Of a stretch of DNA of 5,548 nt, positions 1 through 5,548 are shown piece by piece. How positions within the stretch are numbered: position 1 is the first letter of the stretch; every line of letters starts with the position of its first letter. Made by a program: the position numbers and the translations under genes. The stretch is taken from the IMG/VR virus record IMGVR_UViG_2529292977_000015; one strand, given 5' to 3'. A model generated the notes under the pieces. The model did no database searches, had not been told where the DNA came from, and worked only from the letters and a program-made list of their open reading frames with translations. The stretch is from a virus. Lineage: Duplodnaviria; Heunggongvirae; Uroviricota; Caudoviricetes.

Positions 1-176
1 GCTCAGGGCGATAAAACGCCAGGTGAATTTATTCAGGTTGTGCAAGTCCCGCCCTTGCGGGTGTGTGGTATGATTTCTCATAGCTACCTCGATACTGTTG
101 CTATCGTTGGTGGTCAGAGGCTGCGAAAGGACGGCAATCCTTTTCAGCCTCGTTTGCATTGAGTGATAAACACTCA

Positions 177-257
177 ACTGGATTCCAGTATAATCACTAA
201 GTGGAATCCACTTCAAGCGTTTTGTTTTGGTCTTTTTCGTGTATACTGGATTCCAGT
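177..257. promoter_or_regulatory. Operator array: three palindromes ACTGGA-T-TCCAGT (177-189), AGTGGA-A-TCCACT (200-212), ACTGGA-T-TCCAGT (245-257), overlapping -10-like hexamers
   Basis: Read directly: 6-1-6 inverted repeats sharing the core TGGAWTCCA, centres at 183, 206 and 251. TATAAT at 189-194 and TATACT at 242-247 on the plus strand. On the minus strand TTGAAG, an 18-nt spacer and TATACT (plus coordinates 192-187) form a divergent promoter candidate with the middle palindrome in its spacer. Confidence 0.45.
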
Positions 258-277
258 AATCACAAAGGGAACCAGAA

Positions 278-457
278 ATGGAAAGAGACCATATCAATAA
301 CAAATCACAGAAATTACAGGCTCGCGCCCCGCATGAAGTTGTTGAGGCTATGGAGCAAGTAAAAGAAACAGGCGAGAGCACTGCGCAATTTATCGTTACA
401 GCCATGCGAGGCGAGATCAAACGCCGCCAGCGCCGCAAGGCCAAAGAAGCGGAATAG
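278..457 (+). CDS. Small ribbon-helix-helix (CopG/Arc/Mnt-like) DNA-binding protein, 59 aa; absent from the supplied ORF track
   Basis: ATG 278 with AAGGGA 7 nt upstream, stop TAG 455-457. Translation MERDHINNKSQKLQARAPHEVVEAMEQVKETGESTAQFIVTAMRGEIKRRQRRKAKEAE shows a strand-helix-helix pattern and a basic tail. It lies directly downstream of the operator array and is followed by an intrinsic terminator. Confidence 0.5.
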   Translation: MERDHINNKSQKLQARAPHEVVEAMEQVKETGESTAQFIVTAMRGEIKRRQRRKAKEAE

Positions 458-545
458 TCCACCAGCAAGCCAGCACACTGATCACATTGCCCACCAGCCA
501 ACAAATCGCTATGATGTTTGGGCTTATGTTTAGTGTTTTCCCATT

Positions 546-577
546 GGCGACCTCTGATCCGGGTCGCCTTTGTTTTG
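546..577 (+). terminator. Rho-independent terminator for the plus-strand RHH transcript
   Basis: 7-bp stem GGCGACC (546-552) pairing GGTCGCC (562-568), 9-nt loop, then TTTGTTTTG. It abuts the stop codon of the convergent Bro-N gene at 578-580. Confidence 0.55.
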
Positions 578-1159
578 TCACTGAATGCGGTTGCCAAAGT
601 AAAACTCAGGCTGATATTCACGTATCAGCCTTTTTTCTTCTTCCTCCAGCTCACGCTTTTTGCGCTTACATGCCTGTAGCTCCCTCCCCTTCTGACTGGC
701 ACTTAACTGATATTGCTCTTTACGGCGAGAAAAGTCCTGTAATGCGCCCCACGGGATACCATAAGCCCCCGTTTTTCTGATTCCTGGTATCACATTCCTG
801 AATACCCAGTTACTGAAACGATGGGCGAACGTGCCAGGAGTAACAGCTTTCCGACTTCTGGCGATCAGCTTGTAAAAACCGGATTCAGAAATGAGGCTAT
901 GATTTGGATTTCCTCGAATACCGTAGCTTAAAGCGACGGTTTTCTTTTCATCCGCATCTAGTGCTTTTAGAGCATCGCGTGAGTTACTTATTTCCAGAGC
1001 AACACAAACATCCTTTGCAACAAACCACGGATCGCCGTTCAGATACACCACGCGAACGTTCACACTATCAAAGCGCAGAACGACCAGATCACGAAAATCA
1101 CAGAATTTTTTTACATGACGTGCGTCACCCTTGCCCGTCACGGCAATATTTTTATTCAT
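578..1159 (-). CDS. Bro-N domain protein (phage antirepressor-like), 193 aa
   Basis: N-terminal motif FRDLVVLRFDSVNVRVVYLNGDPWFVAKDVCVALEISNSRDALKALDADEKK matches the Bro-N signature. C-terminal tail is charged (KRKKRELEEEEKRLIRE). ATG 1159 with GAGGT upstream. Confidence 0.8.
   Translation of the reverse strand: MNKNIAVTGKGDARHVKKFCDFRDLVVLRFDSVNVRVVYLNGDPWFVAKDVCVALEISNSRDALKALDADEKKTVALSYGIRGNPNHSLISESGFYKLIARSRKAVTPGTFAHRFSNWVFRNVIPGIRKTGAYGIPWGALQDFSRRKEQYQLSASQKGRELQACKRKKRELEEEEKRLIREYQPEFYFGNRIQ
608..643 (+). terminator. Second canonical hairpin plus U-tract (terminator-like) lying inside the Bro-N coding 3' end
   Basis: Perfect 9-bp stem AGGCTGATA (608-616) pairing TATCAGCCT (623-631), 6-nt loop, followed by TTTTTCTTCTTCC. 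Confidence 0.45.
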
Positions 1160-1173
1160 TTCTTTTTTACCTC

Positions 1174-1205
1174 ACATACAAAAAACCCCGCATTGCACGC
1201 GGGGT
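1174..1205 (-). terminator. Rho-independent terminator downstream of the AlpA-like gene
   Basis: On the minus strand, stem CCCCGC/GCGGGG (plus 1186-1191 with 1199-1204), 7-nt loop, then TTTTTTGTATGTG. It sits 13 nt after the alpA stop. Confidence 0.6.
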
Positions 1206-1218
1206 ATGAAAGATATTA

Positions 1219-1422
1219 TTAGTGGGGATTGGCCTGTTCTCGTTGTTTATCTAACCATGCTTCTACATCTCTACGGTGCCAGGTATGTCGTCGTCCAATT
1301 CTGAACGGCTGAGGAAAACCATTATTCTCATCTTTCCAGAAATTGATGAATGCACTCATTGCTCCATATCGCAAGATTTTCATTACGTCTTTAGTAAATA
1401 AAATATCTTCATTGGTATTCAT
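1219..1422 (-). CDS. alpA: AlpA-family (excisionase/MerR-like HTH) DNA-binding regulator, 67 aa from the second ATG
   Basis: MNTNEDILFTKDVMKILRYGAMSAFINFWKDENNGFPQPFRIGRRHTWHRRDVEAWLDKQ fits the Phage_AlpA pattern (hydrophobic HTH, FPxP, conserved W, DVEAWL). ATG at 1422 is preceded by GAGGAGG with an 8-nt spacer. The ATG at 1443 listed in the ORF track lacks an SD and overlaps the int stop. Confidence 0.8.
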   Translation of the reverse strand: MNTNEDILFTKDVMKILRYGAMSAFINFWKDENNGFPQPFRIGRRHTWHRRDVEAWLDKQREQANPH

Positions 1423-1435
1423 TTGCTGAACCTCC

Positions 1436-2674
1436 TCAACCATTTACTACTCTTAAACCTTTCATACCACCGGATCTATTAATTACCCCTTTTCTCGCAT
1501 CATCAAAAAAATCACCGACCCATTGCATCATGATCTTACGCTGTTCTAGATAAATAGTTCTATTATAAATATCTCTTATTTTATCACCACTTTTATGCGC
1601 CAATGCAGCCTCGATTACATCGGGGTTAAATCCCTCCTCATTTAAAAGCGTACTCCACATTGAACGAAAACCATGTAACGTTACAATCCCTTTGAACTTA
1701 CTGGCAGCAATTGGGGTCTTGATAGTATTCCTCCCCATAGGCGCATCTTTTGTTCTGGAGGAAAAAAACACATAACGCCCTCTTTTTATTTCCTGCATTG
1801 TTCTGAGGATACTAATAGCCTGTGATGACAAGGGAACAACATGTTCACGATGGCATTTCATTTTATGCGCGGGGATAATCCACAAGCCAGAATCAAAATC
1901 AATCTCTGACCACTCTGCTTTAATCGCCTCACCTGGCCTGACCATTGTCAATATCTGGAATAAAAGTGCATTATGAGCTATTTGATAGGTATGAGGCACA
2001 CTATCCCACCAGCTCAGAAATTCAGGCAATCTTTCAACAGGTAGTGCTGCTAATGATTTATTTTTCTTTCCTGTGAATGCAGTCTTTATCTTAAGTAATG
2101 GATTTGCTTTCAATGCTCCACAATTTACAGCATAATTCATAATTTCATTTAATCTTGATATTAATTTTTTTTGCAACGCATTCTTATCGGATACGGCATC
2201 CAGAGCATTAATAGCTACTGGTGCTGTAATTTTTTCTATACTGTACTTACCAAAGAAAGGAACAAGATATTTGTATACTTCATATTCGATATTATACAGC
2301 GTAGGTTTCCGCAATTCAGATCCCTTTTTAAAAGCGAACCATGCATTAGCAACAGCTTCAAATGTCTGTAGATTTTTTAGTGACATCTCAATTTTACGAT
2401 TTTTCTTCTCCGTCACTGGATCAACTCCACGTGCAATCATTCGCCGAAGTTCATCACGTACTTCCCGTGCTTCCGCGAGTGAGAATTCAGGAAAACGTCC
2501 TATCGTGTATGTCTGCCGTTTCTTCGTTATCGGATGGCTATAACGGAAACGCCACACTTTCCCACCGGCTTTACTCACATTCAGCAATAAACCGAACCCA
2601 TCATAAACGGCATAGTCCTTTTCACGTGGTTTCATCCCCTTAACTTCAGTCACGGTTAATGGCTTTACCGACAT
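1436..2674 (-). CDS. int: Tyrosine-type site-specific integrase, P4/CP4-57-like, 412 aa
   Basis: N-terminal arm-binding-type region (GKVWRFRY...FPEFSLAEAREVRDELRRMIARGVDP). C-terminal catalytic region HGFRSMWST... and AHKSGDKIRDIYNRTIYLEQRKIMMQWVGDF closely resembles the P4 Int C-terminus. GAGGG SD 6 nt before ATG 2674. Confidence 0.93.
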   Translation of the reverse strand: MSVKPLTVTEVKGMKPREKDYAVYDGFGLLLNVSKAGGKVWRFRYSHPITKKRQTYTIGRFPEFSLAEAREVRDELRRMIARGVDPVTEKKNRKIEMSLKNLQTFEAVANAWFAFKKGSELRKPTLYNIEYEVYKYLVPFFGKYSIEKITAPVAINALDAVSDKNALQKKLISRLNEIMNYAVNCGALKANPLLKIKTAFTGKKNKSLAALPVERLPEFLSWWDSVPHTYQIAHNALLFQILTMVRPGEAIKAEWSEIDFDSGLWIIPAHKMKCHREHVVPLSSQAISILRTMQEIKRGRYVFFSSRTKDAPMGRNTIKTPIAASKFKGIVTLHGFRSMWSTLLNEEGFNPDVIEAALAHKSGDKIRDIYNRTIYLEQRKIMMQWVGDFFDDARKGVINRSGGMKGLRVVNG

Positions 2675-2835
2675 CTATCGCCCTCATTTTTTAGTCCGTC
2701 ATGTAGTCCATTCAAGCCAATAACAAGCGATAAACTAACTCATTATCAAGCAAAGAGAGGAAACTCATAAAATCACAACTCATTGAAAAGACTATGAAAC
2801 GACACCAGAACATACAAACAGGTAAGAAATGTACC

Positions 2836-3843
2836 CTACATCCAAAATGACGCAATCCGGGAGTTTCGTGGCGTTCCGGTGATACTGCCGTCCGCCGCCG
2901 CCCGTTCACCTTCACGAAGCCAGATCCCCTGGTTATTCAGTTCGCGTTTCTGCTCAGGGGCAATCAGCCCGCGACAATGCGGACACATCAGACGGGCAGC
3001 CTGACCGGCAGCCACAAAATCCGGGTTATTCCGGTATCCGGTCATGTTATCCATCACCGGCTGAAAATATTCCCCGCAGTGCGGACACGGCCAGTACCAC
3101 CGGCGGCGGTCTCCCCGGTTATACAGTGACAGGATCCCCGTTGTTGGCGGTGCCTCATGTGCGCCACCACAACGCCATTTGGTATCGGTGATATCCCGCC
3201 CCGGTGAACTCTCGACCAGGGTCATCCCCGAGGACATAAAGGTGGTGGTACGCTTTGAGGCCAGCGTGAAGGCATCCCCTTCCCCGTCCACATTTTCAGG
3301 GAAACGGTCATAATCCGTCAGCGCCACACGACGGTAATCCGAAGAGGAAAAGACGGTGATCGACGGCCAGCCAATCTTCAGGAAGGAGCCGTCAAGAAAC
3401 ATTTTATCGTGGACGTTGTTGTCATTACGGGAAGGACTGAGGCGCTTGCTGACCTCCGGACTGTGGCGAAACGTCCTGGAAAGACGCGTTCTGGAATGCT
3501 CACGCGCCTTCGTCTCAGTCATCTGCACCACCAGCATATCCGCCGGATCACAGATGATGCCGTACACAATCCAGCCATCAATCAGCCCTTCGGTTTTCCC
3601 GGTTCGCGCAGGTCCCACAAACACCACCGCGTCATATTCACGGGCTGATAATGTATTAATGGGGTCAATCATATAGGGCGTCAGCGATGACTCCCACGGA
3701 CCGGAAGTATTGGCTCCCCGTGGAACCCGCATATAACGCCTGATGGCTTCCGCTACTGGTAACCGGCTGGGTGGGCGAAACAGCGAGGCCACTTCGCGCC
3801 AGATATCGGATGCGCGGCTATGGCTCTCGTTCACCTGATTCAC
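2836..3843 (-). CDS. Terminase large subunit (lambda GpA family), N-terminal fragment of ~335 aa, truncated and probably a pseudogene
   Basis: Walker A VFVGPARTGKTEG and Cys motifs WPCPHCGEYFQ and MCPHCRG align with lambda gpA. Full-length gpA is about 640 aa. Similarity runs to ...RIASFW, then M and TAG at 2836-2838. GTG start at 3843 overlaps the Nu1 stop. Confidence 0.85.
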   Translation of the reverse strand: MNQVNESHSRASDIWREVASLFRPPSRLPVAEAIRRYMRVPRGANTSGPWESSLTPYMIDPINTLSAREYDAVVFVGPARTGKTEGLIDGWIVYGIICDPADMLVVQMTETKAREHSRTRLSRTFRHSPEVSKRLSPSRNDNNVHDKMFLDGSFLKIGWPSITVFSSSDYRRVALTDYDRFPENVDGEGDAFTLASKRTTTFMSSGMTLVESSPGRDITDTKWRCGGAHEAPPTTGILSLYNRGDRRRWYWPCPHCGEYFQPVMDNMTGYRNNPDFVAAGQAARLMCPHCRGLIAPEQKRELNNQGIWLREGERAAADGSITGTPRNSRIASFWM

Positions 3844-4316
3844 ATATCGGCCTCATCACAACAGTCAATGACTGCCTTTTCCAGTGTGTCGCGGATCTCA
3901 TCAACCACAATCTGTACTTCATTCAGTTGTGATGCAGTCCACCCCCTGTCCCTCTCCAGCCGGTCAGGCCAGGTTTCCAGTACCTGAACTATCGCTTTCA
4001 CCACGACAGAAAAGGACCGCCTGACATCACTGACTGGCACAAGCTGAACAGTTTCATGCTGAAATTTAAGACGCTCGCGCTCGGACTGATACCATGCCTT
4101 ACGAGCGTGAGGATCCATATCCTCATCTTCGGAAGATGGTGGTTTTTCCAGCAACGAAGTTATCAAATCCGTCAGGAGATACAGTTTTTTCTTTTCATTA
4201 CTGCCTGGTGCAAGAGGAACATCCGCCATTCTGGCGGCAACAGTCTGCCGGTGCAGACCTGAAAGGGCTGCCAGTTGATTAATATTTAACTTCATATTTT
4301 TCAGCTCGCCGTCCAT
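3840..4316 (-). CDS. Terminase small subunit, Nu1-like with N-terminal HTH, 158 aa
   Basis: N-terminus MKLNINQLAALSGLHRQTV parallels lambda Nu1 (MEVNKKQLADIFGASIRTIQ). GGAGG SD 7 nt before ATG 4316. Stop overlaps the terL start, in the lambda Nu1-A order. Confidence 0.85.
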   Translation of the reverse strand: MDGELKNMKLNINQLAALSGLHRQTVAARMADVPLAPGSNEKKKLYLLTDLITSLLEKPPSSEDEDMDPHARKAWYQSERERLKFQHETVQLVPVSDVRRSFSVVVKAIVQVLETWPDRLERDRGWTASQLNEVQIVVDEIRDTLEKAVIDCCDEADM

Positions 4317-4405
4317 TTACATCCCTCCACATAAACCGCAGAACAGAAGTGACTCTGTTTTTTTGTAAAGAAATGCCGCCATATAAAGATGTCGAACAAA
4401 AAACA

Positions 4406-4530
4406 ACCACAATCATCATCTTTTTAATACTAACAGCATTAAAAACAACAAGTTACCATCATGATGATGATGACGATAAAATCACAAAAATGCGCCTTTT
4501 TCCGCGCCCGCCCGCCCCGTGTTCAGGCCC
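4406..4530. other. Putative cos region: GC-rich cosN-like core (~4497-4534) and cosB-like inverted ATCATCATC/GATGATGAT repeats (4412-4420, 4463-4471)
   Basis: Minus-strand reading ACGGGGCGGGCGGGCGCGGAAAAAGG resembles the lambda cosN neighbourhood (ACGGGGCGGCGACCTCGCGGGTTTTCG). It lies about 200 nt upstream of the Nu1 start, as in lambda, between the lysis genes and the terminase. Confidence 0.4.
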
Positions 4531-4777
4531 ACCCCACCAGGAGGACCCGCAAAAATGATAATGGTTATCATTTGCAACAAAATCCAGTTTCTTCCACCAT
4601 CGCACCGGACTGGCGACTATGAGGGGACAACACCGCGCTCCGTTAACGCGGTAAACCCCGGTGTGTATCGTTTTTGATTATCCCCGCACACTCGCGCAGA
4701 GGATTCTCCCGGTCGGGCTGCGGTCTCTGTTAATGCAGGAATACGGCGACAATACCGCGCATGAATAATAAGGTCGC

Positions 4778-5002
4778 TCAACACACTGGCTGTAATGCAG
4801 CGGATACCATGCGGCATTTAGCGGCATTCATCGTACACTCAACGGTTAGCTCTTCATTCGTGGCATTCACCTGAAAGGTCCTGGAGTGTAATTGCGTACA
4901 TTTACCACTGAACGAACCTTCAACAAGAACACGACCACGCTGCAAAATACGGAACGGAATTGTTCCCTGAAAAGGCTTTACGGTTACCAATAATTTCTTC
5001 AT
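4778..5002 (-). CDS. Hypothetical protein, 74 aa from the first ATG, directly downstream of Rz
   Basis: ATG at 5002 with GGAGA SD, 23 nt after the Rz stop. MKKLLVTVKPFQGTIPFRILQRGRVLVEGSFSGKC... has ordinary complexity. The ORF track extends it to a TTG at 5020. No family recognised. Confidence 0.4.
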   Translation of the reverse strand: MKKLLVTVKPFQGTIPFRILQRGRVLVEGSFSGKCTQLHSRTFQVNATNEELTVECTMNAAKCRMVSAALQPVC

Positions 5003-5025
5003 GCATTCTCCGAATAACAAAAATA

Positions 5026-5493
5026 CTAGTTAATACACTGAGTGCGGATATATTCCTGAAGCATTCTCAATGCTGCCTGGTCGCTGATGATTCCGTCTCT
5101 GATACCGAGAACGTTTCGTCCAGCAACCGGAGAGAGTTCGACGGCGGCATCATTGCCCACGCCGGAGGTGCCGGTGGCTTCACGCACGGTACCGGGGCAG
5201 GTGGCGTTGATCCGCAGGCGCTTACGACCAGCGGCAACATCAGCACGCAGAGTTTCATTTTCAGCTCTCGCATCGGCTAATTCCCTCGAGTATTTTGCAT
5301 CGAGCGCAGCAACATCACGCTGGCGCACCTGCATGTCAGTAATGGTGGCATTCGCCTGTTCCAGCTCTCTGGCTTTTTTATCGCGCTGCGCTTTGTAGGT
5401 GAGCGCGTTGTCACGGTAATGGTTTGTTGCCAGCCACAGCGCACCACAGCCAACCGCCATGACAATAATCACCACACACAGAACACGGTTCAT
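5026..5493 (-). CDS. Rz: Rz i-spanin (inner-membrane spanin subunit), 155 aa
   Basis: Near-colinear with lambda Rz: ...[70 protein letters not shown]... N-terminal hydrophobic segment present. Confidence 0.9.
5067..5273 (-). CDS. Rz1: Rz1 o-spanin (outer-membrane lipoprotein), embedded in the +1 frame within Rz
   Basis: [22 protein letters not shown]... has a lipobox ending in Cys and the proline-rich [15 protein letters not shown], matching lambda Rz1 (MLKLKMMLCVMMLPLVVVGC...CVKPPPPPAW). Lies wholly inside Rz. Confidence 0.85.
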
Positions 5494-5548
5494 CTCTCTT
5501 TCACCCCACCAGTCCCGATAACGTCAGGACTCGCCAGGCGGTGGAAAA
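5490..5548 (-). CDS. 3' end of an upstream late gene (partial), possibly endolysin
   Basis: Open frame ...[18 protein letters not shown] with stop TGA at 5490-5492 overlapping the Rz ATG (ATGA). The end loosely resembles the lambda R C-terminus (...EAGGTVREIDV). Assignment rests mostly on synteny. Confidence 0.3.

Follow-up and report, generated by a model that had tools for sequence, protein, structure and literature searches.

A probable helper-embedded PICI within the gpA-type terL gene of a lambdoid Escherichia coli prophage

Introduction

To what kind of mobile element does an integration module belong when the available sequence ends before its cargo? This question is raised by a 5,548-nucleotide stretch of viral DNA (IMG/VR record IMGVR_UViG_2529292977_000015), here called the window. 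A preliminary description of its positions 1-2840 listed a P4-like integrase gene, a co-oriented AlpA-family regulator gene, a terminator, a Bro-N gene and a convergent RHH gene behind a three-operator array, and took them for the integrase-proximal end of a satellite or island whose cargo lies to the left. All of these features were found where it placed them, or close by.

Helper-embedded phage-inducible chromosomal islands (PICIs; the helper-embedded ones are called HE-PICIs) were described in 2023, with Eco567.11capE of E. coli NRG857c (11capE below) as founder (Tommasini, Mageeney & Williams, PMC10111431). In our judgement, window positions 1-2845 very probably form the right-hand end, with the integration and regulatory genes, of a 10,429-bp Gram-negative PICI that lies, co-oriented, inside the gpA-type terL gene of a lambdoid prophage, which makes it a helper-embedded PICI; this assessment includes the mechanism proposed below.

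Results

In an E. coli comparison locus (L001), which matches window positions 1-2845 without a single mismatch, the island extends leftward for 7.6 kb and ends at a second copy of its 7-bp crossover core, giving a length of 10,429 bp. All four PICI zones are present: an integration zone (int and the AlpA-like gene) and a Bro zone (Bro-N and YlcI) in the window and, further left, a replication zone (Icd-like gene, DUF4222, D5-type primase, iteron origin, SSB) and a late zone (protease/major-capsid fusion and two cos-like sites). Replication and packaging-related cargo was thus found where it had been anticipated; known defence systems, likewise envisaged, were not detected by PADLOC in ten island proteins. 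Rather than ordinary core genes, the leftward sequence contains a clear left boundary, and the right-hand limit set earlier at 2840 coincides with the core at 2839-2845.

The organization is that of a Gram-negative PICI: the integrase gene stands at the end and is followed by a co-oriented small winged-helix (wHTH) gene, the island has its own primase gene with an origin directly 3′ of it, and its 10,429 bp hold cos copies matching the helper and no lysis or tail genes. The key island genes are all on the same strand as terL, the ylcI-like gene being the sole island gene on the opposite strand. From the capsid and packaging set of cf-PICIs (terS, terL, portal, protease, MCP, connectors), the island has the protease/MCP fusion only. 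A 93-aa terminal ORF (phrog_1561) was considered as a TerS/Rpp relative and rejected, being unlike the DUF1441 protein of the helper and matching no Pfam or NCBIfam family.

The surrounding DNA belongs to a lambda-like prophage of E. coli that has Stx phages among its relatives. Its gpA-type large terminase gene is split by the island, which brings no replacement sequence; the preliminary description had missed this embedding. The 5′ fragment occupies positions 2836..3843 on the minus strand (Pfam GpA_ATPase, 6e-82); it comprises 335 codons, includes the complete ATPase domain and ends in FWM*. The 3′ fragment is found at 11291-12421 of L001. When the two flanks were joined in silico, a terminase ORF of 707 aa resulted, with GpA_ATPase at residues 45-308 and GpA_nuclease at 330-648, so that precise removal would restore the late gene, as it does for HE-PICIs. 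The insertion point corresponds to the Trp-Met codons of terL, where the ATPase domain meets the nuclease domain. Being lodged in the terL of a prophage, the island classifies as a helper-embedded PICI and not as a chromosomal island.

The crossover core, CATCCAA (attL in gene orientation), lies at 2839-2845, and its second copy at 12410-12416 of L001. The consensus is CATCCA(A/G), and at other loci the seventh base co-varies between both copies. Related genomes have an uninterrupted attB: the rebuilt site is identical over 600/600 bp to intact terminase genes, and the empty site occurs in about 495 E. coli genomes, one of the intact genes being the 2124-bp terL of a Stx2a prophage of O157:H7. 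On the island side, a doubled arm-type motif, TAGTCC-N6-TAGTCC, with a 12-bp period marks the int-proximal attP arm (2692-2709), and a matching doublet at about 12481-12498 of L001 marks the far arm; measured from the middle of the core, the two doublets have their midpoints at −76.5 and +141.5. After excision, the terL attB is predicted to contain TCATTTTGGATGGAGGGGCC and the island attP TACTTCTTCTTGGATGTAGGGTAC. A 44-bp length difference at an O111 ‘empty site’ was tried as an excision scar and discarded, as it is an unrelated tandem duplication elsewhere in terL.

The integrase gene (1436-2674, minus strand) encodes an intact P4-type tyrosine integrase of 412 aa with clear Pfam domains (Arm-DNA-bind_3, 5e-23; Phage_int_M; Phage_int_SAM_3; Phage_integrase, 1e-20), which bears out its earlier naming as P4-like. 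Alignment with the 11capE integrase showed that the R, HxxR, H and Y positions are conserved. Far from being a degenerate remnant, the protein is full-length and identical across several serotypes. Among GTDB species representatives and GenBank phages, no relative of more than 40% identity was found outside E. coli.

The adjacent small gene (1219-1443, minus strand; 67-74 aa, with 1422 as the likely true start according to RefSeq annotation and homologue alignment) matches family profiles weakly. HTH_17 gave an E-value of 0.005 (17.5 bits, below the cut-off of 27), Xis_Gifsy_1 one of 0.04, and Phage_AlpA did not match; phrog_66, ‘excisionase and transcriptional regulator’, was hit at 1.7e-7. 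The AF2 model (pLDDT 83.5) was closest to MerR-type wHTH proteins and excisionases, with all Foldseek E-values above 0.07, and by this model the protein is predicted to have a MerR/excisionase wHTH fold. Some RefSeq records label the identical gene ‘AlpA family transcriptional regulator’, and a 78% identical Salmonella homologue carries the NCBI name ‘AlpA family’. The earlier assignment to the AlpA family thus holds for fold and superfamily, and falls short of the Pfam thresholds. The gene is followed by the expected intrinsic terminator (1205-1185, minus strand), a 9-bp stem with six GC pairs and then TTTTTT.

We looked at the distribution of the int module, which was found in 89 E. coli genomes; the island circulates in the STEC serotypes O157, O121, O145 and O103, and its carriers include O157:H7 strain 272, PA2 and F3398. 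O157:H7 and O121:H19 share one Int protein and island in prophages that are unrelated to each other, the identical copy of O121:H19 residing in a Qin-like prophage. Island variants of 93-95% nucleotide identity with different cargo sit at the same codon in different prophages, and 34 IMG/VR contigs showed at least 10 occupied terL nucleotide alleles, nearly all ending in ...SRIASFWM at the junction. One and the same terL allele was found both occupied and empty. Off-target integration was also seen. A published account of the O157 Sakai prophages, in which Sp7 is a lambdoid/P4-like chimera and only Sp4 lacks an intact terminase, suggests that Sakai is without this island (PMC2669165).

These data bear on whether the island is still mobile. 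It might have integrated into terL once, inactivating a cryptic prophage, and now be an immobile remnant, its int, alpA, Bro-N and YlcI genes being without a current role. Many O157 prophages are defective (PMC2669165), the DUF1441 TerS-like gene of related islands is missing here, and a small ORF carries a frameshift, so that partial decay of this copy is conceivable; a search of IMG/VR and JGI metagenome contigs also failed to turn up the predicted attP junction, which is absence of evidence only. We nevertheless regard a dead insertion as unlikely, since the integrase retains its full length and catalytic residues, the same island is shared by unrelated prophages, one codon is the insertion point in at least 10 terL alleles, the same allele exists with and without the island, and the two core copies have stayed identical, the variable seventh base included.

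The remaining parts of the island relate it to its helper. The Icd-like gene (5′ part at 1..81, minus strand; 19878-20081 of L001) is the first of the leftward replication/late operon and was recognized by NCBIfam phage_ICD_like (1.9e-19) and phrog_6196 (1.6e-47). The primase has D5_N, DUF5906 and Pox_D5 domains, and its gene is followed on the 3′ side by seven GGTGAACAG iterons in a stretch of 230 bp. The capsid gene encodes a prohead-protease/capsid (ClpP-protease/MCP) fusion that is 52% identical to that of the helper. The helper cos region (4353-4555, minus strand) is copied in the island as cos1 (L001 13101-13302; 85% identity over 204 nt) and cos2 (L001 15747-15839; 83%), and cos1 also matches unannotated Stx phage regions at 86%. 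The two copies are 2.5 kb apart, a feature of which the model below gives no account.

A P4-like satellite or CP4-57-type cryptic element, with a P2-like helper and present in this prophage by chance, could share the P4-type integrase architecture, the AlpA/Vis-like gene after int and the D5/P4-alpha-type primase. Such an origin is very unlikely: Pfam and PHROG scans revealed no sid, psu, delta or epsilon homologues, and an Rfam scan of the island and flanks for the C4/isrK (P4 CI-type) RNA, at E up to 1, returned chance-level matches only. Moreover, the cos copies are of lambda type and 83-85% identical to cos of the very prophage that surrounds them, the capsid gene is a paralogue of that of the same prophage, and the site is occupied repeatedly and not by chance. 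Tandem and chimeric prophages do occur in O157 genomes (PMC2669165), yet a mere junction of two prophages, with the integrase belonging to the second and no discrete island, is barely credible given terminase halves that are only 10.4 kb apart and rejoin in frame to a 707-aa ORF identical to intact alleles, around an interior without tail, lysis or portal genes.

Returning to the helper-embedded PICI, its regulatory region contains the Bro-N gene of the Bro zone (578-1159, minus strand; 193 aa; Pfam Bro-N, 1.1e-18) and, convergent with it, a gene for a 59-aa YlcI/YnfO-family small DNA-binding protein (278-457, plus strand) with an intrinsic terminator on its 3′ side (546-568, plus strand). This protein is a candidate RHH immunity repressor; the RHH label given to it before would apply at most at the level of fold or superfamily, and Foldseek and PDB profile searches with its model gave nothing informative. 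The proposed operator array was confirmed as three 9-bp TGGAWTCCA palindromes, O1 (179-187), O2 (202-210) and O3 (247-255), against 0.09 expected; none of 200 shuffles reached three. Promoter-like hexamers point rightward (TAAACA-16-TATAAT, 167-194) and leftward (TTGAAG-18-TATACT, 216-187). O1 falls on the leftward −10, O2 within the leftward spacer, and O3 just past TATACT, upstream of the ylcI-like gene. The leftward −35 and a TTTTGTGTATAC scaffold are conserved among related islands, and six other island variants have different, island-specific triple repeats at the equivalent positions.

From this anatomy, and with the four-zone and cis-regulation models of PMC10111431 as background, we infer the read-through and repressor steps of the following cycle. 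In the lysogen, the helper would be unable to make TerL. Upon SOS induction, Q-antiterminated late transcription would run through the helper lysis genes, cos, the nu1-like gene and the terL 5′ fragment and continue into int and the AlpA-like gene; the interval between the terL fragment and int has no terminator and no convincing promoter. Int and the AlpA-like protein as directionality factor would then excise the island and restore terL. The same read-through is expected to pass the 1205-1185 terminator, express Bro-N and run antisense over the ylcI-like gene. The YlcI-family repressor, thought to sit on O1 and O2 at the leftward promoter and on O3 at its own, would thereby be relieved, the primase operon turned on and the island replicated from its iterons. 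Finally, the restored helper terminase may cut the island's cos copies, and the island would be packaged in helper-derived particles, perhaps remodelled by its own capsid paralogue. With terminase as the split gene, the helper could neither cut nor package any DNA before the satellite leaves, and the two life cycles could not be coupled more tightly.

Discussion

Empty sites in Stx2a-converting O157:H7 prophages, together with the presence of the island in STEC, imply that it could affect the production and spread of Stx phages. As for its regulation, the existence of a master repressor of enterobacterial PICIs was left open by Fillol-Salom et al. (2018; PMC6092414). We tentatively put forward a joint reading, possible although the balance is somewhat against it: that the YlcI/YnfO-family protein and its three operators serve enterobacterial PICIs as their missing master (immunity) repressor and, separately, that the helper-embedded lifestyle arose at least twice. 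If so, a YlcI-family repressor would act at a divergent promoter pair to silence the primase/late operon and, in the embedded state, helper late transcription antisense through ylcI would override it in cis. The operator triplets, conserved in position and variable in sequence, offer a testable candidate system for the Gram-negative PICI repressor.

Several known systems share features with this island. EcCICFT073-type PICIs likewise have int followed by a co-oriented alpA-type gene, a pri-rep gene with the origin directly 3′, a capsid-protein homologue, a cos matching that of a lambdoid helper and a size of about one third of the helper or less (Fillol-Salom et al., 2018; PMC6092414). In contrast, they occupy chromosomal sites and meet their helper only in trans, whereas this island lies inside its helper, and the small wHTH protein here is below the Phage_AlpA and HTH_17 thresholds. 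The Ccm protein of SaPIbov5 is also a diverged homologue of a helper HK97-type capsid protein in a cos-phage satellite that carries the helper cos (PMC6092414); SaPIbov5 is Gram-positive and unrelated in sequence, and the homologue described here is a complete protease-scaffold-capsid fusion, known from its sequence. In regulated gene integrity, or active lysogeny (skin; phi10403S in comK), a split gene is likewise restored only by precise excision, but the split gene here belongs to the helper phage, and its regulation presumably benefits the satellite.

The closest parallel is with the HE-PICIs. In both, a late gene is disrupted without replacement sequence, each attP arm bears a doubled motif of 12-bp period at a comparable distance, and off-target integration occurs. 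The gene order is shared with 11capE (int, small wHTH, Bro zone, opposite-strand YlcI, Icd-like, DUF4222, primase, hypothetical, SSB, capsid gene, cos copy), and the primases are 82% and the YlcI proteins 61% identical. The integrases, in contrast, are only 25% identical (86 bits), which places ours outside the single HE-PICI integrase clade of the 2023 survey, defined by scores of 400 bits or more against the 11capE integrase. Neither attP strand contains the doubled TGTATTGC motif of HE-PICIs (−81, +132), G(G/T)ACTA doublets being present instead, and the capsid gene encodes a ClpP-protease/MCP fusion here versus a lambda E-type protein there. In the survey and the portion of its supplements available to us, the gpA site was not among the 14 catalogued late-gene sites, ‘GpA’ and this att sequence did not appear, and the A-gene sites were all in the Terminase_1 profile, whereas the present target is of gpA type, at the start of the GpA_nuclease profile.

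The helper-embedded configuration is thus known already; judged by sequence, the unrelated integrase and a target site outside the 2023 survey are what is new. Helper embedding would then not be confined to one integrase clade, contrary to what the title of that survey implies. A common PICI backbone seems to have reached this lifestyle again by taking up a foreign, low-GC integrase module, one whose target is the Trp-Met codon pair of gpA terminases, those of Stx2a phages included.

An island that splits the helper terminase gene

The preliminary description had proposed a satellite whose cargo lay leftward, beyond the window, and extension into matching genomes bore this out. The best matches of the window were E. 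coli O157:H7-type genomes, and window 1-2845 aligned to one of them, NZ_CP018239 (locus L001), with 0 mismatches. Leftward, this locus carries an Icd-like gene with small ORFs, DUF4222, a D5-type primase, seven GGTGAACAG iterons directly beyond the 3′ end of the primase gene, SSB, a 629-aa ClpP-protease/major-capsid fusion and a 93-aa ORF, beyond which lies the terminase 3′ (endonuclease) part that is missing from the window. A 7-bp core, CATCCAA, is present at both junctions (L001 12410-12416; window 2839-2845), and the element measures 10,429 bp. The primase, iterons, SSB, capsid fusion and second core copy all support a satellite with leftward cargo.

On the window side, the interrupted gene is represented by a 335-codon ORF (2836-3843, minus strand) whose only match is to the ATPase domain of gpA-type large terminases (6e-82). 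When the flanks were joined across a single core copy, a 2124-bp, 707-aa ORF resulted, in which GpA_ATPase spans 45-308 and GpA_nuclease 330-648; the insertion is thus located where the two domains meet, in the codons for Trp334 and Met335. The reconstructed empty site (600 bp) was 100% identical to intact terminase genes, and an uninterrupted copy exists in about 495 of the 5426 complete genomes of E. coli. The intact 707-aa allele, identical over the 600-bp site, occurs in the Stx2a-converting prophage of O157:H7 PV15-279 (L086, NZ_AP018488 2046362-2064961). The window's helper prophage shares the late region of this prophage and lacks stx genes at the corresponding place. The island could therefore find both targets and helpers among Stx2a phages. 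A 44-bp tandem duplication that frameshifts the same terminase gene in several O111 genomes (L085, about 2010-2055) was rejected as unrelated to the island att site.

The island carries two cos-like copies, each with a stem-loop (terminator) ahead of it. Over 204 nt the first (L001 13101-13302) shares 85% identity with the helper cos region (window 4353-4555), and it also matches unannotated Stx phage regions (86%); the second (L001 15747-15839) is 83% identical to the helper cos over a shorter stretch. They lie in direct orientation, 2.5 kb apart, on either side of the capsid-fusion gene, itself a paralogue (52% identical) of the helper's tripartite capsid gene. Two cos copies in a 10-kb satellite could reflect dual helper specificity or be the trace of module capture. 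Related islands at the same site possess their own DUF1441 (Nu1/TerS-like) gene beside the 93-aa ORF (L083 1997-2482, L084 2175-2660); the window's island has none and may thus rely entirely on the helper small terminase or be a deletion derivative.

The helper's DUF1441 (Nu1-like) gene occupies 3840-4316 (minus strand), and an Rz-type lysis gene lies at 5026-5493 (minus strand). Within the latter, an out-of-frame ORF (5067-5273, minus strand) resembles the customary Rz1 spanin partner: its short product has a lipoprotein-like signal (…LVVSAC…) and is rich in proline over one stretch. A 254-bp segment that lies between cos and the Rz gene (4775-5025) is missing from L001 and most O157:H7 matches; it contains an 80-aa ORF (4778-5020) without a Pfam hit, and at the equivalent position the Stx2a prophage has a 74-aa hypothetical gene (L086 11231-11455).

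Repeated occupancy of the terminase codon

The integrase (412 aa; 1436-2674, minus strand) has Arm-DNA-bind_3, SAM-like and catalytic domains and is followed by a small wHTH gene (67-74 aa; 1219-1443, minus strand). This int-wHTH module was found in 89 complete genomes, of O157:H7, O121:H19, O145:H28, O103:H2, O22:H8 and other types. Variants 93-95% identical at the nucleotide level occupy the same codon in different prophages and differ in their interiors, with a RepA helicase replacing the primase or an additional DUF1441 TerS-like gene. In these variants both core copies read CATCCAG; the seventh base thus changes in attL and attR together. In O121:H19, a Qin-like prophage harbours an island that encodes the same Int protein. 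Among 34 IMG/VR contigs, at least 10 distinct terL nucleotide alleles precede the int-proximal arm, nearly all encoding …SRIASFWM. This pattern of occupancy is what an active site-specific integrase would leave, rather than one ancient accident. One int arm adjoins a chromosomal core region by pgrR instead of a terminase (L100 1-1190, IMGVR_UViG_2737471855_000016), and the junction shares TTTTTGGATG; this copy has apparently integrated off target, as reported for other HE-PICIs. Searches of IMG/VR and JGI metagenome contigs did not turn up the predicted attP junction.

A candidate immunity region at ylcI

All relevant genes of the window lie on the minus strand except one, a plus-strand 59-aa ORF (278-457) of the YlcI/YnfO family (2.4e-20). 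This ORF proved real, as did the terminators (1205-1185, minus strand; 546-568, plus strand) and the three palindromes of the preliminary description; a Bro-N gene lies at 578-1159 (minus strand). The TGGAWTCCA palindromes (O1-O3; 179-187, 202-210 and 247-255) compare with 0.09 expected by chance, and none of 200 shuffles gave three. A leftward promoter-like site (216-187) faces the Icd-primase operon; O1 overlaps its -10 and O2 lies within its spacer, and O3 comes after a TATACT, just upstream of ylcI.

We compared the ylcI upstream regions of six other island variants (L083, L084, L002, L089/90, L091/92 and L088). The TTTTGTGTATAC scaffold and the leftward -35 are conserved in five of them, the upstream region of L088 being different. 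The repeat motif is island-specific (GTGTCAGCCAC, CTGAATCACA, GTGAKATAYACA, TGAAACACAC, GTGTTGAACAC, GGTACGTACC) at equivalent positions in scaffold-bearing islands, most compared islands having three copies. The most island-variable YlcI residues are four in a predicted strand (KLQA, KLEA, QISI, MTTI, LTTV, TVAA; five variants with a homologous N-terminus). Variable operators together with variable strand residues are, at the sequence level, the signature of an immunity region in which repressor and operators co-evolve. In L088 (517-699; APEC 16-1068), the product of the gene annotated as YlcI/YnfO begins with an unrelated N-terminus (…KKNIRFEDTLLQQINEV…), and the palindromes upstream of this gene are GGTACGTACC; the regulatory slot thus seems to tolerate another small DNA-binding protein. 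None of the papers searched studies YlcI/YnfO proteins or names a Gram-negative PICI repressor. The switch is a concrete lead open to direct testing.

Proposed induction of the island by its helper

Neither a terminator nor a convincing σ70 promoter was found in window 2675-2835. We propose that Q-antiterminated helper late transcription would cross the nu1-like gene and the terL 5′ fragment and continue into int and the wHTH gene, and that excision would restore terL. Read-through beyond the 1205-1185 terminator would express Bro-N and produce antisense transcription over ylcI, which in turn would relieve repression of the replication/late operon. Replication of the island would then start at its iterons, and its cos copies would be cut by the helper's restored terminase.

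A helper-embedded PICI with a divergent integration module

As a kind, the element is already explained: it is a helper-embedded PICI. Its genes are arranged in the four zones (Integration, Bro, Replication, Late) known from Gram-negative PICIs (PMC10111431), and like the HE-PICI class (Tommasini, Mageeney & Williams 2023, PMC10111431) it sits inside a prophage late gene, co-oriented and without replacement sequence. Synteny with the founder 11capE (L002) is gene for gene (primase 82%, YlcI 61% identical), and capsid homologues are known from other satellites, namely SaPIbov5 Ccm, EcCICFT073 c1499 and PmCI172 (PMC6092414).

The backbone is that of HE-PICIs, but the element departs from the published definition of the class in three respects, namely the clade of its integrase, the motif of its attP and the list of sites used. 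The integrase is only 25% identical to that of 11capE (86 bits), whereas the published survey required ≥ 400 bits and reported one clade (PMC10111431). Across 185,579 species-representative genomes its nearest relatives, from Thalassotalea, Colwellia, Vibrio and Pasteurellaceae, do not exceed 40% identity, and identity to GenBank phages reached at most 39%. For the AlpA-like wHTH protein, sequence matches were below threshold and a 5.8-billion-protein collection held only six homologues; its AF2 model (pLDDT 83.5, β-α-α-β-β-α topology) was closest to MerR-type wHTH domains and to excisionases (GIsul2 excisionase, RdfS, BldC), every match having a weak E-value. The GC content of the int-wHTH module (window 1219-2835) is 0.39, against 0.46-0.50 in the remaining island and 0.57 in terL, and the module has the look of foreign DNA grafted recently onto a common E. 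coli PICI backbone. Every A-gene site in PMC10111431 lies in a Terminase_1-type terminase, and its supplements contain neither 'GpA' nor the island's att sequence. Instead of the HE-PICI-specific doubled TGTATTGC motif, which is not present, the island has G(G/T)ACTA doublets that share the 12-bp period and are placed at -82.5/-70.5 and +135.5/+147.5 relative to the core centre, a spacing that resembles the published HE-PICI -81/+132 geometry.

What the first reader, a model, noticed from the sequence alone, without database searches (positions are those of the whole stretch)
170..262. Three near-identical palindromic operators interleaved with divergent promoter elements
ACTGGA-T-TCCAGT occurs twice (177-189, 245-257) and AGTGGA-A-TCCACT once (200-212). 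All are 6-1-6 inverted repeats with core TGGAWTCCA, with centre spacings of 23 and 45 bp. A perfect TATAAT (189-194) and a TATACT (242-247) overlap the outer sites on the plus strand. A minus-strand TTGAAG-18 nt-TATACT promoter candidate has the middle site in its spacer. This looks like a compact bistable-switch control region reminiscent of P22 immI (Arc/Mnt controlling Ant), with a Bro-N antirepressor-like gene nearby.
Basis: seen in the sequence. Interest (0 to 1): 0.6.

Follow-up and report, generated by a model that had tools for sequence, protein, structure and literature searches.

The report
Repressor operators of a phage satellite
The three palindromes are real and are most likely the binding sites of a small, previously uncharacterised ribbon-helix-helix repressor that keeps the replication operon of an E. 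coli phage satellite (a PICI sitting inside its helper prophage) switched off, which could be the "missing" repressor of Gram-negative PICIs.

Summary
ACTGGATTCCAGT lies at 177-189 and 245-257, and AGTGGAATCCACT at 200-212. These are the only copies in 29.5 kb of surrounding genome.

The window is a 10.4-kb helper-embedded PICI inserted in the terminase gene of a lambdoid prophage. The sites lie between a 59-aa YlcI/YnfO-family gene (278-457, +) and a divergent Icd-like/primase operon.

More than 200 related loci were examined, including the prototype EcCICFT073. They keep three sites at fixed distances from the ATG: -32, -77 and about -100 or -112. The outer TG/CA bases are invariant, but the central five bases differ between elements. 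That core tracks the outward-facing beta-strand residues 12 and 14 of the small protein. It does not track the Icd-like or AlpA-like proteins.

The protein's predicted fold best matches ribbon-helix-helix (RHH) proteins.

O1 and O2 bracket a conserved leftward promoter (TTGAAG-18-TATACT). O3 covers the conserved -10 of the repressor's own promoter.

The P22 immI analogy is only partly right. There is one RHH, the Bro-N gene is not the target, and bistability is untested. The layout is closer to lambda OR.

I found no published description. A conserved plus-strand antisense RNA opposite the Icd-like ribosome-binding site was noticed alongside.

The parts
177..189 (.). O1: ACTGGATTCCAGT. It overlaps the -10 (187-192) and the expected start (~180) of the leftward promoter.
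   Evidence: The equivalent site lies 99-102 or 111-113 nt upstream of the ATG in all relatives.
200..212 (.). O2: AGTGGAATCCACT. It lies in the spacer of the leftward promoter and abuts its -35.
   Evidence: The equivalent 11-mer starts at -77 from the ATG in 49 of 58 first-set loci, and the same register fits most of the second set.
245..257 (.). O3: ACTGGATTCCAGT. It overlaps the last bases of the rightward -10 and the expected start (~254) of the RHH gene's own promoter.
   Evidence: The equivalent 11-mer starts at -32 from the ATG in relatives. Its left half is always CTG because it is shared with TATACT.
187..216 (-). Leftward promoter P_L: -35 TTGAAG (216-211), 18-nt spacer, -10 TATACT (192-187). 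It would drive the Icd-like/DUF4222/primase/SSB operon.
   Evidence: Scan hit. TCAA (the complement of TTGA in the -35) is invariant in 42 unique relatives. The minus-strand -10 keeps A2 and T6 in relatives, whereas the plus-strand reading does not.
242..247 (+). -10 hexamer TATACT of the rightward promoter P_R of the RHH gene. No good -35 is present; a T-rich tract lies upstream.
   Evidence: TATA at -36..-33 and TG at -31/-30 are invariant in relatives.
278..457 (+). 59-aa YlcI/YnfO-family protein, predicted RHH and the proposed repressor. Beta strand is about residues 9-17 (KSQKLQARA), helix A 19-28, helix B 35-58. The basic tail GEIKRRQR is invariant.
546..631 (+). Two plus-strand terminator-like hairpins (546-568 and 608-631) that would end the RHH transcript before or inside the 3' end of the convergent Bro-N gene.
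1..81 (-). 5' part of the Icd-like gene, the first gene of the regulated operon. The start codon is at 81-79 and the SD GAGG is the complement of 87-90. The gene runs off the window.
   Evidence: Annotation. NCBIfam phage_ICD_like 69.5 bits.
66..160 (+). Candidate cis-antisense small RNA. It has an extended -10 TGgTATGAT (66-74), a start near 80, hairpin I (83-114), hairpin II (117-151) and a tail GTTTGCATT. It is complementary to the SD and AUG of the Icd-like gene.
   Evidence: In 31 relatives, 16 of 23 pairs show compensatory changes. There are 103 G-U against 3 A-C cells when read on the + strand. The fold is -32.1 kcal/mol, z -4.06, on + against -24.9, z -2.57, on -. There is no Rfam match.

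Best explanation
The three 13-bp palindromes are the operators of the adjacent 59-aa YlcI/YnfO-family protein. This protein is most likely a ribbon-helix-helix (RHH) repressor and acts as the immunity or maintenance repressor of a Gram-negative phage-inducible chromosomal island (PICI). Here the island is a helper-embedded PICI lying inside the terminase gene of a lambdoid prophage.

Proposed mechanism:
- RHH dimers insert their two-stranded beta ribbon into the major groove at each (G/C)TG-N5-CA(C/G) site. Residues 12 and 14 read the central five base pairs. The invariant R16, K9, S10 and the basic tail contact the invariant outer TG/CA and the backbone.
- Occupancy of O1 (over the -10 and start site) and O2 (in the spacer, abutting the -35) blocks RNA polymerase at the leftward promoter. 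This silences the Icd-like/DUF4222/primase/SSB/capsid operon while the island is quiescent.
- Occupancy of O3 (over the -10 and start site of the repressor's own promoter) gives negative autoregulation.

Shown here:
- The sites, their fixed geometry and the conserved promoter hexamers.
- Co-variation of the operator core with the beta-strand residues.
- A predicted fold that best matches RHH proteins.

Inferred:
- Actual binding, the sign of regulation and the stoichiometry.
- How repression is lifted. Because the island is co-oriented with the interrupted helper late gene, terminator-resistant helper late transcription could read through int, alpA and bro, run antisense across the RHH gene and enter the operon. 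A helper-encoded anti-repressor is the alternative.
For: 1. Context. The window matches E. coli O157, O145, O121 and other chromosomes at 100%. The gene order is int, AlpA-like HTH, Bro-N, YlcI (opposite strand), Icd-like, DUF4222, primase, SSB, protease-capsid fusion. The island sits inside a split terminase gene. This is the HE-PICI organisation of PMC10111431. The prototype EcCICFT073 carries the same YlcI/Icd-like pair with three GTGTGGCCCAC-type sites.

2. Fixed geometry. In 58 loci from E. coli and 50 other Enterobacterales species, the sites start 32, 77 and 99-102 or 111-113 nt before the ATG. The same holds in 153 independent metagenome and IMG/VR loci.

3. Co-variation.
- In pairs of elements with the same beta-strand signature, the N5 columns are 94.7% identical and other intergenic columns 70.5%.
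- In pairs with a different signature, N5 is 29.7% identical (random level) and other columns 57.1%.
- The outer TG/CA bases are about 95% identical in both groups.
- All three sites of an element change together.

4. Which residues matter. Residues 14 and 12 have the highest mutual information with operator class (0.79 and 0.75 of the class entropy). R16 is invariant. Residues 13, 15 and 17 are small or hydrophobic, so they plausibly face the protein core (my reading of the alignment). This i, i+2, i+4 pattern is what an RHH ribbon predicts. On independent loci, 33 of 45 unique combinations have the predicted core within 1 mismatch.

5. Other proteins excluded as the specificity partner.
- L012 has an Icd-like N-terminus identical to L022, L025 and L028 but a different beta strand and different operators.
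- L004 and L005 share operators and YlcI, but their AlpA-like proteins are only 32% identical.
- The window and L004 share the same primase, DUF4222 and hypothetical proteins but differ in operators.

7. Promoters. The TTGA of the leftward -35 and the TATA of the rightward -10 are invariant. The sites sit in repression positions: spacer, -10 and +1.

8. The motif occurs nowhere else in 29.5 kb.
Against: - There are no binding or expression data.
- Foldseek, the PDB sequence search and Pfam give nothing significant.
- The gene and its operators are only 30-100 bp apart and are inherited together, so part of the association is linkage.
- Residues 12 and 14 are not the whole code. The K/S signature maps to two different cores.
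- P_R has no recognisable -35.
- The published model for Gram-negative PICIs stresses activation by AlpA and describes unidirectional transcription (PMC6092414). A repressor layer may therefore be secondary.
- A strong minus-strand terminator follows the alpA-like gene (1205-1185). Ordinary read-through from alpA is therefore unlikely.
Confidence: 0.7

Rival explanations
1. The RHH and its operators form a local safety module only. It would act as an antitoxin-like transcriptional lid, together with the antisense RNA, on the potentially toxic Icd-like cell-division inhibitor. It would not be the master switch of the island. Island induction would be governed by AlpA and helper late transcription.
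For: - The first gene after P_L is Icd-like.
- A conserved plus-strand RNA is complementary to its SD and AUG.
- AlpA overexpression alone induces EcCICFT073 (PMC6092414).
Against: - No terminator or separate promoter was seen between the Icd-like gene and the following genes. Their ORFs overlap by a few bases up to the primase. Repressing P_L would therefore silence the replication genes as well.
- The many exchangeable specificities look like immunity types of a mobile element rather than a toxin-antitoxin pair.
- There is no evidence that the RHH binds Icd-like protein.
Confidence: 0.17
2. The palindromes are bound by another factor, such as the AlpA-like HTH, the Bro-N protein, the Icd-like protein or a helper or host protein. 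The small ORF would be a bystander.
For: - Bro-N and AlpA-family proteins are DNA-binding.
- PHROG labels the Icd-like family 'transcriptional repressor'.
- No direct binding data exist.
Against: - The operator core changes with the small protein's beta strand. It does not change with Icd-like, AlpA-like or the downstream operon proteins.
- Many relatives lack a Bro-N gene altogether.
- A host or helper factor could not follow ten or more different cores.
Confidence: 0.06
3. This is a P22 immI-type bistable switch. Paired RHH repressors at overlapping divergent promoters would control an antirepressor, the Bro-N gene.
For: - There are divergent promoters with overlapping operators, an RHH gene and a nearby Bro-N gene with PHROG anti-repressor hits.
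- A possible sar-like antisense RNA is present.
Against: - Only one RHH gene lies in the region.
- Bro-N is convergent, lies behind two terminators and lacks the motif.
- Relatives keep the operator module without any Bro-N gene.
- The regulated operon is Icd-like/primase.
Confidence: 0.04
4. The palindromes are chance occurrences, or RNA or DNA structural elements with no protein partner.
For: Short palindromes are common. The window has three other perfect 6-1-6 palindromes.
Against: - Clustering occurred in 2 of 3000 simulations.
- The positions are identical in more than 200 loci, and all three sites change in concert.
- A 6-bp stem with a 1-nt loop cannot fold as RNA.
Confidence: 0.01

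Closest known systems
Phage lambda OR (CI/Cro, PR/PRM)
   Same: Three related operators lie between two divergent promoters. Two of them cover the promoter of the replication or 'lytic' operon. The third covers the repressor's own promoter and so gives autoregulation. Exchangeable immunity specificities exist among relatives.
   Different: The repressor here is a 59-aa RHH, not a two-domain HTH protein. No Cro-like second regulator was identified. O2-O3 spacing is 45 bp rather than about 23 bp. There is no sign of LexA/RecA-type cleavage. The element is a satellite, not a phage.
Phage P22 immI (Arc, Mnt, Ant, sar RNA)
   Same: Small RHH repressors whose beta-ribbon residues (i, i+2, i+4) read the operator. 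Operators overlap divergent promoters. An antisense RNA may cover the ribosome-binding site of the first regulated gene.
   Different: There is one RHH instead of two. The regulated operon encodes Icd-like and replication functions, not the antirepressor. The Bro-N gene lies outside the unit.
CopG (pMV158) and omega (pSM19035) plasmid RHH repressors
   Same: They are very small autoregulated RHH repressors. They bind a 13-bp pseudosymmetric element (CopG) or 7-bp repeats in either orientation (omega) that overlap promoter elements. This comparison rests on my own knowledge of those systems.
   Different: There is no detectable sequence similarity. Here there are three separated sites with strictly fixed spacing. 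The setting is a phage satellite rather than plasmid copy-number control.
Stl/Rpr master repressors of Gram-positive PICIs (SaPIs)
   Same: The proposed role is the same: a divergently transcribed repressor that keeps the island's replication and packaging operon silent until a helper phage is active (PMC6092414).
   Different: Stl proteins are large HTH repressors relieved by binding specific helper proteins. For Gram-negative PICIs the literature says a global repressor is 'unclear' and describes AlpA activation. No relief mechanism is shown here.
Phage P1 immI (c4 RNA, icd, ant)
   Same: An Icd-family gene is the first gene of a tightly controlled operon, with an RNA layer acting at its translation-initiation region.
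   Different: P1 c4 acts in trans from the same transcript. The Rfam C4 and isrK models do not match here. P1 has no RHH or tripartite operator at this position, to my knowledge.

Membership tests
YlcI/YnfO family (NCBIfam NF041551; DUF3950) | Score above the curated cutoff of the family HMM | tested here: met
   72.3 bits against a cutoff of 30, residues 9-50. RefSeq annotates it as such. K-12 YlcI itself is only distantly similar (BLASTP E 1.3). It lies next to nohD and cos, without the triple GTG-N5-CAC sites.
Ribbon-helix-helix (MetJ/Arc/CopG) DNA-binding superfamily | Beta-alpha-alpha fold | tested here: met
Ribbon-helix-helix (MetJ/Arc/CopG) DNA-binding superfamily | Significant sequence or profile match to a curated RHH family | tested here: inconclusive
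   Only sub-threshold Pfam hits: PSK_trans_fac (8 of 38 members, best E 0.0096), CB_ParB_C and HicB. Nothing was found in the PDB by sequence or by Foldseek.
Ribbon-helix-helix (MetJ/Arc/CopG) DNA-binding superfamily | Base-specific contacts by alternate residues of the N-terminal strand | tested here: met
   This test is indirect. Residues 12 and 14 carry the most information about the operator core and R16 is invariant. Residues 13, 15 and 17 are small or hydrophobic.
Ribbon-helix-helix (MetJ/Arc/CopG) DNA-binding superfamily | Dimer or higher oligomer binding to the operator | not testable with these tools
   This needs EMSA, footprinting or a multimer-DNA model.
P22 immI-type switch | Two RHH repressors (Arc and Mnt) flanking the control region | tested here: not met
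   Only one small RHH-like ORF lies in or beside 1-700.
P22 immI-type switch | Antirepressor gene transcribed from the regulated promoter | tested here: not met
   Bro-N (578-1159, -) converges on the RHH gene behind two terminators and has no motif copy. P_L leads into the Icd-like and primase genes.
P22 immI-type switch | Operators overlapping divergent promoters | tested here: met
Gram-negative PICI, helper-embedded subtype (HE-PICI) | Int plus AlpA zone, Bro zone, primase/SSB replication zone and late zone, about 10 kb, co-oriented inside a prophage late gene | tested here: met
   Gene order and the split gpA terminase gene are shown. The definition comes from PMC10111431. Excision and helper dependence were not tested.
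Lambda OR-type tripartite operator | Three operators shared by a repressor-maintenance promoter and a divergent early promoter | tested here: met
   Geometry is shown. The resemblance is functional only, because the proteins are unrelated (RHH against HTH).

The most novel reading that the evidence does not exclude
The YlcI/YnfO-type RHH is the long-missing master or immunity repressor of Gram-negative PICIs, including the prototype EcCICFT073. It would hold the replication and packaging operon off through a lambda-OR-like tripartite operator. It exists in at least a dozen interchangeable specificities set largely by two beta-strand residues. It is backed by a conserved cis-antisense RNA against the Icd-like gene. 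Together these would define satellite 'immunity groups' and a tractable natural RHH recognition code.
Probability: 0.45. Interest if true: 0.75.

Novelty: new member of a known kind. Interest (0 to 1): 0.6.

Why it matters
[quoted passage not shown] It also describes them as transcribed in one direction (PMC6092414). The small opposite-strand gene and its three operators are present in that paper's own model island. They supply a concrete, testable candidate for the missing repression layer.

The family name YlcI/YnfO (DUF3950) currently carries no function. The natural series of matched repressor and operator variants differs mainly at two ribbon residues and five base pairs. It is a ready-made data set for RHH-DNA recognition and for orthogonal repressor parts.

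It also bears on how satellites embedded in their helper's late genes are switched on.

Tried and rejected
- Rfam scan of the whole window at E up to 1: no hit. The region is therefore not a C4, isrK or P4 CI-type immunity RNA.
- Megablast and tblastn against 50,697 phage records: no match. The module is not found in deposited phage genomes at these thresholds.
- PDB sequence searches with the protein and with a 38-member profile: only noise.
- Pfam at default thresholds: nothing.
- Literature searches for YlcI, YnfO, DUF3950, PICI with ribbon-helix-helix, Icd-like, operator, and EcCICFT073 with master repressor: no functional description.
- RgdR, said to be encoded by all E. coli PICIs, is a different, 99-aa protein.
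- Icd-like and AlpA-like proteins as the operator-binding partner: rejected on counter-examples.
- The plus-strand TAAACA-16-TATAAT promoter (167-194) scores 10 of 12 in the window. It is not conserved in relatives, so I do not count it as part of the design.
- Simple read-through from alpA as the induction route: weakened by a strong terminator at 1205-1185. Only antiterminated helper late transcription would pass it.
- The fixed-register 'two-residue code': it fails for the K/S signature and for sites shifted by 1 nt. It is a strong tendency, not a rule.

Full report
**1. What is in the window**

The 5548-nt window is 100% identical to chromosomes of E. coli O157:H7, O145:H28, O121:H19 and others. 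The annotated context and domain scans show a lambdoid prophage late region on the minus strand:
- Rz at 5026-5493.
- A DUF1441 small-terminase-like gene at 3840-4316.
- The N-terminal 335 codons of a gpA-type large terminase at 2836-3843.

The terminase gene is interrupted by a 10.4-kb island. Reading on the minus strand, the island encodes:
- a tyrosine integrase (1436-2674);
- an AlpA-like HTH protein (1219-1443);
- a Bro-N protein (578-1159);
- an Icd-like protein starting at 81, followed by small ORFs, DUF4222, a primase, SSB and a protease-capsid fusion.

One gene, at 278-457, lies on the opposite strand. The C-terminal part of the terminase gene follows the island.

This is the 'helper-embedded PICI' configuration described by PMC10111431. 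The finding lies in the 196-bp gap between the Icd-like start and the opposite-strand gene.

**2.

The three 6-1-6 palindromes, their spacing (23 and 45 bp) and the promoter-like hexamers are at the stated coordinates. The 11-nt motif, allowing one mismatch, occurs only at these three places in 29.5 kb. A cluster of three perfect 6-1-6 palindromes appeared in 2 of 3000 simulated windows.

**3. The architecture is conserved**

I collected three sets of related loci:
- diverged copies from E. coli genomes;
- 54 loci from other Enterobacterales species;
- 160 further loci from metagenomes and IMG/VR.

In essentially all of them the small gene is preceded by three related 11-13-bp sites. These start 32, 77 and either 99-102 or 111-113 nt before the ATG.

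The prototype Gram-negative PICI, EcCICFT073, has the same pair of genes and three GTGTGGCCCAC-type sites.

The general form of a site is (G/C)TG-N5-CA(C/G). The outer TG and CA are about 95% conserved whichever elements are compared. The five central bases differ sharply between elements.

**4. The sites follow the small protein**

The small protein belongs to the YlcI/YnfO family, which has no described function.

Its alignment shows an invariant frame, N7, K9, S10, R16 and E33 to F38 to E46-R50, around variable positions 12-15 and 17.

Elements were grouped by residues 11, 12 and 14, and the intergenic columns compared in pairs:

| Pair type | N5 columns identical | Other intergenic columns identical |
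|---|---|---|
| Same signature | 94.7% | 70.5% |
| Different signature | 29.7% (random level) | 57.1% |

The core therefore flips from the best conserved to the least conserved part of the region according to the protein.

Residues 14 and 12 carry the most information about operator class. Together they assign the class without conflict in the first set. R16 is invariant, and residues 13, 15 and 17 are small or hydrophobic. This is the alternation expected for the DNA-facing and core-facing sides of an RHH strand.

On the independent loci, 33 of 45 unique combinations had the predicted core within one mismatch. The failures were:
- 1-nt register shifts;
- degenerate O2 sites;
- one signature, K/S, that splits into two cores with different residues at 13, 15 and 17.

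Positions 12 and 14 are therefore major determinants but not the only ones.

Linkage alone does not explain the pattern:
- All three sites of an element change together.
- E. coli elements with nearly identical flanks carry different cores.
- Pectobacterium, Dickeya, Morganella and E. coli elements with diverged flanks share a core when they share the strand.

The window's own type, K12/Q14 with an ERDH N-terminus, keeps CTGGATTCCAG/C at all three positions in Serratia and Klebsiella.

**5. Other candidate binding proteins are excluded**

- L012 has an Icd-like N-terminus identical to L022, L025 and L028 but a different strand and different operators.
- The window and L004 have 90% identical Icd-like proteins and identical downstream proteins but different operators.
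- L004 and L005 share operators, but their AlpA-like proteins are 32% identical.
- Many relatives have no Bro-N gene.

**6. Fold**

AlphaFold2 with a 38-sequence alignment gives pLDDT 81.8. The model has two helices (19-28 and 35-58) after an N-terminal segment.

Foldseek, PDB sequence searches and Pfam give nothing significant. The fold call is therefore probable rather than proven.

**7. Promoters and mechanism**

The leftward promoter:
- The complement of TTGA in the -35 is invariant in 42 unique relatives.
- Its last base is the last base of O2, so O2 fills the spacer.
- The minus-strand -10 (TATACT or TATAGT) is kept in relatives. The plus-strand reading of the same bases is not.
- O1 covers the -10 and start site in the 22-25-bp class. 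It lies just downstream in the 34-36-bp class.

The rightward promoter:
- The -10 TATACT is invariant and shares its last bases with O3.
- This explains why O3 always begins CTG.
- No good -35 is present.

These are repression positions. The most economical reading is that the RHH silences the Icd-like/primase operon through O1 and O2 and limits its own synthesis through O3. Binding, the sign of regulation and stoichiometry are inferred.

Two plus-strand terminators (546-568 and 608-631) end the repressor transcript.

**8. Relief of repression is speculative**

The HE-PICI paper stresses that these islands are co-oriented with the interrupted late gene and receive helper late transcription. 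Such terminator-resistant transcription would pass the strong terminator after alpA (1205-1185). It would then run antisense through the repressor gene and across the operators, and enter the operon.

A helper-encoded anti-repressor is equally possible. Published work shows that AlpA activates EcCICFT073 and that its expression depends on the helper. How that connects to this module is unknown.

**9. Comparison with known systems**

It fails on two defining features. There is one RHH rather than two, and the Bro-N 'antirepressor' is not in the regulated unit.

The logic is closer to lambda OR. It is also functionally closer to the Stl/Rpr repressors of Gram-positive PICIs.

The founding paper on Gram-negative PICIs says a global repressor is 'unclear' and describes these elements as unidirectionally transcribed. 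I found no paper describing this gene or these operators. That literature search covers open-access papers and preprints only.

**10. Also seen**

Between the Icd-like start and O1 lies a conserved double hairpin. In 31 relatives, 16 of its 23 pairs show compensatory changes. There are 103 G-U cells against 3 A-C cells when read on the plus strand. The plus-strand fold is also the more stable one.

An extended -10 (TGgTATGAT, 66-74) lies inside the first Icd-like codons. Together these suggest an antisense RNA of about 80 nt that covers the Icd-like SD and AUG. It is not in Rfam.

Some PICIs replace the YlcI-type gene with an unrelated Arc-like small protein and GGTGTACACC sites at the same place. 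This supports the view that the position holds an exchangeable immunity module.

**11. Verdict**

This is a real, conserved control region, most probably an RHH repressor with a tripartite operator. In mechanism it is a new member of a well-known kind. It is of more than routine interest because it fills a stated gap in PICI biology and offers a natural specificity series.

Noticed in passing
window 66-160 (+ strand): A conserved double hairpin (83-114 and 117-151) with a U-containing tail and an upstream extended -10 (TGgTATGAT, 66-74). Compensatory changes and a 103:3 excess of G-U over A-C pairs place the structure in a plus-strand RNA. That RNA is antisense to the SD and AUG of the Icd-like gene, so it is a candidate cis-antisense sRNA of about 80 nt. 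It has no Rfam match.
   Followed up: partly
window 2675-3843, and L001 5291-6421 / 16839-17843: The island splits a gpA-type large terminase gene of a lambdoid prophage. The N-terminal 335 codons are in the window and the C-terminal part lies 10.4 kb away. This is the known helper-embedded PICI configuration (PMC10111431). The att sites were not mapped.
   Followed up: partly
L063 2600-2860: Another E. coli PICI has the same Icd-like gene and hairpin but replaces the YlcI-type gene. In its place is an unrelated 64-aa Arc-like protein (MSTVIKRDKKQKGTGKAPPFHMRIVPELKEQF...) with two GGTGTACACC palindromes next to a GTCAA (-35) element. This suggests modular exchange of the repressor and operator cassette.
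   Followed up: partly
window 177-201 versus 245-267: O1 and O3 are identical over 14 nt, and their right flanks also match (TAATCACTAAG against TAATCACAAAG) with a 2-nt offset. The Klebsiella relative (L066) lacks the flank match at O1. This suggests a recent copy or conversion of O3 onto O1 in this lineage.
   Followed up: no
window 412-445 (protein residues 45-56): The basic C-terminal segment GEIKRRQR(R/K)K is invariant across all specificity classes and genera. This is far more conserved than the rest of helix B. It may contact the invariant outer TG/CA bases or the backbone, or a conserved partner.
   Followed up: no
window 1185-1205 (- strand); 546-568 and 608-631 (+ strand): A strong terminator-like hairpin lies directly after the alpA-like gene and before Bro-N. 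Two plus-strand terminators lie after the RHH gene, the second inside the 3' end of the convergent Bro-N coding sequence.
   Followed up: no
L062 8252-8840 (E. coli K-12 DLP12): The family's namesake, YlcI, is also a small protein with an RHH-like pattern (…TRNIRFPNQMIEQINIALEQKG…). It lies divergent from nohD next to the cos region. No triple GTG-N5-CAC sites are evident, so the lambdoid branch may have a different target.
   Followed up: no
window 3862, 4125, 4457: Three further perfect 6-1-6 palindromes (CAGTCAATGACTG, ATCTTCGGAAGAT, CATCATGATGATG) lie in the helper's terminase and cos-proximal region. They are unrelated in sequence to the operators.
   Followed up: no

Follow-up and report, generated by a model that had tools for sequence, protein, structure and literature searches.

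A predicted RHH repressor gene and its three operator boxes in a helper-embedded PICI of an Stx1 prophage

The window, by which we mean the whole stretch of 5,548 nt analyzed here (IMG/VR virus record IMGVR_UViG_2529292977_000015), is 100% identical to the chromosomes of E. coli O157:H7 and other STEC, and a search of deposited phage genomes gave no match to it. In NZ_CP066759 the surrounding 29.5 kb constitute a Stx1a prophage. The late genes of this helper run on the - strand of the window in the order Q, stx1AB, lysis genes, a DUF1441 protein that occupies the small-terminase position, and the N-terminal part of the large terminase gene gpA, of which the first 335 codons correspond to 2836-3843 (- strand). 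An insert of ~10.4 kb splits gpA at this point; on its far side lie the rest of gpA, coding for the C-terminal part, and the portal gene. The att core lies at the W-M codons of gpA and is common to both junctions. Reading leftward, the insert carries an operon that begins with an icd-like gene and continues with small ORFs, DUF4222, a D5-type primase, an SSB and a ClpP-protease/major-capsid fusion. The satellite genes are co-oriented with the helper late operon, with one exception: the RHH gene described below is the sole gene on the opposite strand. The features of the locus are collected in Table 1.

Helper-embedded PICIs have been described as a succession of integration, Bro, replication and late zones, with one integrase clade that targets prophage late genes (Tommasini, Mageeney and Williams 2023; PMC10111431). 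The present element lies inside a prophage late gene and has the order int, AlpA-like, Bro-N, [RHH], icd-like, primase, SSB and protease-capsid, and its sequence identifies it as a helper-embedded PICI in the large-terminase gene of the Stx1 prophage.

Table 1. Features of the control region and of the neighboring satellite genes, in window coordinates
Feature	Position	Strand	Description
icd-like gene, 5' part	1..81	-	First gene of the leftward operon; start codon 81-79
Structured 5' leader of the leftward transcript	82..180	-	Three hairpins, the last with the icd Shine-Dalgarno sequence
Swappable 'immunity cassette'	115..368		Comprises the three boxes, P_L and P_R, RHH codons 1-31 and some of the leftward leader; block replaced in L049
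Box O1, CTGGATTCCAG	178..188		Overlaps the last 2 nt of the P_L -10 and the start region
Predicted P_L	187..216	-	-35 TTGAAG 216-211, 18-nt spacer, -10 TATACT 192-187; consensus match and conservation
Box O2, GTGGAATCCAC	201..211		Within the P_L spacer, abuts the P_L -35; nearly all relatives have it at -77 relative to the ATG
Predicted P_R, -10 TATACT	242..247	+	Putative; T-rich upstream stretch, weak -35; GTATAcTG kept in all classes
Box O3, CTGGATTCCAG	246..256		Begins inside the conserved GTATACTG (P_R -10) and covers the start region; -32 in relatives
Shine-Dalgarno sequence of the RHH gene, AAGGGA	265..270	+	7-nt spacer accagaa to the ATG
Predicted RHH gene (YlcI/YnfO family)	278..457	+	59 aa, ATG start; ORF list, HMM matches, conservation
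Intrinsic terminator-like hairpin	546..577	+	GGCGACC...GGTCGCC (546-568) and T-run, 89 nt past the RHH stop
Bro-N domain protein (PHROG 'anti-repressor')	578..1159	-	Convergent with the RHH gene; in some relatives only
Second terminator-like hairpin	608..641	+	Hairpin 608-631 and T6; lies within the 3' end of Bro-N, the convergent gene
Strong intrinsic terminator-like site	1185..1205	-	Between the AlpA-like and Bro-N genes
AlpA-like HTH regulator/excisionase	1219..1422	-	
Tyrosine integrase of the satellite	1436..2674	-	
att junction	2830..2841		Core about TTGGATG(G/T)AGGG on the - strand, at the gpA W-M codons

A sequence-only reading of this DNA had pointed to a complete 59-aa ORF at 278-457 that was missing from the supplied ORF track, an absence plausibly explained by the 60-aa default of the ORF lister. 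We found the ORF (MERDHINNKSQKLQARAPHEVVEAMEQVKETGESTAQFIVTAMRGEIKRRQRRKAKEAE) to be intact, with the Shine-Dalgarno sequence and 7-nt spacer that had been claimed for it, and since a TAA stands in frame at 257-259 the ORF cannot begin further upstream. In relatives the Shine-Dalgarno sequence reads GGAG or GAGG and keeps the same distance from the ATG. The protein matches NCBIfam NF041551 (YlcI_YnfO_N) with an E value of 2.4e-20 and 72.3 bits, above the curated cut-off of 30 for membership of the YlcI/YnfO family (DUF3950), with residues 9-50 aligned to positions 1-42 of the 42 in the profile, and it matches phrog_949 over its whole length (4e-27). Its RefSeq record, WP_000439003.1, is named 'YlcI/YnfO family protein' (DUF3950) and assigns no function; '-DUF3950' also appears, without a function, in the gene profiles of a few elements in PMC10111431. 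Searching 5.8 billion proteins identified 108 homologous clusters of 52-75 aa, nearly all of 57-65 aa, from Enterobacterales, with genera that include Escherichia, Salmonella, Klebsiella, Serratia, Yersinia, Xenorhabdus, Pectobacterium and Pantoea. When 1.84 billion cluster representatives were scanned exhaustively with HMMER, only 93 reached E <= 1e-3, indicating that the family is small and compact.

An interrupted frame in related elements had been named beforehand as grounds for doubting the gene, and none was seen: the frame is unbroken in 47 of 47 distinct coding sequences from related loci. Across these sequences pN/pS is 0.31 for the whole gene and 0.18 for helix 2, with pS at 0.70, near saturation, against a pN of 0.21. 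The ORF is a genuine gene on which purifying selection acts. Its shortness and the presence of 60 ORFs of at least 30 aa in the window are what one would cite in favor of a chance frame, or of an annotation artefact without expression. Such an account is scarcely credible given HMM matches of 1e-20 to 1e-27, a length and frame kept across genera despite saturated synonymous divergence, a Shine-Dalgarno sequence kept in relatives and a confidently predicted fold.

Members of the RHH superfamily (MetJ/Arc/CopG) are obligate intertwined dimers that share a two-stranded antiparallel sheet, and they are recognized by strand residues that alternate between polar (DNA-facing) and hydrophobic (core-facing) and by a G-x-S/T/N turn preceding helix B. 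An AF2 model of the 59-aa protein, made from a 45-sequence alignment and with a mean pLDDT of 87.3, is extended over residues 10-18 and has helix A at 19-28 and helix B at 35-58, in agreement with the strand-helix-helix pattern read from the sequence. Within the N-terminal strand the polar residues K12, Q14 and R16 face out and the hydrophobic residues L13, A15 and A17 face in, and a G-x-S turn (G32-E33-S34, with E33 invariant in the family) stands before helix B. The basic tail that had been noted corresponds to EIKRRQR at the end of helix B; it is invariant among relatives, and the protein ends 7 residues beyond this conserved basic stretch. DSSP assigned no strand to the monomer model, as would be expected if the partner strand is missing, since the sheet of RHH proteins is made by two monomers together.

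Comparison with curated families, which the sequence-only reading had proposed as a check, gave a divided answer. RHH families were enriched among the weak Pfam matches (PSK_trans_fac in 11 of 45 members, plus CB_ParB_C and HicB), but no RHH family reached its threshold, with PSK_trans_fac at 15.6 bits against 28.3 and CB_ParB_C and HicB likewise below cut-off, and no Pfam Arc or Mnt match was obtained for the protein. Searches of PDB sequences with phmmer and with profiles returned chance matches only, and Foldseek comparison of the AF2 model with the PDB gave no significant match. As the curated sequence families remained sub-threshold and the PDB searches negative, the RHH assignment rests on the predicted structure together with the sequence pattern. 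Alignment with Arc by hhalign was weak (probability 21%); it placed K12/Q14/R16 on Arc Q9/N11/R13 and RAPHEV on RWPREV. Q9, N11 and R13 are the DNA-contact residues of Arc. Overall, the model and the pattern support the view that the ORF encodes a small RHH DNA-binding protein.

RHH proteins also occur as type II antitoxins, and the sequence-only reading had allowed for an antitoxin-like regulator, that is, a protein that neutralizes a toxin protein. The surroundings of the gene argue strongly against this. It has no co-operonic partner, terminator-like hairpins (546-568 and 608-631) follow its stop, the next gene is convergent, and the neighboring genes vary from locus to locus. The protein itself consists of the DNA-binding domain and a short basic tail, without a C-terminal toxin-binding extension. 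We therefore regard an antitoxin role as very improbable.

The operator array that had been claimed upstream of the ORF is present. TGGAWTCCA occurs three times (179-187, 202-210 and 247-255) against an expectation of 0.09, a count of three was reached in none of 200 shuffles, and the surrounding 29.5 kb contain no further exact copy. As 11-mers the boxes fit (G/C)TG-N5-CA(C/G), and they are spaced 23 and 45 bp from centre to centre. The gene is thus placed as had been described, with the boxes (178-256) upstream and the hairpin at 546-568 downstream. The predicted P_L, a sigma-70-like promoter, lies upstream of the icd-like/primase operon, and the TTGA beside O2 is kept in 17 of 17 specificity classes (see below). 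The control region also contains a 16-nt inverted repeat, ACTGGATTCCAGTATA / TATACTGGATTCCAGT, suggesting two mirror-image '-10 plus box' units of back-to-back promoters. The promoters P_L and P_R are consensus matches for which conservation is the sole support, and the -35 of P_R is poor. Further to the left, the ~100-nt leader of the leftward gene folds into three hairpins and is conserved as an RNA structure, 11 of its 16 pairs showing compensatory changes.

To compare related satellites we scanned one genome per species, which yielded 46 loci from Enterobacterales, and exact protein look-up of three further homologues added four loci. In nearly all loci a divergent gene whose leader is conserved is found ~200 nt away from the RHH gene. 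This divergent gene is icd-like where tblastn detected one, and a primase lies beyond it in many loci. The integrase is convergent, downstream of the RHH gene, and frequently beside a tRNA gene. The combination of divergent icd-like/primase operon and convergent integrase is kept in most of the 46 loci. Counted from the ATG, the boxes stand at -77 (box 2), at -32 (box 3) and between -99 and -112 (box 1). The boxes were aligned by anchoring on a conserved TCAA, equivalent to the TTGA of the P_L -35; automatic 9-mer repeat finding was too noisy and was replaced by this approach. Residues 11-15 of the protein defined 17 specificity classes, and across all of them the control region has an invariant scaffold, AaGTG.....CAC.TCAA ... 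T-rich ... GTATAcTG....cCAc, in which only the N5 core varies (Table 2).

Table 2. Strand residues 11-15 of the RHH protein and the boxes found with them
Strand	Box
QK(L/V/I)Q(A/T)	TGGAnTCCA
QKMSA	CTGGCACCCA
(K/R)KLEA	GTGTCAGCCAC
QQLNA	GTGAATCGCAC
QSLKS, QALKA	GTGTGGCCCAC
QSVTA	GTGTAAGACAC
QLFTV, QMTTV	GTGTrTTTCAC
QKTSV, KRFDV	GTGTCGGACAC
QQKTA	GTGCAAGTCAC
KKMQA	GTGTGCTCCAC (match to half of the site only)

Proteins with the same residues at positions 12 and 14 mostly have the same box: K/Q goes with TGGAnTCCA, K/E with GTGTCAGCCAC, S or A/K with GTGTGGCCCAC and L or M/T with GTGTrTTTCAC. The box stays as it is between classes that are distinguished only by the inward-facing residues 13 and 15 or by residue 11, and changes at 12 and 14 usually alter it, as expected if residues 12, 14 and 16 face the DNA; R16 is invariant. 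Box 2 and box 3 differ on average at 1.2 of 9 positions within a locus and at 3.4 of 9 between classes, and in a class-level permutation with one representative per class the observed value was reached in none of 100,000 permutations. Further support is provided by a prediction tested once the rule had been derived: locus L052, whose protein has a QKMSA strand, carries the expected TGGCACCCA boxes. A simple code of two residues (12 and 14) was considered and set aside, as it covers most classes only; QKMSA and QKTSV share K12/S14, but their boxes differ. The orientation of box 1 relative to boxes 2 and 3 is variable, being inverted in QSVTA, QLFTV, QMTTV and QQKTA and direct in QQLNA, KKLEA and QKMSA. 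Because no more than ~150 bp separate the boxes from the strand codons, linkage and co-inheritance explain part of the co-variation, but linkage cannot explain the concerted change of three separate boxes while the spacers and the scaffold stay. Repeated sites on the P_L -10 and spacer and on the P_R -10, together with co-variation between these sites and the strand residues, are the features we would look for in an operator-repressor pair. We also asked about heteroimmunity of co-resident elements. Thirteen loci in five genomes were all of different classes, but 18% of label shuffles equalled this result and it is not significant.

A natural exchange of the control region is found in locus L049, a satellite at the same gpA site. 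From ~369 to 3500 (3.1 kb) L049 is 100% identical to the window, a stretch that comprises the terminase fragment, att, the genes for the integrase, AlpA and Bro-N, and the C-terminal 28 codons of the RHH gene, and across 101-350 the identity is only 50-72%. L049 has a QALKA strand and the boxes GTGTGGCCCAC, GTGTGGTCCAC and CTGTCCCCCAC. Its RHH protein differs from that of the window at 14 amino acids, all 14 of them in residues 1-31, indicating that recombination broke the gene itself, at a point separating the half that reads DNA from helix B. This breakpoint and the concerted change of the boxes are what the argument against mere linkage rests on. More than the RHH protein is changed in L049: the icd-like coding region is 90-96% identical (Icd, 88% identical), and L049 also departs from the window in the DNA left of the icd-like gene.

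The cassette is found in other settings as well. The 251-bp cassette of the window is present in 98 of 5426 complete E. coli genomes, exactly once in each; the window from 1 to 1500, taken as a whole, has up to 6 matching places per genome. At least one other satellite backbone carries a 100% identical cassette, that of L053, beside roxA/pepT, with a RepA-type helicase and without Bro-N, and in L054 a 95.6% identical cassette is carried by a tRNA-Pro element. By sequence comparison, then, the RHH gene and its boxes appear as a module that is exchanged between satellite backbones.

Taking these results together, we consider it probable that the RHH protein is an autoregulated maintenance repressor of the leftward icd-like/primase operon of this helper-embedded PICI. 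The sequence-only reading had called it the most likely repressor of the switch, and this prediction now has strong comparative backing in the boxes on the promoters, the co-variation across 17 classes and the L049 swap. We infer DNA binding, the regulatory sign, promoter activity and the route of derepression. RHH dimers would bind O1, O2 and O3, with the N-terminal beta-ribbon entering the major groove of the 11-bp boxes and residues 12 and 14 setting the box specificity. Occupancy of O1 and O2 would block P_L and leave the icd-like/primase/SSB/capsid operon silent, and occupancy of O3 would result in negative autoregulation of the RHH gene. With O1 and O2 over P_L and O3 over its own promoter, the RHH protein would be an autoregulated 'immunity' repressor that keeps the replication and late genes of the satellite off. 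As a speculation, the EIKRRQR tail may contact the invariant flanks or the backbone, or may mediate cooperativity.

The orientation of the RHH gene suggests how repression may be overridden. Since it alone opposes the helper late operon and int/alpA, helper- or AlpA-driven read-through, antisense to the repressor gene, would pass across the operators and relieve repression. On the - strand the interval from Bro-N to icd yielded no terminator-like site, and a Q-modified helper polymerase would be expected to ignore the - strand terminator at 1205-1185. Passive helper-driven transcription of embedded satellites has been argued by Tommasini et al. (PMC10111431). A protein anti-repressor would be an alternative or additional route. 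The Bro-N protein matches PHROG 'anti-repressor' families, and we considered it as an obligatory partner or anti-repressor of the RHH protein; it is present in ~6 of 46 loci and missing from other backbones with an identical cassette, such as that of L053, and is therefore no fixed partner.

The same protein and boxes could also serve an Arc/Cro-like timer that shuts down or times the early leftward operon after induction, or a CopG-like copy control of the primase operon. We think this unlikely, as the RHH gene forms its own divergent, autoregulated and terminator-bounded unit, opposed to helper and AlpA transcription, in a layout that matches the maintenance repressors Mnt, CI and Stl. The many orthogonal classes and the single cassette copy per genome also fit a role in immunity.

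A further reading is that the boxes are read by another factor, or that immunity is mainly exerted by a c4/CI/SymR-like RNA from the icd leader, with the protein aiding excision, a replication origin or packaging, as may be the case for its distant lambdoid relatives beside cos. RNA immunity has been proposed for helper-embedded PICIs, and P4 and P1 use it upstream of icd-like genes (PMC10111431). Consistent with such a reading, the leader hairpins lie inside the swapped cassette, the icd-like PHROGs carry the label 'transcriptional repressor', and K-12 YlcI lies beside the cos of DLP12 without such boxes. In addition, the antisense strand of the leader in locus L031 has a sub-threshold match to SymR, but this match does not extend to the window, where the middle hairpin differs. 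Searches for the known RNAs were negative: neither the window nor any of the 17 relatives scanned yielded Rfam C4, isrK or SymR at gathering score, C4 had no match at E <= 10 in window 1-300, isrK scored 10.9 bits against 50, and no C4, isrK or SymR match appeared in the window even with lax filters. The boxes themselves sit on promoter elements, and in many classes they are direct and asymmetric, so no RNA pairing is possible. Moreover, the RHH gene is the only adjacent gene that is present in every locus and varies with the boxes, and the L049 breakpoint falls inside it. We judge an RNA-centred or other-factor reading to be distinctly improbable as a replacement for the RHH repressor; with the leader hairpins in the swapped cassette, an RNA layer of immunity may coexist with it.

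The protein would work most like Mnt/Arc of P22 immI, which are RHH switch repressors, and like omega and CopG. Mnt/Arc use one operator of 21/17 bp in a phage, P22, and control ant, whereas here three 11-bp boxes lie in a satellite and the operon has an icd-like first gene and codes for replication and capsid proteins; Arc also lacks the invariant basic C-terminal tail of the 59-aa protein. Omega (pSM19035) reads 7-bp heptads and CopG (pMV158) a 13-bp pseudo-palindrome, in contrast to the 11-bp GTG-N5-CAC boxes, and the spacing of 23 and 45 bp is likewise unlike theirs. The omega and CopG genes lie inside the operon that they repress, whereas the RHH gene is divergent from its target operon. 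The variable box orientation resembles the use of heptads by omega-type RHH repressors.

In Gram-positive PICIs (SaPIs), the master repressor Stl/Rpr is divergent from a replication/packaging operon that remains silent until the helper is active (PMC6092414). The role proposed for the RHH protein equals that of Stl/Rpr, but Stl is a large HTH protein, and the 59-aa RHH protein is unrelated to it in fold and size. The element described here also carries AlpA, the known activator of Gram-negative PICIs. The CI RNA of P4 and the c4 RNA of P1 act in the same place, the control region before the icd-like first gene of the replication operon. P4 and P1 thus use RNA upstream of icd/kil-eta, and the window has a predicted protein-operator pair there, with no C4 or isrK detected. 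YlcI (DLP12) and YnfO (Qin) of E. coli K-12 (DUF3950) belong to the same NCBIfam, NF041551, as the 59-aa protein. K-12 YlcI also reads strand-helix-helix but is very distant (hhalign probability 5%), and we did not adopt it as a model because it is cos-proximal in the lambdoid DLP12 and has neither the three boxes nor an icd-like operon divergent from it. In the literature we found no functional study of YlcI, YnfO, DUF3950 or an E. coli PICI master repressor.

For Gram-negative PICIs the global repressor has been called 'unclear' (PMC6092414), and the present finding bears on whether these elements possess a master repressor. More broadly, and with a confidence that falls a little short of even, we suggest that the RHH gene and its three boxes may be a portable, recombining master-repressor module of a large group that takes in Gram-negative PICIs and helper-embedded PICIs, with at least 17 orthogonal immunity types and a naturally sampled, readable RHH-DNA code in which strand residues 11-15 vary against a fixed GTG-N5-CAC scaffold. 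If the proposal is true, it would provide a function for the DUF3950 family, and the paired proteins and sites (59 aa and 11 bp) would be natural orthogonal repressor/operator pairs for the study and engineering of RHH specificity. It would also make the control logic of these satellites testable, including that of the one inside the Stx1 prophage of E. coli O157:H7, where excision of the satellite restores the terminase gene of the helper.

The icd-like gene, the first gene of the leftward operon, has a 5' leader that is predicted to fold into three hairpins (z -3.2) and is kept in about 40 of the related loci, where 11 of its 16 pairs show compensatory changes and UCUAACCACAA is invariant and single-stranded. 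No Rfam family matched this leader in the window. In one related locus (L031), the antisense strand of the leader gave a SymR match that is sub-threshold, at 35 bits vs a gathering score of 61. On the strand opposite the icd-like gene, within its first codons, lies a perfect extended -10 element (see table below). This element could give rise to an RNA of ~70 nt, antisense to the icd Shine-Dalgarno sequence and AUG and ending at a hairpin at window 113-147. Such an RNA would be a possible second layer of control resembling SymR or c4.

The Icd-like protein itself matches PHROGs named 'transcriptional repressor' (phrog_6196 at 1.6e-47), and no Pfam domain was found in it. The PHROG label is possibly a legacy of the former annotation of P4 cI and P1 c4 as proteins. 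Between the AlpA-like and Bro-N genes, int/alpA transcripts would be expected to end at a strong intrinsic terminator-like site unless they are antiterminated. The int-alpA RNA motif (RF02996, Rfam) is absent from the window; it scores above the gathering score in four related satellites (L002, L006, L011 and L039), ~2.5-3.1 kb downstream of the small ribbon-helix-helix gene proposed to encode the repressor.

Coordinates of features in the window and in the locus containing it (L001)
Feature	Coordinates	Strand	Description
Extended -10, TGgTATGAT	window 66-74	+	Opposite strand to icd-like gene
Icd-like protein gene	L001:13878-14081 (window -122 to 81)		PHROG matches
Leader of icd-like gene	window 82-180	-	5' leader
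Terminator-like site	window 1185-1205	-	AlpA-like/Bro-N intergenic; 9-bp stem, 6 GC pairs, T5
Satellite (helper-embedded PICI, ~10.4 kb)	L001:6420-16840; right end in window 1436-2841		Inside gpA large-terminase gene, Stx1a prophage
Helper and satellite capsid genes	L001:1461-2674 and L001:7326-9215		
Rz/DUF1441 intergenic stretch	window ~4495-4590		Likely cos region

In eight related loci whose small protein and operator-like boxes belong to the KKLEA class (L010, L013, L015-L019 and L024), the longest ORF begins MD.DMATK. This upstream start is probably wrong, since a downstream ATG (MATKAVN...) agrees with the fixed spacing of boxes 2 and 3 at -77 and -32. Where several satellites share a genome, as in Xenorhabdus innexi (L005, L010, L012 and L043) and four others, each belongs to another strand/box class, and none is repeated within a genome (13 loci, 5 genomes). 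The pattern hints at heteroimmunity; 18% of shuffles equal it, however, so it falls short of significance.

The Rz/DUF1441 intergenic stretch is similar to the cos-proximal sequence of DLP12 (ggacccGcaaaaatgataatGGttatcat vs ggacccAcaaaatgataatAAttatcat), which adjoins K-12 ylcI, and probably represents the Stx1 prophage's own cos region. The helper head protease/capsid gene is interrupted by IS1203 (IS3 family); the satellite's own ClpP-protease/major-capsid fusion gene (629 aa) is intact. The att core, approximately TTGGATG(G/T)AGGG, lies at the W-M codons of gpA, near codon 335, and excision of the satellite would restore the helper terminase gene.

Follow-up and report, generated by a model that had tools for sequence, protein, structure and literature searches.

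[quoted passage not shown] This kind of arrangement is already known (HE-PICI, 2023, PMC10111431). The integrase lineage, the arm motif and the uncatalogued target site depart from the published class.

The split terL gene and its attachment site

Chromosomes of E. coli O157:H7 and of other STEC contain the window sequence at 98-100% identity, and all of its genes except a YlcI/YnfO-family gene lie on the minus strand. Following this strand, from the helper late genes into the island, the features are:

5026-5493, minus strand: Rz/Rz1 spanin pair, followed by a non-coding stretch toward terS
4355-4560, minus strand: helper cos-like region, with the G-rich, cosN-like run GGGGCGGGCGGGCGCGG at 4503-4519
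3840-4316, minus strand: helper small-terminase gene (terS), DUF1441 family (Pfam DUF1441, E 4e-48), directly upstream of terL
2836-3843, minus strand: N-terminal 335 codons of the helper GpA-family terL (Pfam GpA_ATPase, E 6e-82)
2839-2845: att core, attL copy, CATCCAA on the plus strand and TTGGATG on the coding strand
2675-2838, minus strand: AT-rich, int-proximal arm of the attachment site (P' arm)
2692-2709: doubled motif GGACTA-N6-GGACTA in the P' arm
about 2727-2734: TTTATCGC in the P' arm
1436-2674, minus strand: island tyrosine integrase (int), 412 aa, P4/CP4-57 family (Pfam domains)
1219-1422, minus strand: small HTH protein of 67 aa directly after int, a candidate AlpA/Vis-like excisionase-regulator
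1185-1205, minus strand: intrinsic-terminator-like hairpin (consensus scan) closing the int-alpA unit
578-1159, minus strand: Bro-N protein of the anti-repressor type in the 'dynamic zone' of the island (Pfam Bro-N, E 1e-18; phrog_2593, E 1e-85)
278-457, plus strand: YlcI/YnfO-family small protein (RefSeq annotation; phrog_949)
1-81, minus strand: first codons of the Icd-like/repressor-family gene of the island (phrog_6196 'transcriptional repressor', E 2e-47)

The last of these genes occupies 19878-20081 of the longer locus L001, which corresponds to window positions -122 to 81, and the remainder of the island lies outside the window.

An initial annotation of this DNA had described a terL frame cut short at roughly half the length of gpA, with AT-rich DNA and an integrase gene reading away from the junction immediately beyond, and all of this was borne out. 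The stub comprises 335 codons compared with 707 aa in full-length alleles, carries the GpA_ATPase domain at residues 45-308 and no nuclease domain, and ends in ...IASFWM followed by TAG at 2836-2838, two codons past Trp334. RefSeq labels it 'phage terminase large subunit, incomplete, missing C-terminus'. The G+C content is 56-60% in terL (2801-3300), 38-43% over 2601-2900 and 30-43% in int, whose start lies 161 nt from the terL stop and whose transcription is directed away from the junction. No tRNA or tmRNA gene was found within the window, nor a remnant of one at the junction, in agreement with the earlier suggestion that the target is not of this usual kind.

Site-specific insertion into terL had also been proposed, and the far end of the element supports it. 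The 7-bp CATCCAA recurs at L001 12410-12416, which is the far junction, and the two junctions have additional scattered matches near the core. In the matching annotated genomes, the remaining terL half follows 10.4 kb leftward on the same strand, where RefSeq annotates a pseudogene 'terminase gpA endonuclease subunit, missing N-terminus', and beyond it come portal, protease-capsid and tail genes. When the outer flanks are joined via one copy of the core, an uninterrupted ORF of 707 aa results, with GpA_ATPase at 45-308 and GpA_nuclease at 330-648 as in full-length GpA-family alleles. Such an empty site exists in nature, as a 607-nt query for the rebuilt junction is covered to at least 80% by 497 E. 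coli records, many of them at 100% identity and in one piece. An example is O157:H7 strain 8368, where the intact terL belongs to an Stx1a prophage; TerS, portal, Rz and antirepressor of this prophage are identical to the proteins neighbouring the element in the window.

The junction is not a product of chance: 86 E. coli genomes contain it, and the missing half of terL is exactly 10.4 kb away. EHEC lambdoid prophages recombine often and have near-identical late modules (PMC2669165), and only one junction is visible in the window, so that a deletion, or recombination between two prophages or with a neighbouring P4-like element, might be considered as its origin instead of integration. We regard this as scarcely credible. 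The C-terminal half of terL is found in the same orientation exactly beyond the 10.4-kb insert, with the same 7 bp as borders; the two halves are free of further lesions, nothing is missing, and the rejoined ORF is identical to intact alleles. Moreover, the breakpoint is identical across diverged terL alleles and recurs in other genera. Because the halves rejoin into an intact ORF, the split terL originated by insertion and not by deletion, as the initial annotation had favoured.

The position of the core within terL can be defined precisely. When attL and attR of five helper backbones were aligned, host and island sequence switched exactly at CATCCA(A/G), with a short block of attL/attR identity and no replacement sequence restoring terL. 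The core takes in the third base of the Phe333 codon and the whole codons of Trp334 and Met335, at the beginning of the GpA nuclease domain, and the coding strand TT(T/C)-TGG-ATG encodes the Phe-Trp-Met of the motif S-F-W-M-E-G-P. In our reading, the site is stable across diverged helpers because Trp and Met have a single codon each, so that the six central bases stay invariant as long as the protein is unchanged.

Excision of the island is expected to leave two products:

attP circle junction: GTACCCTACATCCAAGAAGAAGT
rebuilt terL attB: CCTCCATCCAAAATGACG

In the rebuilt attP, G[G/T]ACTA-N6-GGACTA occurs twice in the same orientation; measured from the centre of the core, the copies begin at -85 and +133, and the +133 copy is window 2692-2709. 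This arrangement was reproduced in 0 of 2000 shuffles, and the doubled motif is kept in the attL arms of relatives from Salmonella and Rahnella and of two more distant ones. In HE-PICIs, a doubled TGTATTGC, called unique to the class, flanks the attP centre at distances of 81+/-2 bp (upstream) and 132+/-2 bp (downstream) (PMC10111431). This published motif has no match in the rebuilt attP at up to one mismatch. The spacing is nearly equal to the published -81/+132; thus the sequence differs while the geometry is kept. The island attP also matches P4 in spacing, as the tandem repeats annotated in the P4 arms lie at about -75 and +133 relative to the core. Judged from these sequences, the layout looks like a general P4-family architecture with lineage-specific arm sequences.

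Gene content and distribution of the island

The insert is co-oriented with the late operon of the helper. Counted from int, it encodes the small HTH protein, the Bro-N protein, the YlcI/YnfO-family protein on the opposite strand, the Icd-like/repressor-family protein and three small ORFs, then a DUF4222 protein, a D5_N/DUF5906/Pox_D5 primase, a small ORF, SSB, another small ORF, a ClpP-protease/major-capsid fusion that is 52% identical to the helper's own and, at the far end, an ORF of 93 aa. Several of the small ORFs have no assigned function. The order follows the four-zone organisation of Gram-negative PICIs, with int and alpA, a Bro-N/regulatory zone, a replication zone with the primase and a late zone with a captured head gene. 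The 93-aa ORF was considered as a decoy of the TerL N-terminus and this was ruled out; it has no similarity to TerL and matches only a PHROG of unknown function.

No terminase (terS, terL), portal, tail or lysis genes were found in the O157 version of the island, and since terL and terS are both missing there, the island depends on helper functions. How it may be packaged is suggested by its non-coding sequences. In the helper, the run GGGGCGGGCGGGCGCGG precedes the terS start codon by about 200 nt, and this pre-terS stretch aligns with the left cohesive end of lambda, 190 nt before nu1. Two stretches of the island resemble the 200 nt upstream of the helper terS, with about 90% and about 71% identity, and include the G-rich, cosN-like run:

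L001 13100-13321 and 15680-15858: cos-like copies inside the island

From their position and their resemblance to lambda, we read the stretches of both island and helper as putative cos-like sites. With such sites present and no terL of its own, the island would need the terL of its helper.

The integrase contains the Pfam domains Arm-DNA-bind_3, Phage_int_M and Phage_integrase. It is 38% identical to CP4-57 IntA and 33% to P4 Int, so that its earlier description as 'P4-family' is fair, and 24-25% to the Int of 11capE, the reference HE-PICI. The small HTH protein matches phrog_66 'excisionase and transcriptional regulator' (E 9e-7) and, below the Pfam cut-off, HTH_17, and its gene occupies the alpA position of 11capE. 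BLASTP against K-12 AlpA gave no similarity and no alignment. Together, these matches argue weakly to moderately that the protein is AlpA-like.

Among 5426 complete E. coli genomes, 90 carry the integrase and 86 the int-terL junction; hence nearly every copy of the integrase sits at the terL site. The same integrase and site were found in at least seven E. coli helper contexts with different early regions, namely O157 strain 272, O103:H2, O111:H21, the commensal fS58a, the urinary isolate EJN001, O121 RM8352 and O145:H28 16003; the O157 strain FDAARGOS_293 is likewise a carrier. Among the five helper loci compared, the integrase is 96-100% identical, whereas the terL alleles have diverged to the extent that a query of 801 nt across the junction (int plus terL) reaches an overall identity of only 82-85%. 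In the window and in the loci L001, L002, L084-L086, L105 and L106, int, the alpA-like gene and the primase gene share the minus strand with terS and terL. The islands themselves vary by module, with either a primase or a RepA helicase and with or without a DUF1441 TerS of their own. Their presence in many unrelated helpers argues for recent mobility.

The prophage whose terL is split by the island in O145:H28 strain 16003 carries stxA2/stxB2, and these toxin genes lie about 7 kb upstream in the same late operon. The target terL allele is carried by Stx1 and Stx2 prophages alike. In the papers on Stx phages, on the O145:H28 strain set and on nested EHEC prophages that we covered, which are a part of this literature, the island is not described. 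The 'empty sites' of O111 contain 44 extra bases; these were ruled out as an excision scar, being a tandem duplication about 200 bp from the core.

Prophages of O157 are notoriously defective (PMC2669165), and an island that inserted once and is now an immobile, decaying scar would leave terL permanently inactivated and a defective prophage locked in the chromosome. One small ORF of the island is annotated as frameshifted and one helper tail gene as partial, and in a few genomes (H178-H180) the integrase is truncated, which indicates that some islands are decaying and makes such a fate possible for individual copies. As a general description, we consider it unlikely. The int ORF is intact and conserved at 96-100% across lineages, both att cores and both doubled arm motifs are preserved, the terL halves rejoin to an ORF without lesions, and the island is spread over many unrelated helpers.

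Relation to known satellites and integrases

HE-PICIs were described by Tommasini, Mageeney and Williams in 2023, with Eco567.11capE of E. coli NRG857c as the reference (PMC10111431). The same study reported satellites residing in late genes of prophages, among them terminase genes from a different family, and demonstrated for 11capE the excision of the composite, its replication and then the excision of the satellite (PMC10111431). The satellite 11capE also shares a 258-bp copy of the cos region with its helper (PMC10111431). The island resembles 11capE in gene order (int, AlpA-like gene, Bro-N zone, opposite YlcI/YnfO, Icd-like gene, DUF4222, primase, SSB, capsid gene), and the two primases are 82% identical. 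Like HE-PICIs in general, it splits a prophage late gene with which its int, alpA and primase are co-oriented, has a short att identity block and leaves its target gene unreplaced, contains a cos-like copy from the helper, and has two doubled motifs of the same orientation in its attP, at about -81/-85 and +132/+133.

Three features separate it from the published class. First, its integrase is only distantly related to that of 11capE and falls outside the published integrase clade; in a neighbour-joining tree of 11 sequences, which is small and not the full published phylogeny, 11capE Int lay outside the group formed by the island integrase, its relatives, IntA and P4 Int. Second, the arm motif is GGACTA instead of TGTATTGC. 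Third, the target is W334-M335 of a GpA-family terL, which does not figure among the 14 late-gene HE-PICI sites in the accessible part of the catalogue, where Terminase_1_132/245/246 are the only terminase sites (PMC10111431). The accessible part of its supplement likewise holds no GpA-named site and no att alignment with a TTGGATG core. Since the TGTATTGC motif and the defining integrase clade are absent, the behaviour of 11capE is not simply transferable to the island.

Gram-negative PICIs such as EcCICFT073 (PMC10111431) are, like the island, about 10 kb in size, with an int-alpA-primase backbone and often a captured capsid gene, and they share a cos-type packaging dependence on a lambdoid helper, which in the island is suggested by the cos-like sequences. 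However, classical PICIs reside at chromosomal sites apart from their helper and act in trans only, whereas the island interrupts the terL of its helper. The set that marks cf-PICIs (own portal, head-tail connectors, TerS, TerL/HNH) is absent from the island, which has only the protease-capsid fusion. A further comparison is offered by Sp7 of the Sakai strain, which combines a P4-like Int, Xis and alpha-like primase with lambdoid head genes and is excised, replicated and packaged (PMC2669165). The island shares this combination of genes in an EHEC background. Sp7, however, has its own portal, head and packaging functions and is not described inside a gene of another prophage (PMC2669165), whereas the island has only the fusion and the cos-like sites.

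With P4 and CP4-57, the island shares an Arm-DNA-bind_3 integrase (33-38% identity), an attP with tandem arms, a D5/Pox_D5-type primase-helicase and a Vis/AlpA-like gene after int. It differs in that its helper is lambdoid and not P2-like, and its target is a phage gene and not tRNA-Leu or ssrA. Could it be an ordinary P4-type satellite or CP4-57-type cryptic element, normally targeting a tRNA or tmRNA gene, that reached terL as a secondary, off-target site? The integrase family would allow this, and such events have been documented for HE-PICI integrases (PMC10111431). We consider it very improbable, as the junction was found in 86 genomes and int in 90, and relatives with 68-87% identity, including those in other genera, use the same codon. 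In addition, the P4 hallmarks Sid, Psu, Delta and Epsilon matched no island protein by annotation, Pfam or PHROGs, and the gene order and primase are of the Gram-negative PICI type.

The relatives of the integrase extend these observations. Those with 87%, 76% (Salmonella), 73% and 68% (Rahnella) identity directly follow a DUF1441 terS and a GpA_ATPase fragment of 330-335 aa (330-331 aa for the 87% and 73% relatives), and the translated fragments of the Salmonella (76%) and Rahnella (68%) relatives both end in ...IASFWM*. A 61% relative in Lelliottia is located after a Nu1-type terS and a GpA fragment broken past ...KAAKNYRE, around residue 180, which is a second site in a GpA-type terL. In E. 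coli, a 60% relative splits a late-region gene that has the same orientation and is located between FII and a gene of the baseplate-V-like type; the core TCTCTTTCG is common to both junctions of the relative, and the rejoined frame is open. A 63% relative in Salmonella follows a Peptidase_S78 protease/capsid gene, which is possibly its target. The target families of these more distant relatives (60-63%) are absent from the accessible part of the 2023 site catalogue (PMC10111431). Relatives with 45-52% identity stand directly after head genes; their wider flanks gave one locus with chromosomal genes following and another that is ambiguous, so that late-gene embedding is only suggestive here. 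Searches of one-genome-per-species contigs and of a phage collection gave best matches of 40%, uninformative on the site, and 39%, respectively.

On balance, we favour the view that a second integrase lineage, distinct from the published clade of HE-PICIs and closer to IntA and P4 Int, independently gained late-gene targeting across Enterobacterales. The relatives suggest that members of this lineage with at least 68% identity hit the Trp-Met codons of GpA-type terL in E. coli, Salmonella and Rahnella, and that those with 60-63% identity hit other positions.

Elements that split a gene and restore it by excision at a defined stage are known from the skin element in sigK and the comK prophage of Listeria. 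The island likewise splits a gene while integrated, but this gene is one of the helper phage, and it is presumably the satellite and not the cell that benefits. The underlying concept of 'regulated gene integrity' or active lysogeny is discussed in PMC10111431.

A possible cycle and its consequences

By analogy with the HE-PICI model, the integrated island would keep the helper unable to make TerL. Upon induction, late transcription through terS and the terL stub may read into int and the AlpA/Xis-like gene. Between the terL stop and int, a simple consensus scan found no terminator-like site and no promoter-like site on the minus strand; past the terL stop, a terminator-like hairpin is first encountered after the alpA-like gene (1205-1185; a strong hairpin, with a 9-bp stem of which 6 pairs are G-C, then a T run). 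These scans hint at read-through into int. The integrase, together with the small HTH protein, would then excise the island, which should rebuild terL. The restored helper terminase could package island DNA via the cos-like sites, as well as helper DNA. As packaging would be impossible before the satellite is free, the satellite would be favoured, and its divergent protease-capsid fusion may alter the capsids. The initial annotation had concluded that the insertion inactivates packaging of the resident prophage. This holds as far as terL is split while the island is integrated, but the inactivation is probably conditional, since excision should rebuild the gene.

Embedding in a late gene of the helper is confirmed by a second, unrelated integrase as a recurring strategy of satellites and is not a quirk of one clade. 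The location of the core over the Trp and Met codons of a conserved terminase motif would let one integrase recognise many diverged helpers. Genome annotation scores prophages of this kind as 'defective, terminase pseudogene', and satellite finders that exclude regions with phage neighbours overlook the island. If the proposed cycle is true, the packaging of Shiga-toxin phages, and with it their spread, may be gated by the satellite; the production of infectious Stx phage, and not necessarily the expression of the toxin, may then depend on excision of the satellite.

Transcription and regulation within the island

The gene int appears to form one unit with the small HTH gene, probably supplied by helper transcription from upstream, because a strong terminator-like hairpin follows the alpA/xis-like ORF, while no such hairpin was detected in the window from the terL stop to int. 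Three palindromes, two of them identical, are placed in the divergent region separating a YlcI/YnfO-like gene (plus strand) from an Icd-like/repressor-family gene (minus strand). They look like putative operators of the island regulatory switch.

Window 177-190 and 245-258: palindromes ACTGGATTCCAGTA, two identical copies
Window about 199-213: third palindrome, AAGTGGAATCCACTT
Window 1185-1205, minus strand: strong intrinsic-terminator-like hairpin, directly 3' of the alpA/xis-like ORF

Cos-like regions and their surroundings

The helper cos-like region is present in two copies within the island of E. coli O157 strain 272 (L001 13100-13321 and 15680-15858, about 90% and 71% identity), which lie 2.5 kb apart. 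For most matches in O157, coverage of the window reaches just 93% and is split into two pieces. Near the helper cos-like region, the interval between terS and Rz (window about 4320-4780) is about 250 bp longer in the window than in strain 272, and a small plus-strand ORF is annotated in this indel region in an O103 genome and in strain 8368. The Rz/Rz1 pair itself is an ordinary lambdoid lysis module.

Window 4355-4560: helper cos-like region, with cosN-like GGGGCGGGCGGGCGCGG about 200 nt upstream of terS
Window 5026-5493, minus strand: Rz spanin gene
Window 5067-5273, minus strand: embedded Rz1-type lipoprotein ORF in another frame
L001 12787-13068, minus strand: 93-aa ORF (phrog_1561), island far end

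The 93-aa ORF is conserved and always adjoins attR in all loci examined, and it is located downstream of the island TerS where the island has its own. It shows no similarity to TerL and is a candidate for a packaging-interference factor.

The target gene in other prophages and modular variation

Integrase relatives with 60-63% identity occupy other late-gene positions, all of them co-oriented with the late operon: the GpA terL at about residue 180 in Lelliottia amnigena (L111), a tail-region gene with the core TCTCTTTCG in E. coli (L091-L093), and a site after an S78 protease/capsid gene in Salmonella (L096).

The Stx2-converting prophage of E. coli O145:H28 strain 16003 has its terL split by the island; the Stx1a prophage of O157:H7 strain 8368 carries an identical late module with an intact terL. 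In several O111 genomes, e.g. E. coli O111:NM FWSEC0005, a 44-bp tandem duplication about 200 bp away from the att core frameshifts a terL that has no island and otherwise equals the empty site. This duplication is an independent route to inactivating the same terL.

When the islands at the terL site in L085 and L086 are compared with that of strain 272, the modules vary: some have their own DUF1441 small terminase adjoining a cos-like copy, some carry a RepA-type helicase in place of the primase, and one contains a SWIM zinc-finger gene. Such differences in gene content point to a rapid exchange of modules among the islands sharing this site.

Follow-up and report, generated by a model that had tools for sequence, protein, structure and literature searches.

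A PICI-type satellite probably embedded in the large terminase gene of a lambdoid prophage of Escherichia coli

Helper-embedded (HE) satellites were first described in 2023, from one integrase clade (PMC10111431), and the founding member of the HE-PICIs is Eco567.11capE of E. coli NRG857c (Tommasini, Mageeney & Williams, 2023; PMC10111431). In the pair 11capE/61icd the composite is excised first, followed by replication and then by excision of the satellite; virions of this model pair could not be recovered (PMC10111431). In Gram-negative PICIs alpA is placed after int (PMC10111431). One of them, EcCICFT073, depends on TerS and TerL of its helper (Fillol-Salom et al., 2018, 2019; PMC6739421), and its packaging has been reported to yield phage-length concatemers. 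Provision of terminase in trans is documented for the prophages of O157 strain Sakai, where Sp4 is packaged despite its disrupted nu1, probably with the terminase of Sp14, which has a near-identical cos (PMC2669165). No literature description specific to the O157 element reported here was found.

The window, which denotes the whole analysed stretch of 5,548 nucleotides from a virus record (IMGVR_UViG_2529292977_000015; Caudoviricetes), probably represents the left junction of a helper-embedded PICI-type satellite located in terL of a lambdoid prophage (Table 1). On the minus strand, the Rz/Rz1 genes that end the helper lysis cassette are followed by a lambda-type cos, the small terminase gene, the truncated terL (terL') and, from position 2838 downward, the inserted element, which reaches window position 1 and extends approximately 7.6 kb beyond it. 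The complete element has a size of 10,429 bp at the corresponding locus (L001) of O157:H7 strain 272. The helper in this strain, whose extent was mapped from btsS to mlrA, is an Sp15-like, stx-negative lambdoid prophage at yehV/mlrA; it comprises approximately 47.2 kb on its own, and the unexcised composite approximately 57.6 kb, or about 122% of the helper. The cos-terS-terL' unit belongs to the helper itself, as its packaging module interrupted at the attachment site.

Table 1. Features of the window and predicted products of satellite excision (a slash marks the left cosN nick; L001, locus of strain 272).
Feature	Position	Strand	Basis or remark
Icd-like gene, first 27 codons	1..81	-	L001 annotation (19878-20081) and sequence reading
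Three near-palindromic TGGAWTCCA sites	179..255	.	Divergent promoter region
YlcI/YnfO family small protein, WP_000439003.1	278..457	+	RefSeq annotation
Bro-N domain protein ("Bro zone")	578..1159	-	Pfam Bro-N, E 1e-18
Terminator-like hairpin after int-alpA unit	1185..1205	-	9-bp stem, 6 GC pairs, T-run
AlpA-like HTH protein	1219..1443	-	HTH_17, E 0.005 (weak, under curated cut-off); annotated HTH regulator
Tyrosine integrase, 412 aa	1436..2674	-	Pfam Arm-DNA-bind_3, Phage_int_M, Phage_integrase
Satellite left arm and int leader	2675..2838	-	Sequence constant across hosts
Attachment core TTGGATG (attL)	2839..2845	-	Repeat at far junction, L001 12410-12416
terL', gpA-type large terminase, N-terminal 335 codons	2836..3843	-	Pfam GpA_ATPase, E 6e-82
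Small terminase (terS), intact, 158 aa, WP_000348565.1	3840..4316	-	DUF1441 and PHROG 141
cosB-side region, cosN to terS start codon	4317..4501	-	Identity to satellite terminal cos
cosN-like GC-rich segment ACGGGGCGGGCGGGCGCGG, helper cos	4502..4520	-	Aligns with lambda ACG/GGGCGGCGACCTCGCGG
cosQ-like GGGTCCT, helper cos (cos1)	4542..4548	-	Identical to lambda GGGTCCT, equivalent position
Helper Rz spanin	5026..5493	-	Pfam Phage_lysis, E 1.5e-39
Rz1, nested in helper Rz	5067-5273		Pfam Rz1, E 7e-21
Predicted satellite circle junction			TTACTTCTTCTTGGATGTAGGGTACATTT
Predicted rebuilt terL junction			CGTCATTTTGGATGGAGGGGCCAGC

A preliminary description of this DNA had proposed a cos-like region upstream of the terminase genes, and this was confirmed by an exact cosQ heptamer, a cosN segment that could be aligned to that of lambda, and a single pattern match. 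As in lambda, the heptamer is followed by the GC-rich cosN directly upstream of terS; the left nick context ACG/GGGCGG is common to both, at a distance from cosQ of 24 nt in the helper vs. 23 nt in lambda. The pattern GGGTCCT-N24-ACGGGGCGG matched the window only once (4512-4548, minus strand) and was not found in any of 200 shuffled sequences. The heptamer begins and ends 12 and 18 nt, respectively, past position 4530, at which the region considered in the preliminary description ended. It is kept in nine of ten helper and satellite cos copies compared. The cosB side of the helper, which may contain TerS binding sites, is 76-82% identical to that of the terminal satellite cos and 39-56% identical to the other cos types compared. 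Nicking at a lambda-type cos yields cohesive ends of 12 nt. A search via phage records found no mapped ends in the phage group concerned; the record of mEp460 matches through cosN, but gives no such mapping because it starts elsewhere.

The gene that had been taken for an intact Nu1 indeed encodes a full-length small terminase, which covers residues 1-146 of the 147 residues of DUF1441 (E 4e-48) and matches the PHROG 141 family "terminase small subunit" (E 6e-66). It is, however, the Nu1 equivalent by position and lies outside Pfam Phage_Nu1, to which it had no match; DUF1441 was the sole Pfam family found, and a PDB sequence search with the DUF1441 TerS for lambda Nu1 or Rpp gave no meaningful match. 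Two further observations of the preliminary description also held: the 335-aa N-terminal terL fragment, which contains a complete GpA_ATPase domain, and the position of the element directly after cos-terS-terL' in the packaging direction, starting approximately 1.67 kb downstream of cosN. The stop codon of terL' (TAG, 2836-2838) is derived from the insert and directly follows the core, and a terminator scan between terL' and int revealed no terminator-like site.

The core repeat, with TGGATG as its invariant part, has a length of 7 bp and is present at both ends of the element. The insertion point corresponds to terL codon 335 at the boundary of the ATPase and nuclease domains, and the core occupies the identical terL position in four E. 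coli contexts and in Salmonella. At the junction, the element side is constant between hosts, whereas the phage side diverges. When the terL halves and their join were examined, attP was found to carry no replacement sequence, so that the target gene stays split until excision. Joining the halves in silico at the core yielded a single uninterrupted ORF of 707 aa, in which residues 45-308 form the ATPase domain and residues 330-648 the nuclease domain. A search of 5,426 E. coli genomes for the 400-bp empty terL junction recovered it without interruption from 495, many of them with 100% identity. The notion of a packaging-defective prophage is thus correct insofar as terL is split, but not in the sense of an irreversible loss, since in silico excision restores the gene and makes the defect conditional. 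The C-terminal fragment retains only the native Met335, and both halves are still open; function of the halves as two separate polypeptides is unlikely judging from the sequence, in which no Shine-Dalgarno motif precedes Met335.

The element is co-oriented with the helper late operon, with int, alpA, and the primase gene encoded by the minus strand, as are Rz, terS, and terL. The integrase has a P4/CP4-57-like architecture, and the AlpA-like protein is a putative excisionase or activator. The hairpin downstream of these genes was called terminator-like by consensus match only. No Pfam match was obtained for the YlcI/YnfO family protein. The TGGAWTCCA motif gave six strand matches at the three sites vs. 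1.7 expected, and its overlap with promoter-like hexamers makes these sites operator candidates. Beyond the window, the element carries a D5/DUF5906 primase-helicase gene with iterons upstream, an SSB gene, and a gene for a protease-major-capsid fusion (L001 annotation, Pfam). Two small ORFs of 93 and 75 aa follow the satellite cos copies; PDB sequence searches with both detected no Rpp homolog in the O157 and O121 satellites. An Rfam scan of L001 11000-26000, which comprises the satellite and its flanks, detected no P4-type C4 or isrK RNAs at E values up to 0.1.

The satellite contains two cos copies with the orientation of the prophage cos, which they follow downstream at distances of 8.7 and 11.25 kb, giving three co-oriented copies at L001, where none is expected by chance. 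The internal copy has a degenerate cosQ (AGGTACT). The terminal copy, 11,252 nt downstream of the helper cos, has an intact cosQ and shares 95% identity with the prophage cos over the cosQ-cosN core; an indel of 1 nt distinguishes the two within the presumed cohesive end. In a phage collection it was approximately 86% identical to phage cos regions. The three-cos layout recurs in strains C6 and SCU-125, whose satellites encode a DUF1441 TerS of their own. Because it carries its own cos copies, the satellite is probably independent of the prophage cos upstream of it.

The locus shares the HE-PICI configuration, in that the element is inserted into a late gene of a lambdoid prophage (terL, split at codon 335), int, alpA, and primase are co-oriented with the interrupted gene, and the target is disrupted until excision. 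The order of the Integration, Bro, Replication, and Late zones is also that of HE-PICIs, and the likeness to 11capE extends to the split target with an attP lacking replacement sequence, a primase with 82% identity, the neighboring YlcI, Icd-like, DUF4222, and SSB genes, and a cos-like stretch common to satellite and helper. In contrast, the integrase shares only 25% identity with that of 11capE (86 bits by BLASTP; 26% and 90 bits for the relative P0013), below the cut-off of at least 400 bits by TBLASTN used for inclusion in the HE-PICI integrase clade (Tommasini et al., 2023). Membership in this clade is further contradicted by the lack of its attP arm motif: HE-PICIs have this motif approximately 81 bp upstream and 132 bp downstream of the attP centre (PMC10111431), but the doubled TGTATTGC was absent here, the only match, with one mismatch, lying at +250 in the rebuilt attP. 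The late zone contains the protease-capsid fusion instead of a lambda E-type capsid gene. The target differs as well, being a gpA-type terL, whereas the A-gene site groups are in Terminase_1 according to the available part of Tommasini et al. (2023); the supplements, as far as available, contain neither the label "GpA" nor a TTGGATG core. Relative to the site groups in the available part, among which it does not appear, an attB at the ATPase/nuclease boundary of a gpA-type terL is new.

The element has the layout of Gram-negative PICIs: at 10,429 bp it falls within their size range of 10-20 kb, it contains int followed by alpA, a Bro zone, and a primase gene with an origin, its cos copies belong to the late zone, and genes for lysis or tails are absent. 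It resembles EcCICFT073 in the int-alpA-...-primase-cos-late arrangement and in having two cos sites whose cosQ and cosN are phage-like (PMC6739421), but is located in a prophage gene and not at a chromosomal site, and the cosB side of its terminal cos is helper-like (76-82%), whereas the cosB of EcCICFT073 is unlike that of its helper. EcCICFT073 encodes Rpp (144-153 aa), which redirects TerS; here, the two small ORFs downstream of cos had no PDB match, and some relatives of the present satellite carry a full terS homolog instead. The P4/CP4-57-type integrase, the AlpA-like protein, the D5-type primase-helicase, the Icd-like gene, and the need for a cos helper are reminiscent of P4, but the satellite lacks the set of features typical of P4-like satellites (sid, psu, delta, epsilon, and CI/C4 RNA), as none of the four genes is annotated and no C4/isrK RNA was found by Rfam. 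Its helper is lambdoid and not P2-like, and its target is a phage gene and not a tRNA gene. An HK97-fold capsid protein with protease is also known from cfPICIs (Alqurainy et al., 2023, cited in PMC10111431). Such elements have a complete head module, comprising portal, protease, capsid, and connectors, plus terS, terL, and HNH genes; the satellite has the protease-capsid fusion only, to which some relatives add terS, and lacks genes for a portal, head-tail connectors, TerL, and HNH. Finally, the terminase-defective O157 prophages with intact cos that are encapsidated by a co-resident terminase (Asadulghani et al., 2009) provide a parallel, but these are whole prophage genomes of packageable size without an inserted satellite that has a cos of its own (PMC2669165).

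The int gene and the junction were found in 83 genomes, and among the matches listed terL lay under the match in all except H103. Copies with 99.9% identity occur in different helper prophages of O157:H7, O121:H19, and O103:H2, which indicates recent movement. In O121:H19, the integrase protein is identical and the int region 99.9% identical at the DNA level, but the Qin-like helper has diverged terL and terS genes and the satellite match stops exactly at the core. Diverged copies (93-95%) in C6 and SCU-125 are inserted at the identical terL codon, which is also used by a Salmonella relative with 76% integrase identity. All eight sampled integrase relatives (45-76% identity, several genera) adjoin prophage head or packaging genes. 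The relatives retrieved by an integrase search of genome contigs were from marine and Pasteurellaceae genomes and had at most 40% identity. Besides the terminal cos, only part of the primase had a match in the phage collection, to an induced Klebsiella element of 16.5 kb.

If the element is a helper-embedded satellite, the following cycle of excision, replication, packaging, and terL gating can be proposed. Upon induction, the composite would excise and replicate, and late transcription of the helper would traverse the lysis genes, cos, terS, and terL' and reach int-alpA. Excision of the satellite would then rebuild terL, so that the helper would make complete TerL only once the satellite has left. 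The satellite would replicate from its own origin and be packaged by the helper TerS and TerL from its own cos, of which the terminal copy has a cosB side like that of the helper. Helper-size heads could take up multimers (4 x 10.4 = 41.7 kb, approximately 88% of 47.2 kb); alternatively, the capsids might be influenced by the capsid protein of the satellite. In a new cell, the satellite would integrate into terL of a resident prophage.

It could be argued that the element is instead an immobile insertion, acquired once or a few times, which inactivated the prophage and left cos-terS-terL' as a decaying remnant. The split terL in every carrier genome examined, an annotated frameshift in one satellite ORF of strain 272, the loss from the O157 and O121 copies of the terS gene that relatives retain, and the lack of a virion-derived satellite record in the phage collection are in line with this explanation. 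It is nevertheless unlikely, as neither the att junctions nor any of the main satellite ORFs are disrupted, the terL halves are open and join in frame, and near-identical copies reside in different helpers of three serotypes.

The preliminary description had suggested that a terminase supplied in trans might package DNA including the element from the prophage cos. Hitch-hiking of the element on the packaging of cos phages as such is supported. Packaging in cis without excision, by which terS, terL', and the element would be carried either as part of the whole composite or as an 11.25-kb molecule ending at the terminal satellite cos, is a different matter. In its favor, the helper cos, terS, and the element form one unbroken stretch with a common orientation, and a further co-oriented cos with intact cosQ lies downstream. 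Lambda lysogens incapable of excision are known to package adjacent DNA from cos ("doc" particles). Trans-packaging of a terminase-defective O157 prophage, of which Sp4 and Sp14 are the precedent, is documented as well (PMC2669165). However, with approximately 122% of the helper the composite would, by analogy, exceed the tolerance of about 105-110% of lambda-type packaging, and 11.25 kb, approximately 24% of the helper, is far under the needs of lambda-type termination unless small capsids are formed. The cohesive ends would mismatch because of the 1-nt indel between the two cos sites, and the product would have attL instead of attP. The satellite is also embedded in the O121 helper, despite the fact that the cosB side of this helper does not match that of either satellite cos (39-42%). 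Moreover, the complete set of integrase, AlpA-like protein, primase, iterons, SSB, and cos copies would be unnecessary for such carriage. We therefore regard the cis route as distinctly unlikely, and nothing supports packaging of the 11.25 kb between the prophage cos and the terminal satellite cos.

An even bolder variant, which we consider highly doubtful, is that the unexcised composite with its three co-oriented cos sites is a self-partitioning packaging substrate; the interval complementary to the 11.25 kb is helper-sized (46.4 kb). Any compatible terminase would then produce an 11.25-kb "terS-terL'-satellite" molecule between the helper cos and the terminal satellite cos, perhaps in small heads shaped by the satellite capsid protein, and the satellite would move unexcised and take packaging-recognition genes of the helper along, which could explain the cos-terS modules at the right end of relatives. 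That the insertion is kept for the benefit of the host, by disabling virion production of the resident prophage as complete TerL is absent while it remains, is hardly credible given that the element has the cos copies, capsid gene, and replication module of a transmissible satellite and that the association of all eight integrase relatives with head or packaging genes fits a satellite lifestyle. With the helper-embedded satellite as the favored explanation, the own cos copies, the conditional terL defect, and the size of the composite make the adjacency to the helper cos look like a by-product of the attachment site.

These findings add a gpA-type terL attachment site in the clinically important STEC lineages O157:H7, O121:H19, and O103:H2 and in Salmonella, and they suggest that head and packaging genes of prophages are also targeted by a second integrase lineage, distantly related to the first. 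If this holds, helper embedding is a recurrent strategy and not a quirk of one clade. Composites of this kind will probably be mis-called by prophage and satellite finders, and STEC prophages scored as "terminase-defective" may be defective only conditionally. Excision of the satellite could control DNA packaging by Sp15-type prophages, the type of the Stx1 phage.

The complete insert, as read from E. coli O157:H7 strain 272 (locus L001), has a length of 10,429 bp, and the core TTGGATG is common to both of its junctions. It is directly followed by the remainder of terL (373 codons, GpA_nuclease) and then by the portal and head genes. When joined in silico at the core, the two terL halves form a single ORF of 707 amino acids with an ATPase domain at positions 45-308 and a nuclease domain at 330-648, and the attachment site thus lies at the boundary between the two domains. 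Of 5,426 complete E. coli genomes, 495 carry the rebuilt 400-bp site without interruption, many of them with 100% identity. Strain Sakai, which is without the insert, has the same terL type in Sp15 (a 167-bp terL match annotated under this prophage).

Features of the window and of the satellite loci (L001, strain 272; L004 and L005, strains C6 and SCU-125; L092, satellite of a lambda-type helper)
Feature	Location	Strand	Evidence or context
Rz/Rz1	window 5493-5026	-	Pfam; variable spacer next
cos-like region	window, between Rz-side spacer and DUF1441 ORF	-	sequence pattern
cos copy 1, helper	window 4512-4541	co-oriented with other two	
158-aa ORF, small terminase	window 4316-3840	-	end-to-end Pfam DUF1441 match; PHROG 141 "terminase small subunit"
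335-aa ORF, terL N-terminal fragment	window 3843-2836	-	complete GpA_ATPase domain (Pfam)
P4-type tyrosine integrase	window 2674-1436	-	Pfam; strain 272 annotation
small AlpA-like HTH protein, then Bro-N protein	after integrase	-	Pfam; annotation
strong terminator-like hairpin	window 1185-1205		after alpA-like gene
two-way hairpin	window 608-631		after Bro-N gene
YlcI/YnfO gene	after Bro-N	divergent to other genes	strain 272 annotation
TGGAWTCCA sites	window 179-187, 202-210, 247-255		divergent region, Icd-like operon / ylcI/ynfO
insert genes, first part	L001		int, HTH, Bro-N, YlcI/YnfO, Icd-like, several small ORFs including DUF4222
insert genes, middle	L001		GGTGAACAGT iterons, D5_N/DUF5906/Pox_D5 primase-helicase, then SSB
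insert genes, last part	L001		75-aa ORF, ClpP-protease/major-capsid fusion, 93-aa ORF
GGTGAACAGT repeat array	L001 16600-16826		just upstream of primase gene
cos copy 2, internal satellite	after SSB, 8,715 nt downstream of helper copy		
cos copy 3, terminal satellite	11,252 nt downstream of helper copy		~840 bp before far junction
93-aa ORF	L001 12787-13068	-	PHROG 1561, unknown function; last gene before far junction
satellite cos pairs	L001 15680-15858 and 13101-13321; L004 5647-5760 and 8966-9079; L005 6360-6440 and 8900-8980		
satellite DUF1441 terS	L004 5008-5493; L005 5721-6206		
satellite Phage_Nu1 small terminase	L092 18084-18614		

All genes of interest in the window are carried on the minus strand. 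Several E. coli O157:H7 chromosomes match the window with 99.7-99.8% identity, and the O103:H2 match has 98%. O103:H2 strain 129 has the spacer between Rz and cos (window ~4763-5030); in strain 272 it is absent or replaced. In this part the window therefore is not identical to the listed O157 genomes. For the satellite beyond window position 1, the sequence of strain 272 was used and not that of the window's own genome. An 80-aa ORF within the spacer matches only the middle of PHROG 2571 (positions 96-172 of 291).

The right end of lambda has the form GGGTCCT-N23-ACG|GGGCGG, and window positions 4548-4512 read GGGTCCT-N24-ACGGGGCGG. This pattern has one match in the window, and 200 shuffles gave none. 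Judged by its sequence the region is a real lambda-type cos, with cosN cleavage positions assigned by analogy with lambda. Together with the ORF and domain matches (Pfam, PHROG) this bears out the preliminary description of a cos, a small terminase gene and a terL fragment followed by the insert, with two amendments: the gene called an intact Nu1 does encode a small terminase, but one of the DUF1441 family and not a Pfam Phage_Nu1 member, and the cosQ-like element lies just past the end of the interval (2836-4530) to which the cos-like region had been assigned.

The cosQ-cosN block is present in three co-oriented copies in L001. The terminal satellite copy shares 95% identity with the helper cos over the core and 76-82% over the cosB side, and the two differ by a 1-nt indel within what is presumed to be the cohesive end. 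The internal copy (L001 15796-15858) is more diverged and has AGGTACT, not GGGTCCT, at the cosQ position; of ten aligned cos copies, all the others have the heptamer of lambda. On the lambda analogy, the internal copy might start packaging without terminating it, or it may be decaying. The three-cos layout is also found in strains C6 and SCU-125. In each satellite two co-oriented copies flank the capsid module, their cosB sides being 35-50% identical to each other, and the internal copy of SCU-125 is 87% identical to the cosB side of the Qin-like helper in O121; the terminal copy of O157 has 76% identity to that of the Sp15-like helper. One possibility raised by these identities is that the two copies give a single element two helper specificities. 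A pair of cos sites is not new for such an element, because EcCICFT073 also has two (PMC6739421). Behind the terminal satellite cos, the satellites of C6 and SCU-125 encode a DUF1441 terS of their own, and the satellite of a lambda-type helper encodes a Phage_Nu1 small terminase, so that the satellite-encoded small terminases match the helper type; in the Salmonella relative a DUF1441 stub of 74 aa is left. By comparison, the O157/O121 satellite has lost the small terminase gene kept by its relatives.

Within the insert, the array of densely packed GGTGAACAGT repeats, both direct and inverted, is the likely replication origin of the satellite. The three near-palindromic TGGAWTCCA sites overlap promoter-like hexamers and are candidate operators for a regulatory switch of the satellite. 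The capsid fusion has 52% identity to its helper counterpart. The 93-aa ORF, for which no Pfam or PDB match was found, may be a conserved late-zone gene; a 94-aa ORF with 66% identity has the same end position in a satellite targeting a lambda-type tail region.

In loci L001, L006 and L007 (NZ_CP018239.1, about 2,809,450-2,867,070), the helper is a lambdoid prophage of ~47.2 kb, Sp15-like and stx-negative, at mlrA/yehV, the Stx1-phage site in Sakai; the composite of helper and unexcised satellite measures ~57.6 kb. The early region of the helper contains the DLP12-like genes emrE, ybcK-ybcO, and rusA. Since a terminator scan found nothing terminator-like between the terL fragment and int and a strong hairpin after the alpA-like gene, helper late transcription could drive int-alpA. 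For the most part we infer the further steps: excision of the satellite would rebuild terL, and the helper TerS, intact and upstream of the insertion, would package both genomes with the restored TerL, the satellite from its own cos and plausibly as tetramers (41.7 kb, ~88% of helper length), an idea that follows the multimeric packaging reported for EcCICFT073.

The preliminary description had raised the possibility that the element is packaged from the prophage cos by terminase supplied in trans. Such a supply has a precedent in O157 Sakai (PMC2669165), and the prophage does look packaging-defective while the satellite is in place, but not otherwise. However, the route is disfavoured, as the composite amounts to ~122% of helper length and the stretch between the helper cos and the terminal satellite cos to only ~24%, the presumed ends of these two sites are non-identical, and the product would carry attL, not attP. 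The satellite's own excision, replication, and cos functions also make it unnecessary.

The integrase-plus-junction segment has matches in 83 genomes, and all of those listed but one have terL under the match. In this exception, O121:H19 strain 16-9255, the prophage that holds the same satellite, with an identical integrase protein, is a different, Qin-like one; its terL and terS have diverged too far for megablast, and the match ends exactly at the core. Strains C6 and SCU-125 contain 93-95% relatives of the satellite at the same terL codon. When four attL and four attR junctions are aligned, TGGATG is invariant, the element side constant, and the phage side diverged. In Salmonella, an integrase with 76% identity comes after DUF1441 and a GpA_ATPase fragment of 333 aa; core and element arm are the same there. 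On the evidence of these matches and alignments, integration of the satellite is site-specific, with recent movement.

Helper-embedded PICIs (HE-PICIs) were defined by Tommasini, Mageeney and Williams 2023 (PMC10111431). In their model the satellite benefits from passive replication and late transcription, and it has to excise before the helper gene can be expressed. For their model pair, the order shown was excision of the composite, replication, and then excision of the satellite. The present element fits the embedded configuration and the four-zone layout, and its primase shares 82% identity with the one encoded by the founding member, 11capE. In contrast, its integrase is 25% identical to that of 11capE (86 bits by BLASTP; the inclusion threshold for HE-PICI integrases in PMC10111431 was 400 bits by TBLASTN), the published attP arm motif is absent, and the A-gene sites in the portions of the publication consulted belong to the Terminase_1 family. 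No mention of "GpA" and no TTGGATG core was found in the corresponding portions of its supplementary files. Because configuration, zones, and primase are shared and the integration module differs, the element is filed as of the HE-PICI kind, outside the published integrase clade and at a terL site for which no description was found in this material.

Eight relatives of the integrase were sampled from Salmonella, Rahnella, Lelliottia, E. coli, Raoultella, and Pantoea (76, 68, 63, 61, 60, 52, 50, and 45% identity; loci L090-L103). Each of the eight directly follows, in the same orientation, packaging or head genes of a prophage or post-FII ORFs. The sites are the same one in terL; a second one in gpA, behind a fragment of 195 aa; a head protease gene of the Peptidase_S78 type; a Major_capside gene that is truncated; genes of portal or scaffold type; and tail-proximal ORFs after the FII homologue of a lambda-type late region. 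Interruption of the target is in most cases deduced from adjacency or truncated upstream ORFs. These integrases, only ~25% identical to that of the HE-PICI founder, suggest a second integrase lineage with a tropism for prophage late genes.

Follow-up and report, generated by a model that had tools for sequence, protein, structure and literature searches.

Gene content and genomic setting of the locus

The window, by which we mean the whole stretch of 5,548 nt that was analysed, carries all of its genes on the minus strand (Table 1). The lysis gene Rz and a small ORF are followed by a non-coding stretch of 460 nt, the gene of the small terminase TerS and that of the large terminase TerL, beyond which lie a P4-type integrase, an AlpA-like regulator and a BRO-N protein. 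The gene context can be summarized as Rz, cos, TerS and gpA-type TerL: a small terminase with a helix-turn-helix (DUF1441, PHROG 141) adjoins the putative cos and is succeeded by a protein with a GpA_ATPase domain, the order that is expected of lambda-like phages. The window shares 98-99.8% identity with chromosomes of E. coli O157:H7 and O103:H2, and at least 80% of it is present in 53 of 5426 complete E. coli genomes.

The 80-aa product of the small ORF matched only the middle of the 291-position profile PHROG 2571, a family of unknown function. A stretch of about 250 bp that includes this ORF is missing from O157 strain 272 and similar genomes, in which the match to the window consists of two pieces.

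The sequence-only reading of the window had named the small terminase gene Nu1, a name that our searches do not bear out. BLASTP of TerS against lambda Nu1 gave no alignment, and Pfam placed the protein in DUF1441 and not in the Nu1 family; a sequence search against solved structures returned chance matches only. TerS probably works like Nu1, but it is no detectable member of the Nu1 family at the level of sequence.

Table 1. Position of genes and predicted cos elements in the window. Slashes in the cosN sequence mark predicted nicks.
Feature	Position	Strand	Sequence	Remark
Rz (lysis)	5493-5026	minus		
Small ORF, 80 aa	5020-4778	minus		Between Rz and cos
Outer palindrome	4553-4573	minus	AAATGATAACCATTATCATTT	Upstream of cosQ; 9-3-9, arms AAATGATAA and TTATCATTT
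cosQ-like heptamer	4542-4548	minus	GGGTCCT	First G to predicted top-strand nick 31 nt (lambda 30 nt)
cosN, predicted	4502-4520	minus	ACG/GGGCGGGCGGGC/GCGG	Left half and ACG flank as in lambda, LLS, Tritos, Fels-1 and mEp460; predicted 12-nt 5' cohesive end at 4517-4506
I2-like spacer	4477-4501	minus	GAAAAAGGCGCATTTTTGTGATTTTA	A and T tracts about 10 bp apart
R3-like putative TerS site	4461-4476	minus	TCGTCATCATCATCAT	bp 42-57 from the predicted end (lambda R3 bp 50-65)
I1-like putative IHF site/bend	4437-4457	minus	GGTAACTTGTTGTTTTTAATG	Aligns with lambda I1 TAACTTAATGTTTTTA
R2-like site	4411-4424	plus	AATCATCATCTTTT	Inverted relative to R3
R1-like site	4383-4396	minus	TTCGACATCTTTAT	In the orientation of R3
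TerS, small terminase, 158 aa	3840-4316	minus		DUF1441/PHROG 141, N-terminal helix-turn-helix
TerL, large terminase	2836-3843	minus		gpA ATPase domain only, residues 1-335; gene interrupted by embedded satellite

A probable lambda-type cos site upstream of the small terminase gene

The minus-strand stretch 4573-4383 most probably represents a complete lambda-type cohesive-end site, the cos of a lambdoid prophage whose packaging is of the Fels-1/Gifsy/VT1-Sakai type (probability about 0.87). Along the minus strand the palindrome is followed by GCGGGTCCTCC, by CACG/GGGCGGGCGGGCGCGG with the predicted nick at the slash, by AAAAAGGCGCATTTTTGTGATTTTA, TCGTCATCATCATCAT and GGTAACTTGTTGTTTTTAATG, and then by AAAAGATGATGATTG and TTTTTGTTCGACATCTTTAT, before the ATG of TerS is reached at bp 202.

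For comparison we used 80 viral contigs encoding relatives of TerS (74-100% identity), to which lambda, LLS, Tritos, mEp460, Fels-1 and Gifsy-2 were added as references. Conservation was assessed in 37 distinct upstream sequences from relatives whose TerS is at least 93% identical. Across these 37 sequences cosQ, the flanks of cosN and R2 did not vary at all, and I2, R3 and R1 hardly varied; the right half of cosN, the bases just after R3 and the loop around I1 were variable. A scan of positions 4250-4800 for promoters and terminators revealed nothing above chance.

The palindrome upstream of cosQ

The outermost element had been described as a 7-3-7 inverted repeat and counted as an outer part of cosB. 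The repeat exists, with arms of nine nucleotides, but its place in cosB could not be upheld: it lies upstream of cosQ and is homologous to the lambda palindrome GATGATAATCATTATCA, which occupies the same position relative to cosQ (AATGATAACCATTATCA in the window). It is missing from mEp460 and from both cos copies of the satellite embedded in this prophage, which span cosQ to R1 exactly and include none of the sequence farther upstream; the palindrome is therefore dispensable for a minimal cos.

The same absences lend some weight to another reading of this one element, as an operator of Fur or another repressor, or a leftover of upstream regulation, with no part in packaging. The 19-bp Fur-box consensus GATAATGATAATCATTATC is matched at 16 of 19 positions at 4557-4575, a score reached in 0 of 200 shuffles, and the lambda homologue (48447-48465; L088 148-166) scores alike, again with 16 of 19 positions and 0 of 200 shuffles. 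However, the scan of 4250-4800 found no promoter-like site adjoining the palindrome on the minus strand, and our literature search found no paper linking Fur and cosQ. The distance between palindrome and cosQ is, moreover, kept in lambda and in the prophage, which could reflect a role in ending packaging. A regulatory origin of the palindrome is possible but doubtful.

cosQ, cosN and the predicted cohesive ends

The heptamer GGGTCCT, invariant across the 37 relatives, corresponds to cosQ, a highly conserved 7-bp site (PMC4669245), and stands at nearly the lambda distance from the predicted nick. Downstream of it, the GC-rich block that had been noticed about 200 nt upstream of the terminase gene reads ACGGGGCGGGCGGGCGCGG on the minus strand (4520-4502), and its first cohesive-end G, at 4517, precedes the ATG of TerS (4316) by 201 nt. 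The description of this block as similar but not identical to lambda cosN holds: ACG/GGGCGG equals lambda bp -3 to 6, with CG beside the nick, and the right half differs. A right half unlike that of lambda has been reported for N15 and Gifsy-1 as well, and natural variation falls in cosN bp 7-12, with bp 1-6 and cosQ conserved (PMC4669245); the suggestion of different cohesive ends agrees with this and is plausible.

Records of related phages agree with the predicted nick. Those of Tritos and LLS start exactly at the aligned GGGCGG, where the LLS record also annotates a 12-nt 5' end, and the cosN block of VT1-Sakai (Sp15) is identical to that of the window. The assembly mEp460_4F5 begins 5 nt before the predicted nick, which, given its collapsed cosN, is suggestive at most. 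The ends of the mEp460 record were considered as a cos marker and rejected: the record starts at the TerS start codon and was hence linearized arbitrarily.

The sequence alone does not fix the exact ends, since among relatives the GC block measures 15-17 bp from ACG to the A tract. The interval from ACG to CGCGG is 11 bp in loci of the window type (10 of the 80 related loci), 10 bp in the majority of close relatives (51/80), 11 bp with a T in a further variant (14/80) and 12 bp in mEp460, Tritos, Fels-1 and lambda. Nicks staggered by 12 nt would be flanked by CG on the left, and on the right by GC in the window and by CG in the Stx2_95-type variant; the 11-bp interval thus deprives a 12-nt stagger of its symmetric CG flank here. 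The left nick and R3 are nevertheless as far apart, to within 1 bp, as in Fels-1 and the Stx2_95 type, since the spacer compensates. The cohesive end most likely begins with GGGCGGG.

The G run of cosN differs in length among near-identical phages and as well between the prophage and its embedded satellite. Such polymorphism might mean that terminases of this clade produce ends of other than 12 nt, or that the second nick is measured from cosB regardless of local sequence. We consider either reading unlikely; if one of them were true, close relatives and the satellite would carry mutually incompatible ends.

The G runs of the minus strand cluster at 4502-4548 (GGTGGGGTGGG to GGGGCGGGCGGGC), and the predicted single-stranded end amounts to (GGGC)3, a repeat prone to form G-quadruplexes. 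Searching the literature for precisely this cosN sequence returned only unrelated papers on G-quadruplexes and eukaryotes, and a G-quadruplex reading of the G runs was set aside as unsupported.

The interrupted large terminase gene and its embedded satellite

In strain 272 the parts of an intact TerL gene (nt 1-1010 and 999-2124) flank an insert of 10.4 kb with a 12-bp duplication. The insert is a satellite that occupies window positions 1-2845, with the att junction at about 2834-2845, and positions 6417-16833 of the strain 272 locus (L091); it is co-oriented with the late genes. The duplicated sequence is TTGGATGGAGGG, with one mismatch in the window copy. Among the satellite genes are the P4-type integrase, the AlpA-like and BRO-N proteins, an Icd-like protein, a primase, SSB and a fusion of ClpP protease and capsid protein. 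Published accounts of helper-embedded PICIs, including ones at sites in lambda gene A, match this satellite (PMC10111431).

Outside the window, the satellite of strain 272 contains two cos copies, each extending from cosQ to R1 (L091, about 7065-7295 and about 9600-9804). One carries R sites of the helper's ATCATCATC type; the other has a degenerate cosQ and the CACCATCACC/GTGTCGA-type sites of the CP-1639/1720a-02 TerS clade. This suggests that the satellite could be packaged by terminases of two specificities. Just one shared 258-bp cos-like segment is mentioned in the searched passages of the PICI report (PMC10111431).

With TerL stopping at residue 335 in the window and a cosN block one G longer than in 51 of the 80 related loci, the site might be taken for a decayed relic at which nothing is cut or packaged. 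This is very unlikely. Its 16-bp cosN block recurs in 10 of the 80 related loci and in VT1-Sakai, a phage with an intact TerL and packaged DNA; intact Stx phages encode a TerS 100% identical to that of the window; and the distance between the left nick and R3 is within 1 bp of that in Fels-1 and the Stx2_95 type. TerL is broken by a precise insertion that is bounded by a 12-bp duplication, as is typical of site-specific reversible integration (PMC10111431). Because the insertion is precise and VT1-Sakai combines the same TerS and 16-bp cosN with an intact TerL and packaged DNA, we regard the site as functional in design, although this copy would need excision of the insert or a terminase acting in trans.

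Putative cosB elements and their correspondence with TerS

Between cosN and TerS, the sequence offers a putative complex cosB composed of R3, an IHF-like site at I1, an inverted R2 and R1. Upstream of it, the I2-like spacer shows one variable column in the 37 relatives and is similar in Fels-1, mEp460, Tritos and LLS; lambda I2 is bent, carries poly-dA and poly-dT tracts and is essential (PMC4856287). The inverted elements that had been reported, ATCATCATC at 4412-4420 and GATGATGAT at 4463-4471, are the arms of a perfect inverted repeat of 9 nt, separated by 42 nt. They sit at the positions of lambda R3 and inverted R2 with the I1 homologue TAACTT..TGTTTTTA between them, which agrees with their interpretation as R sites around an IHF-type bend. 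A third site, R1, had been missed; it became apparent from the comparison with Fels-1.

At 4443-4455, in the interval that separates the two inverted elements, the sequence departs from the IHF consensus at one position; across the whole window the consensus is not enriched (7 matches against 6.6 expected). The core of the I1-like element is conserved in the 37 relatives and its flanks vary. The R3 motif occurs at the matching position in Fels-1 and LLS. In the R2 region the minus-strand sequence AAAAGATGATG is invariant in the 37 relatives, and the R1 block TTTTTGTTCGACATCTTT has one variable column and is kept in the satellite copy cosA.

Of 500 mononucleotide shuffles of positions 4317-4517, 8 contained a perfect inverted repeat with arms of at least 9 nt and a gap of at most 60 nt. 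Chance origin is unlikely from this test, but its support is modest and not decisive, and we therefore relied on the comparison with relatives. Most of both repeat arms is invariant in the 37 relatives, and such conservation is stronger evidence for the repeats than the shuffle test.

The R motif also changes with the wing sequence of TerS across clades. TerS proteins with the wing PLAPGSNEK or PAPGSNSK (window, Fels-1, LLS) accompany ATCATCATC sites, and those with AGGHESNLK (mEp460, CP-1639 type) accompany CATCACCAC/GTGTCGA sites. As TerS shows no detectable sequence similarity to Nu1 or to a solved structure, the assignment of wing and helix follows from sequence pattern alone.

The notion that ATCATCATC and GATGATGAT are a trinucleotide microsatellite with a chance inverted match and no binding role, for which the (ATC)4 run of R3, a relative (L035) that is one unit shorter, as if by slippage, and the moderate shuffle significance might be cited, is highly improbable, given that position and orientation of the elements are kept in Fels-1 and LLS (TerS just 57% and 50% identical), that the bases neighbouring the conserved elements vary, and that the R motif follows the TerS sequence.

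Predicted mode of packaging and significance

According to the lambda model, TerS dimers would occupy R3 and the inverted R2, spanning an IHF-induced bend at I1, with R1 as an accessory site. Bound TerS would anchor the gpA-type TerL, which would then nick the strands of cosN, about 45 bp away, at staggered positions. The expected product is a 5' cohesive end beginning with GGGCGG, most likely the 12-nt GGGCGGGCGGGC. The upstream cosQ would signal nicking at the next cos, and thereby the end of packaging.

Our analysis maps, at the level of sequence, the packaging site of an EHEC prophage group to which Stx1 and Stx2 phages belong, and helps to predict which terminase can package which defective prophages and satellites. 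The general understanding of cos sites is unchanged by it. The site is an ordinary lambda-type cos of an E. coli O157-type prophage, with the architecture known from lambda, Fels-1 and Gifsy phages; the original observation was correct and is unsurprising.

Comparison with known cos systems

The alignment with known cos regions by which the sequence-only reading proposed to be checked came out in its favour: lambda aligns at four points and the layout of Fels-1 matches. The cos of Gifsy-2 is more divergent, contains no GGGCGG string and was unusable for alignment. The four points shared with lambda are the palindrome, cosQ (GGGTCCT), ACG/GGGCGG and I1 (TAACTTAATGTTTTTA in lambda, TAACTTGTTGTTTTTA in the window). 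Both systems have the subsite order cosQ, cosN, I2 and cosB (R3-I1-R2-R1) with R2 inverted, a start codon of the small terminase at a similar place (bp 191 in lambda, bp 202 here) and a gpA-type TerL. They differ in cosN bp 7-12, in the R sites (CGTTTCC in lambda, the unrelated TCATCATC in the window), in the distance of R3, which lies about 8 bp nearer the nick in the window, and in the small terminase itself, which is Nu1 in lambda and a DUF1441 protein in the window.

Fels-1, with a TerS 57% identical to that of the window, presents the series R3 GCATCATCATCATG (ATC repeats), I1-like GTAACTCATTGTTTTAAT, inverted R2 AAAAGATGATGATT and R1 TTCATCATCTT at the same positions as the window. R motif, I1, R1 and TerS wing are as in the window, and I2 is similar; cosN of Fels-1, in contrast, reads GGGCGGCAGCGG followed by CGCGGG, giving the canonical 12 bp between the flanks, whereas the window has 11 bp. 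In LLS, despite the lower TerS identity of 50%, the R elements retain position and orientation. This architecture is known from earlier work: for lambda-like phages including Gifsy-1, which has three R sites, a cosB of the R3-I1-R2-R1 type with inverted R2 and an IHF site was described by Feiss and co-workers (PMC9026076).

Among the closest known systems are VT1-Sakai (Sp15) and the Stx2_95-type Stx-converting phages of EHEC, with 100% identical TerS, 95-98% identity in the cos region and, unlike the window, an intact TerL. The cosN of Stx2_95 and of most relatives is one G shorter than that of the window, and DNase-resistant Sp15 DNA has been detected in particles (PMC2669165).
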